From an uncultured delta proteobacterium (GTDB lineage Bacteria > Desulfobacterota > Desulfomonilia > UBA1062): a DNA stretch of 64,000 nucleotides. Location of the stretch: NCBI GenBank assembly GCA_963798485.1, contig CAWCTR010000017.1, forward strand, positions 96,001-160,000. The letters are read 5' to 3'. Positions within the stretch are counted from its first letter, which is position 1, and every line of letters starts with the position of its first letter. Under the pieces are notes generated by a model. That model made no database searches. It worked only from the letters and a program-made list of their open reading frames with translations, and was not told the origin of the DNA. Positions 1-64,000 of the stretch are shown here, one piece after another. Made by a program: the position numbers and the translations under genes.

Positions 1-79
1 CTCGACCTTTTTCAAGTTTATTGTCCCCTTCGGGGATTGGGAGAAAAACCCTCGCCTTCAGGCGAAGACTTTAGTAGGC

Positions 80-402
80 TTGCGGTATAGAGCATTATCG
101 CAAGTCGAGTCACACGCAATATATGATATCAAGTATCATCTTGTTTGGATCACGAAATACCGCAAGCCAGTATTGCGAGGAGAGATAGGAGAGCGAGTAC
201 GGGATTTGATACGAGAGATATGTAAGGCGAATGATGTAGAGATACTCAAGGGGAATGTATCGAGGGAGCATATATACATACCTTTGTTTCAGTACCGCCG
301 AATCTATTAGTGAGCGATTTGATAAAGTCGATTAAGGGGAAGACATCGTGGAAGATGTTGATGGAGAATAAGACATTGAGCAAGGCATTTTGGGGACGAC
401 AC
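80..402 (+). pseudogene. tnpA: IS200/IS605-family TnpA (Y1 transposase), frameshifted and truncated
   Basis: Motif YHLVWITKYRKPVL..EIC...HI. After an AT-dinucleotide slip near 270, another frame continues HTFVSVPPNLLVSDLIKSIKGKTS...KAFWGRH and then breaks off. Short hairpins at 24-36 and 52-65 resemble an IS200 left end. Confidence 0.85.
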
Positions 403-452
403 CAAGCGAACTTGTACGAGATTTCCCTCTCAGATACATCAAAAGTTATGAT

Positions 453-1127
453 TTAGCGAGTCCTGATATTCAACCAGCTGCCAGATTGGATGGTTGAACT
501 AGAATCATTGATGTAGGTGTTACGCATTTCGATATTACCAGACATTATAGTATATGTTAAAGGGGTATTTGAACTACGTGTGTCATCTTTGGGGTGAGAA
601 TATGGTATAGTGGGCGTATCTGTAGTTTGAGTCCAGCTAAAGGCTGCATTATTAATGTCTTCAGCTTGGCCTACTTGACCATTGATTGTTGCAATGTAAC
701 TTTTCCAAGTAATTGAAAGGATCTGAGAATCTTTTAAAATAGTATCTTCAAAAGTCCACACATTCCAAGTAACTGGATCAGGCAGAACGACAGGAATTTT
801 GTAAAGAATGTCATTATTACCCTCTAACCAGGGGAATGAGTAGAACTCTTTATTAGTTGCATATCTTTCTGCAGTCTCATCAAGGTCTTCAAATAGATTC
901 ATGTCAAAATGGATCATTGAGCTTAATGAGGTTTGTAATAATTTGTTGAAACGTTCTGAATCATCCCCCAAATTGGTTTTATTATTTATCTCCATTATCC
1001 GGTCAGGATTGATGCTTAAGCTGAGAGGATTGCTAACGTTAGAAAGATCAGTTTCTGTGAGTGGAGTCATTGCACACAGGGACAATGGCAACAATAGAAT
1101 TGGCAGAACTAATATCAAACCTTTCAT
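453..1127 (-). CDS. Hypothetical exported protein (signal peptide followed by AMTPLTETDLSNV)
   Basis: 224-aa ORF with a hydrophobic N-terminus and an AAAAGGT RBS-like sequence upstream. No recognisable domain. Confidence 0.7.
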   Translation of the reverse strand: MKGLILVLPILLLPLSLCAMTPLTETDLSNVSNPLSLSINPDRIMEINNKTNLGDDSERFNKLLQTSLSSMIHFDMNLFEDLDETAERYATNKEFYSFPWLEGNNDILYKIPVVLPDPVTWNVWTFEDTILKDSQILSITWKSYIATINGQVGQAEDINNAAFSWTQTTDTPTIPYSHPKDDTRSSNTPLTYTIMSGNIEMRNTYINDSSSTIQSGSWLNIRTR

Positions 1128-1178
1128 GGCATTTATACCTTTTACTATTATATGATATATCTCTAATCAGAGTCAAGT

Positions 1179-2405
1179 ATGGAATTGGTTCACCCTGTCT
1201 GTTGTGGTCTGGATGTCCATAAGGCAAGCATAACAGCATGCCTGAGGCGAGTGGTGGAAGGAGGCATGATCAAACGGGAAAACAGGATATTCGACACCAA
1301 CATGCGGGGATTGACATCGCTGCTGGAGTGGCTGATTGAGAATGGGTGCAGAATCGCTGCCATGGAATCCACAGGAGTGTACTGGAAGCCTGTATACCAT
1401 GTGCTATCACCCGCTCTGACAGTTTGGATAGCCAATCCGGCAGAGGTGAAGCAGCGCAGGGGAAAGAAAACGGATAAGGCGGACGCGCAATGGCTTGCGG
1501 AACTTCTGGCTCATGATCTGATACAGCCGAGCTTTGTCCCTCCGGCGGAGATTACTGCCCTTAGGGATATGGTTCGGACACGGACTGCACTGGTCAACAA
1601 CAGGACTCAAGCAAAGAACAGGGTTCTGGGAGTTCTGGAAGACACGAACATCAAGTTATCGTCCGTGGCCTCAGACACCTTTGGCAAGAGCGGTCGGGCA
1701 ATGATTGATGCCCTTATAGCTGGACATCGAGATCCAAAGGCTCTTGCCCAGATGGCAAAGGGGATTCTCAAGCGGAAGATACCCCAGCTCGAATTAGCTC
1801 TCGAGGGTAGTTTTACCGAGCATCATGCCTTCTTGATTCAGATCTCCCTTTCTGTCATAGACCTTTTGGACAAGCAGATAGCAGAGTTGGATAAGCACAT
1901 TGACTCTATGGTGGTCCCCCTGCGTAAAGAATTGGATGTGACAAACAGTATCCCTGGTGTCAGTGAGACGGCTTCTCGCGCAATCATAGCGGAGATAGGC
2001 ATCGATATGAAGCGTTTCGTCACTGACACTCGCCTTGTTGCCTGGGCATGTATGTGTCCCGGCAACAACGAAAGTGCCGGCAAAAGAAAAAGAGGAAAGA
2101 CGCGTAAGGGCAATCGTTATCTCCGAAGAATGCTTGTCCAATGCGCATGGGCAGCAGGTAAAACAGACACCTTCCTCGGCCGCACTTTCCGGAGACTCCA
2201 GGCTCGCATTGGGGGAAAGAAGGCTGCCGTGGCTGTCGGCCACAAAATCCTGGTGATTATCTTCCATCTGTTGAACGAGGGCACTTTTTACGACGATGAA
2301 AGATATAATCGCCTTTCACCTAAAGAGGAGGAAAGACAAAAAAAGCGGGCTATCGAAACCTTGCATCGCCTGGGCTTCGAAGTAACTATCTCGCTCGCTT
2401 CTTAA
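1179..2405 (+). mobile_element. IS110-family recombinase/transposase (DEDD RuvC + Tnp domain)
   Basis: Motifs GLDVHK, MESTG.YW, KTDKADA, SIPGV, SAGK, KGNRYLR; intact 408 aa. Inserted between two co-oriented minus-strand genes. Confidence 0.95.
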
Positions 2406-2493
2406 AAAAACTATCCCGTCTCTCAATCCCTTCTTCACCCAGGGATACAGTACTGGTGTGCCTTTTTAGCAGATTATCGTTTCATAGGAATCT

Positions 2494-2877
2494 TCATTTT
2501 GTTGGAAGAATCCATTGGTACAAGAACACGCATATAAATGCTATGCATAGGTAGAATGTAATGGTAGCTAGTAGATCACCGCCAGCAAGTAAGTCCTCGG
2601 AAGTTGCGGCGAGTATGTGGATCTGCCCGGGCGTATAGGAGGAGATCTTTGATGATATCTCATCCGGGGTGAACCCGTAGGATTTAAGCTTTTCTTGCAC
2701 GATTTTGTTTTCCAGCGCCTGCTGAATGGTGTCCATATCCTTCTGAAATTCCTGGCTCCCTGCATGAGAAAAAACCGTTGAAGGGATCATAGCTGCAAAT
2801 GCAGGGGATGTCACTAAAAGTACCAAGTGGAAGGTTACAAAAGCTGCCAGAAAGCGGTTTCTCATCATGGATATCAT
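2494..2877 (-). CDS. PA2779-like exported/membrane protein
   Basis: Signal peptide, VQEKLKSYGFTPDEI..I..Y/LT..Q/E motif, AGGD followed by a C-terminal hydrophobic helix. Confidence 0.7.
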   Translation of the reverse strand: MISMMRNRFLAAFVTFHLVLLVTSPAFAAMIPSTVFSHAGSQEFQKDMDTIQQALENKIVQEKLKSYGFTPDEISSKISSYTPGQIHILAATSEDLLAGGDLLATITFYLCIAFICVFLYQWILPTK

Positions 2878-3067
2878 TTTTTTCCTTCTAATTACAATAA
2901 TTCAGTATAGATAAAATAACTTAATAAATCATATTCAAGCCCTTTTCAATCGGATAATAAGAATAGATGATATGTGCCAGAGGCAACGAACTGAGTTGGG
3001 ATTTCAAAACCGTTCGTGCCACCAACTCCGATTTGATATGATCTTCCTATTTACATAGATTTGTTTT

Positions 3068-4917
3068 GAGGCAGTCGAAAATCCCTTTTGGGCAGAAGTT
3101 CTTCTCCATCCAGCTGATACATTTTCAAATCATGATTACATGCGTTCTCGGTTTTAACTTTCTTCAGGTCATACTTTCATTCCGATTATACCCTGGTAAG
3201 GATTCCTCCCCTTTTTTCGTCTTATGCGAAGCCATAGGTTGCGATCTTCTCTATATTGTGAACCATGCAGTACAAGAGCCATTGAATGTTGGCCTTGATC
3301 TTCCCCCTCAACGTAAACCTGTTCATCCGTTTATTGGTACGGATATTCCCGAATACCTGTTCTATTATGGCAATCCGGTGGGAGTAGATCTTACGACCTT
3401 TCTCACTCTCGATCTTCTCCACCATGAGCTGTGAGAGATTGATCCCATCAGGTCCGATGGGAACCATCAAGTTCTTTGGGCCACGACCATTCCCATAGAT
3501 GCACGTCCCCTTTAGCCTGCAGTCTCTGCAGTCCTTTCCCTGTGCACGATATAATCGATAGATATTGCCAGTGGAACGATGGCACTTTTCCGATAGTTCA
3601 AGTATCTTCCCATTGGGACAAACATAATGATCCTCTTCCTCATTATAGAGGTAGTCCTCAAGAGCATAGTGGGTCCTGGTCATGCGACCTTGCCGCCTCC
3701 ACTCATCATATCGCGGGTCCCTCGTGCTCATTTGCTTATCAGGGATGTACGCATCCAGCTTCTCGTCCTCACATTTCTGAATATTGATCTTGCTGTGATA
3801 TCCGCTGTCCGCAGTTAATGTCTTCCCCGCAAAGTATTCTGCAGAATCCGCCTGGCCAATCTGACTCATGTTCTCCTTGGCACCATCAATCATCGGCGGA
3901 ATGAGCCCCTCATCATGGCCCTCACCGAACACTTCGCCATGGATGATCACTCGATGCTTCGCATCCACCAATGCCTGGCTGTTATACCCTTGAATCATTC
4001 CGTGTGACGTTATCATTATCGCTGAATCATTGTCCGTTATGTTGCTCTTAATCTCTCGCCCTTTCTTGCCGATCTTGGCTTCATTCTCCTTCAGCCATGC
4101 CTGTATCCGATCAGCCTGCTTCTTGAGCGCCTCGATCTGCTTCTCACGATTGCCTCCGGCAAAGGGTGGTTCATCGTCCTTCCGGTCCTCTTCCTCCTGC
4201 TCGTTGAGCCTCTGCCTGACCCTCTCCTCGATCTTCCCCTTCTTCCTCTTCAGGTCATCAATCTTCCCACTCCACTTCATGGAAGCATTACCGGGAAGCT
4301 TGCACCCGTCCAATGCAAAGAAGGTCCCGCCAAGCAGATTCATCTCCTCGCAGACCAGTAGTACATCCCTGAACAACGGCAGGATCTCATCCTTCATGGA
4401 GGTTACAAACGGGGCTATCGTGCTGTGGTCAGGATACTGCCCGCACGAAAGTGCCATAAAGACCACGTTCTCCTTGCAGGCCTGCTCGATCTTCCTCGAC
4501 GAGATCAGTCCCCGTGAATACCCCAGCAGTACCACCTTCAGCAAAATCCGGGGATCGTATGCCCTCCGCCCCGTGTCATCATTGCGGTACTTCTCATCGA
4601 AGATGCTCACATCCATACGCTCATCAACAAGCGTGTGGATCGCGAATTCCAAAGTCCCGGGCATGAGCTGTTCGTTCAGCGATACCGGTATCAGCATATC
4701 TTGTGCATACGTATAAGGCTTGTACTTGGCCATGACTTCCTTCCCTTTCTGAAATGGGAGAATGAAAGATCCTTGCTCTTTGATTACAAACCTAATATAT
4801 CACATATCATACTGATTATAAAGGTTATTATGGCTTTCTCGCAGCTCTCTGCGACATCATAAAAAACTCCACAAGGTTGCTCCTCACTTTATGCAATCAG
4901 GGTTTTTCGACAACCTC
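3068..4917 (-). mobile_element. IS1182-family insertion sequence
   Basis: Terminal inverted repeats GAGGCAGTCGAAAATCCC (3068-3085) and GGGTTTTTCGACAACCTC (4900-4917), 15/18 match. T-rich flanks may include a TTT duplication. Confidence 0.85.
3222..4733 (-). CDS. IS1182-family DDE transposase
   Basis: Motifs GRRAYDP, SSRKIE, PDHSTI, DGCK, ADSGY, CPNG, IEQVFGNI; 503 aa. Confidence 0.95.
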   Translation of the reverse strand: MAKYKPYTYAQDMLIPVSLNEQLMPGTLEFAIHTLVDERMDVSIFDEKYRNDDTGRRAYDPRILLKVVLLGYSRGLISSRKIEQACKENVVFMALSCGQYPDHSTIAPFVTSMKDEILPLFRDVLLVCEEMNLLGGTFFALDGCKLPGNASMKWSGKIDDLKRKKGKIEERVRQRLNEQEEEDRKDDEPPFAGGNREKQIEALKKQADRIQAWLKENEAKIGKKGREIKSNITDNDSAIMITSHGMIQGYNSQALVDAKHRVIIHGEVFGEGHDEGLIPPMIDGAKENMSQIGQADSAEYFAGKTLTADSGYHSKINIQKCEDEKLDAYIPDKQMSTRDPRYDEWRRQGRMTRTHYALEDYLYNEEEDHYVCPNGKILELSEKCHRSTGNIYRLYRAQGKDCRDCRLKGTCIYGNGRGPKNLMVPIGPDGINLSQLMVEKIESEKGRKIYSHRIAIIEQVFGNIRTNKRMNRFTLRGKIKANIQWLLYCMVHNIEKIATYGFA

Positions 4918-5100
4918 TTTCAAGATCATCAGCACGAATACATCATAAAACCCAGAATAAGATGTTATATCCGCTCGATCCGGTTTTTATATGAATCACT
5001 TCGCCCTTAATCCTCAATCCATTTCCTATTTACTCGACATAAGAAAAACACCGATTCGGCGTTTTTTGTTGAGATACAATGTTGTGGGTCATACCTTGCA

Positions 5101-5210
5101 ACTCAAATAACCGGTCTATATACGTCCTGAGCAAGAGATCATTCCCGACCTCACCCACATGGATAGAAGGTGTAATCAACACCCGTCCTACTCAAATAAG
5201 GCGAACTTAT
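5101..5210. repeat. ~110-bp dispersed non-coding repeat, copy 1
   Basis: Shares CTCAAATAACCGGTCTATAT with copy 2 and GGTCTATATACGTCCTGAGCAAGAG with copy 3. Colinear to the 3' end (..AATAAGGCGAACTTAT). Confidence 0.85.
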
Positions 5211-5431
5211 GTTGATGAATACCTGGGAACAACATTCATCAACTGCCGCGTATACACGAAGAATGCTCAAGGACAATTGTTTCCTGAAGTATGCGTTTTA
5301 GTAAATTGGGGCTTTTACTTACTTGTCCTTTACGAAAGACTGATATATGAATCAGTATCTAAGGCAATTCATCTAAAATTGTGTGAAAAGAAGAACAGAG
5401 AAGAATTAAAATAATGAAAGGTGAGGGAAAT

Positions 5432-5671
5432 ATGGCTACCAGAGGAAGGAAACCACTAGATCTGAGAAACAATGATAAGGATACAAAGCTCATAAAAAGG
5501 AATTATTATATAGAAGAGCGGTATGCAAAGGCCCTTGCCGTTCTTTCCACATTGACAGGAAAAGAACTTTCCCTGCTTGTAAATGAATCAATCGGTGATC
5601 TGATTATGAAATACCAACCAATGACTGACATCAAATTACTCAGGTTGGGGTCAATACCAAGAGAAGATTAA
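5432..5671 (+). CDS. Small ribbon-helix-helix-like DNA-binding protein with N-terminal RGRKP motif, paralogue 1
   Basis: GAGGG RBS before ATG 5432. Beta-strand (KRNYYI) followed by two helices (KALAVLSTLTGKELSLLVNESI). 53/72 identical to 8612..8839. Confidence 0.75.
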   Translation: MATRGRKPLDLRNNDKDTKLIKRNYYIEERYAKALAVLSTLTGKELSLLVNESIGDLIMKYQPMTDIKLLRLGSIPRED

Positions 5672-5770
5672 CCTGTATTAGCTCCGATCTGATCTGATGG
5701 AGTGTCTCCTTTCTGAAGGTAGTAGGGTCAGATTGCAGCTAGCCCAAATAATCAATTTATAGTTATCATT

Positions 5771-6150
5771 GATTGAACTAAGCCGCTTCGTGGCAGTCTT
5801 CCCAACCTATGCTTGCATTCGTATTTAGAGCTTGTGATTACGTCAGTTAAAACCTCTTTGTTTCTAGTCCGATGATCATACACCATCCTTCCTTGTACCA
5901 TCATACCAATCAAGGGAGGGGGTCGGCAGGCCTTTGCAAAGGTCTGGACAAACCACAGCCACAGAGGTATATTTTTTTACGTAAAAAAGGGTGCTCGTAC
6001 AATGGAAAAACAGGGGTGGTTGAGGAGAAAAAACATCACGATGGGCAGGATGTTTCTTAAAAAAGCTTATTTCCTCATCTACCGAATCATGAATACAAAA
6101 CCCATAGACGAGGTATCATCCCGCTCGGAGTGAAGCGGCTTAGCTCAATC
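5771..6150. other. ~380-nt foldback element (candidate structured RNA or ssDNA hairpin)
   Basis: 18/19-bp terminal inverted repeat (5771-5789 / 6132-6150) plus several nested internal stems. Confidence 0.5.
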
Positions 6151-6450
6151 TGTGTTATACCATCATCCCTTCCTGCTGGCACCTCACTCATCTATCTTTG
6201 CCGACCATCCCCAATGCACACATCCCTCTCTCCGTTCACGCCGGGATAATGGAATAACACTAATAGATTCTGTGCCAAATTGTGGTGTTTAAAATTAAGA
6301 TGTCCTATGTGTAGATTTCGTGCCATTGACCACGGTCTGATATGATGTGTCTTACTGCGTATGTTTCAACCCAAGATCATCGTTTTTTAGGCATCTTCAA
6401 ACTGATAAGAAATCGCAGGGATCTCTACTCTTAAGTTTGTTTAGAATAAA

Positions 6451-6479
6451 TAAAAAGCAGGGCACAAAACTAGCCCTGC
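6451..6479 (-). terminator. Rho-independent terminator-like hairpin
   Basis: GCAGGGC/GCCCTGC stem (6457-6463 / 6473-6479) with a T-tract on the minus strand. Confidence 0.55.
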
Positions 6480-6492
6480 CTATGTTATTAAA

Positions 6493-6566
6493 TCACCTCT
6501 TCCTGAAACCTACAAGCTCCAGTTAGCCAGCATAAATGAGCTTATAGCTGGTTCAAGGACAGGTGC
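6493..6566 (-). pseudogene. Decayed PEP-CTERM sorting-signal remnant
   Basis: The minus strand reads APVLEPA... and, after frameshifts, ...LVGFRKR-stop, followed by a terminator. Confidence 0.5.
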
Positions 6567-7084
6567 ACTGTGATGGTAATACTTAGGGGTCTCAAATCCT
6601 TGAAATTTCCTTCAATTCGACCACTGTATTGACCATCATCAAAATGGTATTTAATCATAGATGCAGAATATATTTGGACAAACATATTATTTAGCAATTT
6701 ATATACCAAGATCCATCTGTCATTATTTCAATAAGTTACAGTCAGACCAAGGTTAACTCTTTGGTAATAATGACGAATTATTTACCATTAATAGGCAATC
6801 TATTTCACTTATTAAAGATCTTGTGCCACACTCTCCGCTTTCCCCATACCGTATGTCTGTAACCATGATCTTCAACTGTTCATTAGCCATTATGTCATCT
6901 TCAAAATAACGCACCCCGGTTTTTTTTCAGTCATCATCCCACCTATCATCCACATAACTCCATGCCTCCATATATATTAATCATTGAAATAGCAAAGTAA
7001 TCTGTATCCCTCAGTCACTCTATTCCTCCCCCATCCCGATGTTGCCCAAGCTTCCCCCCTTCAAAAAAAACGGAGGTTTTCTGC

Positions 7085-7600
7085 ATGGAGCTAGTAACCC
7101 AGCAAGAAATTGAGATCAGAAGAGAGAAAGTCCTTGTACCCATTACGATGACAGTCAAAGAGATCATGGAAAAATACAATCTTTCAGACAGTGTTGCCCG
7201 GAGATCCCTGAAACGAGGCTGGTTTGTGAAGAACTATGGAAGGAACCAGGTCATCATAGACCGAGAGCATTTCGATCTGGAGAAATCATACAGTATCGCC
7301 AAACAGGTCTTCTATAAGAACTTCAGGAAAAACCCGGTAGCCCAAACTATCAAGGAGGATCTTATCCAGGAAGCGGTCGCCCTCATGTTCATGCAATCAG
7401 GAAAGATCAGGGAAGGAGCCACCAAGAAATACAATGATCGATATGGGTATTGGTGGGCCGCTCACAACGCAATTCTATCTTACTTAACGAAATGGGCTCG
7501 ACAGACAAGGTACGATGTCCAGCTTGAGGACGATATTCATCCATACATGACCAGAGGCAATAGAAGGTATTCACCTCAGTTCGGATGGATATATTGTTAA
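7085..7600 (+). CDS. Hypothetical protein with N-terminal HTH-like segment and sigma-70 region 2-like C-terminal half
   Basis: GGAGG RBS. TVKEIMEKYNLSDSVARRSLKRG is HTH-like. EDLIQEAVALMF...YWWAAHNAILSYLTK resembles sigma region 2.2-2.4. Confidence 0.75.
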   Translation: MELVTQQEIEIRREKVLVPITMTVKEIMEKYNLSDSVARRSLKRGWFVKNYGRNQVIIDREHFDLEKSYSIAKQVFYKNFRKNPVAQTIKEDLIQEAVALMFMQSGKIREGATKKYNDRYGYWWAAHNAILSYLTKWARQTRYDVQLEDDIHPYMTRGNRRYSPQFGWIYC

Positions 7601-7816
7601 AACGAGGAGGGATGGAGGGAGATAGGTTCAAGATGCCCGGGGCACTTTGAACATGAGTGGTTGGCTATGAGGTCAGCGTTCATTCTATTGATAGGATTCG
7701 GAGGGGGATCTTTATACATAGGGTGGACGCTGACTTTGTTTATTCGACTGAGGGAAAAATTAGCAGAATTCTGCGATTTTTGTGGAGATGGGGAAGGAGA
7801 CTGGCGATACCTGAGA

Positions 7817-7924
7817 GCTCAAATAACCGGTCTATATTCATCAGGGCAAGGATTCAATCATGAACTCGCCTCATTGATGAGGGAGAGTGGGCTGTCCTTT
7901 TCTGCTCGAATTAGGCGATCTTTT
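7817..7924. repeat. ~110-bp dispersed non-coding repeat, copy 2
   Basis: Colinear alignment with 5101-5210 and 8370-8478. Confidence 0.8.
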
Positions 7925-8106
7925 TTCTTGTGATGTTCAATGTCATAAATATTTTCACCAAAGCGGCTCAGTATAAGGATCTGCCTGCGGATAGCAGTTA
8001 TAAGCTTCAGAAGGTGGGGGGGACGATATTGGGAATGGTGAAGAAATCAGGAACAGTAGGTCAGCGTACATCGGGATGGTGTGCGCTGACCTTACCGTGA
8101 TATCTA

Positions 8107-8220
8107 TCAAAGCTTACTTTTTGGCTGCTTATCAAGCTTGTCTTTTGACTTTTGTTTCTGTTTTTTGTCGTTCTGTTTTTGACCCTTTTCCTTATCTTTC
8201 TTGCCGCCTTTGTCTCCCAT
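8107..8220 (-). CDS. 37-aa Lys/Gln-rich small protein MGDKGGKKDKEKGQKQNDKKQKQKSKDKLDKQPKSKL
   Basis: Strong RBS (AAAGGAGAGAGGTA-ATG), clean ORF, strong hairpin just downstream (8059-8091). Below the ORF-track length cutoff. Confidence 0.65.
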   Translation of the reverse strand: MGDKGGKKDKEKGQKQNDKKQKQKSKDKLDKQPKSKL

Positions 8221-8369
8221 TACCTCTCTCCTTTTTCTATTGTCCAAAACATCTTCTCTCAGCATAGTTTCCGTTGCAACCAGAGTAAACCCATCATTAT
8301 TAATTGTAATCTTGCATACTTTTCAAAATCGGTCAATTCTGCTTCCAGGGAGTACATCAACCGGATGAA

Positions 8370-8478
8370 CCTTAAATAAGTGGTCTATATACGTCCTGAG
8401 CAAGAGCTCATTCATGAACTCACAACAATTGATAGTGGAGGAAGCAAAACCCTTCCTGTTCGAATAAAGCGATCTTAT
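8370..8478. repeat. ~110-bp dispersed non-coding repeat, copy 3
   Basis: 25-bp perfect identity with copy 1. Contains the palindrome TGAGC-AAGA-GCTCA. Confidence 0.85.
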
Positions 8479-8611
8479 TAATACAAAGATCTTGACAATG
8501 ACCTCAAAATATCACCTAAGGATGCATGAATCATATGGTTATAAACCAAGAATCTACTTCGATTTAAATATCTCTAAATATTACCAATATAATTATGGGA
8601 GGATGATAATC

Positions 8612-8839
8612 ATGGCTACTCGCGGAAGGAAACCGATAAGTTTGAGGAGTGATGGTAAGGCATCAAAGCTCATCAAAAAGAACTATTATCTTGATGAAAG
8701 ATATACAAAGGCTCTTACGGTACTTTCTGCATTAACGGGCAAAGAGCTCTCTCTTCTTGTTAATGAGGCTATTGGCTTGTTGATAAAGAAATACCAACCT
8801 AAGACTGAGATCAAGCTTCTCGATTTGAAATCGATTTAA
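8612..8839 (+). CDS. Small ribbon-helix-helix-like protein, paralogue 2
   Basis: GGGAGG RBS upstream. Starts MATRGRKP; ~74% identical to 5432..5671. Confidence 0.75.
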   Translation: MATRGRKPISLRSDGKASKLIKKNYYLDERYTKALTVLSALTGKELSLLVNEAIGLLIKKYQPKTEIKLLDLKSI

Positions 8840-8855
8840 AGACAAGATTAATGGA

Positions 8856-9101
8856 ATGATCGCATTGAAATCTTCAACAAGTGATGGTTCGGTGTTTCAG
8901 GTTTATTATGATGACGAGCTCATTGGACATATCCGCAGGAAAAGCAGTTTGAATGGCGATAAATATATGGCATCAATTGATATGAATGGTGAAGAAAAGA
9001 GCAATAATAAGGCATTCGATAGCCCTGATGAAGCTCTCAAGTGGATTGAAGTGAATCAAGGAACCTTTTCCCAAGACGGCTCAGTTCCAAGGTCTGAGTG
9101 A
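8856..9101 (+). CDS. Hypothetical 81-aa protein
   Basis: ORF 16 bp downstream of RHH paralogue 2 with protein-like composition. Confidence 0.6.
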   Translation: MIALKSSTSDGSVFQVYYDDELIGHIRRKSSLNGDKYMASIDMNGEEKSNNKAFDSPDEALKWIEVNQGTFSQDGSVPRSE

Positions 9102-9162
9102 AGATTATGGTTTCAAATATTCAGTAATCATAGACCATTGCAGATGGCACGTGATCTATACT

Positions 9163-9741
9163 CTAACGCAGCCATACACAATAAGGCTCCGTCAGTTTTG
9201 CTACCGCGATAATCCTACGATACCGAGATTTCATTCTGTCTGGATGTGTTGACATGTCTTTTTGAATAACGCAAACAGTAGAGCAACCAAGTATGAATTT
9301 CAAAGGCTTCTCTTCAGCAGAAAAATCGCTGTATTTCCATAGGTCAATTGTTCCACTGACATTGGTTGTCATTATATCGAAAACAAGCGCTGTAGCGCTG
9401 GAATCAATTTTCCCTGTGACAGGACCGACACCTTTCGGAAGTTGAGACCATATCTTTTTATCAACAGAATGTTCTTTTGCGGCTTCATTATTTGTTGTAG
9501 GCCGAGCACCACCCTTGGAAGATGGTTCAACAAAAATTGTATAGGCAGGGGATGACGTGCAAATATCTTGTACCTGAACTGGAAGTGCTTTTGGTGACCT
9601 CATGAGCCAGAATGTTTTGCCAGTTAGTTCAATATCAGCAATTTTTCTGTTAAAAATGACATCAACGCTCTCTCCAGCATGAGCGCCCATAACGCTAATT
9701 ATGCACAGATCACTCTTTAATGCTTCTTCAAGTAGCGTCAT
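9163..9741 (-). CDS. Hypothetical protein, putative integron gene cassette
   Basis: GGAGGAG RBS immediately after an attC core site; 192 aa; no recognised domain. Confidence 0.8.
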   Translation of the reverse strand: MTLLEEALKSDLCIISVMGAHAGESVDVIFNRKIADIELTGKTFWLMRSPKALPVQVQDICTSSPAYTIFVEPSSKGGARPTTNNEAAKEHSVDKKIWSQLPKGVGPVTGKIDSSATALVFDIMTTNVSGTIDLWKYSDFSAEEKPLKFILGCSTVCVIQKDMSTHPDRMKSRYRRIIAVAKLTEPYCVWLR

Positions 9742-9757
9742 ATTTCAACTCCTCCAT

Positions 9758-9814
9758 CGCTAACGAAAAAATCACCGGCGGCTGTAAGCCTTCCTGTAAT
9801 TTGGTTGATTATAC
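9758..9814 (-). other. Degenerate integron attC site
   Basis: Minus strand GTATAAT-caaccaaattacaggaaggcttacagccgccggtgattttttc-GTTAGCG, 57 bp, overlapping the stop codon of the upstream gene. Confidence 0.6.
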
Positions 9815-10654
9815 GTTTTGTAAATCTTTGAGAGATTTACCCTGCGCATTTACCCAAGCTGTGAGACCGTTTGCACTACCACCATGAATGACAGCTGCTG
9901 CAGCACTAGGGCTTGAAAATTCCGTGTCTCTTACAAAGACATATTTATCACCTTCTTGAAGAAGCCCGCCTTCTTCGATTAGCCTATTCCTTTGAACCAT
10001 GACACTCGGCCATTTCTTTGCGGATCCACGTTCATCAAGAACTGCTTCTGACTTAGCTAAAACTACTATTCCATTTGGCGTGAGGTAGCCATGGGCAAGA
10101 ACATTTTTAATTTTGCAGGTGAGCATTTCTTTTTTAGCTTCACTTGCATCTTTAGACGTTGTCTGAACGAATGCCTCGATTCCAAGTACCGGCAAAACTT
10201 GTTGCATTTTCTCCAAAAATACCTCCATGTCCTCCCTATCTGATTCAGGGAGTTTTGCACCGCTGCTCTGGCTGTTCATGATGACTGATCTATTAGCCGA
10301 TTTTGCCAATTCAATTAGTCTGCCTTCAATATACCGAACATGAGCTTTGGTAAGATTTTCATCTTTCATTATAAAAAAGGCGATATTGTTCCAGAAGTCT
10401 TTTGACAAATGGCTTTTTATTCGATCTCTAATACATTCAGCTTCACCTATATAGATCACACTCTTGTTGGTATCCGGATCTGTTCCCGTAAGGAAATAGA
10501 CACCAGAGTTTATGGATTCTTCTCTTTCTAAAACTTTTTCAAACTCGCTTCTAGGCCCAGCTACAGCTTTACCAGTCCAATTGGAAAGCTCAACGATTCT
10601 TAATCGTTTTGGGTCTCCAAATGCTAGAAACATCTTCAATGTTGCTGTAGGCAT
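9809..10654 (-). CDS. GIY-YIG nuclease fused to DUF4357 (RAMA-like) domain
   Basis: GVYFL..YIGEAE..RDRIKSH (GIY-YIG); C-terminal FSSPSAAAAVIHGGSANGLTAW (DUF4357). Confidence 0.85.
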   Translation of the reverse strand: MPTATLKMFLAFGDPKRLRIVELSNWTGKAVAGPRSEFEKVLEREESINSGVYFLTGTDPDTNKSVIYIGEAECIRDRIKSHLSKDFWNNIAFFIMKDENLTKAHVRYIEGRLIELAKSANRSVIMNSQSSGAKLPESDREDMEVFLEKMQQVLPVLGIEAFVQTTSKDASEAKKEMLTCKIKNVLAHGYLTPNGIVVLAKSEAVLDERGSAKKWPSVMVQRNRLIEEGGLLQEGDKYVFVRDTEFSSPSAAAAVIHGGSANGLTAWVNAQGKSLKDLQNV

Positions 10655-10678
10655 ATAATCTCCCTATGCATAATGTAC

Positions 10679-10724
10679 CTATAACTTGCGGCTGAAATCC
10701 GTTCGATGAATTGGTGGGTTAGGC
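10679..10724 (-). other. Internally deleted attC site
   Basis: GCCTAAC-ccaccaattcatcgaacggatttcagccgcaa-GTTATAG aligns with the attC at 9758-9814 but lacks ~11 bp (the L' box). Confidence 0.5.
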
Positions 10725-11047
10725 GTCTGCATATACTCTGGTGGACTTGCTAAGGCCTTTCTTACTACCTCAGCAACTGTTACTTCCGTTATGCCGTTCC
10801 TTTTACAGTATTTAGATTGAAGCCAAGCAGTCAATTCCTTTGTTCCTTTGCTTGCGTTGCATGAAAGGCAGCATCTGGCGATGTTATCACGGGTGACTAT
10901 TCGTGCGTCGTTAACAATATGCTCCCAAGAAGGTCTGGATCCTTTTGATTCATTAGATGGCAGAAATTCAACGCCGCAATACACACAGCGCCTGTCTCTT
11001 GCTATGACTTCTTGTTCCAACCAATTTGGTATATTCCAACGATTCAC
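10679..11047 (-). CDS. HNH endonuclease
   Basis: RDRRCVYCG...WEHIVN...NIARCCLSCNASKG. Likely GTG start at 11047 with an AAGGGG RBS. The C-terminus reads through the attC (PNPPIHRT). Confidence 0.85.
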   Translation of the reverse strand: MNRWNIPNWLEQEVIARDRRCVYCGVEFLPSNESKGSRPSWEHIVNDARIVTRDNIARCCLSCNASKGTKELTAWLQSKYCKRNGITEVTVAEVVRKALASPPEYMQTPNPPIHRTDFSRKL

Positions 11048-11367
11048 ATTCAGACCCCTTTTAGATTCCAATGATACTATGCGTATAACCTGTCGATAAG
11101 ATGCCAGAATCACCACTCCAGAAATAGTACTATCTGCTTGATATGTAAAGAAGGAGCACAAAGCGACAGACTATATGATCAATAAGAATACTGCCAAACT
11201 CCAGACCATAGATAACTGCATAAACTGTCTGGATTCTTAAAGTCCCATAAACCGTTAATTTTGAAATATAATCTTCATATTGCCTGGTTCTTTATCAGTG
11301 TTGGTATCTTTATATGAATCGAGTGAAGGCAATCGACCCATGGCATCATGAAAGATATTCAACCCAC

Positions 11368-11527
11368 TCAACGCCACTCTTCACCTCCAACATCAGCGCA
11401 GGACCACTATCGCCTGCAGACAGCACCATAGACCAATCAATTGACATCAATGAGTTCATTATCAAGAACCAACCGCACCTTCTTCGTCAGGGTCGAGGGT
11501 ACATCCAAGATCGATGCCGGGATTCAT
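11368..11527 (+). pseudogene. umuD: UmuD/LexA-like S24 peptidase remnant
   Basis: PLFTSNISAGPLSPAD..IDINEFII, then in another frame TFFVRVEGTSKIDAGIH; truncated. Confidence 0.75.
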
Positions 11528-11819
11528 CCTTTCCTTATCCTGCCCATGAACAAATCCATTTCCCAGTTGCCCAACCCCACAATGATCACTGTCACCTTCG
11601 CCATAACCATCGCTGTCACTGCATCTGCTCGCCCTGGTTTGTTTAGAATTCCTGATGAAGAGGCTGATTTACTGGATGTGGCGTGAAAGATTTGATGGCG
11701 GGGCTGGGTCGGAGTGGAAGTGGACAATCTGGTTTTGGTGGAAGTGAGATGCGGGAAGGTAGGCATGCTGAGAGATGGGTGAGTTATGAATCCTACTCGT
11801 ACATTCTTACATAATTAAA

Positions 11820-11838
11820 GTGGGACAGGAGTGGGACA
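11820..11838. repeat. Tandem GTGGGACA direct repeat (putative integrase arm-type sites)
   Basis: GTGGGACA-gga-GTGGGACA about 60 bp from the tRNA 3' end. Confidence 0.5.
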
Positions 11839-11853
11839 AATTGCGGTCAAATG

Positions 11854-11885
11854 AAAAAAGGTTCACAGGTTATTCCCTGTAAACC
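11854..11885 (-). terminator. Terminator-like hairpin downstream of tRNA-Asn
   Basis: GGTT(C)ACAGG/CCTGT(A)AACC stem followed by T6 on the minus strand. Confidence 0.55.
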
Positions 11886-11899
11886 CGCTTATTTACGAG

Positions 11900-11972
11900 C
11901 TCCTCGGGTAGGACTCGAACCTACAACCTAGTGGTTAACAGCCACCCGCTCTGCCGATTGAGCTACCGAGGA
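11900..11972 (-). tRNA. tRNA-Asn (GTT)
   Basis: TCCTCGG acceptor stem, AGCTCAATCGGCAGAGC D-arm, CT-GTT-AA anticodon loop, GGTTCGAGTCC T-loop. CCA is not encoded. Confidence 0.97.
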
Positions 11973-12027
11973 ATGGTCAATGGACTGAATTGATAGCCGT
12001 GATTTCACTGCTTGTCAAGTAATGACA

Positions 12028-12933
12028 TTAATAATAGGTAAGCAGGCTTTCGTATCGTCCAACGGTCCCTGAATACACCTCGCGGATGCGTGACATGAGC
12101 GAGCGGGTAATAGGGCCGGGACAGGTGAGTTTGTAGACTTCGATCTGTTTGATAGGCTGCACCTGTCTTAAGGTGCCTGAGAAAAAGGCCTCATCATACT
12201 CGCATAAGTCCTGGGGGAGGATGTGTGTCTCTTTGACCGTGTATCCTATGTCTTTCAGTACATCGATAACAACCTTCCTGGTGATGCCGGGAAGGACGTT
12301 CTCCTTGGTGGGGGTCTCCACACACTTTTCCCTGGCAAGGAAGATGTTGGAAGTCGGTCCTTCTGCCACAAACCCGTTGGTGTCTAGCATCAAGGCCTCG
12401 TCAAACCCCTTCCTGCTCACCTCGGTCCTGGCCAGAAATCCGTTTACATAGTTGCCTACCACTTTGGCATGGACAGCTGCTGTGGCCGGGTGGAGCTTTC
12501 GGTACTGGGATATGCCCACCAGGAGCGGCGCGCTGAAACTATCAGGGTCCGAGCCCAGAGAGCTGTAATCGAGGCAGAATATTGCTGCCGATACCTTCTC
12601 CGGCGGCTTGGGCCCAAGGTCAGTGCCTGAATAATAGGCATAGAACTTCGCTATGCCGCTTCTGACTGAGTTGGCACGTGCCGTAGCTATGATGGCGTTT
12701 TTGATATCTTCAGGGCTGAAGGGGATGCTCATATAGGTCCTCTCGGCGCTGGAAAAGAACCTTTCCACATGCTCATCGAGGCAGATGAGCGCGGGGCCTT
12801 TCTTGGCGGGAACAACGGCCATAACGTCGAATATGGCGGAAGCCCTGCTGAAGCTCTGTGAAAGGGGGGAGACGCGTGCCTCCATCCAGTCCACGAGCTT
12901 ACCATCCACCCATGCCATAATCTGCTTTGACAT
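12028..12933 (-). CDS. Class IV PLP-dependent aminotransferase (branched-chain amino acid transaminase-like)
   Basis: AKVVGNY, GFDEALMLD..G.VAEGPTSNIF, LPGITR, EAFFSGT. Confidence 0.9.
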   Translation of the reverse strand: MSKQIMAWVDGKLVDWMEARVSPLSQSFSRASAIFDVMAVVPAKKGPALICLDEHVERFFSSAERTYMSIPFSPEDIKNAIIATARANSVRSGIAKFYAYYSGTDLGPKPPEKVSAAIFCLDYSSLGSDPDSFSAPLLVGISQYRKLHPATAAVHAKVVGNYVNGFLARTEVSRKGFDEALMLDTNGFVAEGPTSNIFLAREKCVETPTKENVLPGITRKVVIDVLKDIGYTVKETHILPQDLCEYDEAFFSGTLRQVQPIKQIEVYKLTCPGPITRSLMSRIREVYSGTVGRYESLLTYY

Positions 12934-13107
12934 AGTGCATATTCCTATATGGGCTTATGCGTAGTGTCAAGAGAGCAGAGGATGATTATGAAAGTTAAAT
13001 CTCCTTATTTACTGTGAGACATCCTCTCATGGAATGTATTGCATGGCTTGGCGTTATGCGATAATCTAGATCACACTTAGATCAAAGAATGCATATGAGG
13101 TCATGCG

Positions 13108-13761
13108 ATGAGAAGAGGAGTTATAGGTTTTGAGGTTCTTGTCTGCGCGATCTTCATCTTTTTGTCACCGGTATGTCTGCATGCCAAGGGAATGTATGTA
13201 AGGGACTGGATCGTTATTACGCTGCGGTCCGCCCCCACTGAAACATCTTCAGCCATGGGCACGGCAAGCACCAATGAGCATGTGGAAGTCCTTGAGGAGG
13301 GTAAAGGTTGGATGCGGATCCAGACCAAGGACGGGAAAGAGGGATGGGTCGCCGGCCGCTTCCTGAGCGCTCAGCCGCCCAGGACGATGCATCTGAGACA
13401 GTTGGAAGAAAAGATCATGGCCTCGCAGGTTGAGAATATGCGGTTGCGAGGTCTCATCTCAGGACGCACATCAAGCGGAATTACCTCTCCTGGTGCAGCA
13501 CAGCCAGGTATCATGGTTCCCCCGGAGGGTGCATTAGCTGACTGCCCCAGGCTTAAACAGGATTATGACAAGCTGGTGCAAGATTCCCGGGAATACTCAA
13601 GAAAGATAAGTATCATTGATGCAGAGAATAACAGGTTAAAGACATCGGAAAGGATCATCTTCACCTTTATGGGCGGGATATTCATTATCCTCGGAATCGT
13701 GATAGGCCTGTTTGTCCAGATGGTAAGGGCGCGTCCCAAGAAACCGGGATACAAATTCTAA
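13108..13761 (+). CDS. SH3-domain protein (TIGR04211-like) with C-terminal TM helix
   Basis: Signal peptide, ITLRSAP...GW..IQT.DGKEGWV, coiled coil, C-terminal TM helix and basic tail. Confidence 0.8.
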   Translation: MRRGVIGFEVLVCAIFIFLSPVCLHAKGMYVRDWIVITLRSAPTETSSAMGTASTNEHVEVLEEGKGWMRIQTKDGKEGWVAGRFLSAQPPRTMHLRQLEEKIMASQVENMRLRGLISGRTSSGITSPGAAQPGIMVPPEGALADCPRLKQDYDKLVQDSREYSRKISIIDAENNRLKTSERIIFTFMGGIFIILGIVIGLFVQMVRARPKKPGYKF

Positions 13762-13785
13762 ACCAACAATGAAGCGGGTGGTGCT

Positions 13786-14766
13786 ATGCTGAAAAAGTAC
13801 GAACGACTGAGCTCTCGTGTAACAATCAAAGATATTCTGAAGGCAAAGACAGCCATCAACACCTATATCCACCGGACGAACCTCATTTATTACTCGGAAC
13901 TCAGCAGGATCATAGGGTGCGATGCCTTTGTGAAGCATGAGAACCACCTACCCACCGGCTCCTTCAAGATCCGCGGAGCCTTGAACTTCTTCCAGGCCAT
14001 CCCCAAAGAAGATGTGGCCAATGGGGTGCTCGTCTCCACAAGGGGCAACCACGGCCTTGCCATGGCATGGGCCGGCCAGTGGTTCCATACGCCATGCACC
14101 GTGGTGGTCCCGGAGAACAACAACCCCGAGATCAACCGGATTATTGAGAGCTTTGGGGCGGAACTTATCGTGCACGGGCATGATTTCTATGATGCCCAGT
14201 TCTATTGTGACGAGCTGGTTGCCGCCGCCGGCTACTACTATGTGGAACAGGGAAATGAACCCGAGATGTTAAACGGAATCGGCACCATGGGCCTTGAGAT
14301 CTTCGAGGACCTGCCTGACGTGGACGTGATCATCTGCCCCATCGGGGGCGGCGGGGGATGCGCATCTTTGCTTCGGGTCGCACAGGCCATCAACCCGACA
14401 GTCGAGATCATTGGCGTACAGGCAGCCAAGGCCCCTGCGTTCTATAATTCTCTGCAAAAAGGCGAGTGGGTAGTGCTGGATGATGCGGAAACCATTGCTG
14501 AAGGTCTTGCGGCGCGGAGTGTATTCCAGCTCCCCTATATAATCATGAAGGATCACATCAAAGAGGTGGTCCTCTTAAGCGAGGATGAGGTACTGGAGGG
14601 CATCCGCATGGCGCTCACCACCACGCACAATCTTGCCGAGGGCGCCGGTGCGGCCTCGCTCATTGCTGCGGTAAAGATAAAGGAAAGGCTCAAAGGCAAG
14701 AAGGTGGCGCTTATCATGTCCGGAGGGAACCTCGACAGGGCGCACCTGGAGCTTGCGTTGCGCTAG
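13786..14766 (+). CDS. Threonine/serine dehydratase (PLP, catalytic domain only)
   Basis: KHENHLPTGSFKIRGA, STRGNHG, PIGGGG, SGGN. Confidence 0.9.
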   Translation: MLKKYERLSSRVTIKDILKAKTAINTYIHRTNLIYYSELSRIIGCDAFVKHENHLPTGSFKIRGALNFFQAIPKEDVANGVLVSTRGNHGLAMAWAGQWFHTPCTVVVPENNNPEINRIIESFGAELIVHGHDFYDAQFYCDELVAAAGYYYVEQGNEPEMLNGIGTMGLEIFEDLPDVDVIICPIGGGGGCASLLRVAQAINPTVEIIGVQAAKAPAFYNSLQKGEWVVLDDAETIAEGLAARSVFQLPYIIMKDHIKEVVLLSEDEVLEGIRMALTTTHNLAEGAGAASLIAAVKIKERLKGKKVALIMSGGNLDRAHLELALR

Positions 14767-15680
14767 AGTTCGTCGGTATCGCCGGCGATCTCGAAGGCGC
14801 CGGCCCATTTCCTGTTGATCTGTTCCTGGACCTTTTCGATCCGGGATGGATCCATCAGCCTGAACCGGCTCTGTGCCTTGAAGAACTCCACTACCGGCAC
14901 CAGCGAGCGCTTATCCGCGATCTTCCGGGATGCACCGGTCAGTTTGAGAGAAGAATCCTCCACCTCGTAAAGCTCAAACAGACCTGTCTCTACGGACAGC
15001 TTCCCCAGCTTCACGGTGTAACGGGCCTCGAAGCCCCAGCCCGGAGGGCAGGGGATCTGGATGTGGATATATTTTACCCCTGGCAGTGTTACGGCCTTTT
15101 GTACCTTGTCATAGAGGTCAAGGGGATACGATGCGGAACATGTGGCCACATAAGAAAGGTTATGGGCCGCCATAATGGCCGGGACATCCTTTTTCTGCTG
15201 TAGTTTTCCCTTGATAGGCGTGTTTGAGGTGATGGCCCACTGGGGGGTCGTGCCCGAACGCTGGACGCCCGTGTTCATATAACCCTCGTTGTCGTAACAG
15301 ATGAACAGGAAGTTATCTCCACGCTCGGATGCGCCTGAGAGCGCCTGGAGCCCGATGTCGGCCGTGCCGCCGTCTCCGGCCCATGCCACGACCTTGATGT
15401 CCGGTTTATTAAGTGCCTTGAGCGCGGCAAGCATCCCTGTGGATGCCGCGGCAGTCGAGGCAAAGGTGACATTCAGACAGGGAAGCTTGGTCGCAGCAAC
15501 CGGGTAGAGCCCCTGAAGAACGGTGAGGCAGCTCGGAGGCACCACGAGGATGGTGTTTTTGCCGAGCGCCTTCAGCGCGATCCGGTATGCAATGCCCAGG
15601 CCGCAGCCTGCGCAGGCCCTGTTGCCGGGGTGTACGAATTCCTCTTCAGGCAGGCTCAGGATGGTAGTCTTCATATGCAT
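14763..15680 (-). CDS. porB: 2-oxoacid:ferredoxin oxidoreductase beta subunit
   Basis: ACAGCG, GDGGTADIG, YDNEGYMNTG, PCPPGW. Confidence 0.92.
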   Translation of the reverse strand: MHMKTTILSLPEEEFVHPGNRACAGCGLGIAYRIALKALGKNTILVVPPSCLTVLQGLYPVAATKLPCLNVTFASTAAASTGMLAALKALNKPDIKVVAWAGDGGTADIGLQALSGASERGDNFLFICYDNEGYMNTGVQRSGTTPQWAITSNTPIKGKLQQKKDVPAIMAAHNLSYVATCSASYPLDLYDKVQKAVTLPGVKYIHIQIPCPPGWGFEARYTVKLGKLSVETGLFELYEVEDSSLKLTGASRKIADKRSLVPVVEFFKAQSRFRLMDPSRIEKVQEQINRKWAGAFEIAGDTDEL

Positions 15681-15693
15681 GGCATTGCTCTCC

Positions 15694-16899
15694 TTAGATC
15701 TTCAACCCGATCCACTTCAGGCCGGCGCCTTTCTTGCCGCCGTTCAAGCAGCTGTCTTTGAAGGCCTCATAGAGATCAGCGGTCTTTATCTCCCTGCCGC
15801 CGAGGCCAAGGATGTAATTATGGACAAAAGGCCTCTTCTTCCGGGACCCGTTGAAACTATACAGGGCCGCTTTGACATCAGAGCACAGGGCGCCTTCATA
15901 TCCGTAGCTGAGCGCCTTCTCGAAGACGGCCACGCCTTCGGCGCCTTCAAGCCCTTGTGCAATGACCTGGGCAGGAAACGGCCGGTAGAGGTGGATGCTC
16001 ATGATCCCGGCCTTGATGCCTTCATCCCGCAGAGAGTCAATGACCTCCCGCAGGTGGTATGAGAGCGATCCCAGGCTTACGGCGATGAACCGGGCATCCT
16101 CGCACTGATATGTCTCATAATGGGGATTGCCGCCCCGGCCGAAGTGTTCTTTGAAACGCCCCTCAACGCGGCCCATTACATTGATTGCCTCTTGCATATC
16201 TTCCTGGAGGAGGTATCTGATCTCCATGTAACCGTGGGCGGTCCGGCCTTTCGCATCAACCCTCACATCGGGTAATGTAACGGTATTCAAGTTGGCCGGG
16301 TGCGCAGGGTCCAGCGCGTAGGCCGGTTTATAGGGAGGCAGGAATGCATCCGAGAGCTCCTGGCCCGGCACGTCGAAGGGCATGTAGGTGTGGGAGAGCA
16401 GATAGCCGTCATAGCAGAGCATGACAGGGATCATGACCTCCTCAGCGAGCATGAAGGCCTTGATGACGCCGTCTATGATCTGCTGGTGGTCATTGACATA
16501 AATTTGTATCCACCCTGTGTCCCGCTGGGAAATGGAATCCTGGTGGTCGTTCCAGATGGTCCAAGGCGCCCCGACACCCCTGTTCACCACGCACATGACT
16601 AAGGGCAGCCTGGCGCCTGCGGCCCAGTGGATCTGCTCGTGCATATAGAGCAGCCCGTTGGCGCTGGTGGCGGTGAAGGCCCTGGCCCCGGTTGATGAAG
16701 CGGCAATGCAGACCGCCAGGGCGCTGTGCTCGCTCTCCACAGGCACATACTGGGCATCCATCTCACCGGACTCGATGAACTCCGAGAGTTTCTCGGTGAG
16801 CGGGGTCTGGGGGGTTATGGGATATGCTGCAATCACCTGTGCCCGCGATAGCTTCACGCCGAGAGCGGCAGCGACATTGCCTGATTCGATGATGTGCAT
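15694..16899 (-). CDS. porA: 2-oxoacid:ferredoxin oxidoreductase alpha subunit
   Basis: AAYPITPQT, ESEHSA, YRPFP. Start re-placed at MHIIESGN (16899). Confidence 0.92.
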   Translation of the reverse strand: MHIIESGNVAAALGVKLSRAQVIAAYPITPQTPLTEKLSEFIESGEMDAQYVPVESEHSALAVCIAASSTGARAFTATSANGLLYMHEQIHWAAGARLPLVMCVVNRGVGAPWTIWNDHQDSISQRDTGWIQIYVNDHQQIIDGVIKAFMLAEEVMIPVMLCYDGYLLSHTYMPFDVPGQELSDAFLPPYKPAYALDPAHPANLNTVTLPDVRVDAKGRTAHGYMEIRYLLQEDMQEAINVMGRVEGRFKEHFGRGGNPHYETYQCEDARFIAVSLGSLSYHLREVIDSLRDEGIKAGIMSIHLYRPFPAQVIAQGLEGAEGVAVFEKALSYGYEGALCSDVKAALYSFNGSRKKRPFVHNYILGLGGREIKTADLYEAFKDSCLNGGKKGAGLKWIGLKI

Positions 16900-16900
16900 T

Positions 16901-17215
16901 CTACCGCTTCCTCTCTTCTGTTTGTATGAAACAGGACTCTTCCACCATGGTGATGGCCTTGGTGGGACATTCTTCTGCGCAGATCCCGCAGCCCTTGCAG
17001 TATTCATAGTCGATTGTCGGGGGTACGGTCCTGGTGATCACCCCGTCCGGGCAGTAGAGCCAGCAGATGAAGCACCCTGCCGCGCCCCGCTTTGCCGGGA
17101 TGCAGGTGTTTGCATCTATGATGGGGCGTGCTACCCTCCATGAGCCGGTCCTGCCGCCGTCACCCGGGCCTGGTTCACTATGCGATGTCTTGTGGCCGTA
17201 TTGGCGTGTACCCAC
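16901..17215 (-). CDS. porD: 2-oxoacid:ferredoxin oxidoreductase delta subunit (2x[4Fe-4S])
   Basis: TGSWR..RP, C..CWLYCP, YCKGCGICAEECP. Confidence 0.9.
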   Translation of the reverse strand: MGTRQYGHKTSHSEPGPGDGGRTGSWRVARPIIDANTCIPAKRGAAGCFICWLYCPDGVITRTVPPTIDYEYCKGCGICAEECPTKAITMVEESCFIQTEERKR

Positions 17216-17218
17216 CGT

Positions 17219-17779
17219 TTACCCTCCGATTATCGTGTTTTCATATGCCAGCAGGGCTGCCTGGGCATTTTTATCCGGCCTGCGATCCGAGAATTCTTCC
17301 TTGATGGCCTGTATAAGTGTCTCCATACCGATGATAGCGCTGGCAAAGGCAAATGCGCCGATGATGCCGGAATTTACCATTCCGTCGGGAAGCCCTGCCT
17401 TTATTGAGAGCGAGCTCACATCACAGACAGCCACCTTCCTCCCGTCAAACCGGTAGTCATCGATGCTGCAGGGTGAATTGACGACAATGAGGCCGTCTTC
17501 CTTCAACCCGCTTACGATATTTTCCTCTTCCAGTAAAACGTGGTCGAGCACGACGATGATGTCGGGTTTCTCAATGGGGGAGAGGTCATATATCTTTTTT
17601 TTGGAGATTTTAAGCGAGGTGAAAACCGGCGCACCCCTCCTCTCGGTCCCGAAGGTCGGCACCATGACCACACCTGCATAGCCCGAGGCAAACATGGCCT
17701 TGGCCAGAATCTTTGCCGCAGTAATGGCGCCCTGTCCGCCGCGACCATGCCACCTGATATCGATCTTGTCATTCTTCAT
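17219..17779 (-). CDS. porC: 2-oxoacid:ferredoxin oxidoreductase gamma subunit
   Basis: IRWHGRGGQGAITAA, FGTERRGAPV. Confidence 0.92.
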   Translation of the reverse strand: MKNDKIDIRWHGRGGQGAITAAKILAKAMFASGYAGVVMVPTFGTERRGAPVFTSLKISKKKIYDLSPIEKPDIIVVLDHVLLEEENIVSGLKEDGLIVVNSPCSIDDYRFDGRKVAVCDVSSLSIKAGLPDGMVNSGIIGAFAFASAIIGMETLIQAIKEEFSDRRPDKNAQAALLAYENTIIGG

Positions 17780-18012
17780 GGTTTCCCTGCTGCCTTAATA
17801 TGTCTTTATGTCAGATTTTTGACTGAATCGGATTGTATGGTTCTTGTGTAATATGTGTAATAGAAGATAATATTGTGGCCATTTTCCATGTGCTGCGGTT
17901 CCTAAGTGAGCTGATCTTCTCTGTTTCCCGTTTCCGTACTGCATGCATCTTATGCTTCGTGGCCGGCATGTACAATGCCGAGTCACTATATATCAAGACC
18001 AGGGATTAATCA

Positions 18013-18028
18013 AGGCACATACTTTGCA
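18013..18028 (+). promoter_or_regulatory. Sigma54 -24/-12 promoter
   Basis: AGGCACATACTTTGCA (GG-N10-GC) about 43 bp upstream of ATG 18071. Confidence 0.65.
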
Positions 18029-18070
18029 TTAAGCCAGAGTGTTATAAGTGATCAAACACAAAGGGGAGAT

Positions 18071-19051
18071 ATGATGATCGTACGAGAAGCCAGTGAATCA
18101 TCGATGAGAAGAAAGGCAGTGTCCCACGATCAGAACCGGAACCGGCCATTAGGGTTGTTCACCGAGAGCATCATGAGCCTCTTGATGAGCCATAATACCC
18201 AAAGCGCCTTTACGGAACTGGCCTCACTCATGGGGCAGACCTTTCCCTTGGCTTCACCCGCCCTCTATACCAGGACAAAAGGGTTGGAGATGAGGGCATA
18301 CTCGGTGCTTGAAGGCAAAGATGGGGGGGATTATGATGCCATGAGGGTGTTAGGGTCCGAACGGTTCACCTATACACGGGTGCTGGCCGGCGGGCAGGCC
18401 CCATATAGCCCATCCAGGATCGATATCTCTCTGGTAAGCAGCACGTATATGCAGGTGATTCTCTCAATTAATCCAGGTGTTCACGAGGCCATTTTCCGGG
18501 ATTGGGCCAATTATTTGACGCCCGCCATTACCAAATTGATGGACTATGAACTCCTCATGAACATGGCATTCAGGGATGGACTCACCGGACTGCTCAATTA
18601 CCGGGCCTTCTCCGAGACCCTTATTGTTGAGGGGGATCGTGCACGGCGCTACAAGACAACCTTCTCACTCATGATGGTTGATATCGACCATTTCAAGCGG
18701 GTAAACGATGAACATGGTCATCAGGTTGGTGACATGGTTCTCAGTACTATTGCAAGCAGGTTTCAGAGCAGGCTTCGCAAGAGCGACATGGTATTCCGTT
18801 ACGGGGGCGAGGAATTCATGATATTACTTCCCCAGACCGGGATTTATAAGGCGTCTCTTCTGGCTGAGAGATTACGCGTTGCGGTTGAGAAGATGAGCTT
18901 CCAGGGAGATCTTGCCATTACCATCAGTATCGGTATCGGTCAATATCAGGATGGACGAACGCATACGGATCTTGTAAAACAGGTAGACACAGGACTCTAT
19001 CTCGCAAAAGCCAAGGGCCGAAATCGCGTAGAAATCTATAAAGACATCTAG
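18071..19051 (+). CDS. Diguanylate cyclase (GGDEF domain)
   Basis: DGLTGLLN, DIDHFK.VND.HGH.VGD, RKSD..RYGGEEF (RxxD I-site present). GGGGAG RBS before 18071. Confidence 0.93.
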   Translation: MMIVREASESSMRRKAVSHDQNRNRPLGLFTESIMSLLMSHNTQSAFTELASLMGQTFPLASPALYTRTKGLEMRAYSVLEGKDGGDYDAMRVLGSERFTYTRVLAGGQAPYSPSRIDISLVSSTYMQVILSINPGVHEAIFRDWANYLTPAITKLMDYELLMNMAFRDGLTGLLNYRAFSETLIVEGDRARRYKTTFSLMMVDIDHFKRVNDEHGHQVGDMVLSTIASRFQSRLRKSDMVFRYGGEEFMILLPQTGIYKASLLAERLRVAVEKMSFQGDLAITISIGIGQYQDGRTHTDLVKQVDTGLYLAKAKGRNRVEIYKDI

Positions 19052-19083
19052 TTTATTAACATAAGCATAATTAGGATAATGAA

Positions 19084-19911
19084 ATGAATATTGACAATTT
19101 GCTTGACCTGGGAGCAGGGCTTTATGCCTCCGGCCCTGATGGGAAAAAGGTAAAGGGCACGATAACTGATATTAATGAAGAGGATATATTCATTTTTGTG
19201 CCTGAATCAGGCATTGAGGTTGCTTTGGGTGAAATCTTGAAGGTGACGGACGGCGAGGACTCCGTGCTTGCCAAGATTATTGAGCGGACAGGAAAAGGCT
19301 TTAGGCTCTCTATCGAATGCTATTTATCCCCGGGCCATGAAAGACGCCAGGATGTCAGGATTTATGACAAGGTCTACCATCACGTGGGCTTAATCTGCCA
19401 TGCAAGCGAAAAAACACGCTTGTTGCCGGTCGCGTTAGAGCGCATTCATGCAAACAAGCTCATCATCGATTCGTTTCTCAAGGGGAAATATGGATATCCC
19501 GGCGCTGATGAATCAGCCTACCAAAAGGAGACACCGGTGAACCAGAATCTCTGGGAGATCAACCGGAAACTCGATCTTTTGATCCATATGTTCCTTGCAG
19601 AAGAATTCCGGTCTCTCATGAACAGCACGCTTAAGGATGTCAACATCTCGGCCACCGGCCTCCGGTTTCTATCAGAGCAGGCATATGAGATAGGTGATCT
19701 TGTGGAGATCCACCTCATCCTGCCCATGGTTCCGCTCCTTTTTGTCAGGTTTGCAGGCGAGGTTATCCGTGTCAAAGGGCTCACAAGCTCTCAAGCCAGA
19801 CGCTATGCCGTGGCTGTGAAATATCTCCAGGTCGATAATGATACAAAAGAGGATATCATCCGCTATCTCTTCAGAAGGCAGCGCGAGGTCTTGAGGAAAA
19901 GGCAGTCATAA
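19084..19911 (+). CDS. PilZ-domain c-di-GMP receptor
   Basis: ERRQDVR (RxxxR) and NISATG (D/NxSxxG) motifs. Confidence 0.85.
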   Translation: MNIDNLLDLGAGLYASGPDGKKVKGTITDINEEDIFIFVPESGIEVALGEILKVTDGEDSVLAKIIERTGKGFRLSIECYLSPGHERRQDVRIYDKVYHHVGLICHASEKTRLLPVALERIHANKLIIDSFLKGKYGYPGADESAYQKETPVNQNLWEINRKLDLLIHMFLAEEFRSLMNSTLKDVNISATGLRFLSEQAYEIGDLVEIHLILPMVPLLFVRFAGEVIRVKGLTSSQARRYAVAVKYLQVDNDTKEDIIRYLFRRQREVLRKRQS

Positions 19912-19983
19912 ACACCAAGGTGTACCTGCCTTCATCCCTCATGATTGACTTCATAATAACGCTTGGCCTATAGATGCTAGGCT

Positions 19984-22239
19984 GTGACGCGCACAAAAAA
20001 AATTGCCCTATCGATAGTCCTTGCATTGGGATTATTTTGTATACTGTATGGTGCAGTATTAACGCTCAATGTCTATCGGGAGATGATGAAGATCAACACC
20101 GGGTCCCTTTGGCATCTGCCCACCAGGATCTACAGCGCTCCGTTTGATCTTGCCCCAGGGGTGGACATCAGACGATCGGGTCTGATGTCCAGGCTTACCC
20201 ATCTGGGATACCGAAGTGCTTCCACCGTGGCATCGCCGGGCCAATATCATCTATTCAAAGGTGGTATCATCATCTATCTCCATCCATTCGAATATCCCGA
20301 TGGTGTCCGGAAGGCCGAAAAGGTAAGGGTGTTTCTGGATGGAAATCAGGTAAAGACGATTGTCTCAGATAAAACCCGCCAGGAAATCGCATCGGCCAGG
20401 CTGGAGCCTGAATGCATTACAACCGTTTACGATGCCGGATTTGAGGACAGAGAGCTCATCAAACGTAAGGAATGCCCGGCGCAATTGATCAATGCCCTCT
20501 TGTGCGTTGAGGACAAGAGGTTTTACGAACACTCTGGCATCGACCTAAGGTCCATGATAAGGGCGCTGTTTGCGGATATGTTCCACGCCCATGTGGTTGA
20601 GGGAGGCTCCACCATCACCCAGCAGCTCGTCAAGAATCTGTTCCTTACTCATGAGAGGACGTTGAGCCGGAAGCTCAAGGAGATATGGCTGTCTTCAATC
20701 ATGGAGATGGTCTTTACCAAGGATGAGATCCTCACCATGTATATGAACGAGATCTACCTTGGGCGCTTCGGTCCTGCAGGCATCTATGGGTTCGGCAGGG
20801 CCTCAAAGATCTTCTTCGATAAGGGCGTCACTGATCTTACCCTTAATGAAGCAGCCTTGCTTGTCGGTCTCATTCGTGCACCGAACATCTACTCCCCATA
20901 TACGCATCCGAAGATGGCGCTTGAGAGGAGAGACACCGTACTGGCTGCTATGAGAGACCAAGGCAGGATCACGTCCACGCAATACGACCAGGCAGTACAC
21001 AAACCCCTAAGCGTAGTCTCATTCATCACACCCTCAAGGCAGGCCCCGTTCTTTATCGATCATGTCCTGTCTTCGGCAGGCGCCCTCTATCCTGAAGAAG
21101 AATTTCTCACAAAAGGCGGATTCCGTATCTTCACGACCCTTGACATGAACATGCAAAGGATCATGGAAGAAGTCTTAGAAAGTGGAACAGCATCACTTGC
21201 AAAGAATATCCAGGTTGCATCGGTCATTATCAATCCCGCAACCGGAGCAATAAAGGCCATGGTGGGCGGCAGGGACTATGGAACATCTCAGTTCAACAGG
21301 GTCACCTCCATCAGGCGAAGTATCGGATCTCTGGTTAAGCCCATTATCTATTACTCCGCCCTCAAGGATGGCTACTGCCTGTCGAGCATCCTGGATGACA
21401 GCCCCCTGACGGTAAAGCTTGAGAACAAGAGCACCTGGGCGCCAATGAATTTTGACAAGGTGAGTCACGGCAACATCTTGCTCTTAAATGCCCTGGCCCG
21501 GTCCTACAATCTGGCTACGGTCCGGCTCGGACTTGCCGTGGGCCTTGAGAGTATTATTCCTGAGGTGAGAAATGTGCTTCCCCGTACAACCGTACTCAAG
21601 CAGCCGTCACTGTTGCTTGGAGCCATCCAATGTTCGCCCCTTGATGTTGCGGGCATGTATTCGGTCTTTGCCACCGGGGGGGTAAGGGTTGAGCCCCGGA
21701 GTCTGGAGGCTATTGTAGACGAACACGGGGCCGTATTCTGGAGGTCGGCGCACAAGCAACCCCAGAGGGTTCTCGACCCCGGGCCCACATATCTTCTCAA
21801 TACGGCACTCCAGGAGACAATCCGCAGTGGTACGGCCAAGACGGCCAAGGCCTATGGTGTCCCTGATGGGATATGCGCCAAGACCGGAACCACCAATGAG
21901 TTGAGAGACTCATGGTTCGCTGCCTATACGCCTGACATGGTGTTCATAACCTGGCTCGGGGATGATGCCTTCAGGGCTATCGGATACACGGGTGCAACAG
22001 GGGCCATGCCTTTTGCCGCCAGGATTGTTGCCCGGCTTGCCATGCCCAGACAATGGGAAATGCCTGATAATGTGACCTTGTGCGCTATTGATCCCATAAA
22101 CGGCAAACGCGCCACAAGCTGGACCGATTCCCCGGTCACGCTGCCTTTTATGAAAGGTGCAGAGCCAAAAGAGGCTTCAGAAGAAGGTATGCCCGGTTTA
22201 TGGAAGGCGTTGAAGCACATATTTCCATTCGGGCAATGA
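19984..22239 (+). CDS. mrcB: Class A penicillin-binding protein PBP1B
   Basis: TM helix, UB2H-like region, EDKRF..H.G, GGSTITQQ, RKLKE, GSLVKP, SYN, KTGT. Confidence 0.92.
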   Translation: MTRTKKIALSIVLALGLFCILYGAVLTLNVYREMMKINTGSLWHLPTRIYSAPFDLAPGVDIRRSGLMSRLTHLGYRSASTVASPGQYHLFKGGIIIYLHPFEYPDGVRKAEKVRVFLDGNQVKTIVSDKTRQEIASARLEPECITTVYDAGFEDRELIKRKECPAQLINALLCVEDKRFYEHSGIDLRSMIRALFADMFHAHVVEGGSTITQQLVKNLFLTHERTLSRKLKEIWLSSIMEMVFTKDEILTMYMNEIYLGRFGPAGIYGFGRASKIFFDKGVTDLTLNEAALLVGLIRAPNIYSPYTHPKMALERRDTVLAAMRDQGRITSTQYDQAVHKPLSVVSFITPSRQAPFFIDHVLSSAGALYPEEEFLTKGGFRIFTTLDMNMQRIMEEVLESGTASLAKNIQVASVIINPATGAIKAMVGGRDYGTSQFNRVTSIRRSIGSLVKPIIYYSALKDGYCLSSILDDSPLTVKLENKSTWAPMNFDKVSHGNILLLNALARSYNLATVRLGLAVGLESIIPEVRNVLPRTTVLKQPSLLLGAIQCSPLDVAGMYSVFATGGVRVEPRSLEAIVDEHGAVFWRSAHKQPQRVLDPGPTYLLNTALQETIRSGTAKTAKAYGVPDGICAKTGTTNELRDSWFAAYTPDMVFITWLGDDAFRAIGYTGATGAMPFAARIVARLAMPRQWEMPDNVTLCAIDPINGKRATSWTDSPVTLPFMKGAEPKEASEEGMPGLWKALKHIFPFGQ

Positions 22240-22256
22240 TATAATGTAAATGGTTT

Positions 22257-22441
22257 GTAGGGGCGGGCCTTGTGCCCGTCCTGTAGTATGGGTGGAAGTG
22301 AATAGTAAATGGAAATGGCTGTAAGAGCGGCTTCAGCCGCGATGGTTGTTCGTCGATGGTTGTAGGGGCAGGCCTTGTGCCTGCCCTGACCCCTTAGATG
22401 TTGAATCCATGTGCGGGGTTTCGTTCCTCAACCCCGCCTAC
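22257..22441. repeat. Cluster of four GTAG-type REP palindromes
   Basis: GTAGGGGCGGGCCTTGTGCCCGTCC (22257), GTAAGAGCGGCTTCAGCCGCGAT (22321), GTAGGGGCAGGCCTTGTGCCTGCCC (22362) and minus-strand GTAGGCGGGGTTGAGGAACGAAACCCCGC (22413-22441). Confidence 0.75.
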
Positions 22442-22680
22442 CGCCTAGATTTGATCGTACAATAATGGTGGCGTAGTTATATTGGAGCCTTACAAGTCAT
22501 TAAAGACTAATGGTCTTGAGTAAAGATCCATGTACGTACAACCCTGACTCAGGCCATGACGTTTGGCAATAAATCAACGGTTTCTTTGTGGGATGTTTTA
22601 ATACATATTAACAGCAGTTGACCATTAACTTTCTTGATTTCCAACTAAGCAGATAGTTAGCACATAGACAAGGAGAATCC

Positions 22681-23967
22681 ATGAAAAACAGAAGCTTATT
22701 AACTTGGGTTAAGAGCTTGGCAGCACAAGGTGGGATTATTGTCTTCTTCATCATGGCATTTGAAGTCATGATAATGATCAGCCCCTTTGCATTCTTCTTC
22801 TATTCCGTTTTCAATCCTGTACTCCATCAACTGGGGAGCCATATGGCAACAAGGTGGATGACAGATTTTTTCCTGCCACATATGATCCTTCCACCTACTT
22901 TATTTCTGAAAACAATCCGTATATTGGGCTCTGGTCTTTTTGTTATCGGCTCCGTAACCTTCGTTATCTGTGCACTCCAGGTCTACCTTGGGAAAATCTT
23001 TAAATGGGGTATAGCAAGCAGAGGGCTCTACAGAGTAATCAGACATCCACAGTACCTTGCCTTGAGCCTATGGGGTATAGGGATGACTATCCTTTGGCCC
23101 AGATTCCTTGTCCTGGTAACACTTTCTATAATGTTCATACTCTACTACTTCTTAGCCAAAGATGAAGAGAGAAGGATGCTCAGCCGGTACGGAGAAAGCT
23201 ATCACAGATATATCGAGCAAACTGGAATGTTTCTTCCTCGTCCTTTTGAAAATTGGATTCCTGATCTGTTCAGTGGAACCGGCAATCACCTGCTTAAGTA
23301 TGCAGTTATTATTTTGGGGATTCCCCTGATCGTCATCGGATCAGGCTTCCTTCTCAGAGCTATTACCATGCACTCACTCCTATTTGAATCCGGCAGCAAT
23401 ATAACCCTGGTGTCAATCCTTCCGGAAGACGATGGTATGAGCAATAAGATCATCAATGATATTTCAGCAGGAGGTCGTACCATAGCCCGATTATCTTTTC
23501 TTCAGCCTGGCAAGGACTATCTTGGCTATGTCATGCCTCCGGATTACATCATGCAGGGGATGATTGCCGATACCGGTGATGAGTTCCACCTGCACAAGCA
23601 GCAGCATACCTTTGCCCTCATAACAGACTGGGTTCTTAATCCCTTCGAACACCTGAGACGTTCTCCCTCGGCTGTCATGGCAAAGATGTATGGTGTTGAT
23701 CCTGCAATGGCAAGACGACACCACTGCCCTCTAGCAATAAATGATGAATCTATCCAATGTGAGACCTGTCCATACAGACGTGTGGTCTTTATCGAGATAG
23801 ACCATGACGTAAAAGGGCATTTTTCACAAAAGAGCCTTTTCTCCTTCGATGCAGAACGGGTTCCGGTTTGCTTCATCGATATCAATGCCCTGACCGGTGA
23901 AATTGTAAATATAAGAAAGGTCCAGAAGGCTACTGCTTGGAAGGATGTACCCACTCCAACCATCTGA
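22681..23967 (+). CDS. ICMT/PEMT-like membrane methyltransferase domain plus uncharacterised His/Cys-rich C-terminal domain
   Basis: GLYRVIRHPQY, EERRML..YG..Y..Y; C-terminal HLHKQQH, RRHHCP, CETCPY. Confidence 0.75.
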   Translation: MKNRSLLTWVKSLAAQGGIIVFFIMAFEVMIMISPFAFFFYSVFNPVLHQLGSHMATRWMTDFFLPHMILPPTLFLKTIRILGSGLFVIGSVTFVICALQVYLGKIFKWGIASRGLYRVIRHPQYLALSLWGIGMTILWPRFLVLVTLSIMFILYYFLAKDEERRMLSRYGESYHRYIEQTGMFLPRPFENWIPDLFSGTGNHLLKYAVIILGIPLIVIGSGFLLRAITMHSLLFESGSNITLVSILPEDDGMSNKIINDISAGGRTIARLSFLQPGKDYLGYVMPPDYIMQGMIADTGDEFHLHKQQHTFALITDWVLNPFEHLRRSPSAVMAKMYGVDPAMARRHHCPLAINDESIQCETCPYRRVVFIEIDHDVKGHFSQKSLFSFDAERVPVCFIDINALTGEIVNIRKVQKATAWKDVPTPTI

Positions 23968-24055
23968 CATTCGGGCAGCTCTGATGCTGCATACAGAGCC
24001 TTATAAAAGATCTTATGTTCGGATAGTAGTGTAGTACTATAGAGAGTTATCCTTC

Positions 24056-24952
24056 ATGGAAGAGACTTATGTCACCAGATCTCAGGGGGAGCTTACACTC
24101 CTTCACCTGTTCTTTTCTTTCTTAAGACTTGGCATTACTGCATTCGGTGGGCCTGCCATGATTGCTTATATCCGAAAGATGGTTGTCATCCAGAAACAAT
24201 GGCTAGATGGAGAAACCTTTCAAAATGGTACAGCTCTCTGCCAGTCAATACCAGGTGCAACCGTGATGCAGATGGTTGCCTATATCGGTCTTAGAATACG
24301 AGGGGTGAAAGGGGCTGTAGTAAGTTTCATCGGATTCGGTCTTCCTGCTTTTCTCCTCATGATGATATTTTCAATTTGTTATACCTCCATGCTCTCTTTA
24401 CATAAGGTCACTTCAGCCCTCAGTGGCCTGCAGGCTATCATCATCGCTGTGATAGCAAACAGTGCCATTACCAAGATCGACTTACTTGCATTTGGAGGAG
24501 GGTTCACTTCAGTGCCTCTCATGTATCATGAGGTTGTCGAGATTCACTCCTGGTTAGACAGACAGACATTCCTCAATGGGATCATCCTTGGTCAGTTTTC
24601 TCCTGGCCCTATTGTAATCACGGCAACATTTGTTGGGTACCTTATGCACGGTATCCTGGGAGCATTTGTTGCCACTATAGCTATATTCCTCCCATCTTTT
24701 TTACTCGTGATCGGTGTTTCTCCCTGGTTCGACAGGTTATTGGCATTGCCATATTTCTCCAGGACAATTAATGGAATCTTGTGCTCTTTCATAGGGCTTC
24801 TCATTATGGTTGCCATTCGTTTTAGTTTCATGGTTCACTGGGATTCTTCCCATATCCTTCTTGCTTCAGCCGCTTTTGGAGCATTACTATTGAATATTGA
24901 TCTCCTCTGGGTAGTGGTTTTTGGGTCTACTATCTCAGTCTTCATTTTTTAG
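24056..24952 (+). CDS. chrA: Chromate transporter ChrA with in-frame internal deletion
   Basis: Two CHR half-domains (AFGGPA..PG; AFGGG..SPGP) joined directly at ..ANSAIT/KIDLLAFGGG; 298 aa. Confidence 0.75.
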   Translation: MEETYVTRSQGELTLLHLFFSFLRLGITAFGGPAMIAYIRKMVVIQKQWLDGETFQNGTALCQSIPGATVMQMVAYIGLRIRGVKGAVVSFIGFGLPAFLLMMIFSICYTSMLSLHKVTSALSGLQAIIIAVIANSAITKIDLLAFGGGFTSVPLMYHEVVEIHSWLDRQTFLNGIILGQFSPGPIVITATFVGYLMHGILGAFVATIAIFLPSFLLVIGVSPWFDRLLALPYFSRTINGILCSFIGLLIMVAIRFSFMVHWDSSHILLASAAFGALLLNIDLLWVVVFGSTISVFIF

Positions 24953-25023
24953 CTCTGATATCTCATAATACCTATCTTGGCATTGTATCTGTTTATAGTT
25001 GACATATAACTGCTATTATACTA

Positions 25024-25041
25024 ATTTACAATATTATAAAT
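25024..25041. promoter_or_regulatory. Imperfect palindrome, putative ArsR operator
   Basis: ATTTACAATATTATAAAT, downstream of TTGACA (24999-25004) and upstream of the arsR remnant. Confidence 0.45.
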
Positions 25042-25065
25042 AGGTAATCAACCAGGAAGGGATAG

Positions 25066-25266
25066 ATGCCAAAGGCCAAAGAAGATAGAAAAGCCGATAC
25101 TGCTGTGCACAAGGCAAATATTCTCAAGGCACTTGCACATCCTCTGAGGGTAAGGATTTTTGAAGCCATTGCTGATGGAGAAAAACCCATGCTTTCCTGT
25201 GTTGAACAGGCTGTATGCAACATTGCAGATGAGCACATGAAAGTAGCTGCATGTATTCGTAAGTAA
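25066..25266 (+). pseudogene. arsR: ArsR/SmtB repressor remnant lacking the HTH core
   Basis: KANILKALAHPLRVRIFEAIADGEK joined directly to a C-terminal helix. Confidence 0.7.
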
Positions 25267-25347
25267 CCGGTGCTTATCGAAGATATGGTGATCAATACAG
25301 TGTATGCCATGTTCCTTTCAACCCTGAAGCCCAAAGAAGCCATGGAT

Positions 25348-25613
25348 CTGGTACCTCTCTTGTTCTACTTCGTATTCATGTTCCTGGTTACCTTTTTCCT
25401 GGGCAGGAAGCTGGGAGGCAATTATCCACAATGTGCAACGGTGGGATTGACTGGTTCGTCCAATGACTTCGAGCTTGCCATTGCTGTGGCAGTTGCCGTA
25501 TTCGGCATCCAGTCCCAAGCTGCCTTTGCTACGGTTATTGGCCCCTCGTGGAGGTTCCTGTGCTCATCATGATGGTTAACCTGTCGTTGTACTTCAAGAA
25601 AAAATACTTCTAA
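25348..25613 (+). pseudogene. acr3: Acr3 arsenite efflux pump C-terminal remnant, frameshifted
   Basis: [27 protein letters not shown], then in another frame [15 protein letters not shown]. Confidence 0.85.
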
Positions 25614-25639
25614 GGCAAGCAAGAAATAAGGAGGAAACC

Positions 25640-25891
25640 ATGACAACAATGAACATTAAGGTACTTGGCCCCGGCTGTATGAACTGTAAGAATCTTCTGG
25701 AGACCACAAAACAGGCAGTCAAGGATCTGAACGTAGATGCAACCATAGATTATGTGACCGACATGAAGGAGATCGTGAAGTACATCATGAGCACCCCTGG
25801 TCTTGTGCTCGATGAGCAGGTGGTTCACAAGGGGAAACCTCTACCTGACCTGGACAAGGTGAAATCCTTGATTAAAAACCATATAAAATAG
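25640..25891 (+). CDS. Small redox-active disulfide protein (MTH895-like thioredoxin)
   Basis: IKVLGPGCMNC...IMSTPGLVLD. Confidence 0.9.
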   Translation: MTTMNIKVLGPGCMNCKNLLETTKQAVKDLNVDATIDYVTDMKEIVKYIMSTPGLVLDEQVVHKGKPLPDLDKVKSLIKNHIK

Positions 25892-25937
25892 GGAAGAGAC
25901 AACTGGTCCTTGGGTAAGCAATCAAAAGGTTGGAACA

Positions 25938-27011
25938 ATGGATATTGCAGACAACAGCAAGAGAATCATCAACGGGGTTGAACCTCAGAAGTCTTCTCTC
26001 CTAGAGTGGATCGGGAAGTTTACCCTCATGGGAGTACTATGGTGGCTGGTGTACTGGTCATTACAGCCTATTGCAGTCTGGCTGACCTATTCATTGCTTG
26101 GCCTTTCCAAAGGAGGCCATATAGGAGAAGCAGTATTCTTCTTTCTCTTTGAAGCTCCCAAAGTGCTTATGCTTCTGACGATCATTGTCTTTGTTGTGGG
26201 TATCATTCGTTCTTACTTCACCCCAGAACACACAAGGCAGATCCTGGCAGGTAAACGGGAGTCAGTAGGAAACGTGCTTGCTGCTATGCTCGGCATTGTG
26301 ACACCATTTTGTTCGTGCTCAGCAGTCCCTCTCTTCATGGGCTTTGTCCAGGCTGGAGTACCCCTGGGTGTAACCCTGTCCTTCCTCATTGCAGCTCCCA
26401 TGATCAATGAAATAGCTGTAGTACTTCTATTCGGGATGTTCGGATGGAAGGTAGCCCTCATGTACATAACCACTGGGCTCATCATTGCCATAGTTTCAGG
26501 ATTTGTCATCGGAAGGCTCAAGCTCGGAAGGTATGTCGAGGACTGGGTGTACGAGATGCAGGCAGCCCAGATTGATGCTGACATGCCCAGTCTGACCTTC
26601 ACTGACCGTATCATGATGGGCAAAGCTGCACTCATAGAGATTGTAGGAAAGGTGTGGCCTTATGTGCTGGCAGGGATTGCAGTGGGTGCAGGAATTCACG
26701 GATATGTCCCTGAAGGGTTCATGGCATCATTTATGGGAAAGAGTGCCTGGTGGGCTGTTCCTGCTGCTGTAGTCCTGGGTGTTCCCATGTACTCAAATGC
26801 AGCAGGGATCATACCCATCGTTCATGCCCTGCTCGAAAAAGGAGCTGCCCTTGGGACCGTACTGGCATTCATGATGGCAGTCATCGGGCTTTCCCTGCCT
26901 GAAATGATCATCCTGAGAAATGTTCTGAAAAGGCAGCTCATAGCTGTCTTTGTCGGTGTCGTTGCATCGGGGATTATTGTAGTGGGGTATCTGTTCAACT
27001 TCATATTCTGA
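25938..27011 (+). CDS. ArsP/DUF318-family permease
   Basis: TPFCSCSAVP, FLIAAP, GVPMYSNAAG, LSLPE. Confidence 0.9.
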   Translation: MDIADNSKRIINGVEPQKSSLLEWIGKFTLMGVLWWLVYWSLQPIAVWLTYSLLGLSKGGHIGEAVFFFLFEAPKVLMLLTIIVFVVGIIRSYFTPEHTRQILAGKRESVGNVLAAMLGIVTPFCSCSAVPLFMGFVQAGVPLGVTLSFLIAAPMINEIAVVLLFGMFGWKVALMYITTGLIIAIVSGFVIGRLKLGRYVEDWVYEMQAAQIDADMPSLTFTDRIMMGKAALIEIVGKVWPYVLAGIAVGAGIHGYVPEGFMASFMGKSAWWAVPAAVVLGVPMYSNAAGIIPIVHALLEKGAALGTVLAFMMAVIGLSLPEMIILRNVLKRQLIAVFVGVVASGIIVVGYLFNFIF

Positions 27012-27031
27012 ACCGAAGGAATAGAAAAATA

Positions 27032-28381
27032 ATGAACCTCTTAATTATTGGTGGAAGTGATGCCGGTATAAGTGCAGCTCTCAGAGCAAAAGAGATAGAT
27101 CTAACTGTTGCTGTGACCATAATCGTAGCTGACCGATTCCCGAATTTCAGTATCTGTGGGTTACCGTTCTATGTGAGTGGTGAGACTCCGGACTGGCAGC
27201 AACTGGCCCATAGAACCATTTCAGAAATCGAAGAGAAAGGCATCAGGCTCATGTTGGGTCATTTTGTCGATGCAATTGATCCGGTGAAGCAAATAATCCT
27301 TGTCAAGGACCCTAATGGGAAGAGGCTGTCCATGGAATACGATAAGCTCATGATCGGTACTGGAGCAGTCTCTACTCGGCCCAAAATAAAAGGTATCGAA
27401 CTGCCTGGAGTATTTCTCATGAGATGGATGGAAGACAGTTTTGCTCTAAAACACTATCTTGATGAGAAGAAACCTGCATCAGCAATAGTTATCGGAGGTG
27501 GGTACATCGGCATGGAAATGTCCGATGCATTTACCCATCTTGGAATGAATGTAACAGTGATTGAATATGCTGATACGGTGTTAACTACTATTGATCCTGA
27601 GTTGGGCATAAAGGTCCAGGAGGCTCTTGAAAGGAATGGGGTCAAGGTAGTGACAGGGATGCCGGTAAGCTCGATTGAACGAAACGGGGAACAATTGAAT
27701 GTCCTGGGATCAAATGGGTTTTCTATAAAAGCAGATGTTGTCCTTGTGGCTGCAGGTGCAAGGGCCAATGTTAGTTTGGCTAAATCTGCTGGGGTAGATA
27801 TCGGAGCATTCGGAGCAATACGGGTGAATAACAGGATGGAAACTAATATTTCAAACATCTTTGCTGCAGGTGATTGTGTAGAAACATGGCACCATATCTT
27901 GGGAAGATATGTTTACATGCCTCTGGGCACAACTTCTCATAAGCAGGGTCGGGTAGCAGGAGAAAATGCAGTCAGTGGAAAAGCAGTATTTAAGGGATCA
28001 CTTGGCACTCAGGTTGTAAAGATATTCGATCTGGTGGCTGCTCGTACGGGGTTGAGAGATTCCGAAGCAACAGCAGCAGGATATGATTCACTGACTGTTG
28101 ACTACGAGGCTTGGGACCACAAAGTTTATTATCCTGGGGCTAAGCCTTTGCATATTCGAATCACAGGAGATCGGAATACTCAGAGGCTACTCGGAGTCCA
28201 GATCCTTGGTCATTACGGCACCGAAATATCCAAGAGGGTTGATGTCCTTGCTGCAGCAATCTTCAATGAAATGAAGATGGATGAAATCAGTGATCTCGAT
28301 CTTACGTATACACCACCACTGAGCAGTCCCTGGGACCCAGTGCAGACAGCTGCCCAGGAATGGCTGGAAAAGATATCATAA
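27032..28381 (+). CDS. CoA-disulfide reductase / NADH oxidase-like flavoprotein
   Basis: IIGGSDAG, SICGLP (single active Cys), GGGYIG, AAGDC, YTPPLS. Confidence 0.88.
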   Translation: MNLLIIGGSDAGISAALRAKEIDLTVAVTIIVADRFPNFSICGLPFYVSGETPDWQQLAHRTISEIEEKGIRLMLGHFVDAIDPVKQIILVKDPNGKRLSMEYDKLMIGTGAVSTRPKIKGIELPGVFLMRWMEDSFALKHYLDEKKPASAIVIGGGYIGMEMSDAFTHLGMNVTVIEYADTVLTTIDPELGIKVQEALERNGVKVVTGMPVSSIERNGEQLNVLGSNGFSIKADVVLVAAGARANVSLAKSAGVDIGAFGAIRVNNRMETNISNIFAAGDCVETWHHILGRYVYMPLGTTSHKQGRVAGENAVSGKAVFKGSLGTQVVKIFDLVAARTGLRDSEATAAGYDSLTVDYEAWDHKVYYPGAKPLHIRITGDRNTQRLLGVQILGHYGTEISKRVDVLAAAIFNEMKMDEISDLDLTYTPPLSSPWDPVQTAAQEWLEKIS

Positions 28382-28656
28382 ACAGATTTGGTACTGTGAT
28401 TCTTTGCGGATATTTACCCAAAATTATAAGCTGGATTAACTATTGATTACTATCAGAACTGTCACTAACCGACTCACTGGCACGAAAAAAGCTATGTCCT
28501 TGCCCTGCAGTGGATGGCGGTCCTGTTCATGCTTGCTGCCACCGTGTTTAATGTGCCTGTCTGTATTCTTCCGGAGAGCACTCGTCGTAAGGCGGATCAT
28601 AGGGTTATTTCTTTCTTTTGATTGAATATCGCATAAATCTGTCTTATTATTTTATT

Positions 28657-28899
28657 ATGAGTCCGACGATCTTTCGGGAGAAAGGATACAGATTCTATTT
28701 TTTATCGAATGAAGAGACTCGAATGCACGTGCATATAACATGCGAGGCCGGAGAAGCAAAATTCTGGATTGAGCCTATTGTGGCATTAGCGATCTACCAT
28801 GGCTTATCTCCAAGACGGCTTAAAGAAATCCAGAAATTAATTGAGGACCATAAAGATGAAATCATTAAAGCGTGGGAAGACCATTTCAGCAAGCGTTGA
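28657..28899 (+). CDS. DUF4160 protein (HicA-like putative toxin)
   Basis: MSPTIFREKGYRFYFLSNEE.RMHVH...EAKFW. Confidence 0.88.
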   Translation: MSPTIFREKGYRFYFLSNEETRMHVHITCEAGEAKFWIEPIVALAIYHGLSPRRLKEIQKLIEDHKDEIIKAWEDHFSKR

Positions 28900-29119
28900 G
28901 AACATTACCCCTTTCGGGATATGGCTCTTTGTGAACGGCAAAGAGTATCTCTTAAGTTATGAAATATATCCTCATTTTAAAGATAAAACCTTGAAATCAA
29001 TCCAGGATGTCCAGCTCATTCATGGACATCATTTGTATTGGCCTGAATTGGATGTTGACCTGGAAATTGATAACCTGGAAAATCCCGAAAAGTATCCTTT
29101 GAAGTCCAAGCTTCATTGA
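28856..29119 (+). CDS. DUF2442 protein (putative antitoxin)
   Basis: GIWL...EY.L....P.F...LYWPELDVDL; overlaps the DUF4160 gene. Confidence 0.85.
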   Translation: MKSLKRGKTISASVENITPFGIWLFVNGKEYLLSYEIYPHFKDKTLKSIQDVQLIHGHHLYWPELDVDLEIDNLENPEKYPLKSKLH

Positions 29120-29302
29120 ATATCGGTAAATGGTGAATCAGGGTCAGAGCGGATTCAAATACCCCAGCCAGTATGGTATGATTCTCTCTTGGTTATTACA
29201 GTTTGTGGAAGAAGAGCTTTTATTCCCTTTGACTCACCACGCGCCACTAATCACTGATATTTCTTCACACATCCCCCTTGCCCTTCGTGTGATCAAAAAG
29301 GT

Positions 29303-29575
29303 ATGTTACCCTGCATGGATTTCCGAAAGACCCATTGTGCTTGGTGCAGGCTCAGGGCCGGTCCTATTGAAGACTGTACGTCATGCCCCAAGTTCCGCAG
29401 GTATAAGTTGAAAAGCGAGCCTCATCTCGCCATGGAATCTCTTTGCAAAACCTGCATCAACCAAAACAACACCGAGCTCGAGGTATTCTGCCGTACGAAC
29501 CGTTTTTTCCAGGAGGATAGCGGAGAGGACTTCGAGTGTTATAGTTTTTGCATCGAGGTCCGTACACATCGATGA
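29303..29575 (+). CDS. Small Cys-rich hypothetical protein
   Basis: AAGG RBS; three CxxC pairs plus additional Cys in 90 aa. Confidence 0.55.
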   Translation: MLPCMDFRKTHCAWCRLRAGPIEDCTSCPKFRRYKLKSEPHLAMESLCKTCINQNNTELEVFCRTNRFFQEDSGEDFECYSFCIEVRTHR

Positions 29576-29650
29576 GAATCGACATATGGTATTTATTTTC
29601 CACAACTACCCGAGACAATATATGATAGGATGATATCAAAGGATTCATGC

Positions 29651-30259
29651 ATGTGGTGGAAAAAGAAAAAGCCTGAGGAAAACTTTTTTGAGCTCCTTTA
29701 TGATCAGGGCACCAAGACTTTGGATGGCCTGGATGCCCTGTGCGAGTTCGTTGCGAACAGCACCAAGGTAAAGGCCGAGCACGTAAAAGACATCGAGATG
29801 GAGGCCGATGACCTGAGAAGGATCATCATTGATCACCTCAATCAGACCTTCATCACACCCATTGACAGGGAAGACATCTTTTCATTATCCAGGGCTATTG
29901 ATGACGTAATGGACTATGCCTGTACAACCGTGTATGAGATGCAGATATATAAGGTCCATGTTGACGATCATATCCGCGTCATGACAGAGATCCTTAAGAA
30001 GGAATGCAAGGAATTGAATGCAGCGCTTAAGAATCTTCAGTACTATCCCAACGTCGCCATGGAGCACGCTCGCGAGGCAAAGGCGTGTGAGAACAAGATG
30101 GAAAAGGAGTACCGGACAGCCCTGGGCGACCTCTTCGAGGGTAATGACCCGGTCTACATGCTCAAGATGAGGGAGATCTACCGGCACTTGAGCAATGCCG
30201 CCGATAGAGGAGATGAGGCGGCCAATATCATCAGCGACATCATTGTAAAGATGACTTGA
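29651..30259 (+). CDS. DUF47 (PhoU-like) phosphate transport regulator
   Basis: E.EADDLRR.I...LNQTFITPIDREDI..L...IDDV.D. Confidence 0.9.
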   Translation: MWWKKKKPEENFFELLYDQGTKTLDGLDALCEFVANSTKVKAEHVKDIEMEADDLRRIIIDHLNQTFITPIDREDIFSLSRAIDDVMDYACTTVYEMQIYKVHVDDHIRVMTEILKKECKELNAALKNLQYYPNVAMEHAREAKACENKMEKEYRTALGDLFEGNDPVYMLKMREIYRHLSNAADRGDEAANIISDIIVKMT

Positions 30260-30271
30260 TATGGGGGGTGT

Positions 30272-31756
30272 ATGAATCTCTATTCGTGGCTGAAGGCACA
30301 CGCAAAGGCGAGGCCCGCAAAAATTGCCATAAGGTTAAAAGACTCTGAGATCTCCTTTGGAGAGCTTTATAGGCTTACCGACTCCTTTGGGACAGCACTT
30401 CACAGGGCAGGCATAGGCCTCGGTGACCATGTAACCCTTATGCTGCCCAACATGCCTGAGTTTGTCATCACCTACATGGCCGTCATAGGCATCGGCGCCG
30501 TAGTCACCCCGGTGAACCCTTCCTATACCTCACGGGAGCTTAGGCATATTCTGTCCGACTCCGACTCCAAGGCCCTTATCATCGAACATAGCAACGTCGG
30601 TACCTATGAGGCCATTGCCCGGGAATGCCCCCAGGCAAACGTGATCACAACCGGCAAGGAGGGCAATTTTTCCCGGTGGGTATCTGAAAGCGGGAGCGGT
30701 ATAGTCGAAGACAGGGACAGGGATGATGTTGCGGCTATGATCTACTCGTCAGGGCTCACCGGTTATCCCATGGGCGCCATGCTCACCCAGGGAAACCTTG
30801 ATCATAATTCGGACCTTTTGCGGATCTGTATGGATGGCGATGATAGCGACAGCACGTTAACCGTCATTCCCTGTTTCCATTCCTTCAGCGCCAGTGTGAA
30901 TATGCTATCCATGCTCCGCTACGGGGGGACCATCTACCTGATGAAGAAGCTTGATTTCAGAGAGCTGCATCATGCCCTTGCCGCTTGCGGCATCACTGCA
31001 ATCTGCGCGGTCCCCACACTGTTCTACGGCCTTGTTTATCATCCTGATCTTGTTGGTATTGACTACACACGCATGAAGACACTCATCGCCGGGGGATCGG
31101 CCCTGCCCATCGAGGTTTATGATGCCTTCAAACAGGCGTTCCATGCGGATATCCGGCAGGGCTACGGCATTACCGAGGCATCTCCGGTCTGCTCGGTGAA
31201 CCAGAAGCATCTCCCCATTAAGCCTGCCTCCATTGGTACTCCGGTACCCGGCGTTACAGCAAGGGTAGAAGACAATAAGGGAAACACGCTCAAGCCTGGC
31301 GAGGTGGGTGAACTTCTTTTTAAGGGCCCCAATATCATGAAGGGCTACTACAAACAGGAACAGGAGACCAAAAGAATTATAACTGATGGATGGCTCCATA
31401 CCGGAGACCTCGGGTATATGGATGAGGATGGCTTTGTTTACATAACAGGATATATAAAAGATATGGTGATCACCTCAGGGTTCAATGTCTATTCCCGTGA
31501 GGTGGAAAATGTGCTCAATTCCATGCCGGGCATTCGTGATTCAGCCATTATTGGTGAGCCCGACCTCATGAGGGGAGCAATCATCAGGGCCTTTATAGTC
31601 CGCGATGATTTGGCACTGACCGAAGATGAGGTTAAGAAGTTTGCACGCAAGCAGCTTGCGCCCTTCAAGACCCCGAGAAAGGTGGAATTCGTACCCGAGA
31701 TCCCCAGGAATGAGAACGGGAAGGTCCTGATGGATATTCTCAAAGGGTCCTCATGA
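30272..31756 (+). CDS. AMP-dependent acyl-CoA synthetase (long-chain fatty acid-CoA ligase-like)
   Basis: QGYGITEA, GWLHTGDLG, C-terminal NGKV; variant P-loop YSSGLTGYPMG. Confidence 0.88.
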   Translation: MNLYSWLKAHAKARPAKIAIRLKDSEISFGELYRLTDSFGTALHRAGIGLGDHVTLMLPNMPEFVITYMAVIGIGAVVTPVNPSYTSRELRHILSDSDSKALIIEHSNVGTYEAIARECPQANVITTGKEGNFSRWVSESGSGIVEDRDRDDVAAMIYSSGLTGYPMGAMLTQGNLDHNSDLLRICMDGDDSDSTLTVIPCFHSFSASVNMLSMLRYGGTIYLMKKLDFRELHHALAACGITAICAVPTLFYGLVYHPDLVGIDYTRMKTLIAGGSALPIEVYDAFKQAFHADIRQGYGITEASPVCSVNQKHLPIKPASIGTPVPGVTARVEDNKGNTLKPGEVGELLFKGPNIMKGYYKQEQETKRIITDGWLHTGDLGYMDEDGFVYITGYIKDMVITSGFNVYSREVENVLNSMPGIRDSAIIGEPDLMRGAIIRAFIVRDDLALTEDEVKKFARKQLAPFKTPRKVEFVPEIPRNENGKVLMDILKGSS

Positions 31757-32655
31757 GGGGATGCACGCTGTGCCCCAGGCAGTGCGGGATTGATCGGTCA
31801 GAGGCAAGAGGCGCCTGCAGGGTAGGTGAGGAGATCCTGGTGGGGGCCGTAGTCATCCATAAAGGTGAGGAGCCTCCCCTGGTGGCCGGGGCCGGATCCG
31901 GCGCCATATTCTTCTGCGGCTGCCCCATGAGGTGTGGCTATTGCCAGAACAAACAGATAAGCCAATCCAGTAAGGGCAAGGTCTTCACTCCGGATAAGCT
32001 TGCCGATGCCATGCTGAAACTGGAAGAGGAAGGGTGTTCGAACATCAACCTGGTAAGCCCGACCCATTATACACCTTCGGTTATTACGGCAATTGTTACA
32101 GCCCGCGCCCTGGGGATGAAGCTCCCAATCCTCGTGAACTCAAGCGGCTATGAGACTAGGGGATGCCTGGAACGCTGGAAGGGCCATGCACAGATCTATC
32201 TCATGGATCTCAAGTATGGTGATAATCACTCGGGCAAGGTCTTAAGCGGTGTTGACGATTACTGGGACGTGGCTATGCAGGCTATTACGTACCTCTTTGA
32301 GACTACAGGTGTCCTTGTCCTGGACAGTGAAGGAAAGGCGGTCAGCGGCCTGATGGTCAGGCATCTTGTTCTGCCGGAGATGCTCTCCAACCCGTTTCCC
32401 GTGCTCGAGTTCCTCTCAGAGCTTTCCCTGGAGATGCCGCTGAGTATCATGTCACAGTATAATCCGGAGTTTTACCGTGGAGATTTGTCTGAAATGAGGC
32501 GCCGCATTACTCCGGATGAATACGCCACGGTAATCGAGAGGGCAACCGCTTTAGGATTTGAGACGCTCTATTGCCAGGACATGGAGGCCCCTTCCACCTA
32601 TAACCCTGATTTCCGCTCGGAAAGGCCATTCGCCGACATGACCAAGTTGTTTTAG
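31753..32655 (+). CDS. Radical SAM protein, PflX family
   Basis: CTLCPRQC, GEEPPL, CPMRCGYCQN, NINLVSPTH, VRHLVLP. Confidence 0.9.
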   Translation: MRGCTLCPRQCGIDRSEARGACRVGEEILVGAVVIHKGEEPPLVAGAGSGAIFFCGCPMRCGYCQNKQISQSSKGKVFTPDKLADAMLKLEEEGCSNINLVSPTHYTPSVITAIVTARALGMKLPILVNSSGYETRGCLERWKGHAQIYLMDLKYGDNHSGKVLSGVDDYWDVAMQAITYLFETTGVLVLDSEGKAVSGLMVRHLVLPEMLSNPFPVLEFLSELSLEMPLSIMSQYNPEFYRGDLSEMRRRITPDEYATVIERATALGFETLYCQDMEAPSTYNPDFRSERPFADMTKLF

Positions 32656-32694
32656 ATTTTAATTATGCCGATCATTTGCCGATAGGACGATAGG

Positions 32695-32989
32695 ATGAAA
32701 TGGTATGTCTTCAGTTTATGTACATCCAACGGATGTAACCCTTTTGAGAGGATCCGTGAATACTCCAAGGTGCCGGCTGAAGAACTTGCAAAGAAGACCG
32801 AGTATGCCGGTTATATAAGAGGCGTTCTCACATCAGGCTGCTAAAGAGATCATTGTCGAGACTCGCGGAACCCACTTTGCCCCGGATGTTGTGGATTCAT
32901 TCCTGGCCCATGAGGAAGATTTCCGCAGAACCAGACAAGAGTTTTTCCACGACAGGGGAAACGGGTCCTGCATCAGTTCGGCTGCGTGA
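32695..32989 (+). pseudogene. HD-GYP phosphodiesterase remnant with internal deletion
   Basis: ERIREYSKV.AEELAK..EYAGYI, then in another frame EAFSHQAAKEIIVETRGTHFAPDVVDSFL. Confidence 0.65.
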
Positions 32990-33013
32990 GAATAACAATC
33001 TTTTTACTACACC

Positions 33014-33586
33014 TCATTGCCCGGCAGGGGCCGGCTCGGTGGATGCGGTGTTGCCCCCACGGTAGCTCACGAGTTTTTGGGTTATGCCGGCAGCCTTTAC
33101 CGGTTCCATATAGGAAAGAATGCTGCCTGCAATGTCGCCCTTCATGCCGATAAATACCTGGACAGCAACATCGGCCTCAATATTGTTCATCAGGGTAGCT
33201 GCAGCATTGGGTTTCATGGAAGAATAGATCTTCACAAGTTGTTTGATTCGATCACCATTCACGACCTTATAGGCGTTGAGGTCGTTTTTAATAGAGGATT
33301 CTATGGCCTCCAACCGCTTGATCTTCTCTTGCAGCTGCTTCTCAAGCTCCTTGATCTCCATTTCACGGGTCTTGAGCCGCTCTTCCTTCTGCCGGATTAT
33401 CTCCATCTGGTCAGTAGGGCTCAATGTCAAGGGCTGCATCGCCGGTTGCGGCTGCTCCTGTCTGGCAGGCGCCTGGGTATTGTTCGTAGTATTACCGGCA
33501 GCCACTGGTGTGGATTGGGAAACCAGAAAGGCGGCTACAAAAACTATATTGATGAGCACCAGACCCAGCAGTATCTTTGCCTTCAT
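33014..33586 (-). CDS. MotE/FlbB-like flagellar protein (MgtE_N-like)
   Basis: TM helix, coiled coil, LVKIYSSMKP..AA; directly after fliJ. Confidence 0.75.
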   Translation of the reverse strand: MKAKILLGLVLINIVFVAAFLVSQSTPVAAGNTTNNTQAPARQEQPQPAMQPLTLSPTDQMEIIRQKEERLKTREMEIKELEKQLQEKIKRLEAIESSIKNDLNAYKVVNGDRIKQLVKIYSSMKPNAAATLMNNIEADVAVQVFIGMKGDIAGSILSYMEPVKAAGITQKLVSYRGGNTASTEPAPAGQ

Positions 33587-34023
33587 CTTACACCCCCATG
33601 CCGTAAGACCGCTATCTCATCGAGAAAGATCATGTCCTTCTTTCTGAGCGCCTCATCGTACCGCGCCTGATGGATTTCCTTAAGCCTTGAGATAGCCTTG
33701 TATGACTGTTTCGCTTTTAATAGCTCTTCTCTCTTCACGTCCAGTTGTTGCTCAGCGGTTTTAATATTCTCATCGATGCGCTCCAGGCCTTTTTCCAGGT
33801 ATAAAAGATAATCATAGTATATCTTGACCTCGGTGGCGCTTATCCCTTGGCTCATCCGTGTCATGAGTTCAGCCCTGAGGATGTCCCTTCTCGCCAAGAC
33901 CTGATCCCTCATTGCCACCAGCGATCTTACATACCTCTGGGCCTGAGAGAATGCCTGTTGGGCAATATTCTCCTGTATTTTCCTCACATTCAGCAATGTT
34001 GAGAATTTGTACTTAAAGGCCAT
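33583..34023 (-). CDS. fliJ: Flagellar export protein FliJ
   Basis: FKYKFSTLL.VR, C-terminal LDEIA; located after fliI. Confidence 0.85.
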   Translation of the reverse strand: MAFKYKFSTLLNVRKIQENIAQQAFSQAQRYVRSLVAMRDQVLARRDILRAELMTRMSQGISATEVKIYYDYLLYLEKGLERIDENIKTAEQQLDVKREELLKAKQSYKAISRLKEIHQARYDEALRKKDMIFLDEIAVLRHGGVR

Positions 34024-35355
34024 TTACGCATTTCCCGCATGCTTTACGTCTATGATCGCACCCATCTGTGCTACAGCCTGTTCAATAGAGGCCTTCTCAT
34101 TGATGCCCTGTTTCAGAAAGCTGTTGATCGAATCAATGTGGCGAATTGCATTATCGATCTCAGGATTATTACCGTTAACGTACGCCCCGATGTTGATAAG
34201 GTCGCGGGCCTCTTCATACACTGCGGTCATGGACTGGATAGACCGTGCTGCACTGAGGTGTTTTTCATCCATAATGTCGTTCATGACCCGACTCACGCTG
34301 CGCAGGATGTCCACGGCAGGGTAATGCCCTCTGGCCGCGAGGTCGCGGGATAGCACTATGTGGCCATCCACAATGGAGCGGACAGTATCCGCCACAGGTT
34401 CAGTAAGGTCATCTCCCTCTACAAGCACGGTGTATAACCCTGTAATACTCCCCTTTGACGAGGTGTTTCCCGCCCTCTCCAGGAGCTTTGGCATCTTGGC
34501 GAAGCAGGATGGGGTATATCCCTTGGTCGTAGGCGGCTCGCCGATGGCCAAGCCGATCTCCCGCATGGACATGGCAAAGCGTGTAATGGAATCCATCATG
34601 AGGAGCACGTCCAGGCCCTGGTCCCTGAAAAACTCTGCAATAGTAGTGGCGAAATACGCCCCCCTGATACGGATGAGCGACGGCTGGTCCGATATAGCGG
34701 TTACCACCACTGAGCGCTTGAGTCCTTCCTCGCCCAGGTCTCTTTCCAGGAACTCATTGACCTCTCTGCCGCGTTCGCCGATTAATGCAATCACGTTTAC
34801 ATCCGCCTTGGTATGGCGGGCCATCATCCCGAGCAGTACGCTTTTCCCTACGCCCGATCCTGACATGATTGCCATGCGCTGGCCCTTTCCCACCGTCGTC
34901 AGGCCATTGATAGACCTTATGCCAAGGTCGAGCGGCTCATCAATACGCCGCTTCTTTAAGGGGTTATAGGGGGTTCCATACAGCGGCATCTCGTAATCGA
35001 GCATGAGCGGTCCCTTGCCGTCTAAAGGCTCTCCCATCCCGTCAACGACGCGTCCGAGCATGTCGTTGCCTACCTTGACAATGGGTTGCGATTTCCTGGC
35101 AATGATTACGCTTCCCGGGCCGATCCCATTGAGGTCACCCAGCGGCATCAACAGAACACGCTTGTTCCGGAAACCTACAACCTCGGCCATGATGGAGCTC
35201 TTTCTTGCCTTGGAATAGATTTCGCACATGCCCCCTATGGAGCTTCCCGGGCCGTGACCTTCAACCACTAGGCCCACGATGTTTGTTACCTTGCCCCTGA
35301 CCTGGACAGGATCCATCTCATGCAAGGCGAGGAGTTGTCTTTTCAGGCCGGTCAT
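34024..35355 (-). CDS. fliI: Flagellum-specific ATPase FliI
   Basis: GSGVGKS, GERGREV, DSITRFA, GEPP..KGYTP. Confidence 0.96.
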   Translation of the reverse strand: MTGLKRQLLALHEMDPVQVRGKVTNIVGLVVEGHGPGSSIGGMCEIYSKARKSSIMAEVVGFRNKRVLLMPLGDLNGIGPGSVIIARKSQPIVKVGNDMLGRVVDGMGEPLDGKGPLMLDYEMPLYGTPYNPLKKRRIDEPLDLGIRSINGLTTVGKGQRMAIMSGSGVGKSVLLGMMARHTKADVNVIALIGERGREVNEFLERDLGEEGLKRSVVVTAISDQPSLIRIRGAYFATTIAEFFRDQGLDVLLMMDSITRFAMSMREIGLAIGEPPTTKGYTPSCFAKMPKLLERAGNTSSKGSITGLYTVLVEGDDLTEPVADTVRSIVDGHIVLSRDLAARGHYPAVDILRSVSRVMNDIMDEKHLSAARSIQSMTAVYEEARDLINIGAYVNGNNPEIDNAIRHIDSINSFLKQGINEKASIEQAVAQMGAIIDVKHAGNA

Positions 35356-35996
35356 TTCTCCTGCAGGACCTCATTCATGTGTTCAATCTGGGATCGTATG
35401 CTCGCGTCGATCTCACCATACTCCGTTTCGATGATGATGCCGCCGCGTTCAATGGCGGTGTCTTCGATAAAATGAATATTTCCATTGCCGGTGAGTTGTG
35501 TGGAGATGATCCGCTCGATCTCGCGGATATTTTCAAAGTCCGATGGATGAACCCTCAGGCGGATCTCATCGGTTTCTGTAAGATAGCTGCATGCATGTCT
35601 CACCGTATCAAGGATGATATCAGGTGAGAGCTGGATCTCCCGGTGGATGACCTTCTCGGCGATGAGGACGAGTATCTCAAGGATCTGATCCTGGTGTTTT
35701 TCGATTATGAGATGTCTCATCTTTTTCAGCTCTTCGATAGTATGCGAGAGCATCTGGATAAGGGGCTCGATTCTTTTAACCGCCATCATCTGTCCCTGGG
35801 TCTGGCCCTGGTCAAGGCCTTTGCGATAAGCCTCCATCTCGATGGCTTCTCTTTCAGCGCCGGCCTTTTTCAGGATAGCCTCTGCCTGGGCCTGGATATC
35901 TCTGAGATTACCCTTGTCTTGCATCTCTTTGACGCAATAGGGGGTGACCGTAGCGTCCTTCTGGCCACTGTCACGTATGATTCTAGACAAGGACAT
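35352..35996 (-). CDS. fliH: Flagellar assembly protein FliH
   Basis: GxxxG repeats, VHPSD, GGIIIETEYGEIDAS. Confidence 0.9.
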   Translation of the reverse strand: MSLSRIIRDSGQKDATVTPYCVKEMQDKGNLRDIQAQAEAILKKAGAEREAIEMEAYRKGLDQGQTQGQMMAVKRIEPLIQMLSHTIEELKKMRHLIIEKHQDQILEILVLIAEKVIHREIQLSPDIILDTVRHACSYLTETDEIRLRVHPSDFENIREIERIISTQLTGNGNIHFIEDTAIERGGIIIETEYGEIDASIRSQIEHMNEVLQEK

Positions 35997-37002
35997 CCTC
36001 TCCGCCCTTTCCGCTTATCACGATCTTGTTTGCAGACTCCAGCTTTCTGGCTACACGCACAATGTTCTGCTGGGCTGTTTCCACGTCCGAGAGCTTCACC
36101 GGGCCCATGGTCTCCATATCCTCCAGGAGCATCTCGGATGCCCTGGACGACATGTTCTTGAGTATATGACCCTTGAGTGTCTCACTAGAAGTCTTCAGAG
36201 CCAGCGAAAGGTCCTCGTTTGTGATCTCCTTGAGTATTGTTTGGATGCCGCGGTTATCGATGTTGATGAGGTCTTCGAAGACGAACATCTTCTGTCGGAT
36301 GTTTTCTGCCAGGTCGGCATCGATCTCTTCAAGAGATCCGAATATATTGTTCTCGGTATTGTGATCGAGCTGGTTCATGATCTCGGCTACGGTCTCGATG
36401 CCGCCTATCTTCTTGCTTTCCACGCTCCCCATGGCCTCGATCTCTTTTTTGAGCACGTCATCCACATCTTCAATGACCCCGGCAGGCACCATGCCTAAGT
36501 TGGCGATGCGAAAAACGATCTCAGGCTGGAGTTTCTCGGGCATTTCCTTGATGATCTGGGCGACCTTTAAATGATCGAGGTGGGCCAGTACCAGGGCAAT
36601 GGTCTGGGGATGCTCACCCTTGAGGTAATCAACGAGGATAGAAGCATCGATGGCACGGAGAGATGAGAAGGCTGCGGTATCCATGGCCTGGGAGATGGAG
36701 TCTATGATAGGTTTGGCCTTTTCGGCGCCTAAGGAAGAAACAAGGGCATTCCGTAGGTAGTCAATACCTTTCCCCGTGACGCCGCTTACTTCCCCGCTGA
36801 GCTGCTGGAACTCGTCCATAATGTTCTGAACCGTTCCCACCGGGATAGTCACGTCCTCGAGGTTTGCCATTCCTCTTCCGAGAAGCTTGATCTCATGGTC
36901 GGTCAATCCCTTGAATACAGCCCTGGTGAATTCGTCACCCATTGCCGTGAGAAAGATAGAGGCCTTCTGGGGGCCATCAACCTTCTTGAGCTTACCCATC
37001 AT
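35983..37002 (-). CDS. fliG: Flagellar motor switch protein FliG
   Basis: EHPQTIA, GG linker, MFVFED, NMSSRA. Confidence 0.96.
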   Translation of the reverse strand: MMGKLKKVDGPQKASIFLTAMGDEFTRAVFKGLTDHEIKLLGRGMANLEDVTIPVGTVQNIMDEFQQLSGEVSGVTGKGIDYLRNALVSSLGAEKAKPIIDSISQAMDTAAFSSLRAIDASILVDYLKGEHPQTIALVLAHLDHLKVAQIIKEMPEKLQPEIVFRIANLGMVPAGVIEDVDDVLKKEIEAMGSVESKKIGGIETVAEIMNQLDHNTENNIFGSLEEIDADLAENIRQKMFVFEDLINIDNRGIQTILKEITNEDLSLALKTSSETLKGHILKNMSSRASEMLLEDMETMGPVKLSDVETAQQNIVRVARKLESANKIVISGKGGEDVLV

Positions 37003-38612
37003 GCGCTCTCCTGCAGCCAGGACTTCACTACCGCCGTAGCGGTATTCATATCATTCTTTAAGACATTCTCGATGGCCTTGCGTTTGCCCTGGACCGCCCG
37101 CTTCATTTCCTCACTCTTGGGGGCAACCTCGAGCTGAGGCAGCTCGTCATTCTCGAGAAGACCCTGTTCCTCCATGGAAATACCCCTTTCGTGTGCGTGT
37201 ACCCGTTCAACCACCTTGACCGATTTTGTGAGCCACTTGAGCATGGGCCGTATTATGAAGAGCAGGACCAGGACAACAATAACAAGGAATAGTACCGGCT
37301 TGATGAGAGAAAGTATGAATTCCTTCTTCTTCTCCTTCTCGGAAAGTGAAGACAGGTCGGTGTCTTCCTGGGCAAAAGGCATGCAGGACACCGAGATCAG
37401 GTCTTCCCGGTCCGCATTGAACCCGACGGCTTGCTTTACGGCGTTCTCAATATCCTTCAGATCGGATGCCTGCCTTGGGACAAACAGCTTGTTCCCCGCC
37501 TTGTCCGTTTTATATGTCCCGTCAACCACAACCGATACTGTCAATCGTTTGACATCACCTGGAGATAATATCCGCTCCGTCTGGTTTTTGCCGATCTCAT
37601 AATTACGGACTACACTTTCTCCGCCAGTTGCCCCGTTCGGAGGGACCGCCTCCGGTCCACCCTTTCCTGTGGGTAGGTTTGACGGTGTGCCGGCAACCCC
37701 CTTTGTGTTCTTGTCAGAGCCGGTATACTGGTTCTTGACCTCTTCGGAGCGGACAACATGGACCTCGGGATCGTATGACTCCTGGACATTCTTGACCATA
37801 TCCATGTTTACATCCGCGCTTACCTTCACTATGGCGGCCTGCGGCCCCACGATCTTTTCAAGGAGGCCTTGTGCCCTTTCCTGGAGATGGTTTTCAATGG
37901 CCCGCTTATATTCAAGCCGGTCGCTGGCAAGGGCTACCGAATCGGAGTCCTTCTTCCCTTCATAGAGGATCTTGCCCTTGATGTCTATGATGCTGATATT
38001 TTCGGGGCCCAGACCCCGCACGCTCTTTTCCACGAGATACACGATACCCTGGACCTGGGAGGGGTTCATCTGCATGCCGGGCTTGGTCTTGATGACGATG
38101 GATGCCTTGGCCGGTTTTTCATCCTCGATGAAAATGCTTTCTTTGGGCATGGCTATATGGACCCGTGCAAAGGACACTTCTTCAAGCGACATGATGGTGT
38201 TGGCCAGTTCGTTCTGCAATGCCCTTTGATAATTGATCTTCTGGACGAACTCTGACTGGGAGAAGTCCGTTTGATCGAAGAGCGCAAACCCCTTACCCAC
38301 ACCACCCTTAGGCAGCCCCCTGGCTGCAAGGGCAAGGCGTGTTTCGTAGACATTGGCCTCAGGTATCATGATGGAAGTGCCACCCTTGGTGAGCTGATAG
38401 GATATGCGGCTCTCCTTCAGATCCTGGACGATCAGCGAGGCATCCTGTTCGGTCAGGTCGGTGAAGAGGTACTGATACTTGGGGGCCATGGCCCACATGA
38501 GGCTTACCACGACAACCGCCATAGCCAGGCCGCTCACGGCCAGAAGGCCGAACCTCTGCCCCATGCTCATGGCGCCGAACTTTGCAGGAAGCTGTTTAAT
38601 GAAGTCTGTCAT
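36999..38612 (-). CDS. fliF: Flagellar M-ring protein FliF
   Basis: YQRALQNELA.TI, ARVHIA.P..S.F, two TM segments. Confidence 0.96.
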   Translation of the reverse strand: MTDFIKQLPAKFGAMSMGQRFGLLAVSGLAMAVVVVSLMWAMAPKYQYLFTDLTEQDASLIVQDLKESRISYQLTKGGTSIMIPEANVYETRLALAARGLPKGGVGKGFALFDQTDFSQSEFVQKINYQRALQNELANTIMSLEEVSFARVHIAMPKESIFIEDEKPAKASIVIKTKPGMQMNPSQVQGIVYLVEKSVRGLGPENISIIDIKGKILYEGKKDSDSVALASDRLEYKRAIENHLQERAQGLLEKIVGPQAAIVKVSADVNMDMVKNVQESYDPEVHVVRSEEVKNQYTGSDKNTKGVAGTPSNLPTGKGGPEAVPPNGATGGESVVRNYEIGKNQTERILSPGDVKRLTVSVVVDGTYKTDKAGNKLFVPRQASDLKDIENAVKQAVGFNADREDLISVSCMPFAQEDTDLSSLSEKEKKKEFILSLIKPVLFLVIVVLVLLFIIRPMLKWLTKSVKVVERVHAHERGISMEEQGLLENDELPQLEVAPKSEEMKRAVQGKRKAIENVLKNDMNTATAVVKSWLQESA

Positions 38613-38614
38613 GG

Positions 38615-38902
38615 CTATCTCAATGTGTTGAGTTCTTTGTAGCCACTGATGATCTCATTGGTCATTTTCACGAGCAGCCTTAAAGATATGTCGGCCTTCT
38701 GCATGGCGATCATTGCCTCATGGATATTGCCGGACTTGCCCGATGAAAGGTCGAGGGCTGACTTCTCGGATTCCGAGAGAAGCTTATTCGTGGAATCGAT
38801 GGTCTCCTTGAGGGTATCAACAAAATCAAGGCCTTTAGCCGATGTTTTTCCCTGAGACGTAAGGGTGCCGGTTATGGTGAAATCAGATTTGTCGATACGC
38901 AT
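38615..38902 (-). CDS. fliE: Flagellar hook-basal body protein FliE
   Basis: IHEAMIAMQKADISL...Y.E. Confidence 0.9.
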   Translation of the reverse strand: MRIDKSDFTITGTLTSQGKTSAKGLDFVDTLKETIDSTNKLLSESEKSALDLSSGKSGNIHEAMIAMQKADISLRLLVKMTNEIISGYKELNTLR

Positions 38903-38904
38903 TA

Positions 38905-39312
38905 TTAACTCCCGCTGCTGATACTCAGCGACTTGAGCGCCATGTCCTTTTGTGCCTTCACAACAATGGAGTTGGCTTCAAAGGCCCTTGTGGCATTCAT
39001 CATGTTCACCATTTCTTCCATGAGGTTCACGTTGGGCATTGTGACATAGCCCTTAGCGTCCGCATCAGGGTTTCCCGGGTCATAGAGGCGTTCACCGGTA
39101 CTGGGGTTGGTCTGGATCCCCTCAACTTCAACGCTTGCAAGTTGGCCTTCGAAGGAGTTCTCTTTAAGGATAACGTCCCGGCGCTTGTAGGGGCCTCCTT
39201 CATCGGTATGGGTGGTGTGGGCGTTGGCGATATTGCTTGCAATGACATTCATCCTGGTACGCTGTGCCCGCATGCCGCTTGCACTAATGTCCATGGCTGT
39301 GAATAGGTCCAT
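38905..39312 (-). CDS. flgC: Flagellar basal-body rod protein FlgC
   Basis: SASGM.AQR.RMNVIASNIANA, YDPGNPDAD..GYV.MPNV. Confidence 0.96.
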   Translation of the reverse strand: MDLFTAMDISASGMRAQRTRMNVIASNIANAHTTHTDEGGPYKRRDVILKENSFEGQLASVEVEGIQTNPSTGERLYDPGNPDADAKGYVTMPNVNLMEEMVNMMNATRAFEANSIVVKAQKDMALKSLSISSGS

Positions 39313-39695
39313 TACGAGATGCCTCCTATAGTGTTTTTGAGTTGATTGAGCTTGGCAGCGATGGTAGTTGTCAAGTGGGTGAAGAGGATCTGGTTCTGGT
39401 TGAGCTTCATCATCTCTCGGTCGATATCCACGGTGTTGGAGTCGTTGCCGATCCTTTCGAACGGGTCATCCACGGTTTGGTAAGGGTCTTGTGTGGGTGA
39501 TCCCTTCAGGTGTTGCTGGTTTGTGGTAGTGAGTTTTAACCTGGAGTCCAGCTCGCTCTCAAAGAGGGCTTCCTTGGCCTTGTAGCCAGGGGTGTCCACA
39601 TTGGCTATGTTGCTGGCTATGACTTCCTGACGATAGGTGCGGTAATTCAACTGCTTTGTTATTTCCGAGATGGTCTTTCCGAAGATATCGCCCAT
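39312..39695 (-). CDS. flgB: Flagellar basal-body rod protein FlgB
   Basis: IASNIANVDTPGYKA, D.NTVDIDREM. Confidence 0.95.
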   Translation of the reverse strand: MGDIFGKTISEITKQLNYRTYRQEVIASNIANVDTPGYKAKEALFESELDSRLKLTTTNQQHLKGSPTQDPYQTVDDPFERIGNDSNTVDIDREMMKLNQNQILFTHLTTTIAAKLNQLKNTIGGIS

Positions 39696-39719
39696 ATGAA
39701 TTCTCCTTGATCTCTATAA

Positions 39720-39735
39720 AGCAATTGTCATACCA
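39720..39735 (-). promoter_or_regulatory. Sigma54 promoter of the flgB operon
   Basis: TGGTATGACAATTGCT on the minus strand, 25 bp upstream of flgB. Confidence 0.8.
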
Positions 39736-39748
39736 ATGGGGCCAAGGC

Positions 39749-41092
39749 TCATGTTTCCAGGGGTTCTTCAAGATCCGGGCCCCCGGACTTTGCCGGTTCA
39801 TCGTCAGAAATTTGACCACCATTGGTATATTCATGCAGCTTGTTCCGCAAGGTCCGGATACTTATGCCCAGCAGTGTTGCCGCCTTGGTCCTGTTGCCGT
39901 CGACCTTTTTCAAGGTTGAAAAGATGAGGTTTTTCTCCATATCGTGGATTGTTGTGCCCATGGCAGGCATCGATGCCGATATTGAGGAAGGCTCAGAGCT
40001 TAGTGCTATATGTTCTGTAGAAATCGTATCTCCTTCAGTAAGGATCATGGCGCGTTCGACAACGTTTTCAAGCTCGCGCACATTGCCGGGCCAGGGGTAC
40101 TTCAATAGGGCATCTTTTGCCTCCTTGCTGAGCACTTTTTCCTGCATGTCTTCCCGGGAGGCTACCACCTTGATGAAGTGTGTGGTTAAAGGGATGATGT
40201 CTTCACTGCGCTGTCTTAAGGGTGGGATCTTAATGGTGATCACATTCAACCGGAAAAAGAGGTCGTGCCTGAATCTCCCTGCATTGATTTCTTCTTCGAT
40301 ATCCCTGTTGGTGGTGGAGATGACACGAAAGTCCACCTTGATGGGGGCCTTTCCGCCTACACGGTCTATCTGCCTTTCCTGCAAGACCCGCAGGAGTTTT
40401 GCCTGCAAGGCCGGGGTGATCTCGGTTACCTCGTCCAGCAGGATTGTACCGCAATCCGCCTGTTCGAACCTGCCGATCCGGGTGGTATACGCCCCGGTGA
40501 ATGCACCCTTCTCATAGCCGAAGAGCTCACTTTCAAGCAATGTCTCAGGGATGGCTGCAAGGTTAATCCCCACATAGGGCCCGCTTTTCCGTTTACTCAA
40601 GGCATGGATGTTTCTCGCAATCACCTCCTTGCCCGTACCCGACTCTCCCTGGATAAGGATAGAGGCTTGAGTGGGAGCGACCTTCCGGATGATCTCCACG
40701 ATCCCCCTCATGGAAGGATCGGCCACAATAAATGATGTATCCTGATTGTTGAATTTTTGACCTTTCGGGGTCTTTAGCGCCTCGATGACGCTCACCATCT
40801 CATCGGCCCTGAAGGGTTTTTTCAGGTAGTATGAGGCCCCTGCCTTCAGGCATGCAGAGCCGTCTTTAATTCCGATTGCCACGATCTGAATGGAATCGTA
40901 TACCTGTTTCGTGCCTTCGATCACGTCGAGAAAGTCATCCGAGATGATCGCCAGGTTGTGATTTTTGGGATCGATCATCTCCAGAAACTTATCTTTGTCG
41001 GTGTAGGGTGATGGAGATTCGCCCTGTTCGGCAATGAGTTCTGCAAGGATATTCACCGTCTCTTTATCGCAATCTAAGATGGCGATTCCCAT
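39749..41092 (-). CDS. Sigma54-dependent activator (FleR/FlgR-like) with degenerate receiver domain
   Basis: [24 protein letters not shown], Fis-type HTH. Confidence 0.92.
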   Translation of the reverse strand: MGIAILDCDKETVNILAELIAEQGESPSPYTDKDKFLEMIDPKNHNLAIISDDFLDVIEGTKQVYDSIQIVAIGIKDGSACLKAGASYYLKKPFRADEMVSVIEALKTPKGQKFNNQDTSFIVADPSMRGIVEIIRKVAPTQASILIQGESGTGKEVIARNIHALSKRKSGPYVGINLAAIPETLLESELFGYEKGAFTGAYTTRIGRFEQADCGTILLDEVTEITPALQAKLLRVLQERQIDRVGGKAPIKVDFRVISTTNRDIEEEINAGRFRHDLFFRLNVITIKIPPLRQRSEDIIPLTTHFIKVVASREDMQEKVLSKEAKDALLKYPWPGNVRELENVVERAMILTEGDTISTEHIALSSEPSSISASMPAMGTTIHDMEKNLIFSTLKKVDGNRTKAATLLGISIRTLRNKLHEYTNGGQISDDEPAKSGGPDLEEPLET

Positions 41093-41097
41093 GGCCC

Positions 41098-43788
41098 TTA
41101 TTGTCCCCTCATCTTGGCTTTTTCATCATCGAACCTCGTAAGATCTTTCTGCAGATCTATGTCATTCGAAGTGAGGCGTGCTGCGGATAGCAGGAGTGGG
41201 TCCTTGGTAAGACGGATGACATTTGTGAGAAGGTTCTTCGCCGAAGTCTGATCTCCAAGGGTATATGCGATTTGTGAAAGATGGTACATGGCCCAGTAGG
41301 CATGAGATGATTTGGGATAGGTATCGAGCAGTATCTGGTAGAAGGTCTTTGCCTTGGCAATCTCGCCTTTGTCTTTGAGCTGGGCTGCCCTGAGGTAAAG
41401 GGCATCCTCTATGATGGGGGAGATCCTTTTACCGTGATAAGAGATTATCCTTTCCAGGGTCTGCTCCTCCTGCTGGGCCAGGCCGAGCCTCTGATATGCG
41501 CCCGCAAGGTATGAAAGAGAGTTTAATGCCAGCGGGCTGTCATTATTTGCCGAGGCCTCAAGGTAGGGTAAGGACTCTTTGAGACTGCCCAGCAGATAGA
41601 GCACCTCGCCACGACGGTCTCTCATAAGCCCTATGTCTTTGCCCGTCGGATAGCTCGTAAGGTACAGTGTATTCCAGATCAGGGCCTCCTGGTACCTGCC
41701 CTGTTTGACATTGATTACGAAAAGGAGATAGAGCGCCTGCTTTTTATACGGCGATTCGTCCCTGGTAGATGATTCGAGCACCATCCTGGCCTTATCTAAT
41801 TGGCCAAGACGATTCAGGGCGTCCCCGATGATGAAGAGGGTGGCGCTGTCGGAGAGCTCCTTGATGAAGTTATTCTGGTAGCGGGTATAAATCATATAGA
41901 TCTTATCATTCTTTGAGTCCCGATGCAGGATACGGACCCGCTCGATAATACTCCTTAGTGCCTCCACCTGGGCATAGTGATGGATCGTATCGGTCTTCTT
42001 CGTATTCAGCCATACCTCAAGGTAGGTATCAAGGGCCTTATCCGACTGACCGTGCTTTGCATAGGCCTGGGCTATCCGGACCTTCACCAGTGAGGACAGG
42101 GACTTGTCTTTATATTCTTCCATGGTTTTCAGCGTTTCATAGATGTCCATAACCTCATTGAATGCCGTCTCGGAGAGTTTGCCATGTTCGTCCGTATTTT
42201 TCTCTATGATGATCCGTGCCGACTTGAGTTTGGCCATCACAAGGTTTTCACCCGTTGATGTCAGGCTTTCAACCTGGGTGAAGGCTACCAGGGCCTTATC
42301 TTTTTCGCCGATCTGATAAAGACAGTCGCCCAGCATGAGGAGGTACTTCTGTTTACCTGACGGGTCGCCAAGGTTGAATGCCTGGATAAGGTAGTCCTTT
42401 GCCCCCTCGAAGTCGTTCATCTTGAATGCGGCCTCGCCCATGTGGGCATATAATCCCGGGAACTGTCTGATGAGTGTATGGTCTAACGTAAGGGCCTCTT
42501 GATAGATTGCAAATGCCTTTGTATAATCATTTAATCCGAGATAGGTTTCGGCCGCCACGGCAAGGTAGGTTGCCTTCAGCCCGGCAGGAACTCCGGCCTG
42601 GCCGAGTTCGTTTATCAACCGTTTGTTGGCGGCATAGGCATCCTGATAAGCACCATTATGGTTTAATATGTCGATTTCCCTGATACCGGCCTCGGCCTTG
42701 ATATCATCCCAGATAGACCTCTTCAGTGATTTCACCTGATCATAAGCTTGATTGGCCATGCCGGAGCTTATGAGCATGGAGCAGTATTCGAGCATAATCC
42801 GCTCACGATCCAAACCGTCCGGGAGCTTGTCAATGGCGGCATTCATCATGGAAAGGGCCCTGGCGGCGTTGTTTCCTGTCGGGTATGGAAATGCCAGTGC
42901 CCAGTATGAGCGGGCAAGGAGTATCTTTTCTTTGGCATCCAGTAATTGAACAGAAGGCTCTAATACTGTGATCACGCCCGCGATATTGCCTGCGCTGAAC
43001 AAGCTTTTTGCGCTCAGGTATCTGGTCTCAGGAGAGGCGGTATTCGTTGCCCTGATCTCAAAGATCACCCGGCTTTTCTCTTTGTCAATGCGTGTTTCCA
43101 TGAGGGTATACTGCTCGGTGATATTTAATGTGAGTACCGTGCCGGATGACATCTTCATGACACTACCGAACTTCAGCTGCGGCACAGGGGTGAGGAGTTT
43201 TTCCATGGTGTCGCAGGGGAAATCTGATGGGAAATGGATGTAGATCCTGCCGGACTTGGCGGTTCGAACCTCAGGGAACATGTCCGGTTCGATGTTCATG
43301 GATACACTCAAGAGAACCTTGCCGGGGATAACCTCGATTCGTTTGATAGGGCAAAGGGCCTTTTGCTCTTTCTTGGCAGTAAGATCAATGACGACGGAAG
43401 GTGGGCTCTGTCTGGTAGAGACCTTGTAGGTAAACGGGGTCTTTATGGCGATGGTCGCCTTTAACCCGTCAAAGGTGAACCCCTGGATCATAAACTGATC
43501 CTGAAAGGCCTGAGGGTCAGCAACAGTGTGGGGAAAATTGACGATCAGTGTCTGGTTTTGTTCCGATACATCAGGTACAATGGCAACCGTATCATTCAGG
43601 TTGAAGATGATCCTGGTGACATTCTCCGACCCCCCCGCATATATTCCTGTTGCGCACACCGGCCCTGCATGTACGGCGGATAGACACGCGATTACCAATG
43701 CACGGTATAGAACCGTCTTCAGGATACTTTTTATAGGGCTCTTGTTCTTCACCGTAGCATGAAAATACAACTTTCGTGCCATATTCAT
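41098..43788 (-). CDS. Large TPR-repeat envelope protein within the flagellar cluster
   Basis: Signal-like N-terminus and many TPR repeats. The true start may lie downstream of the sigma54 site at 43766-43781. Confidence 0.85.
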   Translation of the reverse strand: MNMARKLYFHATVKNKSPIKSILKTVLYRALVIACLSAVHAGPVCATGIYAGGSENVTRIIFNLNDTVAIVPDVSEQNQTLIVNFPHTVADPQAFQDQFMIQGFTFDGLKATIAIKTPFTYKVSTRQSPPSVVIDLTAKKEQKALCPIKRIEVIPGKVLLSVSMNIEPDMFPEVRTAKSGRIYIHFPSDFPCDTMEKLLTPVPQLKFGSVMKMSSGTVLTLNITEQYTLMETRIDKEKSRVIFEIRATNTASPETRYLSAKSLFSAGNIAGVITVLEPSVQLLDAKEKILLARSYWALAFPYPTGNNAARALSMMNAAIDKLPDGLDRERIMLEYCSMLISSGMANQAYDQVKSLKRSIWDDIKAEAGIREIDILNHNGAYQDAYAANKRLINELGQAGVPAGLKATYLAVAAETYLGLNDYTKAFAIYQEALTLDHTLIRQFPGLYAHMGEAAFKMNDFEGAKDYLIQAFNLGDPSGKQKYLLMLGDCLYQIGEKDKALVAFTQVESLTSTGENLVMAKLKSARIIIEKNTDEHGKLSETAFNEVMDIYETLKTMEEYKDKSLSSLVKVRIAQAYAKHGQSDKALDTYLEVWLNTKKTDTIHHYAQVEALRSIIERVRILHRDSKNDKIYMIYTRYQNNFIKELSDSATLFIIGDALNRLGQLDKARMVLESSTRDESPYKKQALYLLFVINVKQGRYQEALIWNTLYLTSYPTGKDIGLMRDRRGEVLYLLGSLKESLPYLEASANNDSPLALNSLSYLAGAYQRLGLAQQEEQTLERIISYHGKRISPIIEDALYLRAAQLKDKGEIAKAKTFYQILLDTYPKSSHAYWAMYHLSQIAYTLGDQTSAKNLLTNVIRLTKDPLLLSAARLTSNDIDLQKDLTRFDDEKAKMRGQ
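43766..43781 (-). promoter_or_regulatory. Probable sigma54 promoter
   Basis: TGGCACGAAAGTTGTA on the minus strand. Confidence 0.6.
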
Positions 43789-43816
43789 GCTTTGGTAAGC
43801 TTGCCGGCGAAGGGAA

Positions 43817-45220
43817 TTAAGATATATTTGATTCTGATGGTTTCTGAAGTTTCTGTTTCTTGATCTTTTCCACCAGCGTTGTCCTGTTCACATGAAGGAG
43901 TTTGGCTGCACGATTTTTGACCCAGTTGCTTTTATTGAGGGCCTGAACGATGATGCTCCTCTCAAATTCATTGACTGCGGTGGAGAGGTCGATGCCTGTT
44001 TCGGGCAGATCGATCCGGGGGACGGCCGATGCCTCCAGAGTGGGCCCGGTGAGTAGTTTATCCGGCAGGTCTGCAATATCAATAATGGGAGAATCGCTTA
44101 AAACAACCATACGCTCAACAAGGTTTTCCAGCTCGCGTACATTGCCGGGCCAGCGATAGCGCATGAGTACGGGTATTGCCTTTTTCCCGAACTCAACCTT
44201 CTTGAGTGACTTGCCGTTTATAAATTTGTCAAGAAAGTGTTTGATGAGCAGCGGAATATCATCGGTCCTTTCCCTTAAGGGAGGGAGGTGGATAGGTATG
44301 ACATTGAGCCGGTAGTAGAGATCTTCCCGGAATCTACCTTCTGCAACCTCTTCTTCGAGGTTTTTATTCGTTGCAGCGATGATCCGTACATCAACCCTTA
44401 TGGTCTTTACCCCGCCGACGCGCTCGAACTCGCGCTCCTGGATGACTCGGAGCAGCTTTACCTGGAGGTTCGGGCTCATCTCTGATATCTCATCCAAGAA
44501 TATACTGCCGCCGCAGGCAAGCTCGAACCTTCCGATCCTGGTCCTGAATGCGCCGGTGAAGGCGCCCTTTTCATGTCCGAAGAGCTCGCTCTCCAGAAGC
44601 TCTTCGGGGATGGCGCCGCAGTTCACGGGGACAAATGCATTGGTGGACCTCATGGAATTATAATGCAGTGCCCGTGCGACAAGCTCTTTGCCTGTACCCG
44701 ATTCCCCAAGGATCAGGACTGTGGAGTCTGTGGAGGCGACCTTGTCGATGAGGCTGAAGACCTTCTGCATCTTGTCGGAAGTCCCTATGATGTTCTCGAA
44801 CTTGTAGCGGGCCTTGAGCTGCTGTTTCAGATAGGTGTTTTCCTCCTGTAAAGCGAGGTGGTCCAGCGCCTTTTTGACTACCACCTTAATCTCGTCGGCC
44901 TTGAAGGGTTTGGTGATATAGTCGAAGGCCCCGAGTTTCATGGCATCCACTGCTGTTTTTACCGAGCCATAGCCTGTATACAAGATACCGATGGTATTCA
45001 GTCTGTTCTCAATGAGGTATTCGATTACACCGAGCCCGTCAATCTCAGGCATCTGGAGATCGGTGAGTACTACCTGGAAGGTATCCTGTGAAAGCTTATT
45101 GATGGCGTCATTCCCGTTGACGGCTGTAGTGACGGCATATCCTTCATCGGAGAGGATCTCGGAAAGGTACTCTCGATTCTGGATTTCATCGTCAACAATC
45201 AGTATAGAATGATTACCCAT
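43817..45220 (-). CDS. NtrC-family sigma54-dependent response regulator (FlrA/FleQ-like position)
   Basis: [33 protein letters not shown]. Start at MGNHSILIV. Confidence 0.93.
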
Positions 45221-45317
45221 AAATTTGTAGGGCAAGGATATCACACGAAATCAAATGCGTCAATATATAGACGCTCTCAAATAAAAAAAAGTTCCGGACA
45301 GAGTTTTTGGAGGGTTA

Positions 45318-45599
45318 TCAGGCCTTGCCGTTCACCCGATCTCTCATATCTTTGCCTGATTTAAAGAAGGGCAGGGTCTTTGTCTTTACCTGGATTTTCT
45401 CGCCGCTCTTTGGGTTCCTCCCGATATAGGGTTTGTAATCCCTCATGACAAAGCTTCCGAACCCACGGATCTCGACCCTGCGCTTGCCCTTCATGGCAAT
45501 AATCATGGAGTTGAGGATGGAGTTCACCAAGGCCTCTGCCTTTTTCGGGTGGAGAGCCATGCGCATGGATAGTTCTTCAATCAGTTCCGATTTGTTCAT
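45318..45599 (-). CDS. ihfB: Integration host factor beta / HU-family protein
   Basis: MNKSELI, RVEIRGFGSF, GRNPKSGE, PFFKSGK. Confidence 0.88.
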   Translation of the reverse strand: MNKSELIEELSMRMALHPKKAEALVNSILNSMIIAMKGKRRVEIRGFGSFVMRDYKPYIGRNPKSGEKIQVKTKTLPFFKSGKDMRDRVNGKA

Positions 45600-45657
45600 G
45601 TATCTCCTCCTGTTTTTGTCTAATTATTGATAGATTATAAAGACCTCCATGCACATG

Positions 45658-46389
45658 TCAAGGTTTTTTATGTTTTTTTAGTATCTTATAGAGGGCTCCC
45701 TCTTCCGATTGGCTCAGTCGGCGGATCTGACCGGGAGACATCCCCTTGAGCATTATTGGCCCGATGCTTATCCTTTTGATGGATTCAACCCGAAGCCCCA
45801 CCGCTATGGCCATACGCTTGATCTGGTTCTTCAGCCCCTGAACAAGGGTGATTCTCAAAGCGGATCCATCAGGACCTGCATGTTCTTCTGTCACCTTTGC
45901 CGGCAGCGTTTTTCTGCCATCGAGAAAGATGCCTGTTTCCATTTGCCTTATAGCATCAGGGGAGGCCTGGGGTGAAACGTTGACCAGATAGACCTTCGGA
46001 ACATGGAAAGATGGGTGATGCAGAGAATGTGACAAATCTCCGTCATTCGTTAAAATGAGGAGTCCTTCCGCGTCAAAATCCAGCCTACCCACCGGGAACA
46101 CCCCCTGGAGGTGCTTGGGGATGAGATCCTGAATGCACGGCCTCCCCTGGGGATCGTTCATGGTGGTTAAAATGAACTTGGGCTTATACATGGCGACCAG
46201 GAGCGTATTCTGGCGGGCAACGGTCTTGCCGTCGAGGGTCACTGCATCCTGATCCGGGTCCAAGGTGTCCCCTAAGACGGCCTTGTTGCCGTTGATCTTC
46301 ACACGGCCTTGAGTAATAAGATCGTCGGCCTTTCTCCTGGAGATCGTACCTGTTGAGGCGATATATCTGTTGATGCGCACCTTGGCCAT
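45658..46389 (-). CDS. rluB: rRNA pseudouridine synthase (RluB/RsuA family)
   Basis: S4 domain SRRKAD.LI..GRV; VGRLD..EGLLILTNDG. Confidence 0.85.
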   Translation of the reverse strand: MAKVRINRYIASTGTISRRKADDLITQGRVKINGNKAVLGDTLDPDQDAVTLDGKTVARQNTLLVAMYKPKFILTTMNDPQGRPCIQDLIPKHLQGVFPVGRLDFDAEGLLILTNDGDLSHSLHHPSFHVPKVYLVNVSPQASPDAIRQMETGIFLDGRKTLPAKVTEEHAGPDGSALRITLVQGLKNQIKRMAIAVGLRVESIKRISIGPIMLKGMSPGQIRRLSQSEEGALYKILKKHKKP

Positions 46390-46435
46390 AAGGTCTTTAC
46401 TATACCGTAAAAGACCTCATCAGGGGAGGTGTCTC

Positions 46436-46912
46436 TTAAACGGCCTGGTAAAGACGGGTTCTGCATGCCTCACAGGCCTCGTTGCAGTAAGGCTCGCTGT
46501 CGTTGTAGATGACCAGACCAACATCATCTCCCATCCCGAAGCGTTCTGTGCACGTGGGGCAGAAAAGCCGGCCTATACTGTCGAGATATCCTACCACTGG
46601 CTTATCCATGTTGGGCTCGTATGCCGTGTCTGCCTTGAACGAGCTGATAAGACCGAAAGAGCCGCAGTGGGGGCACTGGAATCCAAGATCTGCTTCCCAG
46701 AACGTGGTTGGACATTTTCTGTTGGCGCAGTAGTATTGTGAAACCCTGGTCCTGTTTTTCTCAAGCAGTGCCTTTATGGTGTCGGTATAAATGTTGTCGT
46801 TCGCAGATGGTTTTCTGGTGAGGGCCTTCCTGGATGAGTTGGTTATATCTTCACGGGACGATCCTTTATCGTTCTCTTTTCTTGCCAATATCAGTTCAGT
46901 TTCCTTTTTCAT
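46436..46912 (-). CDS. Zinc-ribbon/Cys-rich hypothetical protein
   Basis: AAGGAG RBS before MKKETEL; CANRKC, CPHCG, CPTC, CNEACEAC. Confidence 0.7.
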   Translation of the reverse strand: MKKETELILARKENDKGSSREDITNSSRKALTRKPSANDNIYTDTIKALLEKNRTRVSQYYCANRKCPTTFWEADLGFQCPHCGSFGLISSFKADTAYEPNMDKPVVGYLDSIGRLFCPTCTERFGMGDDVGLVIYNDSEPYCNEACEACRTRLYQAV

Positions 46913-47049
46913 ATCATCTCTCCTTTGCGAATGCCATCGCTTGTGAGCATGTGGTTCAGATTCGATACTTGAGTAGGGCCGAGTACATCCTATTTCAATG
47001 CAGCTAACTTTTTGACACCTTGTCTTCCATAAGGTATAAGGCCTGAACA

Positions 47050-47682
47050 ATGAACGACATCAACCATATTATCAGCCAAATCGCACTATTGATGGTGCCT
47101 GTGCTGCTGTCCATCACCGTCCATGAGGTGTGTCACGGGTATGCCGCCTTTTTTTTCGGTGACCCGACTGCGAAGGATGCAGGCAGGCTCACCCTTAATC
47201 CCCTCAAGCATATCGACCCCGTGGGCCTCCTTGTGCTTTTTATTACCGGGATAGCGGGCATGGCGATTGGGTGGGCCAAGCCGGTACCCGTGGACCCCAG
47301 ATATTTCAAGAAACCCCGTATTAATATGATGTGGGTCTCACTGGCAGGCCCCTTGTCCAATATTGCATTGGCTATCGTAACTGCATTTGTTTACAAACAG
47401 TTTGGGGGTCTTCTCTCACAGACTATTTTCTATCCGCTTGTGATTATGGCAGAGTATATGATTATGATCAATGTGGGGCTTGCCGTCTTCAACCTCATCC
47501 CCATCCATCCGCTGGATGGGAGCCACATCATGGAGGGGCTGCTTCCTTTGAAGGCGGCATACGCTTATTCCAGGCTGCAGCCTTACGGATTCATGATCCT
47601 GCTCGTCCTTATATTCACGCGTGCAGTAAATGTTGTGATCTTTCCAATCATCGGTGTCATTTTGAATATCCTCATGAAATAG
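47050..47682 (+). CDS. Site-2 protease (peptidase M50)
   Basis: HEVCHG, GDPTA, AGPLSN, NLIPIHPLDG. Confidence 0.93.
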   Translation: MNDINHIISQIALLMVPVLLSITVHEVCHGYAAFFFGDPTAKDAGRLTLNPLKHIDPVGLLVLFITGIAGMAIGWAKPVPVDPRYFKKPRINMMWVSLAGPLSNIALAIVTAFVYKQFGGLLSQTIFYPLVIMAEYMIMINVGLAVFNLIPIHPLDGSHIMEGLLPLKAAYAYSRLQPYGFMILLVLIFTRAVNVVIFPIIGVILNILMK

Positions 47683-47694
47683 AAAAGGAATACT

Positions 47695-48681
47695 ATGGAC
47701 AAGAAGCGCATCGTATCCGGCATCAGGCCCACAGGCGATCTCCATCTGGGGCACTATCTCGGGGTCCTCAAAAACTGGGTGAGCCTCCAGGATGAATACC
47801 AATGTTTTTATTTCATTGCCGACTGGCATGCGCTGACCAGCGAGTATAAAGACCCCTCCATTATCGCTCAAAGCGCTAAGGACATGGTGACTATCTGGCT
47901 GAGTGTAGGCCTGGACCCTGAAAAATCGGTCATATTCCGTCAGTCGGACATCAAGTCGCATGCCGAGCTGTTCCTGCTCCTGACCATGATCACCCCTTTG
48001 TCCTGGCTCGAGAGGAACCCAACCTATAAAGAGATGAAAGAAGAACTCAAGGAAAAGGACCTGAGCACCTTTGGTTTCTTGGGATATCCGGTGCTCCAGG
48101 CTGCGGATATCGTGATCTATCATGCCGACAGGGTCCCCATCGGGGCCGACCAGCTCCCTCACCTGGAGCTTACCCGCGAGATCGTACGGAGATTCAATTA
48201 TCTCTACGGGGCCGACATCTTGAACGAGCCCAAGGAGATCTTGACCGAGGCTCCAAAGGTCCCGGGGCTCGACGGCAGAAAGATGTCAAAGTCATACGGC
48301 AATGCCGTCTTTATTGACGAGACCGAGGAGACGTTGAAGCCCAAGGTGATGCAGATGCTCACGGACGTCAAGCGTATGAGAAAGACCGACCCCGGCGAGC
48401 CCAAGGATTGTAACCTGTATCCATTCCATGACTTCTTCACGGATGATGCCGCCAGAGAGGAGATCCAGGCAGGCTGCAGGAGCGCCAGGCTGGGGTGTGT
48501 GGACTGCAAGCGCATACTTATTACGAAACTTATACAAGAGTTCAAACCGATATGGGAAAAGATTGAGTATTACCGTGGCCATGAGACCATGGTGGATGAT
48601 ATCCTGAAGGCGGGATGCGATAGGGCCACACATGAGTCAGCTCTCACCATTAACCGGGTGAGGGAGGTCATGAAGCTCTAA
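47695..48681 (+). CDS. trpS: Tryptophanyl-tRNA synthetase
   Basis: HLGH, KMSKS, YPVLQAADI. Confidence 0.97.
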   Translation: MDKKRIVSGIRPTGDLHLGHYLGVLKNWVSLQDEYQCFYFIADWHALTSEYKDPSIIAQSAKDMVTIWLSVGLDPEKSVIFRQSDIKSHAELFLLLTMITPLSWLERNPTYKEMKEELKEKDLSTFGFLGYPVLQAADIVIYHADRVPIGADQLPHLELTREIVRRFNYLYGADILNEPKEILTEAPKVPGLDGRKMSKSYGNAVFIDETEETLKPKVMQMLTDVKRMRKTDPGEPKDCNLYPFHDFFTDDAAREEIQAGCRSARLGCVDCKRILITKLIQEFKPIWEKIEYYRGHETMVDDILKAGCDRATHESALTINRVREVMKL

Positions 48682-48698
48682 GGGTATAAGGGGTTGGA

Positions 48699-49418
48699 AT
48701 GGAACAAACCGTAAGTGCTTCGGCCGCAGGCAACGAGTTCGTGCTGCGCCTGCCCATGTTCGAGGGCCCGCTCGACCTGCTGTTGTACCTTATTGAGAAG
48801 AATCGCTTTACCCTGTCCGACCTCGAAATCTGCCCTATTATTGACCAGTACCTGGCTTATATCGAACGGATAAGATCCCTTGACATATCGCTGGCCGGCG
48901 AGTTTCTCGACATGGCATCATACCTTATCTGGCTGAAGTCACGCCTGCTGCTGCCCCTGGAACTAACCCACAAGGAGGAAGAAGGCAAGAACCCGGCCGA
49001 CGAGCTCAAGGAGATGCTGCTCGCCTACCAGTCTCTCAAGGTTGCCTCCCGCGAGCTCGGCATGAGGCCCATGCTCTACTGGGATACCTTCCCCAAGGGT
49101 GCGTTTGCCGACGAGAGAGATGTATCAATGACTTCTCTCGGCCCCTTGATGGAGGCAATTGCCGCTATTCGCGCCCGCACCAAGCAGCTCATCATGAATG
49201 TCATGCCCATGCGGTTTTCCATCCAGGATATCATGACCCATATCGCCTCACTCTTTTCTTCAAAAAAGAAGATTGCACTGCATGAGGCAGCCCCGACCGG
49301 AGAAAGGACCGAGATCATCGGTACGTTCATGGCAGCCCTGGAGATGTCGAAACTGAGCATTGTCAGACTCATTCAGAAAGGCCTGTTCTCAACCATTTAT
49401 CTGATCAAGAGGGTATAG
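48699..49418 (+). CDS. scpA: Segregation/condensation protein A
   Basis: FEGPLDLLL.LI, EFL.MA..L...KSR.LLP. Confidence 0.93.
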   Translation: MEQTVSASAAGNEFVLRLPMFEGPLDLLLYLIEKNRFTLSDLEICPIIDQYLAYIERIRSLDISLAGEFLDMASYLIWLKSRLLLPLELTHKEEEGKNPADELKEMLLAYQSLKVASRELGMRPMLYWDTFPKGAFADERDVSMTSLGPLMEAIAAIRARTKQLIMNVMPMRFSIQDIMTHIASLFSSKKKIALHEAAPTGERTEIIGTFMAALEMSKLSIVRLIQKGLFSTIYLIKRV

Positions 49419-49470
49419 AGCGATTGAGGCGGGTGGGGATAGTGGCGAAGATTGGAGGGGCCGGTTAAAA

Positions 49471-49974
49471 ATGGGGAATCGGGAGATCGTTGAGGCGCTT
49501 ATCTTTTCATCCGGCAGAGCGCTTTCAATCAAGGAAATCATGAAGATCCTGCCCGGATTGTCCCTCGAAGAGACCAAGCGATGTATTGAGGACCTCAATG
49601 GCATCTATGAGATCTCCAACCGGAGTTTCAGGATAAACCTTGTTGCAACCGGATATATGTTTGTGACCTTGCCCGAGCATGCATCTTTCATCAGGCAGCT
49701 CGTGACGCCGGTGAAGCTCACAGGCGCCGCCCTTGAGGTACTTGCCGTTATTGCCTATAAAGGGCCGTGCTCCAAGCAGACCATCGACGGTATAAGGGGT
49801 GTGGATTCCACCTCAAGCCTCAAACAGCTTCTTAAGCACCAGCTCATCGACATCAAGTCAGGCAAACCCATGATGTATTACATTACGGACAAATTCCTGG
49901 AGGTCTTCGGCCTTGCTTCTTTATCGGAATTGCCCGACATCACCCAGTTTGAAGAGGTCTTTGGGGGCGGGTAA
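49471..49974 (+). CDS. scpB: Segregation/condensation protein B
   Basis: EALIF, ALEVLAVIAY, IRGVDS, FL..FGL.SL.ELP. Confidence 0.93.
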   Translation: MGNREIVEALIFSSGRALSIKEIMKILPGLSLEETKRCIEDLNGIYEISNRSFRINLVATGYMFVTLPEHASFIRQLVTPVKLTGAALEVLAVIAYKGPCSKQTIDGIRGVDSTSSLKQLLKHQLIDIKSGKPMMYYITDKFLEVFGLASLSELPDITQFEEVFGGG

Positions 49975-50097
49975 GGACTAGGAGACAGAAGACAGAAGTC
50001 AGAATAACCTGCGAACAGCCCTGCCGTATAGACAAGATCGAGACCGGCATAGAGATCTCTTCCATTTTACGGGAAGTATTCAGAAGAACTTTATTTC

Positions 50098-50583
50098 TTA
50101 AGCGCACTCGCTCATGTCACCGCCGAGTTTGTCCAGGGCGTGGGGCAATGCGGGTGCAATGCCTTCGAGGCACTCCCTGGCCGCTTTGGGGCTGCCGGGG
50201 ATGTTTACGATGAGTGTGTGCTTCCTCACGCCAACCACAGCCCGTGAGATCATGGCATGGGGGGTCTTTTTGAGGCTTTCGAGGCGCATCACCTCTTCCA
50301 TGCCGGGAACGCGCTTGTCGATGACCGTCAGTGTCGCATCAGGTGTTACATCCCTTACGGACAGGCCTGTGCCCCCTGTGGTGATGATGAGGTCAAGGTG
50401 TTGTTCATCGCACCAGGCAATGAGACGATCTTTAATGAGGCCCTGATCGTCCGGGATAATCTCTGTGATCTCCACGGATATGCCCAAGCCCGTCAGGATC
50501 TCCCGGATAATGGGCCCGCTCAGGTCCTGGCGCAGCCCGGCTGAACCCTTATCGCTCAAGGTGAGCACCCCTGCCTTCTTCAC
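50098..50583 (-). CDS. mog: Molybdopterin adenylyltransferase (MogA/MoaB)
   Basis: TLSDKG, DLSGP, TTGGTG..RDVTP, NIPGSP; GTG start at 50583. Confidence 0.9.
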   Translation of the reverse strand: MKKAGVLTLSDKGSAGLRQDLSGPIIREILTGLGISVEITEIIPDDQGLIKDRLIAWCDEQHLDLIITTGGTGLSVRDVTPDATLTVIDKRVPGMEEVMRLESLKKTPHAMISRAVVGVRKHTLIVNIPGSPKAARECLEGIAPALPHALDKLGGDMSECA

Positions 50584-51014
50584 CGTTTCACCTCCTTGAG
50601 CCTGCCCTGGGCCGCTATCACGATGGCCCTGGGTACGCCCTTGCTCTTGGCAAGCAGGCCGAGGTCCCGCTGGTTGAGGTAGGTAACCTGCGCCATGGCA
50701 ATAGAGAGCGGGGTCTTGGGGTTGTTCACCAGTGCGAACCTGATCTGATAGTTCCTCAGCCACTCCCGGTTCTTTGCAATCTCTTTAAGGACCTCGTCAT
50801 TCACCTGGCGGTTAGTGGCAATGGCCAGTATCTCGCCCTCGGTGATCTTCGGGGAGTTGACCACAGCCAGTTGGACGAGCTTGTTGGAGTCGCGGATAAG
50901 GATCGAACGTGCTTCCTTGGACGCCTTGCGGGCAAGGTCAAGCTTTTCCGAGACGGACATGGTCTGGATTTTCTGGAACAGACTCCTTATGGAATCCGAC
51001 CCGTCATTTTCCAT
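50580..51014 (-). CDS. Conserved hypothetical protein
   Basis: IQTMSVSEKL.LA...EAR.ILIRD.NKLV...NPKTP pattern; coupled to the neighbouring genes. Confidence 0.75.
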   Translation of the reverse strand: MENDGSDSIRSLFQKIQTMSVSEKLDLARKASKEARSILIRDSNKLVQLAVVNSPKITEGEILAIATNRQVNDEVLKEIAKNREWLRNYQIRFALVNNPKTPLSIAMAQVTYLNQRDLGLLAKSKGVPRAIVIAAQGRLKEVKR

Positions 51015-53088
51015 CTTTTGCTGCCTTCGCCTCCTCAACGATCTTGTCCTGGAGATTGAACGGCACCGGGTCCAGGTGTGAGAAGCCCATGGTAAATGTG
51101 CCCCGTCCCGAGGTGATGGAGGTGAGGCTGGCTGCATAGGTGAGCACCTCGGCCAGAGGAATCTGGGCCTTGAGCTCCTGGTACTTGCCCCTGGAGTTCA
51201 TGCCCTCTATCTTGGCCCTGCGGCTGTTGAGGTCGCCCATGACATCACCCATGCACTCCTCGGGTACGGTTACCGTGATGTTCATGATGGGCTCTAATAG
51301 GATCGGCCTGCACTGCTCCATGGCCTTCTTGAAGGCCAGTGAACCGGCGATCTTGAAGGCCATTTCAGAGGAGTCCACCTCGTGGTACGAGCCGAAATAC
51401 ACAGTGACTTTAATGTCCACTACAGGGTTTCCCGTCAACGGTCCTGTCTGCATGGATTCGATCACTCCCTTTTCCACGGCCGGGATATACTGTCTGGGGA
51501 TGACCCCGCCCACGATGCCATTGACGAAATCGAAGCCTGCCCCTCGTTCCTGGGGTTCCACCCTGAGCCAGCAATCGCCGAACTGGCCGTGGCCGCCGGT
51601 CTGTTTTTTGTGTTTGCCCTGCACCTCTGCGCTTGTGGTGATGGTTTCTTTGTAGGGGACTTTGGGCGTCTTCAGATCCACCTCCACTCCGTACCTTCTC
51701 TTGAGCCTGTCTACCGCGATCTCGATGTGGAGCTGGCCAAGGCCGGACAGGATAAACTCGCCGGTCTGTTCGTCTCGGAACACCTTGAGCACCGGGTCTT
51801 CATCCATGATCTTATGAAATGCAGGCATGATCTTTTCCACGTCCGCCTTGGTCTTGGGGGTTACGGCCATGTTCATGATGGGTTCGGGGAAGGTCGGGCT
51901 CGGGAGCGTAAAAGGAACAGATTCCGAGAGCAGTGTGTCGCCTGTCTTGGTCTCTTTCAACTTTGCAACGGCAAAGATATCGCCCGGACCTACCAGATCA
52001 AGGGGTTTCTGGGTCTTACCCTCGAGCAAGAGGATGGATCCCACCCGCTCCTTGACCTCGCGTTTTGCGTTATACACGCTTGAGTCGGGGCTTAAGCTGC
52101 CCGAGAGGCACCGGATGAGGCTCAAGGTCCCGGTATACGGGTCGCTCATGGTCTTGAAGACGTAACCGCAGAAGGGTTGATCTTCGGCAGGCTTATATTC
52201 TTTTGTCTCACCCTTGCTGTTTTGTAGCGGGGGTAGTGACCTCTTATCGGGGGTTATGAATGAGGAGCTGATAAAGTCCATAACAGGCTGAATACCCATG
52301 TTCAGCAGGGCCGATCCACAGAACACCGGGAGGAACAGGCCTTTGGCAAGCCCGGCAGCCAGCGCATTATCGAGCTCGGACTGAGAAAGCTCTCCGCCCT
52401 CGAGGTATTTTTCCATCAAGGCGTCATCAACCTCGGCCAGGTCTTCGATGACCTTTCCATAGACCTCTTCAAGCTGGTCTTGCATGTCCGCAGGAACAGC
52501 GGCTTCTTTAAAGGACCCTGAGCCATCCTTTTCATAAAGGTAGGCCTTTTTCTTGAGCACGTCCACTACGCCTGCAAAGCTGTCCTCGGCGCCGATGGGC
52601 AATGTCAGGGGTAATGGCTTTATCTCAAAGACTTCCGATATGTCGGTGAGCACCTGTTCGTAATTGGCGCGTTCCCTGTCTATCTTGTTGACAAAGCATG
52701 TTTTGGTCAGGCCTTCCGCACGCGCCATCTTCCAGAGATTTTCGGAATAGGGCTTGATGGAATCTATGGCATCGATGACGAAAAGCGCGTTGTCACATGA
52801 TTTTAAGCCGAGAATGACCTCAGAGGTGAAGTTGGTGTCGCCTGGCGTGTCCAGCATGATAACCCCTGTGTTCTTCCACTTGAAATTGTGCAGGGCGCTG
52901 AAGATTGAAGACTGGCGTTTGATCTCTTCAGGCTCAAAGTCAAGGACGGTATTGCCGTCGAGCACCTTACCGAGTCTGGTAGTGGCCTTGGCGTTGAATA
53001 AGAAGGCCTCACCGAGAGATGTCTTCCCGGCGCCGGATTGTGACATGATGATCACATCTTTCAAGTTTTCCGTGCGAAATTTCCTCAT
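51004..53088 (-). CDS. fusA: Elongation factor G-like protein (EF-G2 type)
   Basis: GAGKTS, DTPG, NKID, KKQTGGHGQFG, HEVDSSEMAF; GGAGG RBS before 53088. Confidence 0.92.
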   Translation of the reverse strand: MRKFRTENLKDVIIMSQSGAGKTSLGEAFLFNAKATTRLGKVLDGNTVLDFEPEEIKRQSSIFSALHNFKWKNTGVIMLDTPGDTNFTSEVILGLKSCDNALFVIDAIDSIKPYSENLWKMARAEGLTKTCFVNKIDRERANYEQVLTDISEVFEIKPLPLTLPIGAEDSFAGVVDVLKKKAYLYEKDGSGSFKEAAVPADMQDQLEEVYGKVIEDLAEVDDALMEKYLEGGELSQSELDNALAAGLAKGLFLPVFCGSALLNMGIQPVMDFISSSFITPDKRSLPPLQNSKGETKEYKPAEDQPFCGYVFKTMSDPYTGTLSLIRCLSGSLSPDSSVYNAKREVKERVGSILLLEGKTQKPLDLVGPGDIFAVAKLKETKTGDTLLSESVPFTLPSPTFPEPIMNMAVTPKTKADVEKIMPAFHKIMDEDPVLKVFRDEQTGEFILSGLGQLHIEIAVDRLKRRYGVEVDLKTPKVPYKETITTSAEVQGKHKKQTGGHGQFGDCWLRVEPQERGAGFDFVNGIVGGVIPRQYIPAVEKGVIESMQTGPLTGNPVVDIKVTVYFGSYHEVDSSEMAFKIAGSLAFKKAMEQCRPILLEPIMNITVTVPEECMGDVMGDLNSRRAKIEGMNSRGKYQELKAQIPLAEVLTYAASLTSITSGRGTFTMGFSHLDPVPFNLQDKIVEEAKAAKDGK

Positions 53089-53244
53089 TGATCCTCCCAT
53101 TAACCCAAATCTTTTAAGCTTAGGCTTTTTAACTGAAAAGGCCCTATCAAGTCAAGGTGAGGCTTATGCGTTGAGGCAGGTATCCGGATATGGGTGTATA
53201 AACAGGTTTGCATAAAATTCCCCTTATGCGGTACATTGTTTCAT

Positions 53245-54150
53245 ATGTGGAAGGACATCCAAGGACACGGCCACATCACAGAACTGCTTAGGGCTTACTG
53301 CCTATCCGGCAAGGTGCCTCATGCATTTTTGTTCGCAGGGGCTACTGGCCTTGGTAAGACCTTTGTGGCAAAGGAGTTTTTCAAGGCACTGAATTGTCTC
53401 GAAAGATCAGGCGATTCGTGCAATAAATGCAGGAGTTGCCTGAAGGTGATGGCAGGGACACATCCGGACCTTACCGAGTTGAACCCTTCTACCAGATGGA
53501 TCAAGGTGGACGATGTGAGGGAAGTCCTCTCAGAGGTCGGATTAAAGCCCTTTGAGGCACACATGAAGGGTATTATCATAGAGCCTGCCGAGCACCTTGG
53601 CAATGAAAGCGCCAATGCCCTATTGAAGACCCTCGAAGAGCCGCCTTCCAGCACGGTGATCGTGCTCATCAGCCACAGGCCGAAGCTGTTACTGCCGACT
53701 ATTGTCTCCAGGTGCCAGCTTATCCGCTTTAGCGAGGATGAGGCCGGCCGGTTTCCCGGGCAAGGCATAAACGCCTTACACCCTGAACGCGAAAGTGCCG
53801 AAATGAGGGATGCTTATGTCATGCGCCAGGAGATCGTCGCCCTGCTGAACGGCAGTGATCCGGCCTTGCTTTCCAGGAAATATTTCGATTCCGAGGGATG
53901 GGAAGTATTGCCGGAGGTGCTGGTGATAGTGGAATCGATGATTCGGGATATCATGGCGCTCCGGCTCGGCTGTGAGGTGGTGATGAACGAATCTTTAAGA
54001 CAGACCCCTATAAGATATGCAGGTATGGAGGAGATCGAGAACATAACAAGCCTTATCAGCACCATGCGGCGAGGCGTGAATGAGAATATCAATTTGAGGA
54101 TTGCAGCGACCGAGCTGTTTATCATGATAAGTCAGCTCTCTGGGGCATAA
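53245..54150 (+). CDS. holB: DNA polymerase III delta-prime subunit
   Basis: HAFLF.G..GLGK, CNKCRSC, HPD, ANALLKTLEEPP, LPTIVSRC. Confidence 0.9.
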   Translation: MWKDIQGHGHITELLRAYCLSGKVPHAFLFAGATGLGKTFVAKEFFKALNCLERSGDSCNKCRSCLKVMAGTHPDLTELNPSTRWIKVDDVREVLSEVGLKPFEAHMKGIIIEPAEHLGNESANALLKTLEEPPSSTVIVLISHRPKLLLPTIVSRCQLIRFSEDEAGRFPGQGINALHPERESAEMRDAYVMRQEIVALLNGSDPALLSRKYFDSEGWEVLPEVLVIVESMIRDIMALRLGCEVVMNESLRQTPIRYAGMEEIENITSLISTMRRGVNENINLRIAATELFIMISQLSGA

Positions 54151-54162
54151 GGGATAAGCGTC

Positions 54163-54225
54163 TGTAGGAGCGGCTTTAGCCGCGATTTCTTATTTGTGCC
54201 GATCGCGGCTAAAGCCGCTCCTACA
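54163..54225. repeat. Inverted REP doublet (REPIN-like)
   Basis: Perfect 24-bp inverted repeat TGTAGGAGCGGCTTTAGCCGCGAT (54163-54186 / 54202-54225) between convergent genes. Confidence 0.88.
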
Positions 54226-54230
54226 ATTTT

Positions 54231-54935
54231 CTATAGAGGTCTCTTCCACTTTGATTTCACCGGCCTCTTTTTAAGAAGCACATACATCGCCCCTGTGCCG
54301 CCATCATAGGGGCGGGCCGAACAGAAGGCCAGCACCAGGTGTGATAGGGTCCCGGTGGTAAGCCACCTTACCACCCCCTCCTTGAGAACGGGACCGGTAT
54401 CCGATTTCAGCCCCCTGCCATGGATGATGAGGAGCGAGCGGTACCCCATGGCATGGCAGTTCTGAATGAAGTTCACAAGGGCGCTCTTTGCAGCTTCCTT
54501 CACGTGGCCATGGAGGTCGAGATGGGCCTGGATGGTCAGCTCGCCTGATTTCAACTGTTTCAACACCCTGGGGTCCAGCGCTATAACATTTCCTTCCAGG
54601 TATTCACCCGTGCAGGTGATGTCAAAACGTGTCTTTCCCGATACCAGGGCATGGAGTGTATCCATGACCTCTTTGTCCTGTCTGCGTGAATTTTCTCGTA
54701 CCTGATGGGCGATCTCTTCCTGGTCCAAGGGTTCAGGGGTTACACGGTCGTTGGGCAGCAGCAAGACCCCCTCCATGGCCTTGGTGTATATTGTAGAATC
54801 ATCTTCATCGTTTTGGGTGTTTACCGGGGGCTGAACCTGTGGTGTCTTCGAGGGTTTGGGCTCGGGCTTCCTCTCTTTCGGCAGCCTTAGTCCTTTGAGC
54901 CCTGAGAAGGGTGTATTGAAGAGTTTATCAGCCAT
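54231..54935 (-). CDS. Smr/MutS2-domain protein
   Basis: LDLHG, IIHGRG..S, GGTGA.YVLL. Confidence 0.9.
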   Translation of the reverse strand: MADKLFNTPFSGLKGLRLPKERKPEPKPSKTPQVQPPVNTQNDEDDSTIYTKAMEGVLLLPNDRVTPEPLDQEEIAHQVRENSRRQDKEVMDTLHALVSGKTRFDITCTGEYLEGNVIALDPRVLKQLKSGELTIQAHLDLHGHVKEAAKSALVNFIQNCHAMGYRSLLIIHGRGLKSDTGPVLKEGVVRWLTTGTLSHLVLAFCSARPYDGGTGAMYVLLKKRPVKSKWKRPL

Positions 54936-54949
54936 GATTATTTATTAAC

Positions 54950-55031
54950 AAAAAAAAAGGGCCCACTCAAGTAATAGGTGGTAGTGGGCCTAAAAGGAGG
55001 TCTATAGCCCTTAGAAGGATTGCTATAGGCT
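54950..55031 (-). ncRNA. Candidate small RNA (or attenuator leader) divergent from the LysR gene
   Basis: TTGACA-N18-TATAAA promoter (55067-55038), 5' hairpin, single-stranded CCTCCTTTT, GGCCCACT/AGTGGGCC terminator and U9 tail. Confidence 0.55.
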
Positions 55032-55124
55032 GCGGTGTTTATATAGGAGCTACTTCGACCATGTCAAATATTTTTCTCTTATGATATTGTTAAATAAAAG
55101 TAAATCGTGCTGTAAGGGAGTGTT

Positions 55125-56039
55125 ATGAACATACACCAGGTATACATCTTCAATATAACTGCGCGGACGTTGAGCATCACCAAGACCGCCAAGAAGATGC
55201 ACCTGTCGCAGCCGTCGGTGAGTATCCAGATTAAGGACCTTGAAGATTCGTTGAATGTCCGCCTCTTTGACCGGATTAACCGCAAGATCACCCTAACGGA
55301 TGCCGGGAAGACATTCTTTGAATACTCGGAAAGGCTCCTTCATCTGATCGATGAGATCAATGGCGTGATGAATGAATTCAGCTCCGGGGATGTCGGCAGA
55401 CTGGTGCTCGGCGCCGCCAACACCGTAGGGATCTATGTCCTGCCGAAGTTCCTGGGTGAGTTTAAAGAGCGTTACCCCAAGGCTGAAATCGCCCTGAATA
55501 TCCAGAATCGGCAGGAGGCAGTGGAACAGTGCGTGGCTGGCGAGCTCGATTTTGCCTTTATGCAGGACCCGCCCAAGCACCCCGACCTTCAGGCTGAATT
55601 CTTCATGAATGACGAGTTGGTCATTGTGTGTTCCCCCAAGCACCGCTGGGCGGAAATGGGTCACCTCACCATGAAGACGCTGTCTTCCGAGCCCTCGGCC
55701 ATCATTCTGAGGGAGGAAGGGTCCGGTACAAGGGGGATCATCGAGTATGTGATCAAGCGCTTTGGTATAGAGCGCAAGGTCACCATGGAACTGAGTTCGT
55801 CGGAAGGGATAAAGAGGGCGGTCGAGGCTAACCTTGGGGTGGCGGTGCTCTCCAGGAATGTCATCAAGAATGAAGTTGAAAACAAGACCCTCGTCGCGCT
55901 TCCCATAAAAGACCTGAACACTAAAAGGGAGTTCTTTATCGTAAGGAATAAGAAACGGAAATCCCTGCCTCTCATGATGAAGTTCTATGACTTCATCCTC
56001 GACAAGCGGGCTGCAATCGAAGATCCTGGTTCTAAGTAG
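55125..56039 (+). CDS. LysR-family transcriptional regulator (CysL/CmpR-like)
   Basis: S.T.TA..MHLSQPSVS.QI..LE, REEGSGTR. Confidence 0.95.
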   Translation: MNIHQVYIFNITARTLSITKTAKKMHLSQPSVSIQIKDLEDSLNVRLFDRINRKITLTDAGKTFFEYSERLLHLIDEINGVMNEFSSGDVGRLVLGAANTVGIYVLPKFLGEFKERYPKAEIALNIQNRQEAVEQCVAGELDFAFMQDPPKHPDLQAEFFMNDELVIVCSPKHRWAEMGHLTMKTLSSEPSAIILREEGSGTRGIIEYVIKRFGIERKVTMELSSSEGIKRAVEANLGVAVLSRNVIKNEVENKTLVALPIKDLNTKREFFIVRNKKRKSLPLMMKFYDFILDKRAAIEDPGSK

Positions 56040-56131
56040 CCTGTCTTTTCTTGACAGTTCTTGACAGCAAAAGATCAAGGATGATATGAATCACCATTCA
56101 GTTTTCGTTCAATTTCTTGACAGGAGTGAGT

Positions 56132-56680
56132 ATGCAGGAAATAAGGTTTCACGGGAGAGGCGGTCAGGGTGCGGTCACTTCGGCTGAGCTCATAGCCATA
56201 GCTGCGATCAACAAAGGCAACTGCGCGCAGGCTTTTCCAAGTTTCGGACCGGAGCGGCGTGGTGCGCCGGTCGTTGCATTCTGCAGGGTCGACGACAAGA
56301 AGATCAATATCAGGGCCAAGGTATATAACCCCGATGTGGTCATCGTGCTTGACCCGGGGCTGCTCACGCTCCTCGATCCGGCCGAAGGCCTGAAAGAGGG
56401 CGGCATTCTTCTCATCAACACAAAAAAGAGCCCGGATGAGATTGCAAAGCCGAATGTCGGCTACAAGGTCGCTACGGTGGATGCGAGCACGATCGCCATG
56501 GAAGAACTGGGGAGAGTGATTGTGAATACCACCATGGTCGGTGCATTCATAAAGGCAACGGGGCTCATCACCATCGAGGATATCAAGGGACCGCTCTTGG
56601 AGCGTTTTGGGGCGAAGCTCGGCGCCAGGAACATGAAGGCCCTGGAGCGCGCCTACAACGAGGTAGTGATCAAGGGGTAA
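56132..56680 (+). CDS. porC: Pyruvate/2-oxoacid:ferredoxin oxidoreductase gamma subunit
   Basis: EIRFHGRGGQGAVT, FGPERRGAPV. Confidence 0.93.
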   Translation: MQEIRFHGRGGQGAVTSAELIAIAAINKGNCAQAFPSFGPERRGAPVVAFCRVDDKKINIRAKVYNPDVVIVLDPGLLTLLDPAEGLKEGGILLINTKKSPDEIAKPNVGYKVATVDASTIAMEELGRVIVNTTMVGAFIKATGLITIEDIKGPLLERFGAKLGARNMKALERAYNEVVIKG

Positions 56681-56684
56681 TGCC

Positions 56685-56978
56685 ATGGCAAAACCAATGG
56701 AGAAGATTACGTGGCAAGAATTAGAGACCGGTGCGGTTGTCGTTGAGATAGGGAATGCCCGGCAGTATGAGACGGGCTCCTGGCGTTCCGAACGGCCGAT
56801 TGTGGATAAGAGGCAGTGCATCAGGTGTGGAGTCTGCTGGCTGTTCTGCCCGGATATGAGCATCGTGAGGGCGTCAGAAGGTCATTTCGAGGCCAACCTC
56901 ACCTACTGCAAGGGGTGCGGCATCTGCGCCAAGGAATGTCCCGTGGGCTGCATCAAGATGGTCAGCGAGGAGGAGTGA
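56685..56978 (+). CDS. porD: Oxidoreductase delta subunit
   Basis: TGSWRS.RP, CIRCGVC..CP, YCKGCGICAKECP. Confidence 0.93.
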   Translation: MAKPMEKITWQELETGAVVVEIGNARQYETGSWRSERPIVDKRQCIRCGVCWLFCPDMSIVRASEGHFEANLTYCKGCGICAKECPVGCIKMVSEEE

Positions 56979-56981
56979 GAA

Positions 56982-58160
56982 ATGGGTAAGGTACGCAAAG
57001 GAATCGAGGTTTCCATCGCTATCGCCGACGCCGTCGCGCAGGCGGACGTGGACGTTATCGCCGCGTATCCCATCACACCGCAGACACATATCGTGGAGCA
57101 CCTTGCCGACATCGTGGCCGAGGGTGAGCTCGACGCCGAGTTCATCCCGGTGGACAGCGAACATTCAGCCATGAGCGTCTGCTGCGGATCAGCCGCCGTG
57201 GGCGCAAGGACATTCACCTCCACGAGCTCCCAGGGGCTCGCGCTCATGAGCGAGATCTTCTTTATAACCGCAGCCATGAGGTTGCCCGTCGTCATGGCGC
57301 TGGCTAACAGGTCGCTGTCCGGGCCCCTGTCCATCTGGAACGACCACACCGACGTCATGATGGTCCGCGATGCCGGCTGGATCCACCTCTTTACGGAAAA
57401 CGGCCAGGAGGCCTACGACAACACATTCTGCGCCTTTAGGATTTCGGAAGACCCCAAGGTCATGCTGCCGGTTGCCGTGAACTTTGACGGGTTCATCCTC
57501 ACGCACATGATCGAGCCTATAGAATACGAGGATGACGAGCTCATCAAGCAGTATCTGCCCAAGTATGAGATGAAGAATGCACTTCATCCGGACAAACCCG
57601 TATCCATGGGCTGCTTCGCAATGCCCGAGATCTACACCGAGGCCCAGATGAACAGGGAGCAGGGCGTAGTGAACTCGTATCCCCTTATCCTCAAGGCATG
57701 GGAAGAGTGGGGCAAGCTCACCGGCAGGCACTATAAGCCGGTAGAGACCTACCGGGCGGATGATGCGGAATACTGCATCGTCACCATGGGCTCCTACGGC
57801 GAGACGGCCGGTGAGGTGGTGGATGCGCTCCGCGAGAAAGGTGAGAAGGTGGGACTGGTGAAGATCCGTTTATGGAGGCCGTTCCCCTTCGAAGATTTCC
57901 GCAAGGCAGTGCTGGGGAAGAAATCTCTCATCGTGATCGACCGCGCCATCAGCTTCGGCGGGCCCGGCGGCCCTGTGGCGCTCGAGCTGCGCTCCGCTCT
58001 GTACAAGAAGAAGGGAGCACCGACAATCGTCAATTATATTGCCGGTCTTGCCGGTAGAGACGTTTCCCGGAAGGATTTCACGAACATCATCCTGGAAGGC
58101 AAGAAAAAGGCGGCATCCAGAAAAACAGACGGGTTCACCCTTTATGGGTTGAGAGGATAA
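56982..58160 (+). CDS. porA: Oxidoreductase alpha subunit
   Basis: AAYPITPQT, SEHSAMS, WRPFP. Confidence 0.93.
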   Translation: MGKVRKGIEVSIAIADAVAQADVDVIAAYPITPQTHIVEHLADIVAEGELDAEFIPVDSEHSAMSVCCGSAAVGARTFTSTSSQGLALMSEIFFITAAMRLPVVMALANRSLSGPLSIWNDHTDVMMVRDAGWIHLFTENGQEAYDNTFCAFRISEDPKVMLPVAVNFDGFILTHMIEPIEYEDDELIKQYLPKYEMKNALHPDKPVSMGCFAMPEIYTEAQMNREQGVVNSYPLILKAWEEWGKLTGRHYKPVETYRADDAEYCIVTMGSYGETAGEVVDALREKGEKVGLVKIRLWRPFPFEDFRKAVLGKKSLIVIDRAISFGGPGGPVALELRSALYKKKGAPTIVNYIAGLAGRDVSRKDFTNIILEGKKKAASRKTDGFTLYGLRG

Positions 58161-58170
58161 GGAGACGGGT

Positions 58171-59097
58171 ATGGATCGATTCTCGGTTTTTTCAGCGCGG
58201 CTTGTCGACAAGTCTGAGAATTTCACCTCGGGCCACAGAGCATGTCAGGGTTGTGCAGAGGCCCTGGCCGTGCGCCACGTGGTTAAAGCCCTGGGCCGGG
58301 ATACCATTATAGCTATGGCAACGGGCTGTATGGAGATCATCTCATCGCCGCTCCCCTTGACCTCATGGAAGCTGCCCTGGATTCACAACGCCTTTGAAAA
58401 CCCCGCTGCCGTTATCTCCGGCTGCGAGAGGGGTATGAAGGCCATGATGCGCAAGGGCAAACTGCCTCAAAAGAAGATCAACTTCGTAGCCATGGGCGGA
58501 GACGGTGCAACGGCCGACATCGGCATGGGATCGCTCTCCGGTGCGCTCGAGCGCGGACACGACATGCTCTATGTGTGCTATGACAACGAAGCCTACATGA
58601 ATACCGGTATACAGCGGTCGAGTTCCACACCGTTCGGAGCAAGCACCACCACAAGCCCTGCAGGCAAGAAGAGCATAGGTCAGACTACCCAGAAGAAGAA
58701 CATGCCGAAGATAGCCGTTGCGCACAACATTCCGTATGTGGCTACGGCATGCTCCAGCTTCCCCTTCGACCTCATGGAGAAGGTGAAGAAGGCTGCGGAG
58801 ACGCCAGGACCTGCCTATGTGCACGTACTCTCGGTATGCCCCACCGGGTGGAGGATACCGCCCGATGAAGCCATCAGATACGGAAGATTTGCGGTGGATT
58901 CATGCGTGTTCCCGCTGTACGAGGTTGTAAACGGCAAGTACAAGATCTCGTATGAGCCCAAGAAGATCATCGCCGTCAAGGAGTACCTGAGCGGCCAAGG
59001 CAGGTTCAGGCACCTGACGGACAATGAGATCGAGCAGATTCAGGAAGCAGTGACCAGAGACTATCAGAAGCTCGTGAAACTGAGTGAAGAGGAATAA
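58171..59097 (+). CDS. porB: Oxidoreductase beta subunit
   Basis: GHRACQGC, TGCMEI, GGDGATADIG, YDNEAYMNTGIQRS, CPTGW. Confidence 0.93.
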   Translation: MDRFSVFSARLVDKSENFTSGHRACQGCAEALAVRHVVKALGRDTIIAMATGCMEIISSPLPLTSWKLPWIHNAFENPAAVISGCERGMKAMMRKGKLPQKKINFVAMGGDGATADIGMGSLSGALERGHDMLYVCYDNEAYMNTGIQRSSSTPFGASTTTSPAGKKSIGQTTQKKNMPKIAVAHNIPYVATACSSFPFDLMEKVKKAAETPGPAYVHVLSVCPTGWRIPPDEAIRYGRFAVDSCVFPLYEVVNGKYKISYEPKKIIAVKEYLSGQGRFRHLTDNEIEQIQEAVTRDYQKLVKLSEEE

Positions 59098-59099
59098 CC

Positions 59100-59558
59100 A
59101 TGGCTGTAGATATCAAAAAGGTAGACGAGATCATCTCCCGGTACGATAAATCAGAGGAATCGCTTCTGGCGATCATGCAGGACTTTCAGAGGGAGTTTCA
59201 CTACGTTCCTGAAGAAGGGATGAAGAGGCTCTCCGATTACCTGTATGTCCCCGAAAGCAAGATTTATGCGATGGGGACTTTCTACAGGGCCCTTTCGCTG
59301 GAGCCCAGAGGCAAATATACCGTCAAGGTCTGCATGGGTACTGCCTGCCACCTCAAAGGTTCCGGACAGATCATGGAGGTCATTGACCGGGAGTTGGATG
59401 TAACACGGAGCCATACTACCGTTGACCAGCGGTACACCATTGAGAGCGTGAACTGCCTGGGCGCATGCGCTATGGCCCCTGTAGTGGTGGTGGGAGAGGA
59501 TTATTACGGCCACATGAGACCCTCAAAGATCATGGATGTCCTTAACAAATACAAGTAG
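59100..59558 (+). CDS. NuoE/HydC-like [2Fe-2S] subunit
   Basis: VCMGTACHLKG, CLGACAMAPV. Confidence 0.92.
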   Translation: MAVDIKKVDEIISRYDKSEESLLAIMQDFQREFHYVPEEGMKRLSDYLYVPESKIYAMGTFYRALSLEPRGKYTVKVCMGTACHLKGSGQIMEVIDRELDVTRSHTTVDQRYTIESVNCLGACAMAPVVVVGEDYYGHMRPSKIMDVLNKYK

Positions 59559-59565
59559 AAGGTGA

Positions 59566-61428
59566 ATGCAGATGGAATCTATAAGGTCTTTCGAGCAGCT
59601 GGAACAGTATAGAGGGAGACTCAAGGCATCAGTGAACGCAGATCTCCCCACGGTCATGATTTGCTTCGGCACGGGCTGCCAGGCGAACGGCTCCCGCGAA
59701 GTGGCCGATGCCTTTGCCGAGGAGATCAAGCAGCAAGGGCTCAAGGTGAATGTGGAAATCGGGCTCAAAACCACCGGTTGCCATGGATACTGCGAGAATG
59801 GTCCGCTGGTTGCGCTTCGTCCGAGCGATATCCTCTATCTGAGGGTGGCTCCTAAAGATGTCCCCGAGATCGTGGAAAAAAGCATCAAGAACAATGAGGT
59901 CATTGAGCGGCTCGTCTATACGGATGTGAACACCAAAGAGAAGATCGCCCAGTACCAGAGCATACCCTTCTATAAATTCCAGAAGCGCATAGCACTTAGG
60001 AATATCGGGCATATCGACCCGACATCCATCGACGATTACCTGCTCTCTGATGGATATAAGGGTCTTTCCAAGGCACTCACCATGGACTCGGAGGCCATCA
60101 TAAAGGAAGTCGAGGCCTCGGGTCTGAGGGGGCGCGGAGGCGGAGGGTTCCCCACGGGCACCAAATGGCGCTCCTGCAAGGCCGTAGAATCTGATGTCCG
60201 CTATGTCATGTGCAACGGCGACGAGGGCGACCCGGGTGCATTCATGGACCGTTCCATCATGGAAGGCGATCCGCATTCCGTGCTGGAGGGTATGATCATC
60301 GGCGGGTATGCAGTAGGCGCACATATGGGTTACATCTACGTGCGCGATGAATACCCCCTTGCCGTGAAAAACCTTCAGGGTGCACTCCAGGAAGCCAGGA
60401 AAGCAGGCTTCATCGGGAAGGACATCCTGGGATCGGGCTTTGATTTTGATATAAAGATCAGCAGGGGCGGAGGCGCGTTCGTCTGCGGTGAGTCTTCGGC
60501 GCTTATGAGATCGCTGGAAGGCAAGGTGGGCGAGCCCAGGGCAAAATACATCCGCTCTGTTGAAAAAGGTCTCTATGACAAACCCTCCGTGCTCAACAAC
60601 GTGGAAACCTGGAACAATGTTCCGGTGATCATGTTGAACGGCGCCGATTGGTATGCAGGGTTCGGCACCAAAGGCTCCAAGGGGACGAAGGTATTCTCCC
60701 TGGTGGGCAAGGTGAACAACACCGGCTTGGTGGAGGTGCCAATGGGCATCACCATCAAAGAGCTCGTAGAGAAGATCGGCGGCGGGGTACTGGGCGGCAA
60801 AGGATTCAAGGCCGTGCAGACCGGCGGACCATCCGGCGGATGCATCCCGAAGAAGCTCTCGGACCTTCCTATAGACTTTGACAGCCTTACCGAGGTCGGG
60901 TCCATGATGGGCTCCGGCGGTATTATCGTCATGGACGAAGACACCTGCATGGTGGATGTGGCCAAGTATTTCATTCACTTCCTTGTAGAGGAGTCGTGCG
61001 GAAAGTGTACGCCCTGCAGGGACGGGCTGCCCAGGATGCTGAGCATCCTCACCGCCATTACAGAAGGAAAAGGCAAAGAAGGCGACATAGAGGCCCTTAA
61101 AGAACTCTGCGATGTACTCAGTTACGGAGCCCTGTGCGGATTGGGGACTTCGGCGGCGAACCCGGTGCTCTCTACCATCAAGTATTTCGAGGACGAGTAT
61201 ATTGCCCATATCAAAGACAAGAAATGTCCTGCCGGTGTATGCAAGAAACTGATCACCTACCGGATCGACAAGGAAGCATGCACGGGATGCACGCTGTGTG
61301 CGAAAAAGTGCCCCCAGGAATGCATCATGGGCGAGCGCAAACTGGCGCATATTATTGATGAGAGCCAGTGCATCAGGTGCGGCGTATGCAAAGACGTCTG
61401 TAACTTCAATGCTGTCAGGATCGAATAG
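59566..61428 (+). CDS. NuoF/HydB-like FMN/NADH-binding subunit with N-terminal [2Fe-2S] and C-terminal 2x[4Fe-4S]
   Basis: [47 protein letters not shown], two CxxCxxCxxxCP motifs. Confidence 0.94.
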
Positions 61429-61437
61429 GAAGCTGCC

Positions 61438-62166
61438 ATGGAAAACGTCAAAATCATCATAAACGGACGAGAGGTCGAAGCTGTCAAGGATCAGAGCGTT
61501 CTGGACGTAGCGAGGGAGAACGGTATTCATATACCTGCCCTGTGCTATCATCCTGAAGTTACCTCGAGCGGCGGCTCCTGCCGTGTATGCCTCGTGGAGG
61601 CTCATCAGGGCGGGAAGATGAGGCTCGTCACCTCCTGCAATTACCCGGTGAGGAAAGGGCTTGAGATAAAGACCGATACGGACCTCGTGAAAAGGATTCG
61701 CAAAGGCGTGCTTGAACTCCTGCTTTCGAGGGTTCCGGACTCCGACGTGATCAAGAATATGGCCCTGAAAGACGGCATTACCCAGCCCCGGTTTTTCACG
61801 GATGAAGGTGAGGAGAACCGCTACAAGTGCATCTCATGCGGGCTCTGTGCGGCTGTATGCGAAGAGGTGGTGGGAGTCAGTGCCATTTCCATGCTGAACA
61901 GGAGCCGCGACAAGGCGCCTGGAACACCCTATAATAAACCGAGCACTACCTGCATCGGATGTGGTGCGTGCGCATATGCCTGTCCCACTAAGGCCATCTC
62001 CATGAGAGACAAGGATGATACCAGGAGGATCTGGGGAAAGCAGTTCACCATGATCAAGTGCAGTGTGTGCGGCATGCCGTATATCCCCGATGCGCAGGTG
62101 GATTGGATCGTCAAGACTACAGGCAAGGACAGGGCGTTCTTCGATAAATGTCCCGACCATCGGTAA
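61438..62166 (+). CDS. NuoG/HydA N-terminal-like Fe-S subunit with no H-cluster or molybdopterin domain
   Basis: IPALCY, GSCRVCLVE, SC, CISCGLCAAVC, CIGCGACAYACP, CSVCG...CP. Confidence 0.9.
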   Translation: MENVKIIINGREVEAVKDQSVLDVARENGIHIPALCYHPEVTSSGGSCRVCLVEAHQGGKMRLVTSCNYPVRKGLEIKTDTDLVKRIRKGVLELLLSRVPDSDVIKNMALKDGITQPRFFTDEGEENRYKCISCGLCAAVCEEVVGVSAISMLNRSRDKAPGTPYNKPSTTCIGCGACAYACPTKAISMRDKDDTRRIWGKQFTMIKCSVCGMPYIPDAQVDWIVKTTGKDRAFFDKCPDHR

Positions 62167-62351
62167 CACGTAGGCCTGTTCTAAACCCTTTTCTTGGACC
62201 GGGCATGTGTTTGGTCTTTGGTGAATCTCTAAGCCCCGGCCGATTCTCAGGGGAACCATCGCACCATCCAAAGGTCTTTCGTCTTTCATTGACAGGGAAT
62301 ACCGGGATTGGATAGCATAGGGTTCGGCTAGAACGTTTTGGAGAAGAGAGC

Positions 62352-63821
62352 ATGTTGGAATTGATATCCGATGGATTTCGCAAGGCCCAGAATATCTTCC
62401 AGGGCAAGGTCACTATTCAGGAAAAGCACATCGAGGACGCCTTAAAAGAGATCCGGATCTCGCTGTTGGAAGCGGATGTGGAATTCCATGTGGTCAAGGA
62501 ATTTATCGATAAGGTCAAAGATAAGGCCCTTGGTGAGATCGTTCACACAAAGGTCACCCATGGCGGAAAGAAGCTGAAGGTCTCCCCGGAGCAGCATTTT
62601 GTAAAGATCTGCTATGATGAACTCGTGGGTATCATGGGCCCTGTCGATACCTCGTTGAAACTGACCGGCCGTGTGGTGAGCGCGGTCATGATGGTAGGGC
62701 TTCAGGGAAGCGGCAAGACCACTACGACTGCAAAGCTTGCGCGGTTCATCCAGAAAATGGGCAAGAAGCCCATGATGGTTGCCGCCGACGTATACCGCCC
62801 TGCAGCCATTGACCAGCTCAAGGTCTTAGGGGGCCGGCTCGACATCCCCGTGTTCTATGCCCCGGGCAAGACCCCTGTCCAAATCTGCAAGGACGCTATG
62901 GAGGCGGCCCAGATCAAGGGCTGTGATGTCGTGCTCTTCGATACCGCAGGCCGGACTATTCTTGATGATACCCTCATGCAGGAGCTGGAGGATATCAAGA
63001 ACGCCACAGGGCCGGAAAATATCCTGCTCGTCGTGGATGCCATGATCGGCCAGGAGTCGGTGAATGTTGCCAAGGAGTTTGACCGAAGGCTTGACCTATC
63101 GGGTTTCATTCTCACGAAGCTCGACGGTGACGCGAGAGGCGGTGCTGCGCTTTCCATCAAGGAAGTTACCAAGAAACCCGTGAAATATCTTGGCATGGGC
63201 GAGTCTCTGGACAAGCTCGAGGAATTCCGTCCCGACGGCCTCGCATCGCGCATACTCGGACATGGCGACATCGTCGGGCTGGTGAAGGACTTCGAAGAGG
63301 TCATAGACGAGAAGAAGGCAGAGGAAGATGCCGCAAAGCTCATGCGGGGAGACTTCTCGTTCGACGATTTTCTCAAGCAGCTCAAGATGATGAAAAAGAT
63401 GGGCTCACTCACGGACATCATCGGCAAGCTGCCGCTGGGCCAGTTCGGGCTGCCCCAGGGTGTCCAGGTGGACGACCGGGAGCTTGTCCGGGTGGAGGCC
63501 ATCATCCACTCTATGACAACCTACGAGAGGGAGAACCCGGACTGCCTGAACGATAGCCGTATCAACCGTATTGCCAAGGGATGCGGCCAGCCCAGACAGA
63601 GGATAACAGAACTCATTACGCGCTTTAGCACCATGCGGCAGATCATGCAGGGCCTGGGTATGGGAAAGAAGAAGGTCCTCTCCAGGCTCGGGGTGAATCC
63701 GAATATCGCAGGCATCCTGGAAAAGGGCGCACCTAAGCCGCCCAAAAAAAACCTGGTGGATCTGAAGAGACGCAAGGATAAGAAGAAGGCTTCAAAGAAG
63801 TCCAAGAAACATAACCGCTGA
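62352..63821 (+). CDS. ffh: Signal recognition particle protein
   Basis: LLEADV, GLQGSGKTTT, DTAGR, TKLDGDARGGAALS, M-domain SMT..ER. Confidence 0.97.
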   Translation: MLELISDGFRKAQNIFQGKVTIQEKHIEDALKEIRISLLEADVEFHVVKEFIDKVKDKALGEIVHTKVTHGGKKLKVSPEQHFVKICYDELVGIMGPVDTSLKLTGRVVSAVMMVGLQGSGKTTTTAKLARFIQKMGKKPMMVAADVYRPAAIDQLKVLGGRLDIPVFYAPGKTPVQICKDAMEAAQIKGCDVVLFDTAGRTILDDTLMQELEDIKNATGPENILLVVDAMIGQESVNVAKEFDRRLDLSGFILTKLDGDARGGAALSIKEVTKKPVKYLGMGESLDKLEEFRPDGLASRILGHGDIVGLVKDFEEVIDEKKAEEDAAKLMRGDFSFDDFLKQLKMMKKMGSLTDIIGKLPLGQFGLPQGVQVDDRELVRVEAIIHSMTTYERENPDCLNDSRINRIAKGCGQPRQRITELITRFSTMRQIMQGLGMGKKKVLSRLGVNPNIAGILEKGAPKPPKKNLVDLKRRKDKKKASKKSKKHNR

Positions 63822-63887
63822 AGTACAGTGTCGCGAGCAAGCACATGTAATTTATTATGGGTTAGGTCTAAGGGGACAAGGGAGACC

Positions 63888-64000
63888 ATGGAAAATAAGG
63901 AGCTCATCATCTTCCGAAGGATTAATGAGGCCATTTCCCTTGCCCCTGATGTCGAGGCTGTGGCCCGGTCTATCCTGGACATCGTTATTGACGATACCCC
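63888..64000 (+). CDS. 5' fragment of a probable GAF-domain sensor protein (runs off the window)
   Basis: GGGAG RBS; MENKELIIFRRINEAISLAPDVEAVARSILDIVIDDT is open to the window edge. Confidence 0.55.
   Translation, partial: MENKELIIFRRINEAISLAPDVEAVARSILDIVIDDT

Follow-up and report, generated by a model that had tools for sequence, protein, structure and literature searches.

A possibly portable promoter-like repeat beside ribbon-helix-helix genes and a sigma-region-2-like gene in a low-GC island of an uncultured delta proteobacterium

Features and setting of the locus

The window, i.e., the whole stretch of DNA analyzed, comprises 64,000 nt of contig C17 from the genome of an uncultured delta proteobacterium (Desulfomonilia). 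The locus studied covers about 4 kb of it and contains three copies of a repeat designated R, two genes encoding ribbon-helix-helix (RHH) proteins, the genes orf171 and orf81, a small peptide gene, a gene remnant and several hairpins (Table 1). As the earlier note on this DNA had proposed, the locus lies in a tRNA-adjacent island; the GC content of the island (C17:76–108 kb) is 37–48% versus 50.6% genome-wide. At least four IS-type genes and several pseudogenes were found within it. An element encoding an integrase, ArdC and a MobA relaxase is located on contig C4 and carries paralogues of the HU, RHH and orf81 genes, in agreement with the proposed mobile-element type of these genes. Neither relaxase nor T4SS genes were found among the island ORFs scanned, and a profile search of the genome showed that the intact C4 element lacks R.

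Table 1. Positions of the features within the window.
Feature	Position	Strand	Description	Evidence
R1 hairpin	5042..5067	.	terminator-like, left end of R1: A-run, short GC stem, T-run	sequence reading, folding
R1 core	5085..5210	+	promoter-like block and conserved leader, sharp right edge	nhmmer E 2.7e-36
PC4-like remnant	5196..5285	+	ssDNA-binding protein gene, in frame with R1 end, cut after ~30 codons	similarity to intact copy
RHH1	5432..5671	+	79-aa ribbon-helix-helix protein	paralogues, homologues, fold evidence
Inverted-repeat pair	5764..6157	.	26 nt, 85% complementary, around a 342-nt segment	no tie to system established
orf171	7085..7600	+	N-terminal HTH-like segment, sigma-70 region-2-like domain (residues ~59–141)	family search, predicted structure
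Small hairpin	7626..7652		precedes the next hairpin
orf171 hairpin	7668..7737	+	long, imperfect, directly 3' of orf171; ~20-bp stem, G-rich loop	folding versus shuffles
R2 hairpin	7756..7781	.	terminator-like, arms GCAGAA/TTCTGC, unlike R1	inverted-repeat search, folding
R2 core	7801..7924	+	subtype A, as in C13 and G003 copy b	nhmmer E 7e-34
Peptide gene	7933..8100	+	orf56 family	paralogues C13:12518, C17:90075 (minus strand), G003
Peptide gene hairpin	8058..8092	+	stable, 3' of peptide gene	z −4.4 for 8000–8150
Candidate ORF	8107..8265	−	52 aa, lysine-rich	no paralogue or family match
R3 core	8353..8478	+	subtype B, without upstream hairpin	nhmmer E 3.3e-34
RHH2	8612..8839	+	75-aa ribbon-helix-helix protein	Pfam/PHROG matches
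orf81	8856..9101	+	small protein, function unknown, 17 nt after RHH2	paralogues
tRNA-Asn	11899..11972	−

The earlier note also described long imperfect palindromes, pairing flanks of orf171 and several very small ORFs, and these claims held in part. In a folding scan with 150-nt windows over 4700–9349, z was below −2 in 13 of the 122 window-strands, and two regions clearly stood out, each with a palindrome more stable than shuffled sequences. For 7601–7800, which holds the orf171 hairpin, z was −4.5 and none of 200 shuffles was as stable; a hairpin of the same type with altered arms was also found after orf171 homologues of another family (loci L105, L106, L117 and L110). The arms of the hairpin behind the peptide gene differ yet still pair in three paralogues. 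As for the flanks of orf171, arms of 12–22 nt with 73–92% complementarity do exist between CT-rich sequence on the upstream side and GA-rich sequence on the downstream side, but such tracts pair by composition. Among the small ORFs, one conserved gene for a 38-aa peptide was identified; its paralogues end after 38 codons, and the stop is lost in the window copy. The lysine-rich candidate ORF had neither a paralogue in this genome nor a family match, and no second copy of the segment between the 26-nt inverted repeats was found in the genome.

RHH genes and orf171

RHH1 and RHH2 share 72% DNA and 72–73% protein identity, and each is located 134–222 nt downstream of a repeat, as had been noticed before. 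RHH2 matched Pfam RHH_3 with an E-value of 0.0013 (19 bits, below the cut-off of 21.6) and the PHROG Arc-like repressor with an E-value of 0.0034. The language-model neighbours of the family were RHH_1/CopG clusters (0.92–0.94), and the Foldseek rows were nearly all RHH domains (rmsd 0.8–1.5 over 35–40 residues, E > 1 throughout). There are 10 paralogous loci in this genome, and a frameshifted copy at C13 shows 91% DNA identity to RHH2. A total of 209 homologues of RHH1 with 70–85% identity were found, and their names point to Desulfomonilia. The family is present in 13 of the 14 other genomes of the genus, with 2–5 matches in each, mostly without R, and occupies several conserved chromosomal neighbourhoods. 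The pair thus belongs to a genus-wide paralogue family of the CopG/Arc type that is independent of R, and its products are probably small DNA-binding repressors. With the CopG/Arc/MetJ repressors and RHH antitoxins they share a domain of ~45 residues and the strand-helix-helix spacing. They differ from these in their basic N-terminal arm (MATRGRKP), in a C-terminal tail that is conserved, in occurring as 2–5 near-identical paralogues per genome at conserved chromosomal sites and in having no toxin partner; orf81 follows one RHH copy only. Four paralogues of orf81 were found in the genome, one of them inside the C4 element, and its 18 database homologues are mostly 68 aa long and unnamed.

The product of orf171 contains 171 aa and has 99 homologues, so the designation "orphan" used in the earlier note does not apply, whereas its HTH/sigma2-like reading was supported by family matches and comparison of the predicted structure. 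Pfam Sigma70_r2 matched 8 of 47 aligned family members (best E 1.4e-7), the window protein itself not being among the matches; TIGR02937 was found with an E-value of 0.0079. Using the AF2 model (pLDDT 78), the top VIA-align rows were sigma region 2 domains (Z 8.8–7.2, rmsd 2.1–2.8 over 66–78 residues). The best match was a chain of the T4 gp55/gp45 complex (7D7D; Z 8.8, rmsd 2.3, 76 residues). In the relevant passage of PMC7892883, 7D7D is a T4 late-transcription complex that contains the promoter specificity factor gp55, and chain F is presumably this factor. Like gp55 and other sigma-like factors with region 2 only, orf171 is small and has a sigma-region-2-like helical domain and no region 4. 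It differs from gp55 in its N-terminal HTH-like segment, in having no detectable sequence similarity to gp55 and in being a lone gene of bacterial chromosomes with a 3' hairpin. Z values of 7–9 for a helical domain may reflect only a common arrangement, as the alignment tool itself cautions.

In other families, orf171 occurs sporadically; the region upstream of it is conserved along with the gene, as is the hairpin on its 3' side. It is best read as a compact self-contained unit in which an AT-rich box precedes the gene for the HTH plus sigma-region-2-like protein and a long hairpin follows it. Its sporadic occurrence, multiple copies and frequent breakage resemble those of a selfish or phage-derived gene. 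The order orf171–R–RHH recurs at three loci (window, C13 and G003); a functional link would predict the same.

Copies, anatomy and junctions of repeat R

A profile built from the three co-linear window repeats revealed eight copies in this genome with E ≤ 1.3e-24, so the repeats reported in the earlier note are not due to chance. Four contigs carry these copies, whose neighbourhoods are unrelated. Among 52 genomes of the family, strong matches to the R model were found only in this genome (G000; 8), G002 (4) and G003 (2), i.e., in this genome and two sibling species out of 15 genomes of the genus. The other 49 family genomes gave no credible match, and two further matches (18 bits, E ~0.008) look like chance. 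When a 22-nt pattern from the core was searched for in all species genomes, only the G003 contig matched, and a metagenome scan returned eight R loci, namely copies identical to those of G002 and one new copy. In total, 15 copies are known, from three sibling species and one metagenome contig; with such a range, the conservation of R could result from recent common descent and not from selection.

R spans ~190 bp. From left to right it comprises a terminator-like hairpin whose arms covary, a block resembling a promoter and a leader that derives from the 5' end of a PC4-like gene. About 10 of the 15 copies carry a homologous hairpin; its arms occur in at least three sequence versions, and its pairs change in a compensatory manner (AU/UA 3:3, CG/AU 4:2, GC/AU 7:1). 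The left part of R3 could not be aligned with other copies. A sigma-70-like box (CTGACA-like, 16 nt, TATAWW) is located ~25 nt beyond the hairpin, and the best-conserved part of R is the 36 nt around its −10-like hexamer. About half of the copies have TATATA at this place, so that the usual final T is lacking, and the −35-like hexamer is variable. A simple promoter scan listed only the R2 box (CTGAGA-16-TATATT); promoter-like sites were no commoner in the region than in shuffles (15 versus 13.2 ± 3.7).

The earlier assumption that the repeat acts through ssDNA or RNA structure was not confirmed. The minimum free energy of 13 copies on both strands gave z between −1.9 and +1.9 (+0.13 and −0.7 for R1), i.e., R folds like shuffled sequences, and a comparison with Rfam revealed no match. 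A plus-strand reading frame in R was ruled out by indels of 1–5 nt.

In 11 of the 15 copies, a co-oriented gene or gene remnant starts no more than ~300 nt from the right edge of R, which is in line with the CUP-like upstream position suggested in the earlier note. The downstream sequences are PC4-like (four copies, two of them intact), 38-aa peptide (three), DUF1439 type (three), RHH (two directly and one behind a PC4 remnant), HU (one) and an unknown class (two). The four copies without a clear co-oriented gene are C30, G002_C12, G003 copy a and G002_C3b; in three of them the right-hand neighbour converges on R, and the DUF1439-type gene of G002_C3b is probably cut short. The right edge is sharp (...GGCGANNTTAT) and has a similar position for at least six different downstream sequences. 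The peptide class and the RHH class each occur behind both subtypes of R, which points to more than one recombination at the right edge. Over 90 nt, the PC4-like remnant behind R1 shares 92% identity with the intact C9 copy; its identity to C17:87710 is 87%, and the intact copy matches Pfam PC4 with an E-value of 1e-6 (28.6 bits, cut-off 25).

Interpretation and comparison with known systems

The distributions of R, RHH and orf171 differ (3, 14 and 2 of the 15 genus genomes, respectively), so the idea of one co-inherited module, central to the earlier note, fails. Outside one homologous segment the linkage of genes to the repeat disappears, and of the proposed foldback structures, the orf171 hairpin is kept across families and R folds like shuffles. 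The repeats, the twin RHH genes and the sigma-like gene were each confirmed, yet as separately inherited neighbours and not as one new machine. We estimate at about 0.5 the probability that recombination assembled the 4-kb stretch as a mosaic from three independent units (repeat R, the two RHH genes and orf171) in a ~32-kb, low-GC, IS-ridden accessory island ending at tRNA-Asn, with R as a portable promoter/5' region.

R itself is best read as a lineage-restricted, portable, insulated promoter/leader repeat, its promoter activity being deduced from the conserved box. The hairpin could act as a bidirectional terminator that insulates R from the left, and the 36-nt block around the sigma-70-like box is predicted to hold an operator as well. 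The leader would comprise ~95 nt, the last ~36 nt corresponding to the first 12 codons of the PC4-like gene. Recombination at the right edge would have placed R before RHH, PC4-like, HU, 38-aa peptide and DUF1439 genes.

It is unlikely that R is functionless debris, in which case a PC4-like gene's upstream region and initial codons would have spread through segmental duplication, IS activity and illegitimate recombination while the island decayed. Such an origin would agree with the right end lying in frame with the PC4-like N-terminus, the ragged left edges (45–173 nt upstream of the core), the IS-type genes and pseudogenes, and the restriction to three sibling species. However, it does not fit the sharp right edge shared by at least six downstream sequences, the compensatory changes in the hairpin, the unrelated neighbourhoods on four contigs or the core block, whose conservation greatly exceeds that of the remaining R sequence.

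Another reading, which we consider quite improbable, takes orf171 for a minimal sigma-like factor of the kind of the T4 late factor, dedicated to driving the TATATA block of R. RHH would be the repressor, and the whole an early-expression regulon of a mobile element. Besides the fold of orf171 with its gp55/gp45 match and the conserved 36 nt around the −10-like box, this reading draws on the small DNA-binding genes downstream of R, which typify leading regions of transfer elements and have paralogues in the C4 element. In addition, R follows orf171 within ~150 nt at all three genus loci. However, these loci are copies of one segment (82–92% DNA identity), and they count as one observation. G002 has four R copies and no orf171, the G003 orf171 is broken by stops, and neither R nor RHH was found near orf171 in other families (six loci of closer homologues and two partial copies). 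The intact C4 element is free of R, and no relaxase, T4SS gene or integrase was found among the island ORFs scanned.

There is similarly little probability that R is a small minus-strand gene, for an sRNA or a 37–39-aa peptide (MIELLLRTYIDRLFEL...), whose transcript ends at the hairpin, as in repeated type I toxin or leader-peptide loci. Read on this strand, the conserved block does have the hairpin at its 3' end, where a terminator is expected; 9 of 13 copies contain an ATG within palindromic TCATGA, the frame is open through the hairpin to a stop in at least 7 of 13, and several changes appear synonymous by eye. Moreover, at C30, G002_C12 and G003 copy a, the neighbouring genes point into R in the minus direction. 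Against this, variability by codon position is flat (0.48/0.54/0.57) with no third-position excess, 4 of the 13 copies lack the start codon, and 2 have a frameshift or stop early. Stops in all three frames just past the hairpin make the shared end uninformative on a shared frame. No conserved promoter-like box was seen by eye upstream on the minus strand, minus-strand folding equals that of shuffles, and G-U pairs in the predicted R helices favour the plus strand.

The view of R as a recombination site or a non-autonomous mobile element, of attC-like or MITE-like type, through which short gene cassettes are captured and shuffled, is very unlikely to hold: it would explain the sharp junction before at least six unrelated, short, mostly co-oriented cassettes, the same classes on both subtypes and the whole-cassette differences among the orf171 loci, but R has no attC-type self-complementary fold (z ~0), its ends match attC core sites weakly by eye, its left edges are ragged, neither terminal inverted repeats nor target duplications were found, only 15 copies are known, and none of the 23 tyrosine-recombinase matches in the genome lies on C17, the one closest to any R, a fragment of 66 aa, being 2 kb away from the C9 copy. 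Like integron attC sites, R is a repeat within the 60–150-nt range that lies between short, unrelated genes of common orientation and has a single sharp recombination edge. It differs from them in the missing foldback, in its position upstream of the accompanying genes with promoter-like and terminator-like features, and in having no integron integrase nearby.

R can be compared with two further systems. Phage morons are promoter-gene-terminator insertions between other genes, short, self-contained and separately transcribed, with flanking terminators. The units described here are likewise short and self-contained with flanking terminators, but their promoter-bearing part is one conserved repeat common to many units, and there are no phage structural genes at the locus. 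The CUP repeats of the IncN plasmid pKM101/R46, as summarized in a passage of PMC6289460 (citing Delver and Belogurov 1997), are located in the leading region upstream of several small genes, overlap promoters and represent the binding site of one regulator, ArdK. Unlike CUP, R occurs in a chromosomal island and on four contigs, with neither relaxase nor T4SS genes found beside it; it has its own terminator hairpin and a piece of coding region, and a known regulator exists only for CUP. Like CUP, R stands before small genes of different kinds, and its promoter-like box is covered by a very conserved block, for which promoter and binding activity are predicted.

Distribution and structure of the repeat R

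The upstream repeats (R), the twin ribbon-helix-helix (RHH) genes, the gene orf171 and the hairpins are real features, but they are not one inherited system. The earlier note had joined them in a single module; it was revealed that R, the RHH family and orf171 are distributed in three different ways, and that their adjacency traces to one duplicated segment. For R, the reading favored here is that of a portable, insulated promoter/leader repeat that would also act as a recombination hot spot.

Location of the features in the window (plain coordinates) and at related loci
Feature	Location	Strand	Remark
Y1 transposase fragment (by eye)	2-310	+	open-ended ORF
Secreted DUF6160 and PA2779/DUF6627 proteins	453-1127; 2494-2877	-	
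Same protein types, extracted locus L020	4221-4724; 14995-16269; 18284-19672		
IS110-family gene	1179-2405		IS gene of low-GC stretch
Segment similar to one end of dispersed repeat	3013-3042		beside DDE IS
DDE gene	3222-4733	-	IS gene of low-GC stretch
W_R1, core of R	5085-5210		
RHH1	5432-5671		
Inverted repeat pair	5764-5789 / 6132-6157		26 nt, 85% complementary
Dispersed short repeat	~6265-6420		50-110 nt
orf171	7085-7600	+	171 aa
Hairpin 3' of orf171	7668-7737		z -4.5
W_R2, core of R	7801-7924		
Hairpin 3' of 38-aa peptide gene	8058-8092		
W_R3, core of R	8353-8478		
RHH2	8612-8839		
orf81	8856-9101		
192-aa protein without family hit; HNH protein	9163-9741; 10679-11161	-	
GIY-YIG/DUF4357 protein	9809-10654	-	281 aa
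S24/UmuD-like peptidase gene remnant	11314-11700	+	frameshifted (by eye)
tRNA-Asn	11899-11972	-	end of low-GC stretch
P63C-domain protein, contig C13	L021 7112-8029	-	E 1.6e-33
Paralogue of S24/UmuD-like remnant	C13:15793-16172		likewise remnant
Intact S24/UmuD-like homologue, G003	L085:2783-3220		Peptidase_S24 E 2.3e-26
Integrative element on C4 (L026)	G000:C4:202000-218000		apparently intact

The three co-linear repeats described in the earlier note are indeed alignable over about 125 nt, and a profile built on them detected eight copies in this genome (G000) at E <= 1.3e-24; contig C17 carries five of them, and C9, C13 and C30 a single copy each. When the copies were aligned with their flanks, the full unit was found to be about 190 bp long. 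Of 61 related genomes, G000 included, three carry R according to a BLAST search. Among 52 family genomes, a sequence model gave strong matches only in G000 (8) and in the genomes of two sibling species, G002 (4) and G003 (2); two extra rows with 18 bits and E ~0.008 look like chance. When all species genomes were scanned with a pattern, only a contig of G003 was returned, and the eight loci of a metagenome scan were copies of G002 sequences together with one new copy. Since these last two scans gained only one copy, covariation power stayed low. At present 15 distinct copies are known, in a very narrow clade, and they form two subtypes, of which subtype A contains W_R2, the C13 copy and copy b of G003.

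About 75 nt left of the core, most copies carry a hairpin that resembles a terminator, with an A-run, a GC stem and a T-run. RNAalifold analysis of the MAFFT alignment of this part did not reveal any structure, since this alignment does not bring the hairpins into register, and the copies were then folded singly. The hairpin forms in approximately 10 of the 15 copies, among which three or more distinct arm sequences occur, and it is maintained via double changes (pair counts AU/UA 3:3, CG/AU 4:2 and GC/AU 7:1); W_R3 and the copy G002_C3b lack it. The best-conserved part of R is a 36-nt block with the consensus CTCAAATAACCGGTCTATATACGTCCTGAGCAAGAG, which on the plus strand reads as a CTGACA-like box, 16 nt and TATAWW. 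A promoter scan listed a box for R2 alone, and the promoter-like sites of the region (15) were no commoner than in shuffles (13.2 +/- 3.7), so we only infer that R carries the predicted promoter.

On the left, R has no uniform edge, and the homology extends past the core by 45-173 nt depending on the copy. The right edge is sharply defined, close to ...CGAATAAGGCGANNTTAT, and at least six unrelated sequences lie beyond it. A co-oriented gene or gene remnant starts within about 300 nt of this edge in 11 of the 15 copies, and six downstream classes were recognized. Intact PC4-like genes follow the copies at C17:87710 and on C9 (Pfam PC4, E 1e-6 and 2.5e-5), and PC4-like remnants follow W_R1 and the copy of the extracted locus L099. 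A 38-aa peptide gene is located behind W_R2 and the C13 copy, with a remnant after G002_C3a. RHH genes follow W_R3, copy b of G003 and, with the PC4 remnant between, W_R1. DUF1439-type genes were found behind G002_C18 and G002_C3b and as a remnant after copy a of G003, an HU gene behind C17:83515 (Pfam E 1.6e-34), and an unknown class behind the C30 and G002_C12 copies. The N-terminus of the PC4-like protein is in frame with the final ~36 nt of R, and R probably arose from a PC4-like gene, of which it would represent the upstream region together with the first codons. The peptide and RHH classes were each found behind both subtypes of R, so recombination has occurred at the right edge at least twice.

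The three loci with orf171 differ by whole cassettes. The order is orf171 (broken), R and RHH in G003; orf171, IS21, R, peptide and frameshifted RHH on C13; and orf171, R, peptide, (orf52), R', RHH and orf81 in the window. The insertion between orf171 and R on C13 is an IS21 istA/istB pair. In addition, a P63C-domain protein and an IS1595 transposase are encoded just upstream of this second orf171 copy.

The repeat could also be debris of duplication, as the ragged left edges and the narrow range of R would suggest. Taking into account the paired changes in the hairpin and the sharp right edge in front of at least six different downstream sequences, this explanation seems rather unlikely.

The orf171 family and the RHH genes

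The gene orf171 had been described as an orphan; 99 homologues of about 168 aa were found, in Syntrophales, Smithella, other Thermodesulfobacteriota and one Chloroflexota MAG. The Pfam family Sigma70_r2 was matched by 8 of 47 aligned members (best E 1.4e-7) and not by the window protein, which gave an E-value of 0.0079 with TIGR02937 (15.8 bits, cut-off 42.9). None of the 47 members matched Sigma70_r4 at E <= 0.1, and orf171 was considered to be without sigma-70 region 4. The AlphaFold 2 model (pLDDT 78) contains an HTH-like N-terminus of the strand-helix-helix-strand type (HTH-like segment at residues 24-44), a helical domain (65-141) and a low-confidence C-terminus without helices (146-171). 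A Foldseek search of the PDB gave no row at E <= 0.001. In the VIA-align comparison 16 of the 17 top rows were sigma region 2 (Z 8.8-6.6, rmsd 2.1-3.5), a Z range that is ambiguous for helical domains; the first row was a chain from 7D7D, the late-transcription complex of T4, whose promoter specificity factor is gp55 according to the abstract of PMC7892883. The sequence profile search of the PDB gave one chance row (E 0.84), the comparison with PHROGs and PADLOC gave weak rows only, and the search in viral contigs gave one weak locus (32% over 59 residues).

The orf171 family was found in 11 of 401 genomes of a phylum sample, with three copies in one genome and several copies broken. Among the family genomes it is present in G000 and, as a broken copy, in G003 only. 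Homologous loci share 870-1400 nt, beyond the gene length, and the shared unit takes in an AT-rich upstream box and a long hairpin just past the stop. At the loci L105, L106, L117 and L110, which come from other families of the phylum, the arms of this hairpin differ between families, the pairing is kept and the loop is G-rich. Such behavior, with several copies in one genome and frequent pseudogenization, suits a small selfish element. The unnamed family, widespread and combining an HTH with a sigma-region-2-like domain and a conserved 3' hairpin at each member, is a by-product of the analysis; its proteins are candidate minimal factors, either sigma-like or anti-sigma-like.

A scan of 4700-9349 with 150-nt windows gave 13 of 122 window-strands with z < -2, the clear outliers being 7625-7774 and 8000-8149. 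The former includes the stable hairpin of orf171. This hairpin lies directly 3' of the stop, which suits a terminator or 3' element, and the promoter scan listed no site inside it. The latter corresponds to the hairpin 3' of the 38-aa peptide gene, which is kept in the paralogues of this gene. The complementarity of the orf171 flanks is short (12-22 nt) and would pair a CT-rich with a GA-rich tract. The idea of a genome-wide REP for GTCAGCG...CGCTGAC hairpins was rejected, as exact arms occur in two window copies only.

RHH1 and RHH2 are 72-73% identical. The G000 genome contains ten RHH loci, one frameshifted and one divergent; of the 14 other genus genomes, 13 contain two to five matches each. 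Across the class, the family was found in 15 of 121 genomes, G000 included, with only one weak match outside the genus. A database search gave 209 homologues (E <= 0.001), with an identity of 71-85% among the 120 listed; the names of close homologues place the organism in Desulfomonilia. A highly conserved RHH family (70-85% identity) with 2-5 copies per genome in one Desulfomonilia genus is another by-product. RHH2 matched Pfam RHH_3 with E 0.0013 and 19 bits and its G003 orthologue reached 20.7 bits, both just below the cut-off of 21.6; RHH1 gave no Pfam match at E <= 0.1, and NCBIfam gave no RHH match. In the AlphaFold 2 monomer model, helices 29-42 and 46-64 follow an extended segment in which a strand was not called. 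Foldseek rows were the RHH domains of CopA-SO, ORF56, PutA, Arc, CopG, NikR and MatP (rmsd 0.8-1.5, 35-40 columns, all E > 1), and the neighbors in a language-model atlas were RHH_1 clusters. Taken together, the fold evidence fits the RHH type, with a strand-helix-helix fold of ~45 residues. PDB sequence profiles gave chance rows only (E >= 0.42), and no named relative of orf81 was found in database searches.

The earlier note named an early-expression regulon of a mobile element with a dedicated transcription factor as an example of what the three components could be. In such a regulon, orf171 would be a sigma-like factor that drives R and the RHH protein would act as a repressor. The region-2-like rows and the linkage in the duplicated segment agree with it. 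The expected co-occurrence holds for that segment and fails elsewhere: neither R nor RHH was found beside the orf171 homologues at the eight loci of other families that were inspected. RHH genes in relatives occupy multiple recurring chromosomal neighborhoods, R is absent from 11 genomes of the genus, and R is located within 500 nt upstream of RHH at 3 of 10 loci in G000, 1 of 5 in G003 and 0 of 4 in G002. Such a regulon is considered quite improbable.

Alternative readings of R and comparison with CUP repeats

A minus-strand small gene in R, encoding an sRNA or a peptide, appears as improbable as the regulon. An ORF of 37-39 aa is present on this strand, but its codon-position variability is flat (0.48/0.54/0.57); of 13 copies, four lack the start and two contain a frameshift or an early stop. 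It was rejected as a likely gene. A plus-strand gene was rejected owing to indels of 1-5 nt between copies.

The earlier note also proposed an element acting through ssDNA or RNA structure. The folding of 13 copies equals that of shuffles on both strands (MFE z -1.9 to +1.9), and folding of the consensus gave a weak structure of -6.7 kcal/mol whose covariation term is positive. The structured-RNA reading was rejected on these grounds, with single-copy z values around 0. A search with Rfam covariance models (4700-12100, E <= 1) found tRNA-Asn only, and R lacks the foldback of Frpo/ssi-type hairpin promoters.

That R is a recombination site or a non-autonomous mobile element is less probable still: the sharp right edge would agree with it, and both forms considered, attC and MITE, were rejected. 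For attC, the folding values show no imperfect-palindrome foldback, and no integron integrase lies beside the array, as none of the 23 Phage_integrase matches of G000 is on contig C17.

R as a portable promoter/leader repeat can be compared with the CUP repeats of IncN plasmids (PMC6289460). By analogy, the logic of R appears close to theirs, since R also precedes several different genes. However, R is chromosomal and has no known regulator, it shows a promoter-like box, and the island at C17:76-108 kb contains no relaxase or T4SS genes among the ORFs scanned. The conjugative context suggested earlier was not borne out by this search, nor by the relaxase-bearing element on contig C4, in which the R profile found no copy.

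Should R prove to be an active, insulated promoter repeat, many unrelated small DNA-binding genes on a chromosomal island of an uncultured sulfate-reducer relative would share one control region. The repeat would also illustrate gene reshuffling by recombination, as an equivalent on the chromosome of the plasmid-borne CUP repeats. A bolder proposal is that R and its neighbors form an undescribed cassette-shuffling system, in which the 190-bp repeat would be an insulated promoter and at once the recombination hot spot where RHH, PC4-like, HU and 38-aa peptide genes are exchanged, and in which orf171 would in some lineages read the invariant TATATA-centred block, giving a mobile island with its own transcription specificity; we regard this as a long shot. 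Current understanding is not overturned, and the value of these observations lies in testable leads.

The low-GC island and neighboring genes

The window corresponds to G000:C17:96001-160000. The GC content across C17:76-108 kb is 37-48%, compared with 50.6% genome-wide. This stretch is rich in IS genes, and another DDE gene is located upstream. No second copy of at least 20 nt of the tRNA-Asn end was found in the genome, and therefore no att pair was found.

The integrative mobilisable or conjugative element on C4 contains, in this order, genes for RHH, tyrosine integrase, PIN, DUF2958, ArdC, HU, DUF2934, an orf81-like protein and a MobA/MobL relaxase-helicase. The RHH, HU and orf81 copies that are dispersed over the island may derive from this element. 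The island also encodes multiple secreted DUF6160 proteins (weak match to FilA, a putative pilus protein, E 3.3e-10) and a PA2779/DUF6627 protein; RHH copies are located near three of these proteins.

At least ten partial copies of the dispersed short repeat were found across C17, C14, C9, C10 and C4, and this repeat might represent a solo IS end. The arms of the inverted repeat pair enclose 342 nt that are single-copy in the genome, and a rough estimate of the chance expectation for such a pair is ~0.01 per 9 kb. The HLVWITKYR motif in the ORF at the window start is presumably that of an IS200/IS605-type Y1 transposase.

The GIY-YIG/DUF4357 protein matched the PADLOC candidate defence family PDC-S14 (E 1.2e-97) and PHROG 12629 (E 8e-64). 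Together with the two genes that flank it, one of them encoding the HNH protein, for which weak rows of the PtuB-like and Csf1-like types were obtained, it may form a small defence cluster (9163-11161). The S24/UmuD-like remnant is located beside tRNA-Asn, and its intact homologue in G003 adjoins tRNA-Glu/Lys.
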